This document shows, piece after piece, positions 1 to 64,000 of a stretch of DNA of 64,000 nt (position 1 is its first letter; every line of letters begins with the position of its first letter). Both the position numbers and the translations under genes were made by a program. The notes under the pieces were generated by a model. The model was not told where the DNA came from. It searched no databases and was given only the letters and a program-made list of their open reading frames with translations. The stretch lies in assembly GCA_963721455.1 (NCBI GenBank), contig CAVRJG010000052.1:1-64000 (forward strand), in the 5' to 3' direction. Source of the DNA: an uncultured Methanosarcinaceae archaeon (GTDB lineage: Archaea > Halobacteriota > Methanosarcinia > Methanosarcinales > Methanosarcinaceae).

Positions 1-1843
1 CAGATCCAGGTTCCAGAAAACGGCCGACTATCGAAGTGACCCTGATGTTTTCACTGAGCCCATAGATGCCTGGCCTGAGGCAGCAGATTCCCCGGATAAG
101 AAGGTCTACTTTCACCCCGACCTGGGAAGCCCTGTAAAGTTCCCTGATGCACTGGTAGTCCACAAGAGAATTCATCTTGAAGATCAGGTGCCCGTTTCCA
201 TACTTCTCATGCAGGTCGACCTCACGCCTGATACGCTCCAGGATCTGGTGCCTGAGGGTCTGGGGGGCTACAAGGAGCTTGATATAATGGTCCTTTCTCG
301 AATAACCTGTAAGGGCATTGAAAAGGTCAGAGATGTCCTTGCCTATGAATGAGTCACTTGTCAGGTAGCCGAAATCGGTATAGAGCTTTCCTGTGACAGC
401 GTTATAGTTTCCTGTGCTCATGTGCACGTAATACCTGATGTCTTCTTTTTCGGCCCTGACCACCAGGCACATCTTGGCATGAGTTTTACGCCCGGGAAAG
501 CCATACGCTACATGAACGCCTTTGCGCTCAAGCTCTTTTGCCCAGCCTATATTATTCTCTTCATCAAAGCGGGCTTTAAGTTCCACCAGAACCGCGACCT
601 GCTTTTTCCGGTCTGCAGCCTTCATAAGGGCCTGAATAATCCTGGAGTTGTCATCTACCCTGTACAATGTCATTTTGATTGCCAGGACATCCGTATCACC
701 GGCAGCCTCTTCTACGAAATCAATTACCGATTCGAAACTGTCATAGGGATGGTAGAGAAGAACATCTCTCTTTTTCAGAACCGCAAATATTTTCTCCTTA
801 TTAGCCAGTTGAGAATGTTTTCTCGGTTCTAAAGGCTCGTATTTAAGCTCAGGACGGTTAATCTGCGCAAGTTTAAAGAGACTTGAAAGTCCCAGAGGAG
901 CTGCAGACCTGAACATAAGGGAAGCGGTAAGTTCCAGGTTCTTAAGAAGGATATCAGAGACTCTGGGGGGCATTGTATAGTCGGTCTCAAGTCTAACAAC
1001 CGGCCCAAAGTAATTCCTCCCGACTCTCTGCTTTACAGCGGTCAGAAGGTCCTTGTCCCCATCCTCATCAAATCCAAGGTCTGCATCCCGCGTGATCCTG
1101 AATGGATAAGCTCCCAGGATACGCTGTCCGGGAAACAGCAGGTCAAGATTTGCAGCAATAAGCTGTTCGAGCCAGACAAAACACCCTGTTTTTAGCTCTT
1201 CCAGACTGGAAGTTATTCTTTCCTGGTCGTATTTAGGAACTACGATAAGTCTGGTGAACATTGGAGGAATCTTGACTCTGGCAAAGCGTTCCCCGTAATC
1301 CGGGTCATCAATGAGTACTGCCAGGTTAAGGCTAAGGTTCGAAATGTGGGGGAAAGGATGCCCTGAATCGAAACCCAGAGGGGTAAGTAAAGGGAAAATG
1401 TTTCTCTCGAAATAGTCTCTGAGCTTTTCTCTTTCTTCCCCGGAAAGTTCAAAATAATTAAGGACTTTAATTCCTTTTTCCCTGAGAGCAGGCTCAAGTA
1501 TTTCATTCCAGCAGCTGTCATTGAGAGGAAGCTGCCTGAGAAGCTCTTCCCGGATAATACGAAGCTGTTCCTGAGCAAGCTCATCTGTCCGGTCGTCCTT
1601 TGCTCCTTCCACTATTCTCTTCTGGACGCCTGAAACCCTGACCATAAAAAACTCATCAAGGTTGCTCCCAAAAATAGAAAGGAACTTTGCTCTCTCAAGC
1701 AGGGGATTTCGCTCGTCGAGAGCCTCTTCTAGTACCCTGTCGTTGAACTGGAGCCAGCTGTACTCGCGGTCCGTATATAAGCACGGATCGCTGAGGTCAG
1801 GCATACCGGAAACTTCTACCCTAGCTCTTTCAACATTATCCAT
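1..1843 (-). CDS. ppk1: Polyphosphate kinase 1 (3' end runs off window)
   Basis: Manual translation from ATG at 1843: MDNVERARVEVSGMPDLSDPCLYTDREYSWLQFNDRVLEEA...NLDEFFMVRV...NIRVTSIVGRFLE. These are PPK1 motifs. Absent from the ORF track because there is no stop in the window. Confidence 0.93.
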   Translation of the reverse strand, partial: MDNVERARVEVSGMPDLSDPCLYTDREYSWLQFNDRVLEEALDERNPLLERAKFLSIFGSNLDEFFMVRVSGVQKRIVEGAKDDRTDELAQEQLRIIREELLRQLPLNDSCWNEILEPALREKGIKVLNYFELSGEEREKLRDYFERNIFPLLTPLGFDSGHPFPHISNLSLNLAVLIDDPDYGERFARVKIPPMFTRLIVVPKYDQERITSSLEELKTGCFVWLEQLIAANLDLLFPGQRILGAYPFRITRDADLGFDEDGDKDLLTAVKQRVGRNYFGPVVRLETDYTMPPRVSDILLKNLELTASLMFRSAAPLGLSSLFKLAQINRPELKYEPLEPRKHSQLANKEKIFAVLKKRDVLLYHPYDSFESVIDFVEEAAGDTDVLAIKMTLYRVDDNSRIIQALMKAADRKKQVAVLVELKARFDEENNIGWAKELERKGVHVAYGFPGRKTHAKMCLVVRAEKEDIRYYVHMSTGNYNAVTGKLYTDFGYLTSDSFIGKDISDLFNALTGYSRKDHYIKLLVAPQTLRHQILERIRREVDLHEKYGNGHLIFKMNSLVDYQCIRELYRASQVGVKVDLLIRGICCLRPGIYGLSENIRVTSIVGRFLEPGS

Positions 1844-2442
1844 AACCAGCCTATCAAAATCTGCACACTGAATGGGGAAGTTCCGCTCCATTGCTATCAC
1901 GCGTGGCCTGGGTTTTGTACTACTTCAGGGCCGTCTTTAAAAATGATAAAAGATCTGAAGATAAAATCTATGTATATTTCATAATTCAATTTCATTATCT
2001 GATAGTCACCCGGTTTCACTGGGTTGAAAAGAAGATAGCCCCGGGTCCACTCAAACAACCGAAGATAATCCGTCTCAGGAAAATTTTTTTTCCTTAATCA
2101 CATATCAACCCTTTTAGCCGATTAGTATTTTGAATTTTCTGCGTCAGGGACGGCAAATCTCCATATTAAGTTATCGGATATGCATTGGCACCAATGCTTA
2201 TATAAACTTTTGTATTAACAAAATTGTAAGGATCCTGCGGAATCTCCGCTAACTCACTACTATTTATTAATATATAGAACTAAAGATTTATAACATTATC
2301 TCTTAAAGGTTATTATTAACAAAAGCAAAAAAAGATGCCATGGATTTAAGGAGATTAAAGTAATCGAAGATTGCCAGAAAAGAGTAGAAGATTCCATGCA
2401 AATCCTCGATTAATATATTTCAAAAGTGACATCTAAATTTTA

Positions 2443-4590
2443 TCAAGAGTCGGCCTTTGAATCGGTTTTAAATTTATCTTTTAAATGTGTATAAAACTCC
2501 TTTTCTTTTCCGGTGGTCTTCCTGAGCAGCCGTTCTACAATCAGCTCGGGAGTGCTTCGCGCAATATGATTGTATACAGGATCCCGGTTTACGATCAGTT
2601 CCAGGTGAGAGTCCAGGCCTTCTGCCTCAATCCCATCTACTCTGATATCTGCCCCGGTATTTTCAAGGATCAGCTCCGAAAGGTGGGAAACAAAAATCCC
2701 AAGACTCCATTCGTTTCTGGACAGATATTCAAGGATTCCTGCTATAATCCGCGCAGAGGCTCCGGGTTCGGTAATTGATTCCAGTTCATCTGCAAGCACC
2801 AGTTTTCCCGCTGCTTCGGAGAGCACCGAGAATTGCCTGAGGGTAGTTTCAAAAGCTCCTGCATCCAGGGTTCCCTTTGATTTCCCGAAATAGTAGAATT
2901 CTTCTACAGGCCCAAGTTCAAGTTCTTTTGCAGGGGCCGGAAAGCCCATATATCCAAGAATTACGCACTGGGCAAAGAGTTCGAGCAGGGAAGTCTTGCC
3001 CCCGGAATTTACTCCGCTCAAAAGCACAACCCTGCTTTCCAGACCTGCGGGAGAAAAACTGGTTTTTCCCACGGAATAATTGACAGGATCAATTTCTCCG
3101 TGGCGAACCTTTAAAAAGAGGTTTTCTCCGGCTTTAAATCCTATTCCGGTTTCAGAAATCAGTTCCGGCAGTTTCAGCTTAAACTTTGCCGAGAAGCAAG
3201 CTATTGAAAAGCCAAGGTCAAAATCCAGGACTTTTCTGACAAGCCTTTCTACTGGCTGGCGAAAAGTTGACAGAGTTTTTGCAATCTCCCTTTTCCGCGC
3301 AAGCCTTGCTTTTCCAAGAGCATTGTTCAGTTTTTGTCTGAGGAGCTGAAGTTGAGACTGGTCTGCACTCAGAGGATAGGAAATCTCGTCAGAAAATAGG
3401 GAGTCAAGCATCAATTTTTCCTGCTTCTGAAGGTCGAGCTTTTCAGCAAGCTCTTCCTTTACGGCTTCAATCTCGCCTTTGTAGATTCTACTGAGTTCCT
3501 TTGCGAGCAGGTCCTTGATTTCCATTCCCCCGCTCACAAGCTTAATGAGTTCCTGCCCGCTGAGGGTAAGCGAACTTGCCTCAAGGGTCCGGTTCATGCG
3601 CTGGTTAGCTTCATTCAGGGCAGAGGCCAGTACAGTGTCAAGGTTTTGCAGGGCTGCTCCAAGCCTGTCAAGTTCAGGGTCAAAACCTTCAACAGGCTTT
3701 CCATCCTCTCCGAGTTTTGAAAGAGCTTCCTCGAGTGCATCAAATTTTCCACTCTCTCCTGAAAGTTCATTAAATAAATTAAAGTCCCTGGAGCGCAGAT
3801 CAGATATTATATTCAGGCAGGCCCGGACACAATCCAGATTCCGCGCGAAAAAAGCCAGTTCTTTTTCAGGCAAGACCTGCCAGAATTCAACTCTAGAAAG
3901 ATCCTGGAAATATTCGGGTTCAATGCCTTCAGGTAGATCAAAGCCAAGGTAGGTGTCATCAAAAACAATCACACTGGAATAACCCCCGGCAAGGTCCACA
4001 AATTCGGAGAGATTTTCCACAGCCTGAACAGGCAAAAATGCCTGAAACTTTTCTCTGGCTGCTTCCAGAGTTTTTGAGTCTCCGCAGAGGATTATCCGGT
4101 CTCTGACCCTCAGGTTCCCCGGCACTGGCCTGAGTTTCCTGACCCTGGAAAGCAATTGAAGAAACTCGGAGTTTTCTGAGAAGGCATCTCCCAGTTCCAG
4201 ATATTCTTCGACGAAAGCCTGTCTCTCCTGAATGAGATCCATACGCGAGGCAGGAAGCGGATAAAAAAGATTCAGCTTGTCCCTGGCATGGGTTGTATGA
4301 GCAAAACTTTTCATCAGCTCAAGTATGCGGGAATAAAGGTCCAGGGCTTCTTTTGTCTTCAGAAAATCGGAAATCGAGCACCCCTCCGCTCTTGCTCTGG
4401 CATCCCTTGCAAGGGAAAGTGCAAAATTATGGCTGACTCCATTAACTTCGGAAAGTGAGGCTATATCTCCCTCGCAAATAGCCTGGAGAGCTGCATCTTC
4501 ACTTCCGAAGTGCTCAACCAGCCTGTCAGCTACCCGTTCACCAATTCCATGAATTTCCCGCAGGTTTGAGATCGGCTGAGAATATTTCAT
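2443..4590 (-). CDS. Archaeal MutS-related ATPase (N-terminal helix-hairpin-helix, C-terminal MutS domain V)
   Basis: HhH motifs (IHGIGERVA, VNGVSHNFA), Walker A SGVNSGGKT, 'GTLDAGAFE', 'LADELESITEPG', 'VSHL'. Start placed at ATG 4590; the upstream ATG/TTG lie in an 18-bp duplication. Confidence 0.8.
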   Translation of the reverse strand: MKYSQPISNLREIHGIGERVADRLVEHFGSEDAALQAICEGDIASLSEVNGVSHNFALSLARDARARAEGCSISDFLKTKEALDLYSRILELMKSFAHTTHARDKLNLFYPLPASRMDLIQERQAFVEEYLELGDAFSENSEFLQLLSRVRKLRPVPGNLRVRDRIILCGDSKTLEAAREKFQAFLPVQAVENLSEFVDLAGGYSSVIVFDDTYLGFDLPEGIEPEYFQDLSRVEFWQVLPEKELAFFARNLDCVRACLNIISDLRSRDFNLFNELSGESGKFDALEEALSKLGEDGKPVEGFDPELDRLGAALQNLDTVLASALNEANQRMNRTLEASSLTLSGQELIKLVSGGMEIKDLLAKELSRIYKGEIEAVKEELAEKLDLQKQEKLMLDSLFSDEISYPLSADQSQLQLLRQKLNNALGKARLARKREIAKTLSTFRQPVERLVRKVLDFDLGFSIACFSAKFKLKLPELISETGIGFKAGENLFLKVRHGEIDPVNYSVGKTSFSPAGLESRVVLLSGVNSGGKTSLLELFAQCVILGYMGFPAPAKELELGPVEEFYYFGKSKGTLDAGAFETTLRQFSVLSEAAGKLVLADELESITEPGASARIIAGILEYLSRNEWSLGIFVSHLSELILENTGADIRVDGIEAEGLDSHLELIVNRDPVYNHIARSTPELIVERLLRKTTGKEKEFYTHLKDKFKTDSKADS

Positions 4591-4663
4591 ATGCAAAACA
4601 TTTTTCATATGCAAAACACTTTTGTTTCAATAAATCCGGTCGGGCTCTGAAGCCCATATCCTT

Positions 4664-5636
4664 TTAATTCAGAAGAAGAGAAAGTTCTTTTTCAAGGTAA
4701 GGGCGCATTGAAGCTGTATATCCGTGCGTTGCCTCAGTAACATTATACATTGCCTTTGGCTCTTTTGCAAGGGCAAAGGTCCTGAGTGCCATCTCATGAG
4801 AAATTACGGTATCATTAAAAGAATGAATCTGCACGAACTTTGCAGGCGACAGGGTAGGGAGATAGGTATCCGGATCGATTGAACGAGAGAAGCGGTAAGC
4901 TTCAGGATCATCTATAAGGGCAGGATCGATTTCTCCAGTGCCGTCCCCTGCAGTGCTGATCCCGATAACTCCTTTAAGGGAAGGGTCAAGGGCACAGGCA
5001 AGAACTGCAAATCTCCCACCGTTACTTTCCCCGAGGATTGCAAGCCTTTCTTTATCAATTTCCGGCTGGGCCGCAAGCACGTCTGCCGCTTTAAGGGCAT
5101 CATAAACCATGGTATATTCCAGGGGCTCAAGGCCAGCCTTAAAAAGTTCAAGGTCCCTCTTCAGATTTATTCTGCCCAGGTTACGCTGGTCAAGAGTAAG
5201 AGTTGCATATCCCATCTTTGAGAGTTCTGCGGCCAGGCCCTGTTCGGCTTCCTTGCTAACCCCTGCTCCGGGCAGCAGGACTATCCCGGGAGAAGAAGAA
5301 GAGTTTGCAGGAATTCTTAAGAGCGCCTGGATGTTATCCCCTTTGCTTTCAAAAGACAGCAATTTTAAGGCATCTGAACTTTCAGGGGACGTATACATCT
5401 TCGATTTCCTGAGCTTTAAATACGGGCTCTTCTCGCGGAGGAAAAAACAGAGTGCCTGCTTCCGAAACTTCCCAGGAAACTGCGGCGCTGGTGGAGCTGG
5501 AAGGATTGTACAGGACTCCGAAGATGCCCACGAGTATAAGAAGAAAACCCAGAAGAAAAACTGCGGGTTTAGGAGTTCTGGTTCCTGAAGAAGCGTTTTT
5601 TTTGTTTTCGTTTTTTCCAGGATTATGTCTGCTCAA
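4664..5636 (-). pseudogene. Membrane-anchored alpha/beta hydrolase split by one frameshift near 5385-5398 (or sequencing error)
   Basis: ORF 5382-5636 has an N-terminal TM helix. ORF 4664-5398 has the GESNGG nucleophile elbow plus Asp and His. The two overlap in different frames at a C4 run. Confidence 0.65.
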
Positions 5637-5661
5637 GGGAACCCTGCCCGGAAAATTGTAA

Positions 5662-5829
5662 TCACGGCCAGAAGCCGTTTACAGCACATAAGAATAATAC
5701 TACTATGCCCGTAAGAGCGCCAACAATAAGAACTGTTTTGGGCTGGATGTGAACTGCATTTTTGTCCGCTTCATAGTAGCGCATGAGCCCTGCAGAGGAC
5801 TGAAGTCCGTTACTTGATTTTTTAGCCAT
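5662..5829 (-). CDS. secG: Preprotein translocase subunit Sec61beta/SecG
   Basis: 55-aa ORF below the track cut-off: MAKKSSNGLQSSAGLMRYYEADKNAVHIQPKTVLIVGALTGIVVLFLCAVNGFWP. SAGLMRYY motif plus C-terminal TM helix; AGGTG RBS upstream. Confidence 0.92.
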   Translation of the reverse strand: MAKKSSNGLQSSAGLMRYYEADKNAVHIQPKTVLIVGALTGIVVLFLCAVNGFWP

Positions 5830-6094
5830 GAATTAACACCTGCACGAATACACTGTAATTGGAATATAAACCTCATTGCCTATAATAGATTGCTGTGGCG
5901 TATGCTAAAATAATTATCCGGAAATTAGCAGCTGGAAATTTGAAAACTTAGCATAACTGTTAAATTTCCTGTTAACTTTGGTGATCATCAGATAATTTAC
6001 AGTTCTGATATATAAATCCAGCAGAGGAATTTCTGAGCAGCCAGGCTTCAGGAGGTTGAGGGGAGTTCGTCATGCTCTCGAAAACGGACAATTC

Positions 6095-7114
6095 TCAAAC
6101 AAGTACTTCGTCCAGCAGGAAAGGCGGGTAAAACACTCCCCTCTCAGTAATTACCGCAGTTACGTTTTCCATGGGAGTTGCGTCAAAAGCAGGATTGTAA
6201 ACTTCCACTTCTTCTGGGGCAAGCTGCTCAGACCCGAAAAAGCGCAGTTCATCAGGGTTTCGCATTTCGATTTTTACGCTGCCTTCCCAGCCATTGAAAT
6301 CGAAAGTAGAGATCGGGGCTGCCACGTAGAAGGGAATTTCGTGCTCTTTTGCAAGAATGGAGTGCGAATAGGTCCCTATCTTGTTGAAAATAACATCCTG
6401 GGTGATTCTGTCGGCTCCTACAAGCACGCTGTCTACAAGCCCCTGGTGCATTGCCCACCCAGCCGTCGAATCTGAGATAAGGGTTACTGGAATCTTGTCC
6501 TGCATCAGTTCCCAGGTAGTGATCCTGCTTCCCTGGTTCAGGGGCCTGGTCTCACAGGCAATGACCTTGATCTCTTTGCCTTCAGCAATAGCCGAACGCA
6601 CAACTCCCAGGGCTGTGCCCCAGTCCACACATGCGAGCCTGCCTGCATTGCAGTGAGTGAGTATGGTATCTCCGTCTTTCAGGAATTTTGCCCCATATTT
6701 GCCTATCAGCATGTTGGTGGCCACATCTTCTTCCGCAATGTCCCTGGCTTCCTGAAGGGTAATTTCCCGGACTCCGTTTACATCAAAGGCATCCGAAACC
6801 GCTCTCAGTACTCTGTCCACACCCCAGCCAAGATTTACTGCTGTAGGGCGGGTTGACTTAAGGGTTTTTCCTGCAACTTCGAGGTCTCTAACCATTGTTT
6901 CGAGATCTCTGGCACTGCTAAGGAAAGCTGCAAGGGCAATCCCGAAACCTCCTGCTGCGCCGAGAGCAGGCGCACCCCTTATCCTGAGAGATTTTATAGC
7001 CTCACAGAGGGAACTCAAGGTTTTGCATTCTATTATCCTGTACTCTTTCGGGAGCAGGGTCTGGTCTACCAGCACCACGGAGTTGGACTCTTCCTTCCAG
7101 TCAATTGTCCTCAT
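6095..7114 (-). CDS. mtnA: S-methyl-5-thioribose-1-phosphate isomerase (eIF-2B family)
   Basis: IRGAPALG, STRPTAVNL, THCNAG.LA, ETRPLNQG.R.T.WEL, NKIGTY and NPAFD.TP motifs. Confidence 0.85.
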   Translation of the reverse strand: MRTIDWKEESNSVVLVDQTLLPKEYRIIECKTLSSLCEAIKSLRIRGAPALGAAGGFGIALAAFLSSARDLETMVRDLEVAGKTLKSTRPTAVNLGWGVDRVLRAVSDAFDVNGVREITLQEARDIAEEDVATNMLIGKYGAKFLKDGDTILTHCNAGRLACVDWGTALGVVRSAIAEGKEIKVIACETRPLNQGSRITTWELMQDKIPVTLISDSTAGWAMHQGLVDSVLVGADRITQDVIFNKIGTYSHSILAKEHEIPFYVAAPISTFDFNGWEGSVKIEMRNPDELRFFGSEQLAPEEVEVYNPAFDATPMENVTAVITERGVFYPPFLLDEVLV

Positions 7115-7641
7115 TAGATCACTTTCCGATGTAAGCATCAGCTTCTGCCGAGAAATCTTCCGGCTCCCTTTTCAAGCTTCCCATCAGATAAAAAACTATT
7201 CAACTCCATAGGAACTCGTTGTCAATTAATTGTCCCCTCCCCCTGCATTATCCGGCAATCTGAGAAACTTAAAATGAAAGTATATTAAAACACCTTTACC
7301 CTTGAATTTAAAAGTAGCTGGAGAAATTATGGCAGGTAGAGCACCCGGCGGCCGGGCCTCAGAATAAGAAGTTTGTTCAGAGAATAAATATAATATTTCT
7401 TTCCCAGAAAGGCAAAATTAAATATAATAGATTTATAGAGTAACAGCACAAATAAGACAAGATTTAAAATTCACAGCTGAGATAAGGGAAGGTTCGTAAT
7501 TTCAGGAATATGAATTCATAAACTTCAGGAACCTTAAATTCGTAAATCCTTGAATCTGTAGATTTCAGAAATCGTGAAAGGTCTGTTATTCTATTAACGC
7601 GGTTTATGAGAATCTGGATATTCGTCGGAGAGTAAGCGCTT

Positions 7642-8742
7642 ATGACAAAAATAAAAATAGCAATTGCAGGAATCGGGAACTGTGCAAGCTCTTTGATACA
7701 GGGCATTGAGTATTATAAAGCCGGAGATAAAGAATCCATCGGGCTGATGCACTGGGATCTTGGTGGGTATAAACCCAATGATATCAAAGTTGTTGCTGCT
7801 TTTGACATAGATGTCAGGAAGGTAGGAAAAGATGTGGCTGAAGCCATCTTTGCTCCCCCGAACTGCACAACGGTTTTTTGCCCTGATGTTCCGTCCACAG
7901 GCGTGAAGGTTAAAATGGGCAGAGTACTTGACGGCGTCTCTGACCATATGAAGAATTATGAAGAAAAATACACGTTTATTGTCAGCAGGGAACAGGAAGC
8001 GACAAAATCAGACATCGTAAATGAATTGAAAAATTCGGGCGCTGAGATGCTTCTCAATTACCTGCCTGTAGGTTCTGAAGAAGCAGTCCGTTTCTATGCC
8101 GAGTGCGCTCTCGAAGCAGGTGTGGCTTTGATCAATAATATGCCTGTTTTTATCGCAAGCAATTCTGAGTGGGCAAAAAGGTTTGAAGAAAAGAATATCC
8201 CGATCATTGGCGACGACATTAAAGCCCAGCTTGGGGCCACCATTACCCACAGGATCCTTGCAGACCTTTTCGAAAAACGAGGCGTAAAGCTCGAAAGGAC
8301 ATACCAGCTGAATACTGGGGGAAACACTGATTTCCTTAACATGCTCAACAGGGATAGGCTTGTTTCCAAACGGGAGTCAAAGACCGACGCCGTCCAGTCC
8401 GTGCTTTCACATAAGCTTGAGGACGAAAACATTCACATCGGACCTAGCGATTACGTAGCCTGGCAAAAAGACAATAAAGTATGTTTTTTGAGAATGGAAG
8501 GCAAACTCTTTGGGGACGTGCCCATGAACCTTGAACTCAGGCTCTCTGTAGAAGATTCCCCTAACTCCGCAGGCGTGGTAATTGATGCCATCCGCTGCTG
8601 CAAGCTGGCTCTTGACCGCGGAATAGGAGGAGTACTATATTCTCCGGCATCCTATTTTATGAAGCACCCGGCTATCCAGTACCCTGATGATGAAGCTTAC
8701 CGAAGGACCGAAGAGTTTATAGCCGGAACCCGGGAACGTTGA
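7642..8742 (+). CDS. ino1: myo-inositol-1-phosphate synthase
   Basis: [50 protein letters not shown]. Confidence 0.95.
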
Positions 8743-8792
8743 AGCCCCAGAGAAAAGAGATTCCTGTGAAAAGCGGTTTTGATGCCTGAAAG

Positions 8793-8830
8793 TCCCGGAA
8801 ATACCCGGGAATTTTTAAGTTTTTTCTATC
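8793..8830 (+). terminator. Hairpin plus T-tracts between convergent ino1 and radB
   Basis: TCCCGG-aaatac-CCGGGA followed by T runs. Confidence 0.45.
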
Positions 8831-8877
8831 CCTGAATAATTTCCAGGGAATTTTCTTTTAAATATTTATTTCCCGGT

Positions 8878-9546
8878 TCACCGAATTCCTTCAGCTGTAA
8901 TTTTAAACTCTGCGCTTGAGCCTTCCGGACGGGAGCGGTGTTTGTGCAGAATGGCACGTCTGGTTCCTTCACCTGTTTTTTCAAGCTGGAGAATCGCCTT
9001 TGATATGTGCTCCAGGAAACTGCCGCCCAGTGGGCGCACCCCTCCTGAGATAATATCGGAATATACCTGGTTGGTTATAACTACAGCAAAACCGTATTTC
9101 CGGGACAGGGCATGCAAAACCCCTATCTGGCTGGCAAGCTCTCTGCGGTTTTTCATGCCTGATTCCTCATCTTCAAGTTCAAACCTGTAGTATGAGGTTG
9201 CAGAATCCAGGATCACGAGACCGATATTCTCACCGGCTATTTTTTCCACCTCTCTCACGGCTGCATACTGCTCTTCAAAACTCAGAGGTTCATAGATAAT
9301 GATGCTCCTGGCTATTTCCTTTGCATTTTCCCCTGCAATCTGTTTGAAACGGGCAGGAGAAAGCCCTTCGGTATCGATGAAAATAACCCTCTTCCCTTGC
9401 TTTACGCATTCCACTGCAAGCTGGATGCAGATATTTGTTTTCCCGGTTCCTGCAGGTCCGAAGATTTGAGTTACAATCCCTATCTCGAAACCTCCTCCTA
9501 GAAGTTCGTCAAGGGGCTTGCAGCCGCAAGGCAATAATTTCTCTAT
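8878..9546 (-). CDS. radB: DNA repair/recombination protein RadB (probable ATA start)
   Basis: LDELLGGG, GPAGTGKT, IDTEGLS, VITNQV and the RadB-specific KHR motif. GAGGTG RBS lies 7 nt before ATA at 9544-9546. Confidence 0.9.
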   Translation of the reverse strand: MEKLLPCGCKPLDELLGGGFEIGIVTQIFGPAGTGKTNICIQLAVECVKQGKRVIFIDTEGLSPARFKQIAGENAKEIARSIIIYEPLSFEEQYAAVREVEKIAGENIGLVILDSATSYYRFELEDEESGMKNRRELASQIGVLHALSRKYGFAVVITNQVYSDIISGGVRPLGGSFLEHISKAILQLEKTGEGTRRAILHKHRSRPEGSSAEFKITAEGIR

Positions 9547-10245
9547 GGAATGACACCTCTTTTTGCGCTTGATAGAAGTATAACCGGCCAATGATATAAC
9601 GCTTTTTTGTAATTTTCAGCCTTTTCGGAAAGATTAAAGATTTTCTAAAAGGGATAAAAACGGTAAAGTGAATATAGAAGAAATGCTAAGGTTTGGGTTC
9701 CCTGGCCTGAGAAGAAGAAAGAAGGATTTCGCAATAGTATGCTGAAACTGGAAATGTCCTTTATTAATATGTTGTAAAGTTTTCAAGGAATAATGCCTTA
9801 TACATGGTAGCCATACCTGTATTCGGTAAAGGGGCTGCAGACACCATTTAAAGCCTCCTGTACTTGAAAATCCTCTCTCAAGAGAGGCAGTTTTTCAAAA
9901 GCAGGACTCCTTAAGTCTGTTATCAGATCTGGTAACAAAGAAGGTATCTTTGTATACAAAACGAGAGTGTTATTGTATCCAGACCTGAGCTGAAAAACCG
10001 TTATTAAGTGATAGGGCATTTAGAATATTTACCTGAAATTAAAGGTAATTCCCGTTCTATTCCGATATTGCTAACTAATTTATGAGAATTATGTAACTAA
10101 AAGGTTTGGCCAGGGAGTAGTACTCATGTGGGGTTTTGTTTTGTTGCTGTGATGTGTTCTGCACCGGCGCGCTCACACCCCATATACTGCAAATAAACGC
10201 AACATGTAGTAAAGAAACGAAAGCATTCAATAAAGAAACGGTAAC

Positions 10246-10330
10246 TAAAAATCAGATTAAAAATTAGAGTAAAAATTAAAGTAAAAATCAGATTAAAAAT
10301 TAGATTAAAAATTAGAGTAAAAATTAGAGG
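10246..10330. repeat. 12-bp tandem repeat (TAAAAATTAGAK) ~7 copies
   Basis: Visible directly upstream of nrdH. Confidence 0.8.
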
Positions 10331-10340
10331 GGCGTAAAGC

Positions 10341-10592
10341 ATGGCAAAAATAATCGTCTATACAACGGAACGCTGTCCGAAATGCAATAAATTAAAAAAT
10401 TTCCTGGAAGCAAATTCAGTGGCTTTCGAAGTAGCAGATATGGCTACGCCTGAAGCTCTCACGGAACTGCGTTTCAACGGAGTTTTCACCGTGACGGCGC
10501 CTGTTTTACAGATCAATGACACTTTCCTGACTCACGAAGAACTCTTCCGTGGGGAAGAAGTGAACCCTGAAAAAATCCAGGGGATCTTATGA
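10341..10592 (+). CDS. nrdH: Glutaredoxin-like NrdH, redoxin for the class III RNR
   Basis: YTTERCPKC (CxxC), cis-Pro motif TAPVL, first gene before nrdD. Confidence 0.85.
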   Translation: MAKIIVYTTERCPKCNKLKNFLEANSVAFEVADMATPEALTELRFNGVFTVTAPVLQINDTFLTHEELFRGEEVNPEKIQGIL

Positions 10593-10671
10593 TGAAAGCG
10601 GTCTGAAAATTAAAAATAACTTAAATACTTTTGCAGATTCCCTCCTTAAAACAGTTACTGAAGATGAGAAA

Positions 10672-13070
10672 ATGACAGGCGAGATCCTCTTACCCGATGA
10701 CCAGTTATCTGACAACCAGTTATCTGACAACCAGCCAGCGCAAAAGACACTTGAAGAGTTGTCCATCTTCCCTCTCCCCAAAGATGACCAGTTATCTGAC
10801 AACCAGCCAGTGCAAAAAACACTTGACGGGCTGTCCGTCTCCCCCTCCCCAAGGTGAGGACAACAGATGGTTTCATTCTTAACTGGGACAGGAACATCAT
10901 TGTAAACCAGCTCCTGAAAGAAACAAAATTAAGCGAGATCTTCTATAGCAGCCCTGCAATCACGAAAGAAGAAGCCGTTGATATTGCAAAAGAAGCAGAA
11001 AAAATCATTAAAAAGATGAATATCAAGTTTCTCTCAGGCCCTCTTATCCGGGAAATAGTAAACAATATCCTTCTTGACAGGGGACATGTAGAATGGAGAA
11101 ATATCATGACCAGGGTCGGGGCTTCTGTCTACGACGCCTACGAAATAGATACCGGATACGGCTTTGAGGCAAATGATAATGCAAACCAGCTGAACAATGC
11201 CGAAACCTCACATAAAAGAAAAGCCGACAAAATGTCCAAGGAGCAAAATCTCCTTCTGATGCCAAAAGAGCTTGCCGACCTGCACCTTAACGGGGATTTC
11301 CATATCCATGACCTCGAATATATGGGCACAAGGCCTTTTTGCCAGGATTGGGATCTGCGTTACTTCTTTTATTACGGGCTCATGCCTGACGGGGTAGGAA
11401 CTCAATCCAGCGTGGCAAAACCTGCAAAAAATGCCGAGGTAGCTTTCCTTCACGCGGTAAAGGCCATGGGCTCGGCTCAGACCAATTTCGCAGGTGGACA
11501 GGGTTTTTACAATTTTCTGACCTTTATGGCCCCCTATCTGGAAGGCAAGTCAGAAACCGAGATCAGACAGCTTATGCAGATGTTCGTCTATGAAATGATG
11601 CAGATGATGTGCGCAAGAGGCGGACAGACTGTCTTTTCATCCGTACAGCTTTCCCCGGGTGTCCCGAAGCTCTGGAAGAATATTCCAATTGTAGCTATGG
11701 GCAAAGTCTGGGACGGCAAACAGGCTCCCCTCAGAACCTATGGAGAGTTCGAAAAAGAAGTTCGGCTTGGGTTTAAAGCTATGATGGACGTTATGCTTGA
11801 AGGAGATGCCTGGGGCAAGCCTTTCAGTTTCCCTAAACCCGAAATTTCTATTGAACCTGACTTTATTGAAGAAGACGAAGAATTCAACCGTGCTCACCCT
11901 GACCTTCCAACTTACAAAGGGCTGTACAGGATGACCTTCGAACTGGCTGCCAAATTCGGGACTCCTTATTTTGATAACCAGCTTCCAGAGTACAGAGGCG
12001 CAGGAGAGGGAATTTCTTGTTATCAATGCTGCGCGTATCAATTTTCTACAAACCCTACAGATGATAAAGAATTCGATGACAAGCTCCATTTCAGGAATGG
12101 AAAACACTTTTCAATGGGCTCATGGATGGTCCTGTCTTTAAACTGCCCCAGGGCTGCATACAGGGCTGAATATGATGATGAAAAGCTTTTCAGTGAGCTC
12201 AAGACCCTGATGAATAGGGGTGTAGAGGTTTTCAAGACCAAGCGAAAATGGATGAACAGCCTGATCAAGAAAAACAGAATTCCCTTTGCAGCCCAGTGTC
12301 CCAAAGATCCGAGCACAGGAGAAAAGGGGGCAATGGCTGTGGACTTCGACAGCCTTGTGTATACTATCGGAATAGTAGGGATTAATGAGATGGTCCAGTA
12401 CCATACAGGCTGCCAGATCCACGAATCTCCTGCTGCATATAAGCTTGCGATCAGGGCTATGTTTGAAATGAAAATGCACGCTCAAAAGCTTTCACAGGAA
12501 ACCGGTATGGAAATTGCTCTTGCAAGAACGCCTGCGGAAACGACAGCCCAGCGTTTTGCAGTCTCGGACCTCCTGCATAAGGAATATGCCGATAAAGCAG
12601 AATTCACAATTAAGGGTGATTTGAAGGCCGCAAAGCAAAAGTTCAATGAAACTCACGACCTGCCCATTTATTATACGAATGGAACGCACGTCCCACCTGG
12701 TGCAGACATATCTCTGCCTGAAAGGATAAAGTATGAGCACACCTTCTTCCCGATTGTGGACGGCGGAAATATCATGCATATCTGGCTCGGAGAAGGAAAG
12801 CCGGACCCCGACGGCCTGCAGGAGCTTGCCATGCATATAGCAAAGAATACCCAGACCGGTTACTTTGCTTTCACCCGGGATATGACTGTGTGCATTGACG
12901 AGGGATATGTGGCCAACGGCCTGCTGGACACATGCCCGAAGTGCAGGTCTGAGAACGTGCAGCACCTTTCAAGGATCACAGGATATCTCCAGTCAGTAGA
13001 AGGCTGGAACAAAGGCAAGCGCCAGGAACTCCTGGACAGAAAACGATACAGCACAAGGGAACTCAGGTAA
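10672..13070 (+). CDS. nrdD: Anaerobic ribonucleoside-triphosphate reductase; N-terminal extension out of frame at 10841-10850 (main ORF 10854-13070)
   Basis: ATP-cone-like N-terminus, HIHDL, AGGQG, TPAETTAQRF, YYTNGTH, CPKC and the glycyl-radical motif SRITGYL. Confidence 0.93.
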
Positions 13071-13119
13071 GAGTTCCTCAATCCTTTTTTATACATAAGG
13101 GTATGAGAAAAGGTAGGCT

Positions 13120-13890
13120 ATGAAAGTAAATTATGCAGGCACTGTCCCACTCTCGACCCTGGACTGGAGAGGAAAGGCTGCAGTCACGATATTTTTTCGG
13201 GGATGCCCCCTTCGCTGTCCCTACTGCCAGAACCATCCCTATCTGGAGGAAACGGACCTCGTGGAACTGGATTTTGTAAAAGAGCAGATTAAAAAATCGA
13301 AGCCCTTTGTGGGTGCGGTTGTTTTTTCGGGAGGGGAGCCTCTGATGCAGGCGGCAGTCGTGCCTCTTGCAGAGTTTGCAAAAGGATTCGGGCTTGCAAT
13401 CGGAATTCACACAAACGGCTGCTATCCTGAAATGGCAAGCGAACTGGTTGAGCGAAAACTGGTTGACAAGTTTTTTATCGATGTAAAAGCTCCCCCGGAT
13501 AATCCCGGGCTTTACGGAAAAGTTGCAGGCTGCGGAGAATACGAAGCTGTCAAAAAAACTCCTGAAGAGATTACCGCATCTGTCATAAAAACGATCGAAA
13601 TTGCAGATTCCTGCGAAATAGAAATGGAGCTCCGGACAACAGTTATCAGGGATTTTATCGGAACCGGAGAAGAAATCGCCAGCATAGCTTCCTGGATTTC
13701 GGAACATGTGAAAAACAGGGAAGTTACCTATGTCTTGCAGCAGGGAATTCCAGAATACAGCCTGCAGGAGAAGCTCAGGGAAACACGGGTTTTAGAAAGG
13801 GAAGAATTATACGAACTGGGAAAAGCAGCAAAAAACTTTCTGGAAAGAGTGAGAATAAGGACAAAAGAGGTGGGGGAAGAAATTATCTGA
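13120..13890 (+). CDS. nrdG: Anaerobic RNR activating radical-SAM enzyme
   Basis: GCPLRCPYCQN, FSGGEPL, HTNG; follows nrdD. Confidence 0.92.
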   Translation: MKVNYAGTVPLSTLDWRGKAAVTIFFRGCPLRCPYCQNHPYLEETDLVELDFVKEQIKKSKPFVGAVVFSGGEPLMQAAVVPLAEFAKGFGLAIGIHTNGCYPEMASELVERKLVDKFFIDVKAPPDNPGLYGKVAGCGEYEAVKKTPEEITASVIKTIEIADSCEIEMELRTTVIRDFIGTGEEIASIASWISEHVKNREVTYVLQQGIPEYSLQEKLRETRVLEREELYELGKAAKNFLERVRIRTKEVGEEII

Positions 13891-14324
13891 CTCATACGAT
13901 AATAACTCGACTCATACAATAATAACTCATATGACATTATCCGATATCTGATATCCTCATGGTACTCATCTCGCACTTTTGCTTTTTAATCTTCTCTGTT
14001 TTAGGTTCAAATGAATTTGAAGTTTACAAAAGTCTTATACATCCCAGAAGATAAAAGGCACATGTGAAACCCCTGAAAGGATTTATTCATTCAATGCCCG
14101 TGGACAAGTGTTAGAATTTTTGGAGTAATGCCCCCGCTGAATACTGAAAGTTTCTCTGTTGATATTTCTCTGTTGATATTTCTCTGTTGATACTACTAAA
14201 TTTTTGTGTAACTTCCTGCGTTACACAAATTAAATAAAGGAGAGGAACTCAGTCCGTTTTGGCCCGCACAGGGGCAAGTATCTATAAAAAAGGAAAGCAA
14301 AAGTTATCGTTTTCAGAAAAGACT

Positions 14325-15347
14325 ATGAAAGACACAAAAGTATCTTCAGTCGGAGAGCGAGCTCTAATCTCCCGCTTATCTGAGATTTTCAAAGCCCCCG
14401 ATGGCAAGGAGAAAGGACCGGAAGGGATCCTTATAGGTGCAGGTTCCGATGACTGTGCCGTCCTTGACCTGAAAGGTGAAGACTGCCTGGTTGTTACTAC
14501 AGACATGCTGCACAGAACCACGGATTTTCCGGAAGAAATGACCCCCTGGCAGATGGGCTGGATGTCTGCAGCTGTAAACCTCAGTGATATTGCAGCCATG
14601 GGTGCAGAACCCACAGGGCTTGTTATGGCAATTGGCATGCCTGCAGATACCGGAATTGCTTTTGTTGAAGAACTTGCAAAAGGTATGCAGGCATGTGCCG
14701 AATTCTGCGGAACTGCCGTTATCGGAGGCGACCTCGATACCCACGCAGAACTGACAATTACAGGGACGGCACTTGGCAGGGTAAAGAAAAGCCAGCTCCT
14801 TCTTCGGCGCGGAGCAAAGCCAGGTGACCTTGTCTGTGTTACAGGATACACAGGGTCGGCCGGAGCAGCCCTGGAGGCTCTCCAGTCGAAAAAGCCGGTA
14901 AGTGAAACTATCCTGAAGGCTCTTTTTGAACCCATTCCGCGCACGAAAGAAGCCAGGAAACTGGCCGAATCCGGAGCAGCCACATCCATGATGGATACAA
15001 GCGACGGCCTTGCGATGTCCCTTTACGACCTTGCCAGGCAGAGCCATGTGGGTTTCAGGATCCGGGAAAATACCCTTCCCATTCTCAGGGAAGTCAGGGA
15101 ATTTGCTTCAAGTCCGGACGATCTGACGGAACTTGCCCTTTACACGGGTGGAGATTTCGAACTTCTTATTACAATTGACCCGCAAAAGATGAAAAAAGTA
15201 CAAAATATATGTAACTTAACTGTTATAGGAGAATGCACAAAGTATGAAGCGGGCATCGTACTCGAATCCCCCGAATGCAAGCTTATAACTATAGAACAGA
15301 GAGGATACCAGCAGCTAAAAGCCGAAACTGTTGATAGATCTTCCTGA
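14325..15347 (+). CDS. thiL: Thiamine-monophosphate kinase
   Basis: GE..LI, DDCAV, NLSDIAAMGA.P, GGD, D.SDGL, GGDFELL. Confidence 0.93.
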   Translation: MKDTKVSSVGERALISRLSEIFKAPDGKEKGPEGILIGAGSDDCAVLDLKGEDCLVVTTDMLHRTTDFPEEMTPWQMGWMSAAVNLSDIAAMGAEPTGLVMAIGMPADTGIAFVEELAKGMQACAEFCGTAVIGGDLDTHAELTITGTALGRVKKSQLLLRRGAKPGDLVCVTGYTGSAGAALEALQSKKPVSETILKALFEPIPRTKEARKLAESGAATSMMDTSDGLAMSLYDLARQSHVGFRIRENTLPILREVREFASSPDDLTELALYTGGDFELLITIDPQKMKKVQNICNLTVIGECTKYEAGIVLESPECKLITIEQRGYQQLKAETVDRSS

Positions 15348-15515
15348 TTAAAAACTAACTTAACCCCCACAAGTAGAAGCCTGGAATGAGAGAGACAGAA
15401 ATTAAGAATTCTTGATTGACAAAACCCCAAAGATCACAAAAATCGAGCAAATTCAGGCTAAACTGACTAAATTTATAATAACATAATTTATGCACAAGGT
15501 TCAGAAGGATAGAAT

Positions 15516-18500
15516 ATGAAAAAAGCTATTTTACAGATATTTACAGCAATCCTGGTGTTAGGGTTATTTTGCGGAGCTGCAGCTGCAGCACCAACTGCAG
15601 GTTTTACCGCTAACATAACAGAAGGATACCTGCCTCTAAGTGTGGCTTTCCAGAATCAATCCGAAAACGCAACTTTGTGGCAGTGGAACTTCGGAGATGG
15701 AGACACCAGCACAGAACAGAGCCCTATACATACCTATACCAGCGCAGGAAAGCACCAAGTAAGCCTGACCGTAACCGATGTCAATGGAACAACTGATACG
15801 AAAAATGATGTTACTATAAACGTATCAGCTCGAGGGCCGGTTGCTGATTTTGAAGCAAATGATACGGAAGGAACAATTCCTTTAACTGTTGCCTTTACTG
15901 ACAAATCAACAGGTGCTACATCCCGGCAGTGGAATTTTGGAGATGGAAATAGCAGCCAGGAACAGAACCCTACAAATACCTATACCAGCGCAGGAAAGTA
16001 CACAGTAAGCCTGAACGTAACCGATGCCAATGGAACATCTGATACGAAAAATGATGTTACCATAAACGTATTAGCTCCAGCAGAATCGGCTGCTGCTTTT
16101 GAAGCAAATATTACGAAAGGGTCAATTCCTTTAACTGTTTCCTTTACTGACAAATCAACAGGTGCTACATCCCGGCAGTGGAATTTTGGAGATGGAAATA
16201 GCAGCCAGGAACAGAACCCTAAACATACCTATACCAGCGCAGGCACATACAAAGTGACCTTAACTATAACCGACACTGGTGGAAACTCGAGAGTATCACC
16301 AACTAAAGATATTGAAGTCAGTTCCATAAACAGCGGAAACAGAATATGGGAAAAGGGAATGCCTGAAACTTACACATGGACTGCCCAGAGTTACTCAGGC
16401 TTCTATTATGACCTTGATTCCGGAGTCTCCTCAGAAAAGATGACCATTACAGGTATAGACAGAAGCATAGATTCAGGGGACATTGAGTACGTCACAGAAC
16501 CTACTGAAACTAATTTTGAATACAGTAACTGGGGCTCGTACCAGATTATAGGATTCATGGCAGAGAAATACTTCGCAGGCTATAGTGAAAATGGTTCTAA
16601 AGTTATAGGGGATGACATCAGCCCTATTTCCGGCGGTGTCCTTTCCAAGATTCTCGTCGACAGTGACGATAAAAAATCCGCATATTCTGGAGATGCTTTT
16701 GCCCTCGAAGAAGGATATTCCCTGAACATCATGGAAGTCGATGTTAACGGAGAATCTGTCTGGGTCCAGCTCGAAAAAGATGGAAATGTAGTAGACGAGG
16801 CTTTTGTTACCTCCAATGATAACTATGTCTATAAAACTAATCTTGGAGAAGAAGAAGACGTACCCATAATTATTGTCCATTTCGGCACGGTTTTTGCAGG
16901 AGCTGAGACCTCTGCTGTCTTCGTACAGGGTATCTTCCAGATCTCGAGCGATTATATCGAACTTGAAAACGGAGATACCTTCGAAGAAATGGAAGTAACC
17001 TCCCTAAGCAGCAGTGAAATAAAAATGAAGAATGATGATAGCCTCGGACTCGATGAGGGAGAGACAATAGATCTTATGGGTAAAATACAGATTCAGGTAG
17101 CTGATGACAGTACACTGCGCTTTGCCCCGATCCTTGACACCTCGGAAACCGGTACCTACGAACTGCGCGGGACTGTTTATGACAAGGGTAAAAGCGACCC
17201 ACTCCCTAACTGGACGCCCTTTAACTTTGAAGGTTTCTATTACAACATAGATGAAGGAATTGGGACTGAAAACCTTACAGTAGAAGAGTTTGGAGATAGG
17301 GATATACCTTCAGGCAAACTTGTCTACAAATCCACGCCTCAAGCTGTTAATTTTGAACACAATGAATGGGGCAACTTCACAGTTATTGGTTTCATGGCAG
17401 ACAAGTACTTTGCCGGGTATACTGATGGCTCCGTTAAAGGAGCTGTTGATGATGTGAGCCTTCTTTCGGACAATATCCTCTGTAAAGTCCTTACAGATAG
17501 TGATGACAAAGAATCCATGGACTCAGGTTCTGCCCTTAAACTTGAAGATGGTTATTCCTTGAATATCAAGGAAGTCGATATTAACGGAGAAAGTGTCTGG
17601 GTCCAGCTCGAAAGAGACGGAGAAGTTGTAGATGAGGGCTTTGTCACCTCCGGTAAGGACTATATCTATGAAACTGATCTTGGAAAAGCAAAAAGTGTGC
17701 CTCTCATTATAGTCCATTTCGGCACAGTTTTCTCAGGCACTGAGACCTCTGCTGTCTTTGTACAGGGTATTTTCCAGCTTTCGGAAGATTACAAAGAAAT
17801 CAGCAACGAAGCGACCTATGACGAGATGGAAGTTACCAGTGTCTCAGAAAGCGGCATTACAATGAAAAACGATGGCGACATCGGACTTGGCCAGGATGAA
17901 ACCGTCAAGATCATGGGCAATGTCAGTTTCAAGACCGCTGATGACAGAACTCTCAGGTTCTACCCCTTCGTGGAAGTTGAAACCGGAGGTAATGCCAGCA
18001 ACTCACTAAAAATAAATTTACCTGATGAAATTGTTGTGGGCGATACTTTTGATATCGGAGTGACCGCAGGTGAGAAGCCGGTAGAAGGTGCCGCTGTAAA
18101 GGTTAACGCGACCAGTGAAGGCAAAACCGACGAGAATGGAACTATTGAATACACGGCAGAAAATGCCGGAGCCCTGAAGTTTACCGCAGAAAAGGAAGGA
18201 TACACAACTGCAAACAAAAACGCCAATGTCATTCCTCCGAAAGAGAAAATGACAGTCAACATTTCACCCGAAACGGTTTACATCGGCGATACGATCAATA
18301 TTGAGGCTATTACGACAATCGGCGGGGACCCCATTGAAGATGCAAACATCTCGATTAATGGGGATGTTCTTAATAAAACAGGACCCGACGGAAAAGTTAC
18401 CTATACAACAGAGAAAAACGGTACTCTTAAAGTGAGTGTAACAAAGGAAGGATTCCTTGGCCAGGATATAAATGTAAAAGTAAAAGACTTTGAAGCCATC

Positions 18501-18914
18501 TTCAAATTCTCAAACCTGGTAATTGATCCTTCAGAGGTAAGTGCAGGAAAGGATACGGAAATCTCGGTTGATGTAGGAAATACGGGCAATGCTGCAGGAA
18601 ATAAGAGTGTGGAATTGTCTGTGAACGGAAACGTAACTGACTCACAGGAAGTTTCCCTGGATGTGGGGAAAAACACCACTTTAACCTTTGAGCACGTAGA
18701 AGAAGTGCCAGGAAACTATACGGTAGAAGTAGGTGGAGAGACCGCAACCTACATTGTGAAAGAGAAGTCTTCTGTGTTGCTCTATGCCCTTGGAGCCATC
18801 GTGCTGTTAATAATCGGCGGAGCCGCTTATTACTTTACTAAAGGTGGCGGGGATGTAGCAACACTGCAGAAAAAGGTACAGGAGCTTATTGATTCGGTAA
18901 ACCCAAAAAGATAA
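15516..18914 (+). CDS. Cell-surface/S-layer family protein: signal peptide, 3 PKD domains, duplicated Methanosarcinales S-layer domain, Ig-like domains, C-terminal TM anchor
   Basis: WNFGDG x3; tandem 'F.GFYY..D.G...E' / 'IGFMA.KYFAGY' domains; hydrophobic C-terminal helix. Confidence 0.88.
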   Translation: MKKAILQIFTAILVLGLFCGAAAAAPTAGFTANITEGYLPLSVAFQNQSENATLWQWNFGDGDTSTEQSPIHTYTSAGKHQVSLTVTDVNGTTDTKNDVTINVSARGPVADFEANDTEGTIPLTVAFTDKSTGATSRQWNFGDGNSSQEQNPTNTYTSAGKYTVSLNVTDANGTSDTKNDVTINVLAPAESAAAFEANITKGSIPLTVSFTDKSTGATSRQWNFGDGNSSQEQNPKHTYTSAGTYKVTLTITDTGGNSRVSPTKDIEVSSINSGNRIWEKGMPETYTWTAQSYSGFYYDLDSGVSSEKMTITGIDRSIDSGDIEYVTEPTETNFEYSNWGSYQIIGFMAEKYFAGYSENGSKVIGDDISPISGGVLSKILVDSDDKKSAYSGDAFALEEGYSLNIMEVDVNGESVWVQLEKDGNVVDEAFVTSNDNYVYKTNLGEEEDVPIIIVHFGTVFAGAETSAVFVQGIFQISSDYIELENGDTFEEMEVTSLSSSEIKMKNDDSLGLDEGETIDLMGKIQIQVADDSTLRFAPILDTSETGTYELRGTVYDKGKSDPLPNWTPFNFEGFYYNIDEGIGTENLTVEEFGDRDIPSGKLVYKSTPQAVNFEHNEWGNFTVIGFMADKYFAGYTDGSVKGAVDDVSLLSDNILCKVLTDSDDKESMDSGSALKLEDGYSLNIKEVDINGESVWVQLERDGEVVDEGFVTSGKDYIYETDLGKAKSVPLIIVHFGTVFSGTETSAVFVQGIFQLSEDYKEISNEATYDEMEVTSVSESGITMKNDGDIGLGQDETVKIMGNVSFKTADDRTLRFYPFVEVETGGNASNSLKINLPDEIVVGDTFDIGVTAGEKPVEGAAVKVNATSEGKTDENGTIEYTAENAGALKFTAEKEGYTTANKNANVIPPKEKMTVNISPETVYIGDTINIEAITTIGGDPIEDANISINGDVLNKTGPDGKVTYTTEKNGTLKVSVTKEGFLGQDINVKVKDFEAIFKFSNLVIDPSEVSAGKDTEISVDVGNTGNAAGNKSVELSVNGNVTDSQEVSLDVGKNTTLTFEHVEEVPGNYTVEVGGETATYIVKEKSSVLLYALGAIVLLIIGGAAYYFTKGGGDVATLQKKVQELIDSVNPKR

Positions 18915-18969
18915 AAGCGGCAGGAAAACAAAAAAACTCAAAGACAAAAAGAAAATAAAACTTGAAATT

Positions 18970-19005
18970 CCCGCGTTAACCCTAAACGCGGGTTCTTTTA
19001 ATTTT
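18970..19005 (+). terminator. Hairpin plus T-tract after the S-layer gene
   Basis: CCCGCGTT-aacccta-AACGCGGG followed by TTCTTTTAATTTTT. Confidence 0.55.
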
Positions 19006-19165
19006 TAAAAACGATTTAAATTTGATTCTGGTTTAGTTTAAATTTAATTCAAATGTGATTAAATTTGATTTAAATTCAGCCGTTTTTCAGGATCTTATTC
19101 GAGAGTTATTCGGCATCTATTATTCCAGGTTATTCAGTAGTTATTTTTAACTTTCGATTCTAGTT

Positions 19166-19687
19166 TTACTCCATCTTTTTGAGAGCAAGTTCGATGGCAT
19201 CTATAAGGCTGCTCTTCGGGATAATGGTTGTGACGGGAATGTTAAGGATTTTTTCTACTGTAGGGCTTACTATAGGAGCACAAACCAGGGCTTTCGCTCC
19301 ATCCCTTTCGGCGTTAACAGCTGCTATTATGGCTTCTTCCATCGAGGTTGCCGAGTATTCCCTTATTGTGACCAGCCTGCCAGCAATCTTTTTCTTTGTT
19401 TCTACAATATTGTCAAGTACCGAGCGAGCTGCAATTACGGCGATAAAATCTCCACTATCGGATTCCTTGATATCACGAATCGTTTTCACTATCTGGCGGA
19501 GGGTTTTGACGTTAGGGTCCCGGTTCCCTGAGAGGATCTTGTAGAGGGTGCTTGGAGGGATATTTGCTTTTTTGGCAAAATCCACGGCAGTGAGATTAAG
19601 ATCCTCCTTAATTGCAGCGGAAAGTGTTTTTTGAAAAACCTCATCAGATTCGAACGCGGATTTGATAACCTTGTCTGCAACATTCAT
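19166..19687 (-). CDS. XRE/Cro-type HTH transcriptional regulator, divergent from the ABC operon
   Basis: LTAVDFAKKANIPPSTLYKILSGNRDPNVKTL HTH; C-terminal 'VCAPIVS' domain. Confidence 0.8.
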   Translation of the reverse strand: MNVADKVIKSAFESDEVFQKTLSAAIKEDLNLTAVDFAKKANIPPSTLYKILSGNRDPNVKTLRQIVKTIRDIKESDSGDFIAVIAARSVLDNIVETKKKIAGRLVTIREYSATSMEEAIIAAVNAERDGAKALVCAPIVSPTVEKILNIPVTTIIPKSSLIDAIELALKKME

Positions 19688-19774
19688 AAAATTCAACCTT
19701 TTAAATCCTGTAAAAAATATTTAATGGATATAAATAATCTACATTTCACAGGAGTTTTAGTCCCGAATGAGAAA

Positions 19775-19807
19775 TATGTCCAGATGTATTAATACATTTG
19801 GGACATA
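19775..19807. promoter_or_regulatory. Near-perfect palindrome, candidate operator
   Basis: TATGTCCAGATGTATT|AATACATTTGGGACATA, in the divergent intergenic region just upstream of a TTATATA box. Confidence 0.5.
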
Positions 19808-20056
19808 ATCAGGACAGCTTTGAGAAGTTATATATAGGAAATCTAGAAAAATATTAATACACCAAGGCACATACTTTTTATTTTTACCGGGATTCTTATC
19901 TGGAGAAACACAAACTTTTTGCAAAAGAGTTTATGGAAAGCTGACAAAAAGAAAGATGTGAAAGCCTGTTAATTTTTCCTTAAGAAGGCCCGATTTCAAA
20001 AAATGTTATTTAGATAATGAAAGTTATCATTTATAGAGATTATTGAGGTGAAAGCT

Positions 20057-21100
20057 TTGAAAAAACTAGGCATACTCACACTTACTTTATTGCTGGTCGT
20101 ATCTATCTTCGTATCCGGCTGCGCATCCAATGACGGGGACGTATCCGATAATGAAAGCGGAGTTAAAGAATCCCCTGCAATTACCGAACTGAATATTGGC
20201 TATCAGCCAAGTACCCATCAGATCGCATACATGACTGCGCTACGAGAAAGGATGGTGGCAGGAAGATCTTGCACCCTACGGAATTAAGGATATCAAAGAG
20301 TATCGTGTTCGCGACAGGACCTCCTGAAATGCAGGCTATGATGGCTAACAAACTGGATGTGGCTTATGTTGGGGCAGCCCCTGCTCTTACAGCTCTCAGC
20401 CATGGTCTTGACGCAAAGATTGTTGAGCCTGTACAGATAAATGGCTCAAGTCTTGTCCTCAGGCCCGAATACAAGTATGAAAGCCCTAAAGACTTAATAA
20501 GAGCCCTAAACTTAGTATCGCTACTTATCCTACCGGATACAATTCAGGATACCCTGCTCAGAGAGTGGCTCAAGGAAAACGGGCTTGACCCTGAAAAAGA
20601 TGTTATAATCATGGCAATGAGACGAGGAGATGCCGTCAGTGCTATTACAGCCAAACAGATAGCTGCTGTTTTCCTGCCTCACCCCTTCCCCCACAAATGT
20701 CGAAAGAGACAGGTAGCGGGCGTACCATCGTACAATCTGGACAGATGGAACCGAACCATGCCTGCTGTGTGCTCTTGGTGAGCGGAAAACTTATCAGGGA
20801 GCATCCGGATATTGTGGAGCAGATTGTAAAGACCCATATTAATGCAACCGAATACAACAAGGCACACATGGACGAAGCCGCTCAGATTTTCTCAAATAAG
20901 ACTAGCGAGGATCTTGAAACTGTGAAGGCATCTCTTAAGGAATGGGATGGAGCCTGGATTACAGATCCCTGCACTGATTGAAAACTCAACTGTCGGTTAC
21001 TCGAAAGTTCAGTATGAGCTGGGTCTACACCCATAAACCTCTGACACAAGAAGATATCTTTGATACAAGCTTCTATGATAAAGCTGTCAGTGGAAAATAA
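20057..21100 (+). pseudogene. SsuA/NrtA-type ABC substrate-binding lipoprotein with several frameshifts
   Basis: Lipobox VSGC, IGYQPSTHQIAY, GPPEMQAM, FLPHP and 'WITDP' are spread over several frames. Confidence 0.75.
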
Positions 21101-21240
21101 AACAGGAATAAATAAAAAACAAAAATTGACCAAGGTGTTCAAATGACTCTGCTTTCATAAGGGGCAATTTGAACCCTTAATTTTTCTGAAAGATGAAGTC
21201 TGTCGGAAAGATAAATAAGTAAGAATTCTTTTAAGTAGAC

Positions 21241-22030
21241 ATGAAAATCAGTTTCATAAAAACAATAGAAGAAAAAGGTATTGAAGCATTATCTCTCATA
21301 GTTGCAATTGCAATATGGCAGCTTGTAGCGGATATAGTTGTACAGGAATAAATTTCTTCTGCCTAGTTTTTATGATGTAATAACTTCTTTGTCCCATCGT
21401 CAAGAGCGGGCTAATTTTTACGGATATATTGACAAGTCTACTTCACTTTTCAATCGGCATTGTCGCTGCGTTTATAATCGGAATTCCCCTTGGGAATATC
21501 TATGGGATGGTTCAAACAAGCAAACCGAGCAATCGACCCTATAATAGAGATACTGCGTCCGATTCCTCCTCTTGCCTGGATTCCCTTTGCAATCGTATGG
21601 TTTGGGCTTACGCATCAGGCTGCAGGTTTTGTTGTGTTTGTAGGAATGGTCTTTCCTATTGTTATCAATACCTACTACAGGTTTTAAAAACGTACCTAAA
21701 GTTTATGTTGAGGCGGCAAAGGTTCTTGGCTGTACCCGAAATATAGATCTCATCCGTTTCATTGCGATTCCCTCAGCCATGCCTTCAATTGTTGCAGGAA
21801 TCAGGATTGCCATGGGAGTAGGCTGGATGTGCCTTGTTGCTGCAGAAATGTTTGGGGCCAGCAACAGGGGACTTGGGTACCAACTATGGCACAATTATTA
21901 TCTTCAGAGGATGGATTTTGTACTCCTTTATATGCTACTGCTAGGATTTCTGGGTCTTTTAATTGATCGTTTCTTCAGGTACTATGTAGACACAAAATTA
22001 CTCCGATGGACATCAGGAACTGTGGTATAA
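21241..22030 (+). pseudogene. SsuC-type ABC permease with several frameshifts
   Basis: MKISFIKTIEEKG..., RPIPPLAWIP, EAA loop (VEAAKVLG) and WMCLVAAEM occur in different frames. Confidence 0.75.
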
Positions 22031-22031
22031 G

Positions 22032-22796
22032 ATGGGCAGAGTAAGTGTAAAAAATATTTCACGCACCTTCACTAAAAAAGAAGACAATTCCGGTACAGAA
22101 GCTTTACATGATGTAAGCTTTGATGTTGAAGACGGGGAGTTTATCTGCCTTCTGGGACCGTCTGGCTGTGGGAAGACCACTCTGCTCCGGATCGCTGCAG
22201 GACTTGAGACCCAGACTTCAGGAGAAATTACACTTAACGGAGTCCCTATAACTGGCCCGGATCCCAAAAGGGGTATGGTTTTCCAGCAGTATTCCCTCTT
22301 TCCCTGGAGAACGGTTATCGATAATATTACTTTTGGGCTTGAGATGCAGGGAATTAGTAAGGTTGAAGCCCGGAAGCATGTGGAGAAGTATATCGATCTT
22401 GTGGGCCTGGGGCAGTTCAAAAATAGCTATCCATATGAACTGTCCGGAGGCATGCAGCAGCGAGCGGCCATTGCAAGAGCCCTTTCCAATGAGCCCGAAG
22501 TTCTCCTCATGGACGAGCCCTTTGGGGCCCTGGATGCCCAGACTCGAAATATCCTCCAGGACGAACTCCTGAAGATATGGGAACAAAAACATGTGACCTT
22601 TCTTTTTGTAACTCACAGCGTGGATGAGGCGGTTGTTCTCTCGGACAGGATAGTGGTCATGACCTCAAGGCCAGGAAGGATAAAGGAGATCGTAAATGTG
22701 GATCTGCCCCGCCCAAGATGCAGGACAAGTCCCGAAGTTAACCGTTTAAGAGATCGTGTCCTGAAACTTCTGGAAGAGGAAAGGTTCCACAGGTAA
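22032..22796 (+). CDS. SsuB/TauB-type ABC ATP-binding protein
   Basis: GPSGCGKT, LSGGMQQR, LLMDEPFGALD, VTHS. Confidence 0.93.
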   Translation: MGRVSVKNISRTFTKKEDNSGTEALHDVSFDVEDGEFICLLGPSGCGKTTLLRIAAGLETQTSGEITLNGVPITGPDPKRGMVFQQYSLFPWRTVIDNITFGLEMQGISKVEARKHVEKYIDLVGLGQFKNSYPYELSGGMQQRAAIARALSNEPEVLLMDEPFGALDAQTRNILQDELLKIWEQKHVTFLFVTHSVDEAVVLSDRIVVMTSRPGRIKEIVNVDLPRPRCRTSPEVNRLRDRVLKLLEEERFHR

Positions 22797-22924
22797 ATTT
22801 TGACAGAATAGGAAGATAAAACCGCGGTATGAAAATGCAAAGAAAATGAAAGAAGAGAAGGAAAGAAGAGAAGGAAAGAAGAGAATTAAGAAAAAGAAGT
22901 TGAAAACTTGTTAGAGAGATCCGA

Positions 22925-23353
22925 TTATTCTTCGGCCCGGATAATCACTTTCGTTAACGGCTCTACTTTCCTGACAATAACTTTTCCCACAAGTTCAAGA
23001 GTGCCTTCTGCTTTTACGGAACCTATAGCGCACCCCGGCCTGACTCGGATATCTCCCTGGCAGGCTGCGGCATTTATTTTAGCTTTATCAAGAAGGACAA
23101 GTTCAGAAACCGTTTCTATATTGCCCAGAATTTTTGCCCCTGAGCAGACAAGGGCACTTCCGGCTTTTACGTTGCCCTGAACGACCGAACCTTTTCCAAG
23201 TTCAAGCCTGCCAGTCACTCTAAGATCTTTCCAGAACTTCACTTCCTGCCCGACAATTACGTTGCCGTCCAGAATAAGATCCTCCTCAAGAAAGGCTCTT
23301 TTTTCGATCACGTAAGTATTGGACCTGGGATGGTACTTGATAAAACGAATCAT
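22925..23353 (-). CDS. Bactofilin-like (polymer-forming cytoskeletal) beta-helix protein
   Basis: Repeating 'l.G.v / v.G.l.l' units (ILDGNVIVG, VTGRLELG, VQGNVKA, ILGNIET, AEGTLELVG). Confidence 0.6.
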   Translation of the reverse strand: MIRFIKYHPRSNTYVIEKRAFLEEDLILDGNVIVGQEVKFWKDLRVTGRLELGKGSVVQGNVKAGSALVCSGAKILGNIETVSELVLLDKAKINAAACQGDIRVRPGCAIGSVKAEGTLELVGKVIVRKVEPLTKVIIRAEE

Positions 23354-23760
23354 TAGAAATCACTCCGGGATACTTTCCCCGGTTATCGCTGTAGAACAAA
23401 TATTTTATCTGAAAAGCATTTGCAAAAATTTTGTCAATTGGGTTTCCAAAATATGATTGAATACCTATTATATAATAGCATCGAATGTTCACTATCAGAT
23501 GCCTGAAACTGAGGAATCAATCCGGAGATCAGGATAAAACCTTACCCGATAACATAAGTTTAAAATTAAAAGATCGCCAGGCAATAAATTAGCAGCCCGG
23601 ATAAAACAAACATAAACCACTAATTAAAAATAACCAAAAAGAATACAACCCGGAAGATAAAGAAAAGATCAGAAGAAAAGATCAAAGAAAAGTAAGACTG
23701 AAGAATTATATATAGATACGATTTTTCAGTCTCGCTCTTTTTTAGTTTGAAATATCCTGC

Positions 23761-23967
23761 TTATTCAACGAGGCTGGCAAAACCATATTTGGGAAGTACC
23801 CTTTCGATCTTAATCCGGACCTCATCGCCAACTTTGGTGCCCGGCACAAAGATTACAAAACCCTCGATACGGGCGATGCCGTCTCCCTGGCGAGCGATAT
23901 CCTGGATTGTTACATCGTAGACTTCGCCTTCTTCAACAGGAACAGGGCTACTTTCATCTCTGAACAT
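23761..23967 (-). CDS. Single TRAM-domain RNA-binding protein (copy 4)
   Basis: PVEEGEVYDVTIQDIARQGDGIARIEGFVIFVPG. Confidence 0.92.
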   Translation of the reverse strand: MFRDESSPVPVEEGEVYDVTIQDIARQGDGIARIEGFVIFVPGTKVGDEVRIKIERVLPKYGFASLVE

Positions 23968-24031
23968 TAAAACCATTCCTTTAATTTACTTACTTAAATT
24001 TAATGTAATTATTTGATTTCCTTAACTGCAT

Positions 24032-24238
24032 TTACTCGACAACGCTTGCAAATGCAAATTTGGGAAGTACTCTTTCGACCTTAATCTGGACTTCATCGCC
24101 AACTTTGGTGCCGGGCACAAAGATTACAAAACCTTCAATACGTGCAATGCCGTCTCCCTGGCGAGCAATATCCTGAATTGTTACATCGTAGACTTCGCCC
24201 TCTTCGACAGGGACTAAGCGACTTTCTTCTCTGAACAT
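24032..24238 (-). CDS. Single TRAM-domain protein (copy 3)
   Basis: Same motif, 68 aa. Confidence 0.92.
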   Translation of the reverse strand: MFREESRLVPVEEGEVYDVTIQDIARQGDGIARIEGFVIFVPGTKVGDEVQIKVERVLPKFAFASVVE

Positions 24239-24303
24239 GAAAAACCATTCCTTTAATTTACTTACTTAAATTTAATGTAATTATTTGATTTCCTTAACTG
24301 CAT

Positions 24304-24510
24304 TTACTCGACAACGCTTGCAAATGCAAATTTGGGAAGTACTCTTTCGACCTTAATCCGGACTTCATCGCCAACTTTGGTGCCCGGGACAAAGACCACA
24401 AAACCCTCAATACGAGCGATGCCGTCTCCCTGACGAGCAATATCCTGAATTGTTACATCGTATACTTCGCCCTCTTCGACAGGGACTGAGCGACTTTCTT
24501 CTCTAAACAT
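24304..24510 (-). CDS. Single TRAM-domain protein (copy 2)
   Basis: Same motif, 68 aa. Confidence 0.92.
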   Translation of the reverse strand: MFREESRSVPVEEGEVYDVTIQDIARQGDGIARIEGFVVFVPGTKVGDEVRIKVERVLPKFAFASVVE

Positions 24511-24576
24511 GAAAAACCATTCCTTTAATTTACTTTACTTAAATTTAATGTAATTATTTGATTCCCTTAACTGCAT

Positions 24577-24783
24577 TTACTCGACAACGCTTGCAAATGC
24601 AAATTTGGGAAGTACTCTTTCGACCTTAATCTGGACTTCATCGCCAACACTCGTATTCGGGACAAAGACTACGAAACCTTCGATACGGGCGATGCCGTCT
24701 CCCTGGCGAGCAATATCCTGAATAGTTACATCGTAAGTTTCGCCCTCTTCAACGGGCACGGAAATACGTTCATCTCTAAACAT
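24577..24783 (-). CDS. Single TRAM-domain protein (copy 1)
   Basis: Same motif, 68 aa. Confidence 0.92.
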   Translation of the reverse strand: MFRDERISVPVEEGETYDVTIQDIARQGDGIARIEGFVVFVPNTSVGDEVQIKVERVLPKFAFASVVE

Positions 24784-25143
24784 TAGATTCATTCCTTTAT
24801 TAACTTCTATTAATCAGCTTAAGAAAGCTCTATCGACAATTAATCAGCTTAAGAAAGCTCTATCGACAGAAAAGAGTAAAAACAGTACTTAACAAGCCAA
24901 ACTTGAGAACCCAAATTTAGGAAGTACACATTCTACTTGATCTATTTGATTAACTGATCCCCAACAGAGCTTCGGATAAGTCAATTAATTGTGGTCATAC
25001 TCATATTCGCTTGTATATAACGTTTTGCTTTAATACCTTTAAAAAAAGAAAATAATGAAGTTAGGAAAATATCCGATGCCTGGCTTCCAGACTTCTGATT
25101 TCTCATTTTGAAGACGCTAAAATCATAGCAATTAATGTAAAAA

Positions 25144-25235
25144 AATAAAATCAATCAGAATAAAATAATAAAATCAATCAGAATAAAATAATAAAATCAA
25201 TCAGAATAAAATAATAAAATCAATCAGAATAAAAT
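25144..25235. repeat. 23-bp tandem repeat x4 (AATAAAATCAATCAGAATAAAAT)
   Basis: Direct reading. Confidence 0.85.
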
Positions 25236-25416
25236 ACGTGTTATATTAAGGAGAAAGGTTTTTTTAGGAGTAACTTTTTAAGAAGACCGAAACAAATTCT
25301 TATAAAATTAAGATTCGAGTTCGGAAAGATTCAGAGTATGTATGTTCCTGCCGAAACCTATAAATATTCAAAGATCCATTGTGAGAGTCGTTCACTCAAT
25401 GAGAATAACAATGCGT

Positions 25417-25490
25417 GGGCCCGTAGCTTAGTCAGGCAGAGCGATGGACTCTTAATCCATAGGCCGGGGGTTCAAATCCCTTCGGGCCCG
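25417..25490 (+). tRNA. tRNA-Lys (CTT)
   Basis: GGGCCCG acceptor stem pairs with CGGGCCC; anticodon arm ATGGA-CT-CTT-AA-TCCAT; TTCAAAT T-loop; CCA not encoded; TATAAATA upstream. Confidence 0.95.
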
Positions 25491-25636
25491 CTAATCTATT
25501 TTTCAAAATTTTTAAATTTTAAAGAATCTATTTTTCATCAAGCTTTTTCTCAATGAGATAAAAGTAGCATCTTTGAAAAAAGATTAATGGCTAAAAGGCT
25601 CAATATATCTAAAATATCTAAATGGGTGCAACTTTA

Positions 25637-25807
25637 ATGCCAAAAGTAAGTGTTGAAATCCCTCAAGAGCTTCTGGATGACCTCAACAAGCATGTGGGAG
25701 ATAACAAGAAATTTGTCAATCAGTCCGATGCTATCCGAACTGCCATTCGCAAGATGCTGGACATGATGGATGATATTGACAGAAGGCACGGGAGACTCAA
25801 TAAATGA
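25637..25807 (+). CDS. Ribbon-helix-helix (CopG/MetJ-like) small protein
   Basis: MPKVSVEIPQELLDDLNKHV...SDAIRTAIRKML. Confidence 0.8.
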   Translation: MPKVSVEIPQELLDDLNKHVGDNKKFVNQSDAIRTAIRKMLDMMDDIDRRHGRLNK

Positions 25808-26039
25808 TCAGAAATTCTGAAATTAAAAACCAATTATAAAATCAGTTATAATACAGTTATAAAAGTCAATTATAATAACCACCCCTTTATTTCCACTGTG
25901 CTTTGGCATCTAGCGACTATTTTTTGAAGAATTCCATATTTCGGCTTAGCTTCCACTGGAGAGAAAAATGAAGCCTGATCTTTCAGGCTATTGACTTCCT
26001 GATGCAGGTTTTACAAAAAATTACTAAAAAATTTCAGAG

Positions 26040-27074
26040 TCAGAGAGATTCCCTGAAATCCCTGATACCCTGAGCTACGTTGGAGAGCAGAATGAAAGCT
26101 ATTCTCTGGTTAGGCCAGGCACCCAGACCGCAGTCAGGACCCACATACTTAACCAGGTTGCCGAAACGCCTGTAAGCAAGCTTAAGCCTTTTTGTTATAA
26201 TAGCCGGGGTTTCGAGTTCGGTAACAATTTCCGGAAGGTATTGCTGATCTTTCCAGACGTTAGTACAGTACCTTTCGTTAAGGACTCCTGCCAGGGTGTA
26301 TATATCGGTTCTTGCAATCCCGAGCCTCAGGAATGAATCTGTACTTTCCAGTACTTTTTTGTCAATTAATTCCAGATAGGAAGGCGTGCCTGCTGATTCC
26401 ACTCCTATTACGTTGATTGTAGGAGTTTCGCAGGCAAAGTTATAATAAAGAGGAGAATGAAGATGAATCTCTACATCGGCACCCCACTTACTTCCTGATT
26501 TTGAAGCATCGGTAAGGGCAGAAATAATATCATTTTCATCAAAGGCAAGCTCGGGATTCAGTCCTATGCTTGGCTCATCAATAGAAACCGTTGCGATCTT
26601 GAAATGCTTTGCAGATCTCATCGAGTTTCTAACGAAATTGTTTATGCTTTTTGCAAAAAGAGAATAGATGTCCGTGTAGCGTGTACCCCCGAACTCTTTC
26701 AGGTAAAGTTCGGTTGGGCCGGTTACGCAGATCCGGACCTTCAGAGTCTCGCCGAACTGTTCCTTATAGGCTTTTGCAACCTTCTCTATAGCCTCAAGCT
26801 CTTCGATCCTGGCGCACTCAAGTTTAACCTCAAATGGACTGTCACAGCAGTTAGAATCCCGGATAACCTTCAGGAACTGCTCATTCATGTCCTGATACTG
26901 AGGATAAGTGGGAACCTCCACACCTGCATCTATTTTCTGCTGGAAGGCGTCATTGATTACCGTAAAGAGTTTCTCATCTTCTGTTCTCGTTTTAAAGGCG
27001 TTTCGGACCCACTCCTTGCTAACTCCTTCAGGAAGGGGGTAACTTCCGATATCGTCAAAGATGATTTCTTCCAT
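26040..27074 (-). CDS. Core (MetE C-terminal-like, folate-independent) methionine synthase family protein
   Basis: DDIGSYPLP, VTGPTEL, SIDEPSIG, IHLHS, GPDCGL. Confidence 0.8.
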   Translation of the reverse strand: MEEIIFDDIGSYPLPEGVSKEWVRNAFKTRTEDEKLFTVINDAFQQKIDAGVEVPTYPQYQDMNEQFLKVIRDSNCCDSPFEVKLECARIEELEAIEKVAKAYKEQFGETLKVRICVTGPTELYLKEFGGTRYTDIYSLFAKSINNFVRNSMRSAKHFKIATVSIDEPSIGLNPELAFDENDIISALTDASKSGSKWGADVEIHLHSPLYYNFACETPTINVIGVESAGTPSYLELIDKKVLESTDSFLRLGIARTDIYTLAGVLNERYCTNVWKDQQYLPEIVTELETPAIITKRLKLAYRRFGNLVKYVGPDCGLGAWPNQRIAFILLSNVAQGIRDFRESL

Positions 27075-27218
27075 ATCCTCTTAGTAGACCTGTAAGAATT
27101 TAGCATTATTGGAAAGACAGATTGGAAAGATAGAAAAAATTACAAAAAATAGAAAAGAAAGAGTCGGGAAAATCTAATCTTTAAGAATAAATTTATTTAC
27201 TCAGCTATTTGGTTAAAG

Positions 27219-28259
27219 TCATTTTCCTGATCTTTCTGCATTAAATTCATTGATGCCTTTTGCGGTATTTTCAAGAAGTTTGAAAGCAAGATCCTGGTCC
27301 GGCCAGAACGCCAGCCCGCAATCCGGACCTGCATACTTTATCCGGTCCCCGAGAACAGAATAAGCCGTTTCAAGCCTCTTTTTTACAACATCCGGAGTCT
27401 CGAGGTCAGTAACGATTTTCTGCATATACTCCTTTTCCTTCCAGGCATTAACCCCATACGTTTCATTAATGATGCCTATAAGGCTGGAAATATCGGTCCT
27501 CGATACTCCAAGCCTGATGTAAGTATTCGAGTCCTCCAGCACTTTTTTGTCCAGGATGTCCATGTAGGAAGGAGTCGCCGCATATTCAAAGCCGATAACA
27601 TTGATAGGGGTCTCGCAGACAAGCTTATACTTCAACGGAGAGTGCAGATGAATTTCCATATCGGCCCCCTGTTTCCGAGCATAAGTGGAAGCAAGGGTAA
27701 GAGCAGAGATGATGTCAGGATCAGAAAACGGGATCCTATCGTTAATTCCGAGGCTGGGTTCATCCAGGGCTACAACCCTGATTTCAAAATTTTTCGCGGT
27801 TTTAAACGCCTGTTTTATAAAAGTTTCGATGTCCAGCGCAAGGATATGGTATGCATCCACGTAATCCGTTGCCCCGAAGGCTTGAAGGTAGAGATCTGTA
27901 GGACCCGCAACACAAACCCTCACCCCCAGAGTCTCACCTGTATCTTCTCTGTACTGCCTTGCAACCTCGTCAATTATTTCCAGCTCAAGGATCTTTGCAT
28001 TTTCCTCTTTCAGCACATAAGGCTCATAACAGTTCTTTTCATCTTTGATAATATCCAGAAACTGTCCGATTTTGTCCCGAAACTGAGGATAAGTGGGAAC
28101 GTGCACTCCCACATCGATTTTCCTCCGGAAAGATTCCCTTATCATGGAAAAGAGTTTCTCATCTTCATCCCGGTTTTCAGCCGCAGCCTTTACCCATTCC
28201 CTCGTGAAGCCCTCAGGTGTGGGAAGGCTGCCTCCATCGATAAAAGTGATGTCCTGCAT
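27219..28259 (-). CDS. Second core methionine-synthase family paralog
   Basis: DGGSLPTP, AGPTDL, LDEPSLG, IHLHS, GPDCGL; collinear with the neighbouring gene. Confidence 0.78.
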   Translation of the reverse strand: MQDITFIDGGSLPTPEGFTREWVKAAAENRDEDEKLFSMIRESFRRKIDVGVHVPTYPQFRDKIGQFLDIIKDEKNCYEPYVLKEENAKILELEIIDEVARQYREDTGETLGVRVCVAGPTDLYLQAFGATDYVDAYHILALDIETFIKQAFKTAKNFEIRVVALDEPSLGINDRIPFSDPDIISALTLASTYARKQGADMEIHLHSPLKYKLVCETPINVIGFEYAATPSYMDILDKKVLEDSNTYIRLGVSRTDISSLIGIINETYGVNAWKEKEYMQKIVTDLETPDVVKKRLETAYSVLGDRIKYAGPDCGLAFWPDQDLAFKLLENTAKGINEFNAERSGK

Positions 28260-28356
28260 ACCTGTTATGTAAGACAGTATCAAGTATTATAATTATTGGA
28301 ATTAATTTGAATGAAAAGCCATATTCATGTATAATTGACAGAAATATCTAAATCGA

Positions 28357-28548
28357 TTAGAATTGACAAAAATAATGAAGATTCTCAAGTATAGTTGACG
28401 AAATTGGGGAAATGGGATCCGGACTCATTTTTTCGATCAGCTTTCGGCACAGCATTTTATAGTCTTCGTCAAGGTAGCGGTCTGCAAAGCTATCTGTCAT
28501 CTGGATTAGAGTATCCTTCTTTTGTTGCACAAGTTCGCGATTGCTCAT
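28357..28548 (-). pseudogene. Truncated hypothetical (resembles DUF6398 N-terminus)
   Basis: 'MTDSFADRYLDEDYKMLCRKLIEKMS' followed by unrelated sequence; AGAGGA RBS upstream. Family call is from recall only. Confidence 0.45.
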
Positions 28549-28813
28549 AGTTTATCCTCTGAGGATATAATTATATAATTTATACTTAATAGTTTTTTCA
28601 AGACCCAATGGAAAAGAGATTAGAAATAAGACGTTACAACGTTGACTCCATAAACCAGCCCTCTCAAACCTGAAAACCTGCAAAAAACGGGCTCAATTTT
28701 TTTCCTTATTCATTTTTTTTGAAGTATTCTACAGAAGATAAACCCGGTTCTCATCGAGTTCCATAGACGGTGGAGTTAAGGTTTAAAAAGAAAATTTTTC
28801 AACAAAATATCAA

Positions 28814-29341
28814 TTACGGGTACATATTCCCGTTACCCAGAATCCGCCACATATCCTCTATTTTTACTATTCCGAAATTAAGATACCAGCCCACCTTTGC
28901 CAGAGAACTTACCTCTTCCGAAACCTTAACAGGTCCGATTTCTCTGTAAGGATCAAGGTAATCCTCTACCCACAATTTTCCTGGCTCAATCCTCCTTATC
29001 TCGAAATCTCCCCCTTTCCACTCTGGACTATCTTCAGCCGGATGCGCATCCACATAATCGCAGAGCAAACTGCCAAATTTCTGGACCTGAGAAGCGGCCT
29101 TTTTCCCCTTTTTCCTTATATTCCCTACAACCTCAGCAAGTTCATTATAATGCTCGGGATCAAGGTAGTCTTTTTCATAAGCCCAGGGCAGGAATTTACG
29201 GAAAAATCGTCTTGAAGTTTCAACGAAAGTTGCACTCCCTCCAACATCATTAATCAGATAATCTTCAAGGAGATATTCAATATCTGAAGGCGCAATATAC
29301 GCAAGGTCAAAAATCTGGCAGTATTCTTTATGCTCGTTCGA
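28814..29341 (-). pseudogene. 5'-truncated hypothetical protein, paralog of the IS-interrupted gene
   Basis: Open frame SNEHKEYCQIFDLAYIAPSDIEYLLEDYLINDVGG...FLPWAYEKDYLD...GNMYP with no ATG before the TGA at 29426-29428. Confidence 0.65.
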
Positions 29342-29659
29342 AACGGAGAAATACAGAAAAAAGGGGAAAGAAGGGAACTGCCTGAAAAACCGGATTCTCC
29401 AGTTACCATTCCAGCAAAGATCTCCTCAATACCTTTTCTAATACCTTTTCTTATATTTCCTGAGGACTTCACTGTTTACTTCAAAAGCTTTCTCGTCAAT
29501 GTAACCTTTTTTCTGGGCCCATTCAAAGAATTTGTCAAGGACTTTAGCAGCTGTGCCTGTGAACTTTTTGCCTCCCCCGACCTCAACCACGTAGTCATCA
29601 AGGAAGTCCTTAATTCCGGAGGGGGTGAGATGCTCAGGATCGAAAATGTCACAATAATT

Positions 29660-31435
29660 GTATCCTCTTCAAATTTGATGGGTTTTCAATCACAGGAAAA
29701 ATATAATAGTTGCTCCATTTACCCTTATCATATTTTGGAGTAAAAAGATGGAACTCGAAGCTTTAAAACAATTGCTGGCATCTTTGGATATCAATCCTGA
29801 TGAAATTGAGGATAAAAGGTATGCTACAGCTTTTCGCATTTTGTTTGCTATCATTGAAAAACAGAACGAGGAGATAGAATTCCTCAAGGCAGAGAACCAA
29901 AAGCTTCGGGATGAAATCAATTTACTCAAAGGTGAACAAACCAAACCTAAGATTCGTGGCTCTAAAAAGAGTGAAGATATTTCTTCTGAGAAAGAGAGAC
30001 GAAAAAGAGAGCATCCATAGGACAAAGAACCTAAATCAAAACTGGACAAAATAGAGGTTCATCGAATTGAAACATGTAAAGTTGATAGATCCGTTTTACC
30101 CAGTGACGCATATCCTAAAGGTTATAGGGACGTAATAATTCAGGATATATCCATAAAGCCTGTGAACACCAACTACAGGATAGAGATATTTTATTCTCCT
30201 TCTGAGCATAAAACATATTCAGGAGAATTACCACATGGTATCAAAGGTGAATTTGGTCCTGGAATCAAATCTCTGATAATCACACTTAACCATGTTGCGA
30301 ATGTTTCAGAGCCCAAAATACATGAATTTCTGGAAAATATTGGTGTTTATATATCCAAAGCCACTATTTCTCGAATTTTGACAAAAGATACTGATATCTT
30401 CCATCAGGAGAAAGCTGAGATTTTTCTGGAAGGTCTTAAGGCTTCGCCTTATCAGCAGATTGATGATACAGGTGCAAGAGTCAATGGTAAAAATCACTAT
30501 ACTCAAATTCTTTGTAATCCTTATTATGCTGCTTATTTTACAGTTCCCAACAAGAGTCGAGAAAATATTTTAGATGTACTTCTATGTGGAAAAGAAAAAA
30601 CGTACTGCTTTAATGAGGAAGCATTTGATTTGATGAAAACGTTTAATGTTTCCCAAATCTGGATGGAAAAGCTCTCTTCTTTTAAAAACAAAATATTCAG
30701 TGACGAAGAAATGCGTCGAAAACTGGATTATTTTTTCTCGCCTAATGGATATAAAACCACTAAGAAGAAAGTCCTTGAAGCCTGTGCAATTGCGGCATAT
30801 CATCAGAGTACAGACATACCTGTGGTTACCTTCCTTCTGAGTGATGATGCACCTCAATTCAGGCAAGTTGCATCACATCATGCTCTTTGTTGGATTCATG
30901 ATGGGAGAAACTACAAGAAATTGAGGCCAATAGTACCATATTATAAGGAAAAGCTGGAAGCTTTTCTGGATAGGTACTGGGACTTTTATGGGGAACTCGT
31001 TAAGTTTCGAGAAAAACCAGATTCAGAGGTAGCGAAGCAATTATCCATTAAGTTTGATCAGTTGTTTTCGACTATAACAGGATACGAACAGTTGGATGAA
31101 AGAATCGGTAAGACGAAAGAGAAAAAGGAACATCTATTAAAGGTACTGGTTTTGCCAGAGGTTCCGCTGCATAACAATGCAGCGGAACTAGCGGCGAGAG
31201 CAAAGGTCAGAAAAAGAGATGTGAGCCTTCAAACCATAACAGATGAAGGGACAAAGGCAAACGACACATTTATGACGATTGTTCAGACTGCAAAGAAACT
31301 GAGTATAAGTGCATATCAGTACATATGTGATAGAGTGAGCAATACATTTGAGATGCCATCTCTGGCTCAACTCATTAGAGAAAAAAGCTCATTGAGTTGA
31401 AAGTCAGAGCTTTCCACTCAATTTGAAGAGGATAC
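29660..31435 (+). mobile_element. Complete IS66-family insertion sequence (single-ORF type), 1776 bp
   Basis: Perfect 16-bp TIRs GTATCCTCTTCAAATT (29660-29675) and AATTTGAAGAGGATAC (31420-31435); 8-bp TSD CAATAATT at 29652-29659 and 31436-31443. Confidence 0.95.
29748..31400 (+). CDS. IS66-family DDE transposase with one in-frame TAG at 30018-30020
   Basis: Track ORFs 29748-30020 and 30162-31400 are the same frame, joined by 47 sense codons. N-terminal coiled coil, IDDTGAR, LSDD, CWIHDGR, HNNAAE. Confidence 0.88.
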
Positions 31436-31964
31436 CAATAATTCTTGTTTTCGTGTTCGTGCCGGGCAGTGTAAAGGTCTCTGTCCTCCTCAGAAAGAAA
31501 ATCCTCGGCACCGAATTCGAGGAATTCTTCGTAAAGAAGAATCGCATCTTCAAAGTCCAGAAAGGTTTCAGGTTTCAAACAGGCTTCCTGCTCATTCAAG
31601 AAATTCCGAAAAGCTTCATTTATAGTGATCATATTATCTCTGCAGCAGTACTTGTAAAGTACTCTCATTTTTGCTGCAAAAGATTTTATATTTTTCTCAA
31701 GCATTCTGTACAGAAATGGATGGATGTTTTTAACTGCCAGGATCTCAAGAAGATATGAAAAGGGCATTTAAACAGTAAATCACATCTGAACAATAAATCA
31801 AAAAAATAAAATTCAGGGGAAATAAGAAGGGAAGAATAGAAAATACCTTTATTTCGGATCTTCTTTTTTCATCTTCCTTTTTCTTCGTCTTTTCGTCTTC
31901 CTTTGTTCTTCTTTCCCATATCAATTGTTTTCTATCTTTTATCTCCAGCCCTCTTTTTATCTTA

Positions 31965-33674
31965 TTACATAGCTTCCGGAGCTGCGATTCCCAGAGTATC
32001 AAGAGAGTTTGCAAGCACGATCCTTGCGCAGTCCACAAGAGCCAGCCTTGCAGCCCTGACCTCTTCATCCTCGGCAGCAATAACAGGGACAAAACGATAG
32101 AACTGGTTAAAAGCATCTGCGAGTTCGCGGGCATAGATTGCAAGCACATGGGGCTTTAGTTCGCGGGCTCCTAGGTCGATTACACTGTCAAACATTGCCA
32201 TCTTTTTGATCAGATCGATTTCACTATCCTCGACAAGGAGAGAAGGATCGATTTCTGTGGAGGAATCCCAGACGTCTTCCTCTTTTGCTTTTTCGAGGAT
32301 ACTGCATGCGCGAGCGTGGGAGTACTGGATATAGGGAGCACCCTGCTTTTCAAAGTCCAGAGCCTCTTTCCAGTTGAAAACGGTGGATTTTTCGGGAGAG
32401 ACCCTGACTATATCATATCTCACTGCACCTATTCCGACCATTTCTGCAACCTGCTTCTTGAACTCGTAAGAAGTTTCAGGACGGCGGGTTTCGACCTGTT
32501 CTAGGGCGGCTTCAGTAACCCTGTCAAAAAGGTCGTCTGCACTTATGAACTGGCCGCGGCGGGTGCTCATAGAGCCTTCGGGGAGGGAGACGAACTCGAA
32601 AATAACGACTTCAGGTTCCTTGACCCCGATTGCGTTTAACGTAGCCCTGAGCTGGCCGGAAATCAGCTTGTGGTCAGCTCCGAAGACATCGATTATACGG
32701 TCTGCCTGTCCGGCTTTCCATTCGTGGTAGGCAAGGTCTCTTGTGGTATAAAGAGAAGTTCCGTTTGAGCGCTGGATAACAAGGGTCTTCTCAAACCCGT
32801 AATCCGAAAGGTCTACCACGAGGGCGCCTTTATCCGTTTTTGTCCTTCCCGTCACCTTGATCCGCTCGACAATGTCGTGTACTGCGCCGGATTTAAGGAA
32901 AAGGGATTCACTGACAAACTTATCGTGGACTACATTCAAACGAAGAAGAGTCTCCTTAATTCCGGAAATAGTCAGGGAAACTGCCTTATCAAAACTATCA
33001 ATAGTCCTGATATCCCCGGCTTCTACCTTTTCCATAAGGGTATCAATTTCCTTTATGTATTCCGGGTTTTTGTCCAGCTCGACATTGGCTTTGATATACA
33101 CGTCAGCAATGGCTGAATCGGATTTTCTGGAAAGGTCAAGCTCGAAACGTTCACATGCCCAGGAAACTACCGCAATCTGGCGGCCCATATCGTTGACATA
33201 GTACTGCACCTCCACATCGTGCCCTGCTCTCCTGAGAATGCGGGCAAGAGTGTCACCAATAATGGAATTGCGGATGTGTCCCACATGCAGGGGCCCATTA
33301 GGGTTTGCTGAGGTGTGCTCAAGGAGAATTCTATCCTTTGGGGCTCCGCACCCGAATTTCTCTTTCTTTTCCAGAACTGCAGTGACTGTCCCGTCCAGGT
33401 AGTGCCTGCTTGCTCGGAAGTTAATGTAAGGGCCAGAGACACTTACTTCTCCGATATACGAACCACCCGGAATTTCGAGTGCAGAAACGATAAGGGATGC
33501 AAGTTCTTTCGGATTTTGTTTGTGAAGGCTGGCAAGTTTGAAGGCAGCTCTGCTTGCAAGATCGGCGTGTGAAGAGGTTTCGAAATAAAGTTCGGAATCC
33601 TCAATCTCAAACCCGACCTTTCGGATAGCGTCTTTTAAGATTGATGTAGCCTGAGCTTTGAGTTCAAGGAACAA
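31965..33674 (-). CDS. argS: Arginyl-tRNA synthetase
   Basis: EHTSANPNGPLHVGHIRN (HIGH motif), MSTRRG, YIQYSHAR, C-terminal PEAM. Confidence 0.96.
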   Translation of the reverse strand: MFLELKAQATSILKDAIRKVGFEIEDSELYFETSSHADLASRAAFKLASLHKQNPKELASLIVSALEIPGGSYIGEVSVSGPYINFRASRHYLDGTVTAVLEKKEKFGCGAPKDRILLEHTSANPNGPLHVGHIRNSIIGDTLARILRRAGHDVEVQYYVNDMGRQIAVVSWACERFELDLSRKSDSAIADVYIKANVELDKNPEYIKEIDTLMEKVEAGDIRTIDSFDKAVSLTISGIKETLLRLNVVHDKFVSESLFLKSGAVHDIVERIKVTGRTKTDKGALVVDLSDYGFEKTLVIQRSNGTSLYTTRDLAYHEWKAGQADRIIDVFGADHKLISGQLRATLNAIGVKEPEVVIFEFVSLPEGSMSTRRGQFISADDLFDRVTEAALEQVETRRPETSYEFKKQVAEMVGIGAVRYDIVRVSPEKSTVFNWKEALDFEKQGAPYIQYSHARACSILEKAKEEDVWDSSTEIDPSLLVEDSEIDLIKKMAMFDSVIDLGARELKPHVLAIYARELADAFNQFYRFVPVIAAEDEEVRAARLALVDCARIVLANSLDTLGIAAPEAM

Positions 33675-33815
33675 GATAAACCACCTGTAAAAATTATGAA
33701 AATAATGTGATAACTTTAATTTACTAATTTCTAATCCACTGATCTAAAGACAGTTTAATTAAAAAAGTATTGGGTAAAAAAGTATTGGATAGGAGATCTG
33801 GCCTCCTGGGAGAGA

Positions 33816-35063
33816 TCAGATTCCGGTATTGTACCTCAGAATTGCAGCAATGCCTCCAAAGGCGTTCATGAGCTGGGAACCTTCGTCAAAGTCCGTAGAC
33901 ACGAAAATAACCTTTGCACTACTCTTGTCAGCAAGCGCTGAGAACTCGTCCACGATATCGGTAACATCCGTGACATCAAGGGAAGAACCACACTTCGGGC
34001 AGTTCCCGGCTGTGGGAGCTGCCTCTCCCGGCTTCCAGCGCCGCGTCCATTTATTATCGTATCCGCAAACACTGCATTTCGTGGTCACCCTTTCAGCCCG
34101 CAGATCTTCAGAGAGCAAAAGCAATTCCACAGCATTGATTTCGAGGTTTGCTCGGACCTGAGTTTCCCCATAGGCTACCTTGCCTGAATCAGAAATCAAT
34201 TCTTTGAAAAAGGCCTTGACTGCATTCTTCTGCCCCATAAGCTCAAGGTCCTGAAGCTTTTCACCGGCAGCATTCACTAGTTCGGACAGGCCAGATTCGT
34301 CTGTATACGCTATATCAAAAAGCCCGAGGATTTTCTTCAGGAGCTCATGATGAAGGAACTCGCCTGCATAGAACTCTTCCTTTGTTGGAGAAGGTCCCCC
34401 TATCAGGATACCTTTGAGATCTTTGTGGTCAACTGAAAGGAAGATATCACTTGCAGCATCTCCTATCCTCTTGTAGAAATCATGGATTGCAATGAGCCTG
34501 AGCTGCTGGAAACGGTGGGCACTCTGACCACCTTTCCTCTGTTTTCCAGGAACTGTCGAGGTCAGGTTACGGAAGGCCTGGATCCGCTTCCCTACCAGAA
34601 GCCCTACAGTGGCTTCCCTGCGGTCAAGAACCAGAAGCCCAAATGTGCCCTTATCCTTGAGCATATCCTCAAGAGGTTCCAGGTAGAAAGAGGAGTCACA
34701 ATGGTATTTGTAAACGGTAATAGGTTCAGGAGGGACAATTACCTCACTTTCCATGCTCGTTTTGTTGGCTCCGATATCCACAGCCCCTGTGAAATATACG
34801 ATTCCATTTTCAGGAACTTTATCCAGGTATCTAAGTCTTGAGAGCAGAGATTCAATGGCTCCCTGTACGTTCGTTCTGGTAAGCTTGGACTTGATGTTTG
34901 CAGCCTGTCCATGCTCATCTTTCAGCTGGTTTGTGACGTCGAAAATCTGCTTGTCGGGAGGGATGTAAATGGAAATAAGCTCAGTACTTCTTCCCTTCTT
35001 ATCCCTGAGGCCTTCAAGCTTCTTTTTAAATTCGTATTTTTCATGTGCCGATTGTTCAGTCAT
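33816..35063 (-). CDS. prf1: Peptide chain release factor aRF1
   Basis: NIKS, YHCDSSF, GGQS, FGGIAAILRY; CxxC...CxxC zinc-ribbon insert. Confidence 0.96.
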   Translation of the reverse strand: MTEQSAHEKYEFKKKLEGLRDKKGRSTELISIYIPPDKQIFDVTNQLKDEHGQAANIKSKLTRTNVQGAIESLLSRLRYLDKVPENGIVYFTGAVDIGANKTSMESEVIVPPEPITVYKYHCDSSFYLEPLEDMLKDKGTFGLLVLDRREATVGLLVGKRIQAFRNLTSTVPGKQRKGGQSAHRFQQLRLIAIHDFYKRIGDAASDIFLSVDHKDLKGILIGGPSPTKEEFYAGEFLHHELLKKILGLFDIAYTDESGLSELVNAAGEKLQDLELMGQKNAVKAFFKELISDSGKVAYGETQVRANLEINAVELLLLSEDLRAERVTTKCSVCGYDNKWTRRWKPGEAAPTAGNCPKCGSSLDVTDVTDIVDEFSALADKSSAKVIFVSTDFDEGSQLMNAFGGIAAILRYNTGI

Positions 35064-35272
35064 TTCAAAAATTCCCCGATGAAGAAAGTAATGTGATAAG
35101 ATTCTGGTATTTGCGGTAAATTTGAGATTAAGTCTGTTATTGAATTTGACACAGGCATGTTTAAAGTGAAACTGACAAATTTAAGGCAAATTAATTTGAA
35201 CTCTCGAATCTGTTATGGAATTATCAATTAATAAGATATTGAGTTTTCCTGAGATTATCGAATTTAATTCTA

Positions 35273-35385
35273 GATCATTAATTCGAACCTACCAATTTGA
35301 GATCATTAATTCGAACCTACCAATTCGAGATCACTAATTCGAACCTACGAATTTGAGATCATTGATTCGAAAGTATCAATCTGAG
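35273..35385. repeat. 28-bp tandem repeat ~4 copies (GATCATTAATTCGAACCTACCAATTTGA)
   Basis: Head-to-tail copies without spacers. Confidence 0.8.
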
Positions 35386-35883
35386 ATTTGATTTGAGATT
35401 ATCCGTCTGCAATCATAATAAATTTAGTGATTCAGTTTACAATTTGTTTAGCTTTTCGGTTAATTTAACAAAGGGTAAACGTAGGATTTGATAAGGACAA
35501 ATCATACAGCGAGTTCCTGTCTCAACCGAAATCTGAATATAAAAACCGCTCAGAACACGACGAACCTGAGAGTAAGAATACGCCTAGCCAGAAAAGCCGA
35601 AATCCCGGATTCCGGTAAAAACCAGCTTATGCTGCGCAAACCTGCCCTGTTTCGTATTCTGTTGATCGCACTAGATGTGAGACATAATTTTACTCAGACT
35701 GTGTCTAATTAGTTTAAAATCGGATTAGTCCCCGCAGGGATCATATCCTAAATGAAACTTGAGTTTATATTTGTTTCTATCCCCTAACTTAAATTATATA
35801 TTCATACACATATAAAAATTTTCCTGTATATTGCAGTATATTGGTTTCTGCTTTAGAAACTATTTTTCTCCAAAAATTTGGGT

Positions 35884-36921
35884 TTAATCAAGGCAGGAGA
35901 CCCTTTTAGCCGGAGACTTTTTTCCGTCCTTGGAAAGCAGGACTACTCGACTGATTTCAGATTCATCTGCGATTTCGTATCTCAGATGTTTTGCAAGTTC
36001 CTGGGAGAACTCCAGCACCTCTTCATGAGTTGGCATGGCAGATCGGTCAAGGCGGAGCCGTGAAAAGCCCAGATGCATGTACGCTTTTATTTCCACAAAA
36101 TCTGGGGAGGCCTTTTTGATCAGTTCGGCATAAGCTTCCGGATTGAACATGTTTTCGCCTTTTACCAGTGTCGTCCTTATGACTGTCCTTGAGTTTTTCT
36201 GTTTCATCAGGGACAGAGACTCGTTGATCTTTTCCCACAGTGCAGGCGATTTGGGCTGGCAGACTTTCAGATAGGTTTCCAGATCAGGAGCATCGAGACT
36301 CATGTAGAGCTGGGAAGGGAATACTTTTGCAAGCATTTCCGGGACTGTCCCGTTTGTGACCAGAAAAGTCGTAAAACCTCTTTTCTCATATTCCTCGATA
36401 AGTTCTGGAAGGTAAGGGTAAAAGGTCGGCTCCCCGGACAGGGAGATTGCAACATTATTCGGCTCATTGCCCTCAAGCCAGCGTTCCTTAAGTGCATTCG
36501 GAGAGCCGCCAAAACCCGTGATTAACTTGCGCTGGCAGGCAATGCTTTCTTCTACTATCTTCTCGGGAGAGTCCCATTCCCCAGGCACAGGAACCGGAAC
36601 CTCAGTCGGGCGCCAGCAGAAGAGGCAACGCTGGTTGCACATAAGAGTGGGAGTCATCTGAAGGCAGCGATGGGACTGGACTCCATAGAACTTAGATTTA
36701 TAGCAAAAGCCCTGACCGTTCATAGCGTGTCTGAGCCAGAGACAGGTCTTAACAGCCGAATGGCGGCCTGCAAGGGCATAGCCCTGCTTTTTCAGGAGGG
36801 TTTTAAAATCAGGGATACCAAAAGGAATGGAAGTAAGCTCTTCACCCCGAATTTCTTCCTGGATTTCCGGGAAATCTTCCCCGGGATTTTCATTTTGTTC
36901 TTCCGGCTGCATTTTTCGCAT
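35884..36921 (-). CDS. taw1: tRNA wyosine biosynthesis radical-SAM enzyme (4-demethylwyosine synthase)
   Basis: HSAVKTCLW, CYKSKFYG..SHRC.QMTP, CNQRCLFCWR, SLSGEPT, VTNG. Confidence 0.93.
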   Translation of the reverse strand: MRKMQPEEQNENPGEDFPEIQEEIRGEELTSIPFGIPDFKTLLKKQGYALAGRHSAVKTCLWLRHAMNGQGFCYKSKFYGVQSHRCLQMTPTLMCNQRCLFCWRPTEVPVPVPGEWDSPEKIVEESIACQRKLITGFGGSPNALKERWLEGNEPNNVAISLSGEPTFYPYLPELIEEYEKRGFTTFLVTNGTVPEMLAKVFPSQLYMSLDAPDLETYLKVCQPKSPALWEKINESLSLMKQKNSRTVIRTTLVKGENMFNPEAYAELIKKASPDFVEIKAYMHLGFSRLRLDRSAMPTHEEVLEFSQELAKHLRYEIADESEISRVVLLSKDGKKSPAKRVSCLD

Positions 36922-37171
36922 ATTAAATCTTTGTGGTATATATAAGGATCGGAAAATAATTTTGGGGAGAATTCGGGAGGGTTTCGGAAGCTCAATGGAA
37001 ACATTTCAGGGCCAGCTATCTGACAGGCAGCTAACTAGGCCGGCTTTCAGATCGAATTCAGCCAAAATCAGTAGAAATCAATAAGAACCCAGTCGAAACC
37101 AGTCGAAACCAGTCGAAACTCAATAAAAAATCAGTGAAAATGATCAAAAGTCAGTCAAAAATCAATTGAAA

Positions 37172-39157
37172 TCAGTCAAATCCCAGGATCTTTACGTCAA
37201 AGTCCGCGAGATCTACAATCGGGACTCTGGCAGGCACAGGCATTAGATTTACACGTTTCTGGAATTCTGTCTGGGCCTGCCAGGTCCCGGAATTGACAAG
37301 GAGGATATTTTTATAACGCTGAACTCCGAGAGTGTGGACATGGCCTGTATGGATGATTTCTGGCACAGGGTCGATTACAAAATAGTCCTTTTTTTCCGGG
37401 GATATGGAAACCCTGCTCCCATAGGTTGGAGCAAGATGCCTGCGCTTTACCATCTCAAGGACTGCACCTGCAGGTTCCTGATACGAGACTCCAGGGATAC
37501 TTGCCACAAGGTCATCAATCGACCTGCCGTGGTAAATGAGAATGCGGACGCCGTCAAGGTCCACAAGAGCCGGATTACCAACGAAAATGATATTCTGGGG
37601 GAAATCTGCCTGAATGCTTTCCGGCAGTGCGGGCTGAGGTTCTGCCTGTCGGACAGCGTCGTGGTTGCCCGGACTTATGATCACACGAATATGCTCAGGA
37701 ATTTCCCTGAAGTACTCGGCAGCCTTTCTGTACTGTGCGTAGATATCCAGAATATCGAGTTCCATTTCCTGGTCAGGATAGATCCCGATTCCATCAACGA
37801 GGTCTCCTGCAACAACAAGATAACGGATACTGGCTGCAAGCTCCCGCATGGATTCTGAATCTGATTCTCCTTTCAAAAAGTCCAGGAAATCCAACCAGGC
37901 ATCTTCCATGAACTGGGAACTGCCTACATGCACATCCGAAATCAGTACAGCTTTCCCGTGGCTTCCGGTTCTGCGCTGAACGTTATTAGGAACATCGGGC
38001 TGGATTAGCTTTGTGGCAAGCATCAGGTTTCCATCATTAGTTACCGAGCCTGTTGCCCCGACGACCTCATCCAGAAGAATTCTTGAGGCCAGCTCAAAGA
38101 GTTCCTTATCGGTGTTTCGAATAAGAACTGAAAAAGAGCCTGTCGGGTCTTCGAGAGAAAAAATTTTATGGCCGTTAGTTGTATTGCTGATATCCGAAAC
38201 CATGCCTATAATCGATATTTCCTCAGAACCTCCGTCCCCTCCGCGACGGAAACTTCTCCTTTTTAAACTTTCGATGGGGCGTGCGTTGATTCTCCCCCGG
38301 ATAATCTCGGAAAGCCTGCTGTATCTATCCCTGAAATACTGCACAAACTGCACATATTCCCCGATGCAGGTGGAATGCCCTGTTATATCGGAAACTACGG
38401 TCACCGGATTCTTGCCTGGATAATGTCTGTACCCCTCGTCCCTGGAACCAGAAGATGTCCCTCTGCCGGAAATGGAGACAGATGGCTCTGCACTGAAAAC
38501 CCGGTTTGAAGGAGATGAGGGAAGGGAATTCCCCTGCCTGAAAAAAGAAGAGGCTGACCTGTTTCCAGCTTGTGGAGACTTAGGGGAAAAAACCTGAGGA
38601 ACTGCCTTTATTGAAGAGAGAGGGCTTGAGGTGAGGTAAGAAGCCAAAACTTCCTCGGATGAAACAACACCTGATTGTGTTTCCGGCACTGGTTGAAAAA
38701 CCGGATCTTGAACTGGAATGGAATCAGGGACAGGATTTTGAAACGATTCCGGAGCCGGATCAGAAGCTGAATTCGGAATATCAGGCTGTAAGGAGCTTTC
38801 AGGCCCTGAGGGAAGGCCACGTGATCTGGAAGAGAGCATAGAGGTCCCGGAAAGAATTTCCCCTTCTTTTAGAGAGGAGGTATTTGTTTCATGAGAAGGC
38901 GATTTCCCTGCCGAAGTTTCGAAACCAGGGTTTTTTCCATTCTCTGCATTAGTTAGCTTTGAAGTCCTACCAGAGGCGGCAAAGCCTTCAAAATCTACAT
39001 GTTCGGCCCCTATGACAATAACAGAGTCACTGACAGTTGAAAGGATATATTTGATCAGGCCTTCGGGCGAGTCACTTGATTTGATGAGTTCTACTGCTTC
39101 AGGGCTTATCTGATACTCTTTTCCCATAACCGCCCTTATAATATCGCTTTTATCCAT
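37172..39157 (-). CDS. polB: DNA polymerase D small (exonuclease) subunit DP1
   Basis: ISDVHVGS, AGDLVDGIG.YP, PGNHD, HGRSIDD, HLAPTYG, GHVH; long Ser/Pro-rich linker. Confidence 0.95.
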   Translation of the reverse strand: MDKSDIIRAVMGKEYQISPEAVELIKSSDSPEGLIKYILSTVSDSVIVIGAEHVDFEGFAASGRTSKLTNAENGKNPGFETSAGKSPSHETNTSSLKEGEILSGTSMLSSRSRGLPSGPESSLQPDIPNSASDPAPESFQNPVPDSIPVQDPVFQPVPETQSGVVSSEEVLASYLTSSPLSSIKAVPQVFSPKSPQAGNRSASSFFRQGNSLPSSPSNRVFSAEPSVSISGRGTSSGSRDEGYRHYPGKNPVTVVSDITGHSTCIGEYVQFVQYFRDRYSRLSEIIRGRINARPIESLKRRSFRRGGDGGSEEISIIGMVSDISNTTNGHKIFSLEDPTGSFSVLIRNTDKELFELASRILLDEVVGATGSVTNDGNLMLATKLIQPDVPNNVQRRTGSHGKAVLISDVHVGSSQFMEDAWLDFLDFLKGESDSESMRELAASIRYLVVAGDLVDGIGIYPDQEMELDILDIYAQYRKAAEYFREIPEHIRVIISPGNHDAVRQAEPQPALPESIQADFPQNIIFVGNPALVDLDGVRILIYHGRSIDDLVASIPGVSYQEPAGAVLEMVKRRHLAPTYGSRVSISPEKKDYFVIDPVPEIIHTGHVHTLGVQRYKNILLVNSGTWQAQTEFQKRVNLMPVPARVPIVDLADFDVKILGFD

Positions 39158-39801
39158 AATTCCGACCTGACCTTTCTGAACTGACCTGAGCTTATCTAAG
39201 TCTTCAAGGCCTGATTTGGCATCAGAGCTAATTTGGCTCCAGACTTGAAGAGGCTAAAGCAAAAGCCTGTTTAAAATATAAAAATTAATAAGATACGAAA
39301 TTAATGTGCTAAAGTAACTTGTTACCATAAAGAAGAATTTTATGAAACTTTTGTGTGTTCTGACAGAATATTTATAGTTATTAATCTCTGTCTATTATAG
39401 AATAGATCTATAGAATAGATCTATAGAATAGATCTACTTATTATTTTAGCAACTATTACAGAAATATTATAACCCGATGAATAAATTGAAAATTAATATA
39501 GAATAAAAACAAATATTCAGGCAAATATACTGAAAAAAGCTCACTAAACTAATTTTTAAACTAACTTCGTATAAGTCAGATTATACAAGTCGGTTTATAT
39601 AAGTAGGAACAGTAGACGTAGGGCTGTATATCGTTCTGTGGTTTTATTATAATCCTGAGGATTGTATCATAATCCTGAGGCCACACATAAATTAAATCAA
39701 GTATAATAAGTTAAATCAAATAACATTTCGAGCAGGACAAGACCGAATAAAGTATAATGCAGCACCTCAAAAGAATAAAATCAAAAGAATAAAGGCTAAT
39801 T

Positions 39802-40359
39802 ATGAGCGAAATTAATAAGGAAAACAGTGTCCAAGAACAGGAAAACCCCTGGGTTTCCCTTGGAAAGGACTTGCTGTCTGTTGTAGCTATCCTGATTGCT
39901 TTCATGGTCCTTTCCAAGCTGGCATTCGGACTCTGGACTCCTATGGTTGCGGTGGAGTCAGGGAGTATGGAACCGCATATGCTAGTAGGAGATATTATTT
40001 TCATCAAAAGCGTAGATCGAGTGGACGTTATCACGAATGAGGACGGAAAAAATACAGGTTATAAATCCTTTGAAGATTACGGAAATGTGATTCTTTACCG
40101 CCCTTATGGGGAGGAAGGAGTAACCCCGATAATTCATAGGGCCATGTACAGAGTAAAAGCCGGAGAGCCTATGTGGAAAGACGGCCCCATTGCTCCGTAT
40201 TCCGGCTACATTACGAAAGGAGACAACGTTGTAACCAACATGCACTTTGATCAGGAAGGACAGATAAGCTATGAGATGCCTGTAAAAGACGAATGGATTA
40301 TAGGGATTGCACAGTACAGGATTCCTTATCTGGGATATATCAGACTGTTCTTTTCATAA
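39802..40359 (+). CDS. Archaeal signal peptidase I (S26B)
   Basis: VESGSMEP..GD, IIHR, TKGDN, IPYLGY. Confidence 0.9.
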   Translation: MSEINKENSVQEQENPWVSLGKDLLSVVAILIAFMVLSKLAFGLWTPMVAVESGSMEPHMLVGDIIFIKSVDRVDVITNEDGKNTGYKSFEDYGNVILYRPYGEEGVTPIIHRAMYRVKAGEPMWKDGPIAPYSGYITKGDNVVTNMHFDQEGQISYEMPVKDEWIIGIAQYRIPYLGYIRLFFS

Positions 40360-40671
40360 ACCGTCTGTATGACCACTTAACTTATCTTTTTAAGCTCCTG
40401 AATCAGTTTTCCCCACTAACTGGTTCAGGCATCTTATTCTTTTTTGCAGTTTCGGGCCTCCTGTTTATACTTAGTATTCTCCTCTTATAATTTTTAATAA
40501 CCATCCGAATTTTTTGCCAGACAGTTCTGTGAATTTTTTGAGTCTCAACAGATCACAATAAGGGCATCAACATACCACAGTAAATTAGAGGTATAAATCT
40601 TGGAAAAAGGAAGCAATTCCAAAACAGATAAATAAAGGAAACGAAATGAGAAAAACAATCAGAAGAATAAT

Positions 40672-40772
40672 TAGAAAAACAATCTAGAAAAACAATCTAG
40701 AAAAACAATCTAGAAAAACAATCTAGAAAAACAATCTAGAAAAACAATCTAGAAAAACAATCTAGAAAAACA
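40672..40772. repeat. 13-bp tandem repeat (TAGAAAAACAATC) ~7.7 copies
   Basis: Direct reading; ends 9 nt before the dus start codon. Confidence 0.9.
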
Positions 40773-40781
40773 GTCAGAAAA

Positions 40782-41753
40782 ATGAAGCTCAATAAATTAA
40801 AAATCGGCAAGACCGAAACTGCTGGAAGCCTTCTCCTTGCACCTATGGCAGACGTGACAAACCTGGCTTTCAGGCTGCTCTGCAGGCAGAATGGAGCTGA
40901 CCTTACATACACTGAAATGATCAGTGCAGATGCCCTGCTCAGCGAGAACCGAAAATCGCTTTTTAAAGGACTGAGTTCCCCTGACGACCGACCTTTTGGA
41001 GTTCAGCTTGTAGGGAGTTCCCCTGAGAAGCTGAGGGAAGCTGCGCTCTTTGTTGAGGATGAGTACAGGCCTGAACTTATCGACGTGAATATGGGCTGCC
41101 CTGTACAGCGCATTACAGGGACAGGTTGCGGCTCGGCTCTTCTCAACTCCCAGAAGCTTGTATATGAAATAATCTCGGAGATGACAGATGTTCTGAAAAC
41201 TCCTGTAACTGCAAAGATCCGTATTCTGGAGAGCGATGAAAAGACTCTTGAGATTGCACGCCGGATAGAAAAGGCAGGGGCTCTGGCCTTGACCGTGCAT
41301 GGCAGAAAGGCAGAGCAGATGTATTCCGGAAATTCGGACCTTGCAGCGATCAGAGCCGTCAAACGCGAACTTTCCATTCCTGTGATTGCAAACGGTGACA
41401 TCAGGGACGAAGAGTCTGCCAAAAGCACCCTTGACTTTACAGGCTGTGACGGGCTTATGATAGGGCGTGCAGCAATGGGAAATCCCTTCATCTTCAGAAG
41501 GATCAGGCATTATCTGGAAACCGGGGAAAAATTGGAAGTAGACGGAAGGGCCCGGCAGCTGGAAGACTTTGAAGCATATATCATTCTTCTTGAAGAATAT
41601 AACCTTTTTTCGTCAATAAATCTAAGAATGCATGCCCACTGGTTTACAAAGGGACTACACGGCTCGCGGCAGATCAGGGAAAAGATTAATACTCTAAAAG
41701 ATGGAAAAGCCATAATTGACCTGATAAGGAGTTCATGTAAAGATAGATATTAA
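40782..41753 (+). CDS. tRNA-dihydrouridine synthase (DusB-like)
   Basis: LAPMADVT, YTEMIS, DVNMGCP, VHGR, ANGDI, MIGRAAMGNP. Confidence 0.92.
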   Translation: MKLNKLKIGKTETAGSLLLAPMADVTNLAFRLLCRQNGADLTYTEMISADALLSENRKSLFKGLSSPDDRPFGVQLVGSSPEKLREAALFVEDEYRPELIDVNMGCPVQRITGTGCGSALLNSQKLVYEIISEMTDVLKTPVTAKIRILESDEKTLEIARRIEKAGALALTVHGRKAEQMYSGNSDLAAIRAVKRELSIPVIANGDIRDEESAKSTLDFTGCDGLMIGRAAMGNPFIFRRIRHYLETGEKLEVDGRARQLEDFEAYIILLEEYNLFSSINLRMHAHWFTKGLHGSRQIREKINTLKDGKAIIDLIRSSCKDRY

Positions 41754-42302
41754 AATATTTCGTATTTTTGAAGGTAAAATTTGTTTACAACCAATATCAG
41801 AGAAAACAGCATTTTGAGACACGTTAACCAACAGACAATAAGTATAATACGTTTAAAGGATAATTTAGAAGTTGAAATATATATAACCAATTTCTCGATG
41901 TTCACCGAAAAACTAATAATAATCTACACTATTATCCATGAAATATCGGGCACCAAACGGCGTGAATATATAATTAAAAAATATATGATTGGTTTTTATA
42001 TATTACACTCGATAGTAGTAATAACTCAGTCATATGAATACATAAGGTTAACAATCACCCATCCAGGTCTTTGGATCCCTGCATCTGCCTGTGCATATCG
42101 CAGTGGTACCTGGAAAAAGGGTCAGATTCTGAATCGGTCTGACAAAAATCAATATATTAAACAACATCAGGTTAATTCGATCAACAGCAGTGTGCCAGAC
42201 AACCAATCAATATTTGCCATACAGACTGCCGAAAACAGCAAAAACTCAGAAAACATCAGAAAAACAGTATATATAAAACTGCATTAAAAAAGGAGAATCC
42301 AG

Positions 42303-42851
42303 ATGAAGGAAATCAGAATACACGGTCGAGGAGGCCAGGGTTCTGTTACTGCGGCTGAGATGCTTGCCGTTGCAGCTTTTGAAGATGGGAAGTTCAGCCA
42401 GGCCTTCCCCGCTTTTGGGGTAGAGCGCAGAGGTGCCCCTGTGCAGGCATTCACAAGGATCAGTAACAGTCCCATCAGGCTCAGAAGCCAGATCTACACT
42501 CCGGATTATGTTATTGTCCAGGACGCAACCCTTCTTGAAACTGTTGACGTTGCAAGCGGGATAAAAGATGACGGAATAATTATCGTCAACACAACCGAAA
42601 GTCCAGAAAGCCTGAAGCTTAACACGAAAGCTAAGGTCATTACCGGGGACGCTACAAAGGTGGCAATGGATATTATAGGTCTCCCCATTGTGAACACTGT
42701 CCTCCTTGGAGCTTTTGCTGCTGCAACCGGAGAAATAAATGTGGAATCAATCCAGCATGCAATAAAGGCTCGTTTTCCAGGAAAGGTAGGAGAAAAGAAC
42801 GCAAAAGCGATTCAGAAAGCCTACGAGATTACCAGGGGGAAAGAGGTATGA
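42303..42851 (+). CDS. porC: Pyruvate:ferredoxin oxidoreductase gamma subunit
   Basis: [20 protein letters not shown]. Confidence 0.92.
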
Positions 42852-43114
42852 GTCTAAAGATCACACGCGGCGGAGTCTGTGAACCTGGCTCGACCCTTAA
42901 AAACAAAACCGGGGGCTGGAGAAACTTCCGTCCTGTTTATATTTATGAAAAGTGTACCAAATGCGGGATCTGCGAGATCGTCTGCCCTGACATGTCTGTC
43001 AAACCCAGGGAAGACGGCTTTTTTGAGTACGATTACGATTACTGCAAGGGTTGCGGCATCTGTGCAAATGAATGTCCTGCATATGCAATTGAAATGATTC
43101 TGGAGGAGAAATAA
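42848..43114 (+). CDS. porD: POR delta subunit (2x[4Fe-4S])
   Basis: [30 protein letters not shown]. Confidence 0.93.
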
Positions 43115-44322
43115 TGATTGACCCGGCTTACAAGGGGAAAATGGTGGTAGTGGAAGGTTCGTATGCTGTAGCCCATTCAGCAAAAGTCTGCCGTCCAAAT
43201 GTTATTTCCGCCTACCCTATCACTCCTCAGACCCATATTGTTGAAGACCTGTCCCAGTTCATAGCAGACGGGGAAATTCCCGACTGTGAGTATATTAATG
43301 TGGAATCAGAGTTCTCAGCAATCTCTGCACTCATTGGAGCTGCAGCAGTGGGTGCAAGAACCTATTCAGCCACCACTTCCCAGGGACTCCTGCTCATGCA
43401 TGAGGCGCTTTTTAACGCTGCAGGAATGAGGTTCCCTATTGCAATGACAGTGGCAAACAGGGCAGTCGGCGCTCCAATCAATATTTGGAATGACCATCAG
43501 GACGCAATTTCCCAGAGAGATACTGGCTGGATTCAGCTCTATGCAGAAGATGTCCAGGAAGCATCTGATACCCTGCCTCAGCTCTACAAGATCTTAGAAG
43601 ACCATGATATTATGCTGCCGGGTATGGTCTGCATGGACGGTTTTATCCTGTCTCACGTTTACGAGCCTGTTATTCTGCTTGAACAGGAACTGACAGACAA
43701 TTATCTCCCTGCGTTCCAGCCCGAAAATGTGCTTGACCCGGAAAATCCCAAGACCTTCGGAGCCTTTGCAGCCCCTGACACCTACGAAGAGTTCAGGTAT
43801 CTCCAGGAACAGGCAATGCAGAAAGCTCTTCCGAAGATCGAAGCCGCAGCAAAGGAGTTCGAGGAAGTCTTCGGCAGGTTCCACGGCGGGCTTGTTGACG
43901 GGTACCTGCTTGATGATGCAGAAATTATCGTCATGTCTATGGGATCTATTCTCGGGACTGTTAAAGATGTTGTTGATGAGTACAGGGCAAGAGGAGAAAA
44001 GATCGGCGTCCTGAAAGTCAGGTCCTTCAGGCCTTTCCCGAAGGAACAGGTTAGAGAGGCTATTAAGAACGCTCACGCAGTTGTCGTACTTGATAAGAAC
44101 ATCTCTATAGGGACAAACGAAGGAGCTCTCTTTACCGAAACCAAGTCGTGCCTTTACAACAGTAAGATCCGCGTACCAGTTATGGGCTATACCGTGGGAC
44201 ACGGAGGCCGTGACATCCGCGCGGAAAGCATTGCAAAGGTTATTGAAGAAACCAAGAAAGCTGCAAAGTCCGGAATCGCGGTTGAAAGCCAGTTTCTGGA
44301 TCTCAGGGAGGAGTTGCTATGA
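43114..44322 (+). CDS. porA: POR alpha subunit
   Basis: AYPITPQT, VESEFSA, TTSQGL, RSFRPFP. Confidence 0.93.
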   Translation: MIDPAYKGKMVVVEGSYAVAHSAKVCRPNVISAYPITPQTHIVEDLSQFIADGEIPDCEYINVESEFSAISALIGAAAVGARTYSATTSQGLLLMHEALFNAAGMRFPIAMTVANRAVGAPINIWNDHQDAISQRDTGWIQLYAEDVQEASDTLPQLYKILEDHDIMLPGMVCMDGFILSHVYEPVILLEQELTDNYLPAFQPENVLDPENPKTFGAFAAPDTYEEFRYLQEQAMQKALPKIEAAAKEFEEVFGRFHGGLVDGYLLDDAEIIVMSMGSILGTVKDVVDEYRARGEKIGVLKVRSFRPFPKEQVREAIKNAHAVVVLDKNISIGTNEGALFTETKSCLYNSKIRVPVMGYTVGHGGRDIRAESIAKVIEETKKAAKSGIAVESQFLDLREELL

Positions 44323-45209
44323 GTAAAACTGCACCTAAAACATATATTACATCCGGGCACAGCGGCTGTGCAGGCTGCTGTGATGCCTTTGCTGCAAAAT
44401 TCACACTCATGGGCGCAGGCCCCAACTGTATTGTAGTTAACCCTACAGGCTGCCTTGAAGTGATGTCCACGCCTTTCCCGAATTCCTCCTGGCAGGTCCC
44501 CTGGATCCACTCCCTCTTTGAAAACGCAGGTGCAGTGGCTTCAGGTGTGGAAGCTGCCTTAAAAGCCCTTGGAAAAAAGAATGACACCAAGGTCATATCA
44601 ATCGGAGGCGATGGCTCTACCATGGACATAGGACTCGGTGCCCTTTCAGGCGCCTTTGAGCGCGGCCACGACTTCACCTATGTCTGTATGGACAACGAAG
44701 CCTACATGAACACGGGAATCCAGCGCAGCAGTGGAACTCCTTTCGATGCCAGCACCACGACAACCCCACCTGGAAAAGTCTCCTTTGGAAACCAGCGCCC
44801 CAAGAAGAACATGCCTGCTATTATGGTAGCCCATGGCTCTCCTTATGTGGCAACAACCTCAATAGGTTTTCCAAAAGACATGATCCGTAAAGTCAAGAAA
44901 GCCACTGAAATCGTGGGTCCAACTTACATCCATGCCCACTGCCCCTGTACAACAGGCTGGGGCTTTGATACCTCAAAGACTCTTGAGATTGCCAAGCTCG
45001 CAGTCGAAACCTGTCTCTGGCCCATGTACGAGATTGAAAACGGGGAACTCACCCAGGTCAGAAAGGTCAAGGACCCCAGGCCAGTTGAGGAGTACCTTAG
45101 AGCTCAAAAACGGTTCAAGCACCTCTTCACCATGGAAGGCGGCGAGGAAGAAATTAAGAAAATCCAGGCTACTGCAGACTGGAACATAAAACACTACGGA
45201 CTTCAGTAA
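44319..45209 (+). CDS. porB: POR beta subunit
   Basis: GHSGCAGC, TGCLEV, GGDG (TPP motif), DNEAYMNTGIQRS, CPCTTGW. Confidence 0.93.
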   Translation: MSKTAPKTYITSGHSGCAGCCDAFAAKFTLMGAGPNCIVVNPTGCLEVMSTPFPNSSWQVPWIHSLFENAGAVASGVEAALKALGKKNDTKVISIGGDGSTMDIGLGALSGAFERGHDFTYVCMDNEAYMNTGIQRSSGTPFDASTTTTPPGKVSFGNQRPKKNMPAIMVAHGSPYVATTSIGFPKDMIRKVKKATEIVGPTYIHAHCPCTTGWGFDTSKTLEIAKLAVETCLWPMYEIENGELTQVRKVKDPRPVEEYLRAQKRFKHLFTMEGGEEEIKKIQATADWNIKHYGLQ

Positions 45210-45553
45210 AAACTGGAGTTCTAATTTTCTTATTTTTATTTTTGACTTTACCTTTTGATCTGAATTCTTTTGCTTGATTTTTGATGTTAAAGTCGGGTTG
45301 TAGAGCTGATGCTACTTTTTAGCCGCGGTCTTGTGTGAACTTTAGATTTTCTGATAATCGGGGGTGCGTGAGTTACGTGCTTCGACCTGTCTTGTTCCCG
45401 CGCCTGCGGCGCGGCTGGAGCGTGCAACACAGTACATATTACTTAATTTTACTCGCTTTTGCCAAGAGACAGGAACATATCGGTATATTTAACATTTTTA
45501 GATTCTGAATGTCAGACAGAAATTACATTTGGAATTTCACAGTTAATATTTAA

Positions 45554-45731
45554 GGCTCTTCGCTATTTTGTATGGGTTGAAAATAATTGCTTAGTTGGAC
45601 AGTTGTCCGGCCAAAATGAAAAACCTCGAGCCTGACTGTGATTTTCAACAACAAACGTTTCTAAATTTTATGCATGCTACTTCCATAGTTAGAAATGGAT
45701 GTAAATTACCCACTCGAAACAGCGAAGAGCC
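45554..45731. mobile_element. 178-bp MITE-like element with ISL3-type ends
   Basis: TIRs GGCTCTTCGCTATTTTGTATGGGT and (reverse complement) GGCTCTTCGCTGTTTCGAGTGGGT, 20/24 identical; no ORF; no TSD. Confidence 0.75.
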
Positions 45732-45929
45732 CAGAACAATATAGGAAATGCATACAGCACACTGGCAGAAGTCGAAGATAAGGCGAAAAACTGCAAAAAA
45801 GCAATAGAAGCATATCAAAATGCTCTGAAAATATTCACAGAAGAATCATATCCAATGTATAACAAGGGAATAGCAGATAACCTTGGGAATCTTATTAATT
45901 TCTGCAAAATCAATGACGTCAAACTGTAA
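45732..45929 (+). pseudogene. 3' remnant of a TPR-repeat protein
   Basis: QNNIGNAYSTLAEVEDKAKNCKKAIEAYQNALKIFTEESYP...KL* begins exactly at the MITE end with no start codon. Confidence 0.7.
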
Positions 45930-46087
45930 AATTAGAAGGAATTAACTTTGTGATCTCGAAAATAAGGTACTTTTTTCCAAAACTTATAGTTCAATCCTAA
46001 TCCGACAAAAACTGAGAAAATAGAGTCTAAATTTAGTTGAAACAAACAATATTAAGAAAAGTTTCCGGTATTAAACATGGATAGGCA

Positions 46088-46302
46088 TCTGTTTTTTAAA
46101 TGCCGTTTTTTAGTAACGTTTTTCAAGAATTCTGTTTTTAAAATATCGTTTTTCATGTACCGTTTTTTAGAATTCCGTTTTTAAAATATCGTTTTTCAAT
46201 GCACCGTTTTTTAAGAATTCCGTTTTTAAAATATCGTTTTTTAAGAATTCCGTTTTTTAAGACACCGTTTTTTAAGACACCGTTTTTCATGTACCGTTTT
46301 TC
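46088..46302. repeat. Degenerate 14-16-bp tandem repeats with (C/T)CGTTTTT core
   Basis: About 14 units; source of the spurious 46153-46365 ORF. Confidence 0.75.
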
Positions 46303-46561
46303 ACAGATGCCTTGCACCTCAGATATCTTTCCATAATATAAAACTACGGATGTACTGAAAATCAAATATAAGATTCCAGAAGTACTGTAAAATATATAAA
46401 GAGTGGACGCATGAACAGGAAAGAAATCTTTTTTGCATTCGGTTAGAGATGGAGCCTGAGAATCTATTAAATTCTCAGGATCTATTAAATTCGAGAATTG
46501 AAGTCGGACTCTACTTTTAAAAAAAGAGAAAATTTAGAGAAAAAAGTAAGTTACCGGATGA

Positions 46562-47017
46562 TTACATATCAACTAACGGTAACTGTCTTCTCAGGTCAGG
46601 CAAATACCCTTCTCTATGCAGGGCTATTTTGTAGTCACTTATTGTCCGGCATAATTTATGGGTGTATTTTATGCAGTTGTCACCAACGTCCCCTTTGAAC
46701 AGGATCTTTTCTGTTTTTTCTACAAATTCGGGGTAGGTAAATACAAGTTCTTCTTTGGTGTGCAGGAACAGAGCTGTAAAGTCCCTGTGAATGCCCATGC
46801 TTCTTTTAAGCAGTTCAACATTCAGGTGGTCCTCAGACAGATATGGGTTGAACTTTACAAATGTATGAAAATCTGCGATATTCTGGTTTAAGGAATTCAG
46901 GATTGAATATAGCACGTTATCTGTTTCCGGAAGGGGGATATCCGGAAGGTCGAGGTGCTCGCCTTCGAAGGTTTTGTTTTCGTTTATATTTTGATCCCGG
47001 GTTGTATCACGGTCCAT
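46562..47017 (-). CDS. Hypothetical protein, 151 aa
   Basis: GGGTGA RBS 5 nt before ATG; plausible helical composition; no recognised family. Confidence 0.6.
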   Translation of the reverse strand: MDRDTTRDQNINENKTFEGEHLDLPDIPLPETDNVLYSILNSLNQNIADFHTFVKFNPYLSEDHLNVELLKRSMGIHRDFTALFLHTKEELVFTYPEFVEKTEKILFKGDVGDNCIKYTHKLCRTISDYKIALHREGYLPDLRRQLPLVDM

Positions 47018-47455
47018 TTTATCACCCTGGTATAGTATTTTATTTTAGTCGATAGTATGGTGGTTTCCGTTTTATATAACGGATTCAATCACTTGCTTTG
47101 AGATGGCTTGTAGATATACTTACTGGATTTGGCTTGGGGTGGCTCCAAGTATATCCATTGTGTTTATCTTGCCGGCATGTCCATCGCTTCCCCACTCGAA
47201 GCGGTATTACGCACAAGTTTAGATGCTTTAGGTTCCGTTTTTATTTACGAATCCAGCCTGAGAGGTTTAATCATGGAGTTCTATAAAATAAAATCAATTA
47301 AACTCTTAGGCTCTTGCATCTCACCATATATAAGATTTTGTCTTAATAAAACTGCATAAATATATTTATGTAGGAATCCTTACCCGGCCCCGTAAAAATC
47401 TTCACTATATAATATACTAGGAATGATAGAATATATACCTGTGCCTAGTATACTA

Positions 47456-47636
47456 GTGCATCGATTCCGTATATCCTCAATAAATCACGGATAAACACAG
47501 ATGAACACAGATGGTTTCAATTCGTGTTTATCCGTGTCAATCTGTAGTTTTTTATGGGAAACTCATTGGAAACTCATTGATTAATGTTGATTTTTTCAAA
47601 GTCCAGTTTTATTTCCATAGTTTGGAATCGATGCAC
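47456..47636. mobile_element. 181-bp MITE-like element inserted at TA (IS630/Tc1-type signature)
   Basis: 13-bp perfect TIRs GTGCATCGATTCC / GGAATCGATGCAC, with TA on both flanks; interrupts copy 2 of a tandem duplication. Confidence 0.7.
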
Positions 47637-47669
47637 TAGAATGATAGAATATATACCTGTAAATCAAGT

Positions 47670-48506
47670 TCAGGGTTCTCTTAAGTCTCCTGAAACCCTC
47701 CTGTTCTCAAGTATTTCCATCCCGAAGGCAACAAGTCCATATACAAGGCTCAATACGAGAATGATCGTTGCTCCAGAAGGGACGTCCAGAGCATATGAAA
47801 GACCTATTCCGGTTACGCTGATCACAGTCCCGAAGACGATGGAAATTAGCATCATTTGCTTCAGGTTATGAGTGAATTTACGGCTCAGCGTAGCAGGAAT
47901 GGTAAGAAGGGCAATCACAAGGATAATACCCACGACTTTGATAAGAACTACGATTGTCAGGGCAATAATGCACAGCAGGAAAAGGTAAAGTTTCTCTGTA
48001 GGGAGGCCCTGAACAGTTGTGAATTCTTCATCAAAACAGAGGGCAAGGAACTCCTTATAGAATAAGTAAACTGCACCTACTATGACTATATCAAGACCCA
48101 GCATCAGGTAAAGGTCGAAGCGGGGTACTGTCAGAATGTTTCCGAAGAGGTAAGTCATAAGGTCAGGGGCATAGCCAGGAGTCAGGTAGACAAAAATGAT
48201 CCCAAGAGCCATTCCAAGAGACCAGAGTATACCTATTGCACTGTCTTCCGGGATTTTAGATTTCTTGCTCACGGTCCCCATGACCAGAGCCGAAACCAGG
48301 CTGAAGGGGAGAACGCCGAACATCGGGTTGATTCCGAGGTAATAGCCCAGGCCAATACCCCCAAAGGAAGCATGAGCGATTCCACCGCTGATAAAGACAA
48401 TTTTTTTAACGACAACATAGACACCTATAATCCCGCAGGCTATGCTTGCAAGGATTGCGGCTGCAAGGGCGTTCTGGATAAAGTTGTATTGCAGAAGATC
48501 AAACAT
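47670..48506 (-). CDS. znuB: Zn/Mn ABC transporter permease
   Basis: [21 protein letters not shown]...[15 protein letters not shown]. Confidence 0.88.
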
Positions 48507-48552
48507 TTTTATTTCTCCGTCTTAATCTGTTTTTCGAACCAAGCCTTGATCT

Positions 48553-49317
48553 TCAGGTACTCCCTTTATGCCTTTCCAGTACCCTGTGAGGCACTCCGTG
48601 GGCAATCAGTTCGACAGGACACTGATAAGTAGCTTCCAGGTCCTCAACAGGAATTTCCCTGGAATCGTGATAATGGAGTGTGCGGTTCAGGCAGGCTATC
48701 CTGTCAACATAAACAGAAACTGCGCTAAGGTCGTGAGTAACCATGATAACTGCCATTTCCTGCTTGAGCCTGTCCAGGAGGCGGTAGAGTTCATCCTGCA
48801 TATGTGGATCAAGTCCGGAATTGGGCTCGTCCAGAAGCAGGAGTTTGGGATTTGTAGCAAGAGCCCGCGCAATAAAAACTCTCTGCCTCTGCCCGCCAGA
48901 GAGCTGCCCGATCTGCCGATCCTTATACTGGAACATCTCTACTGTCTTCAGGGCTTCTTCGGCTGCCTTTTTATCTTCTTCCCCATATTTTCTCAGAAAA
49001 CCCGTATGGCTCATCCTGCCTGTGAGAACCACTTCCCAGACACTGATAGGGAAGTCAAAATCAAAACCTTTGTATTGGGGAACATAGCCTACAAGGTCTC
49101 TACTCTTTTCCGGAGATTTCCCAAAGAGTTTCACACTGCCCCTGTAAGGCTTCAAAAGTCCAAGGAGCACTTTGAGAAATGTGGTTTTTCCTCCGCCATT
49201 GGGCCCAATAATCCCGAGAAGCCCATTGGACTCTTTCAGTTCAAGATTTACTGCCTCAAGAATTGTCTGATTTCCATAACGGACCCAGACGTCCTTCAGT
49301 TCTATAACCTTCTCCAT
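48553..49317 (-). CDS. znuC: Zn/Mn ABC transporter ATPase
   Basis: GPNGGGKTT, GYVPQ, LSGGQRQR, LLDEP, VTHD. Confidence 0.9.
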   Translation of the reverse strand: MEKVIELKDVWVRYGNQTILEAVNLELKESNGLLGIIGPNGGGKTTFLKVLLGLLKPYRGSVKLFGKSPEKSRDLVGYVPQYKGFDFDFPISVWEVVLTGRMSHTGFLRKYGEEDKKAAEEALKTVEMFQYKDRQIGQLSGGQRQRVFIARALATNPKLLLLDEPNSGLDPHMQDELYRLLDRLKQEMAVIMVTHDLSAVSVYVDRIACLNRTLHYHDSREIPVEDLEATYQCPVELIAHGVPHRVLERHKGST

Positions 49318-49404
49318 CGCCTTCCCTTCAGAACATCGTTTTTATTTTATCGGATTATCCTTTTGATATTTAGATATCGAACTCAAATGCTGACTTTGCT
49401 GACT

Positions 49405-50403
49405 TCATACAAGGTTTCTGGCAAAAATATCGGATACCTTATCCATGTTTGCAATATAATCCTTCGCAAGCGGGTCTACGGCTACAACCTCACCGCCTAT
49501 CTCTTCGGCTATAGCTTGCGCACTCCGTGTGTTGAACTGGGACTGGACAAAGATTACTTTAACCTGCTTTTCCTTTGCAAGATCCACAAGCTTCGCCAGG
49601 TCTTGAGCGCTCGGTTCCTTTCCTTCAATCTCAACTGGAATCATGGTAAGGTTGTAATCCGCTGCAAAATAGCCCCATGAAGGGTGATAAACCATGAAGT
49701 TTCTTTCCTCTCGCCCCTCGAGCTTTTCCCGGATCCTCGCATCCAGGGCATCCACTTCTTTCAGGTAAGCATCCTTGTTCTCGGAATAGTAAGTTTCATT
49801 TCCGGGATCTATTTCCACAAGCCCCTCATAAATATTTTCGACCATTATTTTTGCATTTGAAGGAGACGTCCAGATGTGCGGGTCCAGTTCCATTTCTTCA
49901 TGACCTTCTTCACTTTCATTTGCATGATCGGCTTCAAGCTCTCCTGCGTATTCCTCTTCTCCCTCTCCTTCATGGTGATCGCGGGCAGCAAGTTTCTTAA
50001 GTTCGATTCCATTAGAAGAGTTTACGATGAGAGTCCCACTGTTGATGGTTTCGAACCTGTCAATCCAGACCTTCTCAAAAGGCATATCGACCCCGAGTGT
50101 AACATACATAAGGGCTTTGCTCACTTCTCCCAGTTCTCTTGGAGAAGGTTCATAAGTGTGAGGGTCAGCCCCAGGGGGAATTATGACAACGGTTTTTACT
50201 TTATTTCCTCCGACTTTCTCTACAAACTCGGCCTGCGGAAGGACGCTCACAGCTACGGTTATAGGTACATCCGTTTCTGCTATTTCAACTTCCTGTCCTG
50301 TACTTTCATTTACCTGGGAGTTGCCCGGACCTGTACAGCCGCTGGCAAAAAGGCTTAGACCAACAACCAAAAGAACTAATAAAGATACAATTTTCAGCTT
50401 CAT
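49405..50403 (-). CDS. znuA: Zn ABC substrate-binding lipoprotein
   Basis: Lipobox ASGC, DPHTYEP, His/Glu-rich loop, DPHIWTSP, HPSWGYF. Confidence 0.9.
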   Translation of the reverse strand: MKLKIVSLLVLLVVGLSLFASGCTGPGNSQVNESTGQEVEIAETDVPITVAVSVLPQAEFVEKVGGNKVKTVVIIPPGADPHTYEPSPRELGEVSKALMYVTLGVDMPFEKVWIDRFETINSGTLIVNSSNGIELKKLAARDHHEGEGEEEYAGELEADHANESEEGHEEMELDPHIWTSPSNAKIMVENIYEGLVEIDPGNETYYSENKDAYLKEVDALDARIREKLEGREERNFMVYHPSWGYFAADYNLTMIPVEIEGKEPSAQDLAKLVDLAKEKQVKVIFVQSQFNTRSAQAIAEEIGGEVVAVDPLAKDYIANMDKVSDIFARNLV

Positions 50404-50682
50404 ACTTGAGATCCCGTTCTCTTCACTTTCATTTTTTACTTCACTCATCAATTTTATTTCTGGGATGAAATAAGACAAATATTAAGCAGAATAAATTTGG
50501 CTTATACCCAAAAATTTGGATTATTCAGAAAATTTTTTGGTGTCAGCCCAAGTTTATCTCGAAGTTATATCCAGGGCTTTATTCAGGATTAAATTTATTT
50601 TACGCTTTATTCAATGCTTTATTCAATGCTTTATTCAATGCTTTATTTCACGCTTTATTCAATGCTTCATTTATTCCGGGAC

Positions 50683-51132
50683 TCAGTGATGATGTTCCTC
50701 ATGCAAGCATTTCTCATGACTTATTTCTCCGCATACACCGAACATCGGGTGGCCCATTGAGCTGCAGATTTTGTCCACAGCATCCCTGGAAACAAAAGCT
50801 TCAAAACGTGAAACTTCGTCACATGCTTCTTCCGACGAAAGGCCGTAATGGGTTAAGAGAAGGCTAAGAATCCTGTGCCTCCTGACAAGAAATTCCGTAT
50901 ATGCCTCACCCCGTTCCGTCAAATCCACACCCCTGTAGGGAACATGGTTCAGGTAGCCTGCACTTGTAAGTTCGTTTAAGGTCTTACTTGTAGTGGAAGG
51001 GTCAACCTGCAGGCCGGAGGAGATTTCTGTGGTTTTTACAGTGCCTCCTTTTTCAAGAATGAACTTAAGATAATCTATCTTTCTCGGAGAGATTTCAAGG
51101 CCCGTAAACTCAGGACAGCTCTGCTCATTCAT
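50683..51132 (-). CDS. DtxR/MntR-family metal-dependent repressor
   Basis: DYLKFI, wHTH, PYRGVDLT..G, RRHRILSL, EA..FE, HP..G. Confidence 0.85.
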   Translation of the reverse strand: MNEQSCPEFTGLEISPRKIDYLKFILEKGGTVKTTEISSGLQVDPSTTSKTLNELTSAGYLNHVPYRGVDLTERGEAYTEFLVRRHRILSLLLTHYGLSSEEACDEVSRFEAFVSRDAVDKICSSMGHPMFGVCGEISHEKCLHEEHHH

Positions 51133-51311
51133 AGAGAGAAATATGGAAAACCCGTATTTATTGTTTGCCATACACCAAATTATGAAGATATAGTTGTACT
51201 ATAGCAAAAACATGGGAGATGGAAAAATCTCGGACGAAAATAGAGATTGAAAAGCCTTAGAAAAAATAAGGATTGAAAAGTCTCAGAAAAAAAATTTTCG
51301 GGATAAAAAGT

Positions 51312-52850
51312 TCAGTAGAAGAAAATATACACACCGGAGACCAGCAAAAAGCTCACCACGCCCATCAAAGCACCTCCAAGGGTATTTGACCTGAAAACCT
51401 CAGATGGTTCCAGTTCTGCCAATTCTCCGAAAATCCAGAAGAAAGGGTCATTGACATGGGAAATCACAAAAGTGCCTGAAGCCATTGAAAGGATCAGGAT
51501 TTCAGGAGGAAGCCCGAGTTCAGGAACCAGAGGCAGTAAAAGTGAAGGTGCTATAAGCATGGTCACAACCCTTGACCCCTGTACAGTTTGAAGGGCTGCA
51601 GCAACAAGAAAAGGCACAAGGATATGAGGAAAGCTCAACTGCAAGAAAAACCTGCCCAGAGCTTCTCCTGCTCCTGTAATGGCAAAAGTTGCACCAAGGG
51701 CTCCTCCTCCGCAGAGATCAAGCAGGACAACTCCACTTCTCCTTACGGCTTTTTCGACCAGGTCCCTTACCACGACTGCCCCAAGCTTTCTGCCGGAAAA
51801 GAGGGAGAGAATGACTCCTATAAGGAGCGCAATATTCGGGTTTCCCAGAAACGCAAGCACAGGATGCGGATGTTCAAAGCCCACCTGAAGGAGAATAAGG
51901 AGTAAAGGGAAAAAGATCGGAGAATAGGCTTCAAGCCTTCCGGGTTTTCCGGCATCATTTTGATACATTTCTATATTTTTTTCCGGAATTTCGGATTCTT
52001 TTTCCCTTAATCTGGTTACTTCGGCTTCTTTTTCCCTTACTTTGATTACTTCGGCTTCTTTTTCCTTCGTTCTGGTTGTCTTCTGCCGCACACCTGTTAC
52101 TTCTTCTGATACGGTTGTTTGCTCCTGCAGGCCGGTTACTTTTTCTTCTGTTGCGGTTATCTGCTCCTGTACCCCTGATTTTTTACTTTGTGCAGTTTTT
52201 GTCTTCTCTGAGCCAGAATACCCCCGGTTATCGGTTTTAGAAGTGCTTGCAATTTCAGTCTTTCCCAGCCTTATGGCATAAAGGTAGCCTGCAATGGAAG
52301 TGGGAACCGCGATAAGAAATCCCAGAATAAAAAGCTTGTCCGTGTTAGCCGTTAGTTCTTCTGCTGCCGAGATTATCACAGGCGAAGGATAGACAAGATT
52401 AAATGAGGCAACAGCTCCAAGTGCAAGGGCAGTTGCAGTGGAAATAGAGGGGTTGTCGACTCTGGCAGCCAACTCTTTAGCTATTGGAACAAAGATTACA
52501 TAAGCCAGGATATAACACATCAAGGGCACAGCAAAAAGGAAACCGAGGAGATTCAGGGCAAGCAAAGGATTCCTGGAAAAGCGTATAATATCAGAGGCTA
52601 TAAGGGACATCCCTCCGGTCCTCTGGAGTAGAAGTCCGATAACACTTCCACACGTAATGATAATAGCAAAACGGGAAAAAACGCTGCCCAGCCCCTCAGT
52701 TATTGCTCCGACTGTAGCCAGAGGTTCTCCTGCAAGGACTCCTGTGAGAACAGATACAAGGACAAGGCTAAGAAAAGGGTGCAACCTGAACCTGGCTGTA
52801 AAAATGAGGATGCAGAGAAGGGCGAAAAGGAAGATGAGCACAGGATGCAT
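51312..52850 (-). CDS. GntP-family permease with low-complexity central loop
   Basis: LHPFLSL, GGGALG, QGS..V.M, SHVNDPFFW. Confidence 0.88.
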   Translation of the reverse strand: MHPVLIFLFALLCILIFTARFRLHPFLSLVLVSVLTGVLAGEPLATVGAITEGLGSVFSRFAIIITCGSVIGLLLQRTGGMSLIASDIIRFSRNPLLALNLLGFLFAVPLMCYILAYVIFVPIAKELAARVDNPSISTATALALGAVASFNLVYPSPVIISAAEELTANTDKLFILGFLIAVPTSIAGYLYAIRLGKTEIASTSKTDNRGYSGSEKTKTAQSKKSGVQEQITATEEKVTGLQEQTTVSEEVTGVRQKTTRTKEKEAEVIKVREKEAEVTRLREKESEIPEKNIEMYQNDAGKPGRLEAYSPIFFPLLLILLQVGFEHPHPVLAFLGNPNIALLIGVILSLFSGRKLGAVVVRDLVEKAVRRSGVVLLDLCGGGALGATFAITGAGEALGRFFLQLSFPHILVPFLVAAALQTVQGSRVVTMLIAPSLLLPLVPELGLPPEILILSMASGTFVISHVNDPFFWIFGELAELEPSEVFRSNTLGGALMGVVSFLLVSGVYIFFY

Positions 52851-52875
52851 ATTTTATAAATTTGCTCATAAGTTT

Positions 52876-53388
52876 TTAAATATTCTCTTCACGAGAAGAC
52901 AGTTTATTAAGTTCTTCAATTTCTTCTTCTCCAAGTACCCTGGCAAGGTTCAGGAGAATAAGAAGCCTGTTCCCTGCTTTTCCGACCCCGGTTAAATACT
53001 CTGCATTAATTTTCGATTTAATCATTTCAGGGGTCGGTTCAATGGAAGAAAAAGGCAATCTCATGACCTCTTTTACGGAGTTTACAAGCATTCCGATGAC
53101 TGTGTCTCTGATCTCTACTATAATGATTCTGGATAGGCTGTCGGTTTCTTTCGAACTGAAACCGAGACGCTTGTTGAGGTCTATCACTACAAGAATTTTT
53201 CCTCGCAGGTTAATGAGTCCTTTTATGCATTCTGGAGCCTGAGGAATGCGCGTGATTCTCGGAACCGGAATAACTTCGGAGACCTGCATGATATCGACTC
53301 CGAACTCTTCGCCTGAAAGTTCAAAGGTTACTAAATGGAGATTTTCTTCCGAGAATCTTGAATTCTCTTTTAATGTTTCTTCAAACAT
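52876..53388 (-). CDS. cheW: Chemotaxis adaptor CheW
   Basis: FGVDIMQVSEVI, GLINLRG, GMLVNSV. Confidence 0.93.
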   Translation of the reverse strand: MFEETLKENSRFSEENLHLVTFELSGEEFGVDIMQVSEVIPVPRITRIPQAPECIKGLINLRGKILVVIDLNKRLGFSSKETDSLSRIIIVEIRDTVIGMLVNSVKEVMRLPFSSIEPTPEMIKSKINAEYLTGVGKAGNRLLILLNLARVLGEEEIEELNKLSSREENI

Positions 53389-53417
53389 TTGAATTCCTCA
53401 AACTAATTCAGATAATA

Positions 53418-55487
53418 TTAACCAGCCGCGTTTTCGGGTCCTTCTTTTGAGTTACCAAGCCTGAACTTTTCCGTAGCCTTTCTCATCTTTTCCCCGAGCA
53501 AAGAAAGATCACTGGCCATATTGGCAAGTTCTGACATTGAAGCACTCTGCTCTTCGAGAGCTGCAGCAGTTTCCTGGGTTCCTGCGGCGGATTGTTCTGA
53601 GATTGAGGAAATGTCTTCTAAGGTGGAAGTAATCTCTTCTATTGATGCGGACTGTTCCTCTGTAGCGGCTGCAACATCCTCTATCATATTCGTGATTTCA
53701 CTAATTGTGGAAACAATCCCTGTAACCATTTCAACCGCGTCGTTAACGGATAATGTGCCAATCTGCACGTCTTTTTTACTTGCTTCTATGCTTTCCACGG
53801 TGTCACTGATACTGTTTCTGATCTCATCGATTAACTTCGATATGTCCTTGGCAGCACGGCCTGATTCCTCGGCAAGTTTGCGGACTTCATCGGCTACAAC
53901 AGAGAAACCTCTGCCGTGTTCTCCCGCCCGTGCAGCCTCAATTGCAGCATTCAGCGCAAGCATATTTGTCTGATCCGCAACCCTGGTAATAAGAGTGACA
54001 ATCTCATTGATTTGTTGAGACTTGGAGTCCAGGTCCCTGATTACTTCCTCAGTTCCATCAACCGAGGAACGAATAAGGTCCATCTTTAACAGGACCTCTC
54101 TTGAAGCATTTCCGATATTCCCAACAGTATGATTGACAAGATTCGTGTTTTTAGAGACTTTCTGAGTATTATCCGCAATTTCCTGGATATTATGGGTCAT
54201 ATCCTGCATTGCATGAGTTATATCCACTATCTTTGTACTCTGAATTTCTGTTCCATTTGAGATTTCGGCTGCAGTATCAGAAATTTTCTTTGAAGCTGAA
54301 GCCACTTCCTCAGAAGAAGCAGACATTTCTTCCGAAAGTGTGGAAAGGTGAAGCGAACTTTCCTGAATTTCTTTAATTAAGCTGTGAAGGTTCTTAACCA
54401 TTGATTTAAAAGCTTCTGAGAGTTGAGAGATTTCACTCCTCGAACGTCCTTTAATCTCAACACCAAGGTCTCCTTCAGATATTCTGTCGGCCGCTTCAAG
54501 CAACTCATAGATGGGTTTTCTGTAGACTTTAAGAATCACAAAAACGAGTAAAGCTCCGATAAGAATCGAAAGAAAAGTAACCAGACGAATCTTGTTTATA
54601 GAACCAACGATCAGGGAGTTAAGCTTTTCTTTCTGATCAGCACTGGCAGCTTCAGCGACTTCTCCAACCTGTGCCGCTATAGTCGCCATATTATTCACTT
54701 CAACCGCTTTTGTCTCCTTAAGAACTTTCAGACGATCAAAATCTGTCTGGATCTCTTTAGCATTGGCAATTATTGTATTTCCGCGCTCAATATTTTCAGG
54801 TCTTACCAGCTGTTCATCCAGATTCTCAGTAGCTTTAATTATATCCCCCATACGCTGGTCAAATTTTTCAGCAGATTGATTTTCGAGAGTGATTATATAG
54901 TTCTGGTATTCATTCCGGGCATCCATTGCAAGTATGCTGATTTTCTGGGCTTCCTGCGCATTGGATAATTTTAGCTGAAGGACTTCACTTGAAGAACTGT
55001 TTTCTACATACTGTTGATATTGGATCATCTGATCTTCATACATCTCATTGGCTTTCTGCAGTATAATTTCGCCATTGGAGACGATGTCTGCTCTCAGAGC
55101 TATTTCTTCGTCATTTGTTTCAACATAGCTGTCAAAAGTTTCCCTAAAATTGCCGGAAGTTGCCAGAATAGAATCCATACGGCCCTGATTTACAGGATCA
55201 AGGTAATCAAGATATATTTCTTTGGATATGGCTGCCTGTGTGGGCACAAGGTCAAGATGGTTATAAACTTTTTCCTTGTAAATGGGGTCACCATGAATAA
55301 CATAACTTTCTTCCGCTTCCAGGGCTCCCTGCATATTGTTCATGATAAAGGTCATGTTTTGAATGGCTCGGCTCTTCTTTTCAACATCGTTCATGCCCTG
55401 ATAGCCTGTGTACCCGACAAAGCAGATCAAAACCAGAAGAAGAGCAAAGCCTATCACTACATGCCCTATTTTTGTGTTTTTATACAT
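53418..55487 (-). CDS. Methyl-accepting chemotaxis protein (2 TM, large extracellular domain, HAMP)
   Basis: [37 protein letters not shown]. Confidence 0.95.
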
Positions 55488-55651
55488 CTTTCCCACCTGT
55501 GCCTCCAACTCCTCCGCCTCTATACCTTTTCTATCGGCAATTGAGCTATTAACCTGTCAGCGGCACCTGCTGAGGAAGGGTAGAAGGGCGGAAATGCCTC
55601 TATAAGAAATTGTCTGATTTTCCCAACTAATTACCAAACAGATTGTTGTTT

Positions 55652-56032
55652 TCAATGAAGAGAGTTTGTCATTGTAAGAAACTCTTCGACATGTGACCCG
55701 AAATTGCCAAAGTTTATGGGTTTGGCAAGAACAGCGCAACATCCGGCTTTAAGGAACTGCTCTTTACTTTCGGGATCACAGTGTCCTGTGACTGCAACTA
55801 CTCTTATGTTCCGGGTTTCAGGATTGAGTCTTATTCTTCGAAGCAGTTCAAGGCCGTGCATCTTCGGAAGCTCCATATCAAGCAACACCAGATCAATCTT
55901 CGTTCCATTGAGAATTTCGAGAGCTTCAAAACCATTTTTTGCCTTTTTCGGCTCATATCCAAAGGACTTCAGCAAGTCTGCTTCGATCACCAGATTAAGT
56001 AAATTATCTTCAACAATCAGGATTTCAGACAC
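55652..56032 (-). CDS. Single-domain response regulator
   Basis: ILIVEDN, LLDMELP..HG, AVTG, KP. Confidence 0.9.
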   Translation of the reverse strand: MSEILIVEDNLLNLVIEADLLKSFGYEPKKAKNGFEALEILNGTKIDLVLLDMELPKMHGLELLRRIRLNPETRNIRVVAVTGHCDPESKEQFLKAGCCAVLAKPINFGNFGSHVEEFLTMTNSLH

Positions 56033-57308
56033 TTAAATCAACTCCCGGGGGTTGCTTGAAGATTTATGTAAATAATGTTCTGCCACAGAGGTAATTGAAC
56101 AGCGAATCTACCCTGGGAAATGTGAAACCGGAAAATATGAAGTAAATTCCTTTCATTTATATATTAAATGCATGCACTTCCAGACCTACAAATTACACCG
56201 AGGTTAATTTCGCAATTTACTAAGTAATGTATAAAGTACGAGGAATATAAACTTATTTGCTAACTACATATGCCATATTTTTAATATACAAATAGCGATA
56301 AAAATAATTTATTTAGACTTAAGTATTATTTCAGGGGAAAAGATTCAAAAGAATGATTTCAGGGAAAAAGATTCAAAAGAATGTCAAATTAAGTTTAAAA
56401 CAAATACCATTAACATTCTTATTTTTGAAAACAAATGCCATTAATATTTTTATATTAACCTTAGTTAGACAGTATAAATTCCATTTAGTTAGAAACCTCA
56501 TTTTTCGTCAAAAATCATTTGACAGAATACAAAAATTATATCAAACTTACCTCTGATTTGCTGGTTTTTCAGCCCCAAAGCCTCTAAAAAATGAAGGAGT
56601 GAAGATTTTTTGTTCCATTTTAGCCTTTTTGGCATATAATTTTTTGTACAGTATCTATATTTTGTCCGTTATCTATACGATCTGTCAAATTCAATACCAA
56701 AAATTTGATTAAAAATTAAGAAAATAACCATCAAGAGAAAGAGAATCATCTGTCAAATAGAATCATAAAAAATGGGTCAAAAATTTGTTGACCATAATAT
56801 TACTTCTTCATTCCTATCAGATATGAAAACATTCTTCCTCATTCCTATCAGATATGAAAACATTCTTCCAACAAAAAAATCAAACTGTCAAATTCGCGTA
56901 TTAAATCTACAGATCAAATCCGAATACGGTTAAAGAATGAGAAAGGACCTGCAACTTTTGCAAATAGTTTGTTAACGTCCCAATTACCCCATCCTCTGGA
57001 CAATTTAAAACTCTATAATTTGCTAAAGATAATTAAAAAAGTTTAATATAGCAGGTCTTGTATATATTTTTCTACACAATTGGGACAGAACCGTCTTAAC
57101 AAGAAAACTTGCGTTGGTTGGATTTGTTAACCTTCAGCAACTTTTCAATTGAAGTCCTTTGATTCATAGCATTGATTTATGAAGAATAAGCAGGCAAGAG
57201 GCGAGATTCGGCACAGATAGGAGTAAGGTGTCGGAACATTCCAAAAAATAGGAGTGTGAAATATTATCTGATATCGTCGCTTGTTCAAGAGTAAAAGAAG
57301 GGAAATGC

Positions 57309-57674
57309 ATGGCCAGAGTTATGATCGTGGACGATGCCGAATTCATGCGAATGATAATTAGAGACATTCTTTTAATGCATGGACATGAAGTGGTCGCTGA
57401 GGTCGGTGATGGGGAAGAGGCAATTCAAACGTATCTGGAAGTAAAGCCTGATCTTGTGTTAATGGATATAATTATGCCGGATATGGATGGAAAAGAGGCA
57501 TTGAAAAAACTTCTTGTTATGGACCCGGAGGCAAAAGTAGTAATGTGCTCTTCCCTTGGGCAGCAGGCCCTGATAACAGAGTCAATGAAAATAGGCGCTA
57601 TGGGTTTTATAGTAAAACCTTTTGAATCTGATGGGATGCTGGATGTAATAAGGAAAATCGCTGAACCAAATTAG
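57309..57674 (+). CDS. cheY: Chemotaxis response regulator CheY (ends in TAG)
   Basis: VMIVDDAEFMR, DIIMPDMDG, MCSSLGQ, FIVKPF. Confidence 0.93.
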   Translation: MARVMIVDDAEFMRMIIRDILLMHGHEVVAEVGDGEEAIQTYLEVKPDLVLMDIIMPDMDGKEALKKLLVMDPEAKVVMCSSLGQQALITESMKIGAMGFIVKPFESDGMLDVIRKIAEPN

Positions 57675-57695
57675 ACCGCTTTGTGCCTGCTATTA

Positions 57696-57890
57696 AATCA
57701 AACAGATATTAATCAAACAGATATTAATCAAACAGATATTAATCAAACAGATATTAATCAAACAGATATTAATCAAACAGATATTAATCAAACAGATATT
57801 AATCAAACTGATATTGATCAAACTGATATTGATCAAACTGATATTGATCAAACGGATGTTGATCAAACAGATGTTGATCAAACAGATATT
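57696..57890 (+). repeat. 15-bp tandem repeat x13 (RATCAAACNGATRTT), in frame with cheY
   Basis: 195 bp = 13 units, translating (N/D)QTD(I/V). Confidence 0.92.
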
Positions 57891-57983
57891 ATAGTCAACA
57901 CAGGAAATATTTACAAATATAAACAAGCGTAATAACCGTAAATTACACTCTAAAAGTGCAGTTAATTGTTTAGTTGACTATAT

Positions 57984-58079
57984 TCAAATTATTAAATCAA
58001 ATTATTAAATCAAATTATTAAATCAAATTATTAAATCAAATTATTAAATCAAATTATTAAATCAAATTATTAAATCAAA
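57984..58079. repeat. 13-bp tandem repeat (TCAAATTATTAAA) x7
   Basis: Direct reading. Confidence 0.9.
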
Positions 58080-58107
58080 CTCTATATCTAACGAAAAAGT
58101 GCTTGAG

Positions 58108-59193
58108 ATGACTATCCGCGCACTCATAGTAGACGATTCTGCTCTAATCCGTAAGCTCCTTTCCGATATTCTTAGTGAAGACCCGGATATCAGGGTCATA
58201 GGAACTGCAGTTAATGGAAGAGACGGTCTCGAAAAAATAGAGAAACTAAGGCCTGATGTCGTTCTTCTAGACAATGTTATGCCTGTTCTTGACGGTCTTA
58301 AGACTCTTGCCCGGATTATGAAGGAGTATCCGGTCCCTGTAGTAATAGTTTCAGCCTTTGGGGAGAAGGCTGAAGAGATTACACTTACAGCCTTTGAATA
58401 TGGAGCAGTGGATGTAATCCAGAAACCCGACGGAATTCTCAGCCAGAGCATGCCAGACATGGCAGAAGAAATTTGCAGAAAAGTCAGGGCAGCTGCAAAA
58501 GCCAACCTTGAAAACCTGGAATGCATGCGAAATCGCGAACTGGAAAAGCTGGAAATAAATGAAAAGAAAGAAAGAAAAGAAGAAAGAAAGTCCCTGAAAA
58601 AAACGGTTTCCGTGAGAAACATTCTTGCAATAGGCGCATCCACCGGAGGCCCAAGAGCCCTGGAGAAACTTATAAGTTCATTTCCTGCAGACATCCCTGC
58701 TGCCGTCCTGGTGGTACAGCACATGCCTGCAGGTTTTACAGCATCTCTTTCTAAAAGGCTTGATTCTAAATCGGCTCTCAGGGTAAAAGAGGCGCAGGAA
58801 GGGGATACGGTAGAGGAAGGAACTGTACTCGTGGCCCCTGGAAACTATCATATGGAAATCATAAAGAAGATCGTAGACTGTCGTAAAAAAGAGGTAGTGC
58901 ACCTGTCCTGCAGCCCGAAAGAGCTTGGATCAAGGCCGTCAGTAAATGCCCTTTTCAGGTCTATTGCCCCGATTTACGGCCCCAAAGTCATTTCCCTGAT
59001 CCTGACGGGGATGAACTGCGATGGTGCGGATGGGGCTGAAGAAATCAAAAAAATGGGAGGGAAAGTAATTGCTGAAGCCCGAAGCTCATGTGTAATTTAC
59101 GGGATGCCGGGAGAAATTGTGAGGCGAAAGCTGGCAGATTTTGTGCTTCCTCTGGATGAAATGGCCGACGAAATTATAAAAATAATAGGCTGA
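58108..59193 (+). CDS. cheB: Chemotaxis methylesterase CheB
   Basis: Receiver domain plus IGASTGGP, VQHMP, RPSV, LTGM..DGA. Confidence 0.94.
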   Translation: MTIRALIVDDSALIRKLLSDILSEDPDIRVIGTAVNGRDGLEKIEKLRPDVVLLDNVMPVLDGLKTLARIMKEYPVPVVIVSAFGEKAEEITLTAFEYGAVDVIQKPDGILSQSMPDMAEEICRKVRAAAKANLENLECMRNRELEKLEINEKKERKEERKSLKKTVSVRNILAIGASTGGPRALEKLISSFPADIPAAVLVVQHMPAGFTASLSKRLDSKSALRVKEAQEGDTVEEGTVLVAPGNYHMEIIKKIVDCRKKEVVHLSCSPKELGSRPSVNALFRSIAPIYGPKVISLILTGMNCDGADGAEEIKKMGGKVIAEARSSCVIYGMPGEIVRRKLADFVLPLDEMADEIIKIIG

Positions 59194-59329
59194 CTTTTCG
59201 AACTAAAAAACTGTCTAATTTCTAAAGGTTAATTCTTCGTACCGGATTTCTGTATTGAAAAATCATTCGAAAAAGGAAAAATACAAGAAAAAGGAAAAAT
59301 ACGAACTTTCACACAGGCAGGGAAAAATT

Positions 59330-61261
59330 ATGGATATGTCAAAATATATGGGCATTTTCAGGGCAGAGTCTGAAAAATACATCAAAGAGATGAGCGATTC
59401 CCTGCTGGCGCTTGAGAAAGATCCTGAAAATACGGAACAAATGAATACGATATTTCGTGCAGCCCATACATTCAAAGGCATGGCTGCAACGATGGGATTC
59501 AAAGAAATTGTCGAATTAACGCATGAAATGGAAAGCCTGATAGACAGGCTGCGCACACGGCAACTTATACTGAATTCGTCTTTAATTGACATTCTTTTCA
59601 TATGTGTGGATGCCCTTGAGGGGCTTGTAGAAAATGCCTGCGAGGATCAGGGAAATGGATCTGAAAAAAGAAAAAAAGACACCGGTAATACATACAAATC
59701 TTATCCTGATACCCGCGAGGTGCTGAGAACCTTAAAGGCTGTGGATAAGCTTCCAAAAAAAGCCTGCATTCGAAAAGATGAAGATATACCCCTGTCTGTA
59801 AAGATAAAAGAAAGTGAAATAGAAGAAAGTGAAGAAAAAAGCCGCGAAATAGAAGAAAGTGAAATAAAAGACGGTGAAGAAAAAGGCTGTGAAACAGAAG
59901 ATAGAGAAATAAAAAACGGTGAAGAAAAAGGCTGTGAAACAGAAGATAGAGAAATAAAAGACGGTGAAGAAAAAGGATGTGAAATAAAAGACAGTGAAGA
60001 CAGAAAAGTTTCAGAAATTGAAGAAACCCGTACAGATAAAAGAATTTCAAAAGGAATTTATCAAGCAGAAACAGAAGGAAAAACCCCCGCGTCTCCAAAA
60101 TCGGATCTTAAAATAAAAACTATTCAGAGTTCAAGAATCAGCACAGAAAAGCTCGATAAATTGATGAATCTTGTGGGCGAGCTCGTGATTAACAGAAGCA
60201 GGATAAACGAGCTTACAGGCAACCTGAAATCTAAGGAACTGGAACTTGCACTTTCTGAGTTCTACAAGCTAACAAGAGAACTCCAGGATGAGGTAATAGA
60301 GGCAAGGATGGTGCCTCTGGATCATATAACCTATATTTATCCCAGAATGGTAAGAGACCTTGCACGAGCGCAAAATAAAGAAATCGATTTTATAATCAAA
60401 GGGAAAGAAATCAAGCTCGACAGAACCATCCTTGAAGAAATCGGGGATTCCCTGGTGCACCTGTTAAGAAATGCAGTTGACCACGGAATCGAAGTCCCGG
60501 AAAGGCGTGAGGAACTTGGGAAAAAAAAGGCTGGCACGATACTGATTACAGCTTCAAGGCAGGAAAACTTTGCCCTTATCAAAATCGAAGATGATGGACG
60601 CGGAATAGACACAGAAGAAATCCGGAAAGTTGCATTAAAAACAGGAATTCTCTCAAGAGAGAGGGCGGAACAGCTTCAGGAAAGGGAAGCAATGCAGTTG
60701 ATTTTTACTCCCGGATTCAGTACTTCCAGCAGCGTTACCGATATCTCCGGAAGGGGAATTGGGATGGATGTTGTAAAATATAAAATCGAACGCCTTGGGG
60801 GGTCAGTAAATGTCGAGTCGAAACCCGGTTTTGGTTCCAGATTCGAATTGAAACTGCCTCTAACCATTGCTGTTTATCAGGCTATGCTAATCAGAGTCGG
60901 AAAGGAAAAATATGCAATTCCCTTCACAAGTATAATAAAAAATATCGAAATCAGCACACGAGAAGTCAGGCATATCAAAGGAGAAGAAGCTATTATAATA
61001 AATAATAAAATTATCCCGCTTCTGAGATTGCAGAGGTTGTTCCAGCTGCCTGTTCAGGAAGAAAAAAACATTTTCATAGTCATTGTTGAAAAATTTGGGC
61101 AATCCATTGGAATAGTTGTGGATGAATTGCTTGGAAAACAGGAAGTAATTGTAAAAAGCTTTAAAAGTAGGCTTATCGAGACTACCAGAGGATTTGCAGG
61201 AGCTACAATTCTGGGTGACGGAAACGTTGTTTTAATAATCGATGTTAACTCCCTGATTTGA
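59330..61261 (+). CDS. cheA: Chemotaxis histidine kinase CheA
   Basis: FRAAHTFKG (HPt), HLLRNAVDHGIE, DDGRG, GFST, SGRGIGMDVV, C-terminal CheW domain. Confidence 0.95.
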   Translation: MDMSKYMGIFRAESEKYIKEMSDSLLALEKDPENTEQMNTIFRAAHTFKGMAATMGFKEIVELTHEMESLIDRLRTRQLILNSSLIDILFICVDALEGLVENACEDQGNGSEKRKKDTGNTYKSYPDTREVLRTLKAVDKLPKKACIRKDEDIPLSVKIKESEIEESEEKSREIEESEIKDGEEKGCETEDREIKNGEEKGCETEDREIKDGEEKGCEIKDSEDRKVSEIEETRTDKRISKGIYQAETEGKTPASPKSDLKIKTIQSSRISTEKLDKLMNLVGELVINRSRINELTGNLKSKELELALSEFYKLTRELQDEVIEARMVPLDHITYIYPRMVRDLARAQNKEIDFIIKGKEIKLDRTILEEIGDSLVHLLRNAVDHGIEVPERREELGKKKAGTILITASRQENFALIKIEDDGRGIDTEEIRKVALKTGILSRERAEQLQEREAMQLIFTPGFSTSSSVTDISGRGIGMDVVKYKIERLGGSVNVESKPGFGSRFELKLPLTIAVYQAMLIRVGKEKYAIPFTSIIKNIEISTREVRHIKGEEAIIINNKIIPLLRLQRLFQLPVQEEKNIFIVIVEKFGQSIGIVVDELLGKQEVIVKSFKSRLIETTRGFAGATILGDGNVVLIIDVNSLI

Positions 61262-61297
61262 TGCCATGTAAAATTGAGAAGAGCCGCAGGTGAAGAA

Positions 61298-62215
61298 ATG
61301 AGGGACGATCCCGTTAAAAAAGCAAGTGATAAAGAAATAAAGGCAGGTAGAAACCTGGAGGAAGACCCAGGTTTTGAGCTGTTAAAGAAAATCGTTACTG
61401 AAAACACTGGCTTTAACTGTGAATACTACAAAGAGGCTCATTTCAGGCGCAGGATTAACGTACGCGTAAGAGCTACCAATTCCGAGAGTTATGGAGCGTA
61501 CCTGAAGCTTTTGAAAAAAGATCCGCGGGAATATGGATATCTGGTTGAGACGCTTACTGTAAACGTCAGTGAATTTTTCCGAAATGCCGAAACCTTCAGG
61601 ATAATCGAAAAGGAGATTATTCCTTCTATTGTTAAACACAGATCAGAATCACTGATACGATCAATCCGAATCTGGAGTGCAGGTTGTGCAGCAGGAGAAG
61701 AAGCCTATTCCCTTGCTATCCTGCTGCACAGGGTTCTGAAAACGGATTTTAATAAGTACAGGATAAGAATAATAGGTACGGATATTGATGCTCAGAGCCT
61801 TGAAAAAGCCAGAAAGGGGATCTATAGTGAAAATTCGCTTAAAAATGTTGATGCGGGTACTAAGGAACAATATTTCTTGAAGCAGGGAGAAGTATATCAG
61901 GTAATCGACCAGTTGAGGAATATAACGCATTTCAAGCACCACGATCTGATATCAGGCCCTAAAATAAATCATTTTGATATTATTATCTGTCGAAATGCAA
62001 TGATATACTTTAAAAAGGAAATTCAGGAACAACTACAGTTTAATTTTTATCAAGCCCTGGAAAAAGGAGGTTTTTTTGTAATCGGAAAGGCAGAAACACT
62101 GCTTGGGACTGCATCCGGCCTTTTTAAGCCTTACAATACAAGAGAGCGCCTGTACATAAAAGAAACTTCAAGGGACATTTATGGAAGAGATCAAGAACCT
62201 CATGGACTTAAGTGA
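61298..62215 (+). CDS. cheR: Chemotaxis methyltransferase CheR
   Basis: TVNVSEFFRN, IWSAGCAAGEEAYS, GTDID, CRNAMIYF. Confidence 0.94.
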   Translation: MRDDPVKKASDKEIKAGRNLEEDPGFELLKKIVTENTGFNCEYYKEAHFRRRINVRVRATNSESYGAYLKLLKKDPREYGYLVETLTVNVSEFFRNAETFRIIEKEIIPSIVKHRSESLIRSIRIWSAGCAAGEEAYSLAILLHRVLKTDFNKYRIRIIGTDIDAQSLEKARKGIYSENSLKNVDAGTKEQYFLKQGEVYQVIDQLRNITHFKHHDLISGPKINHFDIIICRNAMIYFKKEIQEQLQFNFYQALEKGGFFVIGKAETLLGTASGLFKPYNTRERLYIKETSRDIYGRDQEPHGLK

Positions 62216-62819
62216 ATACGAATATGGGGCCCTGAAAGAGCTTGGAAATATCGGGATAGGGAATTCGGCAACTTCCCTCTATAATCTAACAAATAGCCTT
62301 GTCTGCACACGGGTTCTGGATGCGAAATTTGAGATAATTGAAGACATACCGAAAATAGCAGGTGTTTCGGAATCCCCAGTTCGGGGGGCACTCATGCACA
62401 TTGAAGGAGATCTGAACGGGTATATATTAATCTTCTTTCCCGAAAAAAGTGTAAGGAGCCTCTCCCTGATCCTTTCAGGTGAAGAAGGCGGAAAAGATCT
62501 GACTGACGCCATGAGCCACTCTTTAATGGAAGAAGTCAGCCATATCCTGGCAAGGACTTATGTAACTGCCCTTGCAAAATTTATGGACCTCAATATTTTG
62601 GTCTCAACGCCTTATACGGTTTATGACATGTTCGGCTCTATCCTGAACTCCGTACTCGCGGAAATGAGTTGTGAAACTGATTTTGCTCTCATACTCGATG
62701 CGGAGTTTCTGATAAAAGAAGAGAAAGTTTACGGAAACGTCTTGACTTTATTAGATCCTGCTTCCCTGGATTGCCTCTTAAAAAAGATTAACGAAATGCT
62801 TCGCCAAAAACCTGATTAG
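62181..62819 (+). CDS. cheC: Chemotaxis phosphatase CheC
   Basis: ALKELGNIG.GNSAT and SLMEEVSHIL (second ExxN motif is degenerate). Confidence 0.88.
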   Translation: MEEIKNLMDLSEYEYGALKELGNIGIGNSATSLYNLTNSLVCTRVLDAKFEIIEDIPKIAGVSESPVRGALMHIEGDLNGYILIFFPEKSVRSLSLILSGEEGGKDLTDAMSHSLMEEVSHILARTYVTALAKFMDLNILVSTPYTVYDMFGSILNSVLAEMSCETDFALILDAEFLIKEEKVYGNVLTLLDPASLDCLLKKINEMLRQKPD

Positions 62820-62986
62820 CCGAGTATCTGACTTATAATAAATTATCCATGAAAACATATTAAGAAATATATTTCCTCAGAAATCTGGCTTTTGTACCCG
62901 ATTCAAATAGAACTCAGCAGGCTAAGGACAAACTCAAAATCATTTTCAGGTCAGGGAGATTTCTAAATCAGGGAGGCTTTTTCAAA

Positions 62987-63466
62987 GTGGCCGATTCAGG
63001 CATAGTTATAGTGGGCATAGGAGATTGCGGACTAGCCAGAAGTCCGGTGAAAATTAAGACCTTCGGATTGGGCTCATGTGTAGGTATAACACTCTATGAC
63101 CGGCATGAGAAAATCGGCGGGCTTGTCCATGCGATGCTTCCGACTATAAATTACGCACGGATAAAAGATAATCCCCTGAAATTTACAGATTCCGGGATAG
63201 AGTATCTCGTAGAGGAGATCGTAAGAAAGGGCTCTTCCAGAAAAAAGCTTGAAGCGAAACTTGTAGGAGGAGCCCATATGTTTGAAAACCGGCACATGAA
63301 TATAGGTGAAAGAAATGTAAAATGGGCCAGAGATACCCTGAAAAGGCTTGAAATACCAGTCGTAGCTGAGGATACCGGCAAAAATTACGGGCGCACGATT
63401 ATCCTTGATACCTCTACTGGCGACCTCCTCGTAAGAACTATTCTGAGAGGAGATAAAGTAATCTGA
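62987..63466 (+). CDS. cheD: Chemoreceptor glutamine deamidase CheD
   Basis: GLGSCVG, HAMLP, AKLVGGA.MF, IGERN, EDTG...GRT. Confidence 0.93.
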
Positions 63467-63780
63467 AAGGGAATAAACCTGCTTTTACCTCTTTACCGGT
63501 TTAGCTATTATTAAGCTCCTATTGAGAGACATTCTGGAGTCTATTGAGCAGCTAATTTTTAGTTCTTCAACTTTTCTCTGAAAAATTATATATTTGATAT
63601 AAATATTATAATTGACATTATTAACCCCATTAATAAAGCAGAAAAAATAGAAGTAGCATAAAACTTTAAGTGTATGTCTGAGATTAAGTAACACTTTGAG
63701 TAAGTACTATATTCTATGTTGTTCTGTAAGGTATCTGGAAGGTTCTGAAAGATTATAGAGGACTGAAAAAGCAGAAACGA

Positions 63781-63921
63781 TCAAGCCTGACTATTCGTAA
63801 ACAAATCATAAGGAAAGGTCAAACCTGACTATTCGTAAACTAATCATAAGGAAAGGTCAAACCTGACTATTCGTAAACTAATCATAAGGAAAGGTCAAGC
63901 CTGACTATTCGTAAACTAATC
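63781..63921. repeat. 38-bp tandem repeat ~3.7 copies upstream of ftr
   Basis: TCAARCCTGACTATTCGTAAACWAATCATAAGGAAAGG at 63781, 63819, 63857 and 63895 (partial). Confidence 0.9.
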
Positions 63922-63956
63922 GCAAGATAACAATAATAAGCAAATGAGGGATTTTT

Positions 63957-64000
63957 ATAGAAATCAATGGAGTAGAAATCGAAGACACATATGCAGAAGC
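63957..64000 (+). CDS. ftr: Formylmethanofuran:tetrahydromethanopterin formyltransferase, 5' end (ATA at the start position)
   Basis: ATA GAA ATC AAT GGA GTA GAA ATC GAA GAC ACA TAT GCA GAA = (M)EINGVEIEDTYAE, the Ftr N-terminus; GAGGGA RBS 5 nt upstream. Confidence 0.82.
   Translation, partial: MEINGVEIEDTYAE

Follow-up and report, generated by a model that had tools for sequence, protein, structure and literature searches.

A conserved, folded RNA upstream of the archaeal release factor gene aRF1 that may be part of a long aRF1 leader

In E. coli, the gene for release factor RF2, prfB, is autoregulated through a +1 frameshift at an in-frame UGA. Ribosome-dependent attenuators of bacteria include trpL, pyrL, and tnaC. 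The last of these senses release at a stop codon, and whether transcription continues depends on the terminating ribosome stalled there. In pyrrolysine-decoding methanogens, aRF1 competes with Pyl-tRNA at UAG, and methylamine methyltransferase mRNAs carry PYLIS, a stem-loop downstream of the UAG for which Rfam families exist. To our knowledge, very few cis-regulatory RNAs have been described in archaea, and we know of no requirement for a hairpin in archaeal termination. Archaeal terminators are described in the accessible text of PMC8716108 as U tracts that act with aCPSF1. The accessible text of PMC5089854 describes UpsM of R. sphaeroides, an sRNA from a long leader before the dcw cluster. 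A literature search for a leader, uORF, or autoregulation of archaeal aRF1 yielded no paper, and MM1347, MM_1347, and MM_RS06985 appear in the main text of none. The accessible text of PMC13663744 and PMC5378194 has nothing on aRF1 leaders.

We analyzed the region upstream of aRF1 in a 64,000-nt stretch of DNA from an uncultured Methanosarcinaceae archaeon (the window). The genes on either side of the 820-nt gap are those named in an earlier note on this DNA, aRF1 (ORF 33816-35063, with Pfam matches to eRF1_1, eRF1_2, and eRF1_3) and taw1 (Wyosine_form/radical-SAM). The GC-richer block that the note reported in the gap was borne out, with a GC content of 0.40 to 0.52 across approximately 35490-35670 versus 0.20 to 0.33 on the flanks. 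aRF1 is present in a single copy and is the sole class I release factor of the genome. As judged from sequence comparison, 35816-35405 (approximately 380 nt) is a conserved non-coding RNA on the same strand as aRF1. The features of the region, from the taw1 side to the start of aRF1, are as follows.

35794..35816, minus strand: TATA-like blocks TTTATATG (35816-35809) and ATATATAA (35801-35794), candidate promoter elements.
35763..35780, minus strand: block ATAGAAACAAATATAAAC, nearly invariant, with 1-3 variant letters in 49 sequences.
35722..35748, minus strand: hairpin H1 predicted by RNAalifold, GGAU/AUCC (35748-45/35725-22) and UCCC/GGGA (35740-37/35732-29).
35689..35694, minus strand: invariant GAGUAA upstream of the mini-ORF, with a weak Shine-Dalgarno-like GAG.
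35671..35685, minus strand: mini-ORF AUG UCU CAC AUC UAG (M S H I stop), invariant in orthologs.
35553..35659, minus strand: three-way junction domain, from covariation in 47 sequences.
35659-53 with 35559-53, minus strand: helix P1, GAAUACG with CGUGUUC, 99.4% paired.
35652-49 with 35641-38, minus strand: helix Ha, AAAC with GUUU, part of the three-way junction.
35637-34 with 35583-80, minus strand: helix P2, GCGC with GCGU, part of the three-way junction.
35633-35584, minus strand: arm Hb, of variable length, which holds the first hairpin and the second TAG of the earlier note.
35579-35560, minus strand: conserved single strand AUUCUUACUCUCAGGUUCGU within the junction domain.
35541..35552, minus strand: UGAGCGG followed by U5 (35545-35541), a candidate premature termination or pausing site.
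35405..35540, minus strand: downstream segment recognized by sequence conservation, including the AACCGAAAAGCUAAAC block.
35524-35518, minus strand: UGAGACA, complementary to UGUCUCA at the start of the mini-ORF (35684-35678).
35503-35498 with 35490-35485, minus strand: hairpin GAUUUG/CAAAUC in the downstream conserved segment.
35272..35387, minus strand: tandem repeat (28 nt x 4.1) within the variable spacer that separates the leader from aRF1.
35077-35073 and 35063-35061, minus strand: ribosome-binding region GGGGA and start ATG of aRF1, conserved in 47 upstream regions.

The locus resembles prfB in that release-factor output could depend on the speed of the factor's own product at an early stop codon. 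However, the prfB stop lies inside the RF2 frame and is escaped by frameshifting, whereas the aRF1 frame is open for 415 aa and spans eRF1 domains 1-3 from end to end without interruption. The UAG considered here ends a separate 4-codon ORF approximately 610 nt upstream, with no frameshift site. Across 61 family genomes, no internal stop was found in aRF1 matches, and prfB-type recoding was rejected for aRF1 because its ORF contains no in-frame premature stop.

The likeness to trpL, pyrL, and tnaC lies in the succession of a short leader ORF, a folded RNA, a U tract, and then the gene that would be regulated. The differences are that archaeal transcripts end at U tracts with aCPSF1 rather than with hairpins or Rho, that there is no clear terminator/antiterminator alternative here, and that translation of the mini-ORF is putative. 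UpsM is comparable in that an unusually long conserved leader contains an internal terminator-like site, so that one promoter may give rise to a short RNA as well as a read-through mRNA. However, it comes from another domain of life and has no relation in sequence or structure, and the RNA species of the aRF1 leader are putative.

The DNA of 35535-35790 was matched in 54 of the 59 genomes of the genus, including each of the 39 with a completeness of 90% or more. Each has one copy, except for G065 with two matches and G057 with two fragments of one locus. Identity within the genus is 71-85% across 481 nt, and the element appears to be about as conserved as the neighboring genes. A covariance model gave full-length matches in 34/34 genomes of g1, 6/6 of the sister genus g23, and 1/2 of g12, for a total of 3 of 16 genera. 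It found no element in the 108 genomes of the 13 other family genera, and with filters off its best E value at 13 aRF1 loci from nine of those genera was 0.11. The other genera have short taw1-aRF1 gaps that lack a short ATG..TAG uORF, and they still encode aRF1 and PylS. Thus, these archaea do not generally need the element.

Sufficient flanking sequence was available at 47 loci, and in every one the element precedes aRF1 and shares its strand. The order taw1, element, aRF1 is also found in g23 and g12. This position cannot decide between a leader of aRF1 and an sRNA gene because the taw1-aRF1 order is the same throughout the family. The aRF1 gene is 480-610 nt downstream of the leader features in the window. 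Among the 47 orthologs the spacer varies from 101 to 555 nt, and g23 carries an array of 29 nt x 4.1 at the equivalent position.

The element does not correspond to a described RNA family. A scan of 34000-37000 on both strands against Rfam 15 (E<=10) returned three chance matches with E values of 2-6 and scores of 13-19 bits, compared with gathering scores of 45-103 bits for those families. No match fell inside 35405-35816, with PYLIS, riboswitches, and C/D sRNAs among the families scanned. The sole gene in a tRNA scan was a tRNA-Lys at 25417-25491, with none at the leader.

A structured, conserved RNA upstream of aRF1 and on its strand, as the earlier note proposed, was borne out by conservation and covariation. 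In an alignment of 47 sequences made with MAFFT and not fitted to the structure, 96.0% of the cells of P1, Ha, and P2 were paired, versus 18-52% for slid controls. Both sides had changed at 8 of 15 pairs, and none of 500 shuffles reached the covariation score. With distant homologs added, 89.2% of the cells were paired and seven pairs had changed on both sides. The 59 G.U cells in P1 can form on the minus strand only, which fixes the strand. The three-way junction fold is thus established by covariation. The Hb arm is a long hairpin whose sequences differ between two clades.

The earlier note placed a hairpin on each side of a second TAG. The first, AAGCUG (35628-35623) with CGGCUU (35599-35594) around CCGG AAU CCGG on the minus strand, is part of the conserved arm. 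The second, CUCAG (35570-35566) with CUGAG (35553-35549) on the minus strand, was rejected as it is not conserved, with 70% of cells paired and 98 of 500 shuffles doing as well. A pseudoknot register CUGAG/CUCAG was no better than shuffles.

Further pairings were graded lower. Hairpin H1 has modest support, with 7 pairs in 48 sequences, 3 of them changed on both sides, and many G.U pairs. A pseudoknot between GAGUAA and UUACUC (35575-35570) is possible but weak. Its core of six pairs is largely retained; G-C has become A-U in 4 sequences, and 13 have A.C. In all, 83.9% of cells are paired versus 83.4% in shuffles. Long-range pairing of UGUCUCA with UGAGACA is also possible; it is held by wobbles in several lineages, with one mismatch in g23 and no compensatory double change. 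An alternative helix, X:Y1, is 85% paired with its center pair failing and one covarying column, and it is weaker than P1. Examination of X:Y1 and CUCAG/CUGAG found no clear mutually exclusive terminator/antiterminator pair, which counts against an attenuating leader. Global RNAalifold over 390 nt gave weak energies from gappy columns, and single-sequence folds serve as leads only.

The earlier note had proposed that an 83-codon uORF with two ambers tunes aRF1 through Pyl-tRNA read-through in competition with aRF1 termination. The letters on the minus strand are exactly as it gave them: ATG 35685-35683, TAG 35673-35671 (codon 5), TAG 35586-35584 (codon 34), and TAA 35439-35437. Thus, the frame and both TAGs are present in the window genome, as are tRNA-Pyl and PylS. 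However, the length of the frame is not special. Among 500 dinucleotide shuffles of the 820-nt gap, 74 contained a TAA/TGA-free ATG frame of at least 82 codons. The first TAG is invariant in 56/56 orthologs, while the second is in the same place in 3/49, with a TAG at codon 34 as the next in-frame stop in G000, G065a, and G070 only. In 18/49 orthologs TGA directly follows the first TAG, so read-through there would end at once, and elsewhere the position of the next stop is scattered. Indels in the variable arm that are not multiples of three break the long frame among the orthologs. In the alignment of aRF1 upstream regions that the note had suggested as a check, the ATG, the first TAG, and the first hairpin held, and the frame, the second TAG, and the second hairpin did not.

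The proposed tie to pyrrolysine is not supported either. PylS is above the cutoff in 58/61 family genomes and in 14/14 genera, versus 3/16 genera for the leader model, and the distribution of the element does not follow Pyl use in the family. As with PYLIS, a Pyl-decoding methanogen here has an RNA structure close behind an in-frame UAG, but the locus lacks a match to PYLIS or any other Rfam family, and the TAG TGA arrangement is a further difference. T-box-like sensing of tRNA-Pyl was rejected, as its duplex energy with the leader ranks 49th of 52 tRNAs, duplex scores for such long sequences not being meaningful as such. UGGC beside the second TAG is not conserved. On the comparative evidence, the 83-codon double-amber frame is a chance feature of one genome and has no role. 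The model built on it is contradicted because the comparative data go against the frame, and we give it hardly any chance of being right.

What is conserved is the short ORF that ends at the first TAG. The pattern ATG TCT CAY AYY TAG is present in 49/49 orthologs of the genus and 7/7 in g23 and g12, with changes limited to CAC/CAT, ATC/ATT, and ATC to ACC/ACT. In G047 and G049, an in-frame 12-nt duplication yields MSHIMSHI* with the same UAG retained. The UAG, the rarest stop codon in these genomes, lies 11 nt from P1 in 45/47 orthologs and 10 nt in the other 2. Two of the three variable sites are third codon positions. However, the four-fold degenerate third position of UCU never varies, which suggests that the RNA sequence, not a peptide, is under constraint. 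The Shine-Dalgarno-like signal is the 3-nt GAG only, weak, approximately 10 nt 5' of the AUG. Both the weak GAG and the invariant UCU count against the leader reading.

These letters would also be expected if the element were a protein- or ligand-binding leader in the style of an autogenous operator or riboswitch, with the junction as the sensor and AUG..UAG retained as RNA contacts rather than codons. The covarying junction, the long conserved single strand at 35579-35560, the invariant flanking blocks, the fixed UCU, and the two possible tertiary pairings, GAGUAA/UUACUC and UGUCUCA/UGAGACA, are all consistent with this. However, the element has no Rfam match at E<=10, no ligand or protein can be named, and the third-position changes and the in-frame duplication fit codons equally well. 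We regard such a binding leader as quite unlikely.

Evidence that the region is expressed comes from Ribo-seq of M. mazei. Supplementary file 9 of PMC11456600, in its accessible part, has an entry, sORF_144, that shares the strand of aRF1, lies 204 nt upstream of MM_1347, and carries the Ribo-seq curation 'yes'. It is one of 314 unannotated small ORFs, and the accessible text neither comments on it nor describes a conserved RNA fold, mini-ORF, or link to aRF1 there. The printed peptide is the translation of the G013 ortholog and corresponds to approximately 35657-35502 of the window. The leader RNA is thus made in M. mazei and is present in ribosome fractions. Because sORF_144 runs from the 5' strand of P1 across the U tract, at least some transcripts pass the U tract. 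The accessible table labels it 'intergenic', neither 'in 5' UTR' nor 'on sRNA'. This indicates that the M. mazei authors did not see it as a known aRF1 UTR, which counts against an aRF1 leader.

It might be supposed that the conservation reflects a small protein encoded by sORF_144 (56 codons in M. mazei). In addition to the Ribo-seq curation in the accessible supplement of PMC11456600, the frame is intact in 11 of 15 clade II genomes, with 51-55 codons and the same TGA, and paired indels restore it in G009, G011, G068, and G014. However, it is broken in the other 4 clade II genomes, and none of the 34 other genomes read in the genus has a start codon there (ATA, ACA, GCA, and others instead), with stops scattered. 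In the window it is startless and stops at TGA 35552-35550. In the accessible table its DeepRibo score is negative, proteomic detection is lacking, and the BlastP entry is 'no'. The same nucleotides covary as RNA helices. As start, frame, and stop are not conserved in the genus, sORF_144 was rejected as a conserved protein-coding ORF, and a small-protein gene is very unlikely to explain the element.

Signals for the beginning and end of an RNA flank the fold. The TATA-like boxes that the earlier note placed at approximately 35765 and 35812 are present, inside the block conserved at 71-85% identity. TTTATATG and ATATATAA form conserved columns in 22- and 49-sequence alignments and are also found in g23, in which ATAGAAACAAATATAAAC is retained as ATGGAAACACATATAAAC. 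The ATAGAAACAAATATAAAC block is a candidate third TATA-like box (35772-35765), RNA 5' end, or both, and the leader would start at approximately 35786-35771. Past the fold, CGGTTTTT is conserved in the alignments, with U4 in three genomes and U6-U7 in g23 and g12. The U tract is kept in all three genera, 126-130 nt 3' of the UAG.

Metatranscriptome data (two runs from two studies, assembled contigs, shares of 0.20 and 0.11 of the stretch) include RNA contigs that cover 35402-35550, both ending at 35549/35550. The shared ends are a weak hint of an RNA end near this point; that the contigs do not cover 35551-35821 is uninformative either way. A shared contig break near 35403 falls at the tandem repeat and at a variant joint and was dismissed.

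The same signals would suit an independent sRNA gene with its own promoter (35816-35763) and an end at U5, producing an RNA of approximately 230-245 nt. Such an RNA would work in trans or as a protein-binding RNA, and it would adjoin aRF1 through inherited gene order alone. The element has its own TATA-like blocks after the taw1 stop and a U tract after the stable domain, and a variable spacer rich in repeats separates it from aRF1. In M. mazei the region is classed as intergenic rather than 5' UTR (accessible table of PMC11456600), and many Methanosarcina sRNAs are known (accessible text of PMC5378194, citing Jager et al.). However, conservation goes on for approximately 135 nt past the U tract, sORF_144 and its Ribo-seq coverage in the accessible table cross it, and the RNA contigs lie downstream of it. 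Nor is sORF_144 labeled 'on sRNA' in the accessible table. A search of the rest of the genome for sites complementary to the invariant 20-mer gave none with 3 mismatches or fewer and a single unrelated site with 4. An independent sRNA gene is possible, but on the unlikely side.

The folded non-coding RNA is most likely the 5' part of a long aRF1 leader that sets the level of full-length message, a reading that we hold tentatively. That the element was not found in the 13 other family genera counts against it, and a proximal aRF1 promoter in the spacer may offer an alternative start. Possibly the leader is an attenuator, which would have a leader ORF with a ribosome binding site and a terminator signal between that ORF and the gene. 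For the first, AUG..UAG is kept in all 56 orthologs and its duplication is in frame, alongside the 3-nt GAG and invariant UCU. For the second, the U4-U7 tract is a putative terminator.

In the proposed sequence of events, transcription would start behind the conserved TATA-like blocks, at approximately 35786-35771. The RNA would fold H1 and display the mini-ORF, and the three-way junction seen by covariation would close 11 nt later. The U5 tract, 8 nt past P1, is a signal of the type that ends archaeal transcription and may do so here. The state of the leader would then decide between a stop or cleavage near 35550-35541 and run-on through the repeat-bearing spacer into aRF1. The most attractive input would be a ribosome on the mini-ORF whose dwell at the UAG is set by aRF1 and whose front edge abuts P1. 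Sensing of termination at the invariant UAG is possible, and release-factor feedback, in which the wait for aRF1 at that UAG decides between an early end and run-on, is a proposal that we consider unlikely.

The leader adds a candidate cis-regulatory RNA family to the archaea. It is a concrete target for mutation in Methanosarcina strains that are amenable to genetics, and coupling of translation termination to release-factor synthesis in archaea thereby becomes directly testable. If the feedback proposal is true, the leader would do by uORF and attenuation what prfB does by frameshifting in bacteria, and no ribosome-sensed attenuator would have been described in archaea before it. Should it turn out to be an ordinary sRNA or a stabilizing leader, it would still be a new conserved RNA motif that merits an Rfam entry.

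A new conserved structured RNA is encoded on the aRF1 strand of this locus; it is fixed before aRF1 in three genera and is expressed in Methanosarcina mazei. The surrounding genes are arranged as follows:

Minus strand, first in the series before taw1: DNA polymerase small subunit gene
35884-36921, minus strand: taw1 (Pfam Wyosine_form and Radical_SAM)
820 nt, minus strand: gap between taw1 and aRF1
33816-35063, minus strand: aRF1 (eRF1 domains 1-3)
Minus strand, after aRF1: argS

The window's genome contains a single aRF1 and encodes tRNA-Pyl with anticodon CUA; a distant paralog gives a further, weak match to aRF1 (34% over 115 amino acids). The window's sole tRNA is a tRNA-Lys (CTT) at 25417-25491 (plus strand). 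Comparison of the upstream regions of orthologs revealed no conserved features close to aRF1 other than its ribosome-binding site, GGGGA, and several A/T-rich blocks, with no clear TATA box in the last 130 nt before the gene. The TATA-like blocks and the GC-richer block described in the earlier note are present, the latter with a GC content of 0.40-0.52 versus 0.20-0.33 in its flanks.

DNA from 35400-35880 had one match each in 21 of 24 same-genus genomes (71-85% identity), and the 16 genomes taken from five other families in the order gave no match. The query 35535-35790 matched 54 of 59 genus genomes, and matched all 39 with a completeness of 90% or more and a contamination of 5% or less. 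Alignment of 49 full orthologs, cut out between two anchor blocks, showed that the conserved stretch spans ~35816 to ~35405 (minus strand) and then collapses into a variable spacer, which contains tandem repeats and is 101-555 nt long depending on the species. The window's spacer carries a 28-nt repeat in 4.1 copies (35272-35387, minus strand), a locus of sister genus g23 has a 29-nt array of 4.1 copies in the equivalent place (L095:1631-1749), and short AUCUCAA-like motifs recur in the spacers of many species. The element was on the same strand as aRF1 and upstream of it in 47/47 loci with enough flank.

A MAFFT alignment of 47 orthologs (A1) supplied the covariance model that was run over the genera of the family. 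Full-length matches were found in the window's genus (g1, 34/34) and the sister genera g23 (6/6) and g12 (1/2), and in 0 of 108 genomes of 13 other genera. With the model filters off, the best match at 13 aRF1 loci from nine other genera reached only E 0.11. The element matches no Rfam family. An Rfam match to HTH-XRE RNA inside the taw1 coding sequence (36313-36361, minus strand; 19.4 bits against a gathering threshold of 49.8, E = 2) was attributed to chance. A second aRF1 paralog (68-70% identity) is present in four g23 genomes (G100, G112, G135, and G086) and one g1 genome (G017). Each paralog-bearing genome has one match to the leader model, which in g23 lies beside the copy sharing 87-89% identity with the aRF1 of the window, and thus the second paralog seems to be leaderless.

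Single-sequence folds together with the alignment led us to propose a nested domain, a three-way junction with these parts:

P1, minus strand: GAAUACG 35659-53 with CGUGUUC 35559-53
Ha, minus strand: AAAC with GUUU
P2, minus strand: GCGC 35637-34 with GCGU 35583-80
Hb, minus strand: long variable arm inside P2
Conserved single strand of 20 nt, minus strand: before the P1 3' strand

Pairing was counted on A1, which had not been fitted to structure. Standard pairs occupied 96.0% of 696 cells, versus 18-52% when the 3' partners were slid by 1-3 columns; both partners had changed in 8 of the 15 pairs (35 cells), and the covariation score was reached by 0/500 shuffles. P1 alone was 99.4% paired with 59 G.U cells; these would be C.A mismatches on the opposite strand, which assigns the RNA to the aRF1 strand. 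Distant homologs keep P1 with compensatory changes (GAAUGC/GCAUUC, AAUGUG/CACAUU), and the model-fitted alignment that includes them has 89.2% of cells paired and double-sided changes in 7 pairs. The two major clades differ in the sequence of the Hb arm, yet in each of them the arm folds into a long hairpin. Its tip is the AAGCUG...CGGCUU hairpin around CCGG AAU CCGG (35628-35594) that had been noticed from the sequence.

Other pairings were also evaluated. The near-identical octamers CGTATTCT (35582-35575) and CGTGTTCT (35559-35552), 23 nt apart, are both complementary to AGAATACG (35660-35653). In the alternative helix that the P1 5' strand would form with the near-repeat CGUAUUCU (35582-75), pairing was 85%, the center pair failed, and one column of this first octamer covaried with the 5' strand (A-U 24, G-C 12). 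On this thin basis, the near-repeat may form an alternative conformer. Hairpin H1 (35748-35722) has modest support, and contacts of GAGUAA (35694-89) with UUACUC (35575-70) and of UGUCUCA (35684-78) with UGAGACA (35524-18) are possible, unproven long-range interactions.

The earlier note had proposed an 83-codon upstream frame with amber codons at positions 5 and 34 that sensed the balance between aRF1 and pyrrolysine incorporation. The letters it quoted are all in place (ATG 35685-83, TAG 35673-71, TAG 35586-84, TAA 35439-37), and its ATG and first TAG are invariant in the comparative alignment (49/49 genus orthologs). The long frame is unremarkable: an ATG frame of at least 82 codons without TAA or TGA arose in 74 of 500 dinucleotide-preserving shuffles of the gap. 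Beyond the first TAG the frame is lost among orthologs, the next in-frame stop being an immediate TGA (TAG TGA) in 18/49 and a TAG at codon 24 in one clade. Only G000, G065a, and G070 have the codon-34 TAG as the next stop, which lies elsewhere in the remaining orthologs; other species have CAG, AAG, TAC, or other codons at that position. A hairpin of variable length separates the two TAGs, with indels that are not multiples of three. The CUCAG...CUGAG letters reported after the second TAG do occur at 35570-35549, but that hairpin is not conserved (70% paired, matched by 98/500 shuffles). The double-amber model as originally written is therefore extremely improbable.

What is conserved is a mini-ORF, AUG UCU CAC AUC UAG (35685-35671, minus strand). 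ATG TCT CAY AYY TAG was found in 49/49 genus orthologs and 7/7 homologs of two other genera, with variation limited to CAC/CAT, ATC/ATT, and ATC to ACC/ACT, and distant homologs retain UGAGUA..AUG UCU CAY AUC UAG UGC. In G047 and G049 a 12-nt tandem duplication, ATTATGTCTCAT (orthologs of 35688-35677), yields an in-frame MSHIMSHI* that ends at the same TAG. G065b has an upstream in-frame ATG (MSKIMSHI*), and the mini-ORF of the G004 clade has a 19-codon extension. TAG is the rare stop in M. mazei, as TAA accounts for 53% and TGA for 42% of stops (PMC11456600). A purely coding reading of the mini-ORF is weakened because the four-fold site of its TCT codon never varies and the Shine-Dalgarno-like match before it is just GAG. 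A leader that binds a protein or ligand, with AUG..UAG serving as RNA contacts, is conceivable but distinctly unlikely.

The proposed tie to pyrrolysine did not hold up, as the leader is confined to three genera while PylS occurs in all 14 genera sampled. Among the 61 family genomes, all encode aRF1 and 58 have PylS (TIGR02367) above the cut-off. At 13 loci from nine other genera, 100-558 nt separate aRF1 from the end of the nearest long open frame, and the gene is not preceded by any short ATG..TAG upstream ORF. T-box-like pairing of the leader with tRNA-Pyl was unsupported by a duplex comparison.

Eight nucleotides after P1 is CGG UUUUU (35548-35541, minus strand), a U tract conserved throughout; it is shortened to U4 in three genomes and extended to U6-U7 in g23 and g12. 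In archaea, the signal for termination is an oligo-U tract that acts with aCPSF1 (PMC8716108). Only two metatranscriptome runs contained part of the gap, both as assembled contigs; those on 33800-37000 cover aRF1 and 35402-35550. Contigs of both studies, which are unstranded, stop directly behind P1 (35549/35550), and this can be no more than a faint indication that an RNA ends there. The lack of cover further upstream carries no weight. A separate sRNA whose transcript finishes at the U tract is an explanation that we consider somewhat unlikely.

The sole trace of the element in the publications consulted is an uncommented row for sORF_144 in the supplementary tables of an M. mazei Go1 Ribo-seq study (PMC11456600), which place it on NC_003901.1 as follows:

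1611957-1612982, plus strand: TYW1 (MM_1346)
1613453-1613620, plus strand: sORF_144
1613824-1615071, plus strand: aRF1 (MM_1347)

The row gives DeepRibo as the source (negative score, rank 5567), "manual curation_Ribo-seq: yes," context "intergenic," no proteomic detection, and BlastP "no." The printed sequence is the element's ortholog: it begins in the P1 5' strand, crosses the U tract, and ends at a TGA of the downstream block. The peptide is identical letter for letter to the G013 translation. This Ribo-seq entry indicates that in M. mazei the RNA is made on the aRF1 strand, runs past the U tract, and is present in ribosome fractions.

The sORF_144 orthologs span window positions ~35657-35502, with an ATG or GTG start inside the P1 5' strand in clade II. 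The frame is open in 11 of 15 clade-II genomes (G007, G009, G011, G068, G013, G014, G008, G047-G049, and G060), and paired indels (-2 with -1; -4 with +1) restore it in G009, G011, G068, and G014. A start codon at this position was found in 0/34 other genomes, and the window's frame lacks a start codon and terminates at TGA 35552-35550. By these comparisons, the ORF itself is not the conserved feature. The open clade-II frame may be fortuitous, or it may encode a lineage-specific small protein in sequence shared with the folded RNA; such a protein is a very unlikely explanation of the element.

The reading we tentatively favor, as the likeliest of those considered though short of probable, is that aRF1 has a long leader, of which the element forms the 5' part, and that this leader modulates aRF1 expression when transcripts terminate prematurely or are processed close to the U tract. 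For such a leader the mini-ORF would be the most attractive sensor. A ribosome with the UAG in its A site would touch the base of P1, 11 nt further on, with its leading edge. This geometry fits sensing by the mini-ORF. The UAG-to-P1 spacing is 11 nt in 45/47 orthologs and is likewise kept in the sister genera. The transcription start site, mini-ORF translation, termination at U5, and dependence on aRF1 are dynamic steps that we infer. That the mini-ORF senses UAG in particular is unlikely on present evidence. Literature searches, including one with the M. mazei locus tag, found no aRF1 leader, upstream ORF, or autoregulation in archaea. If UAG sensing is correct, the element would give archaea a counterpart of release-factor autoregulation, and it would be a first ribosome-sensed attenuator in that domain.
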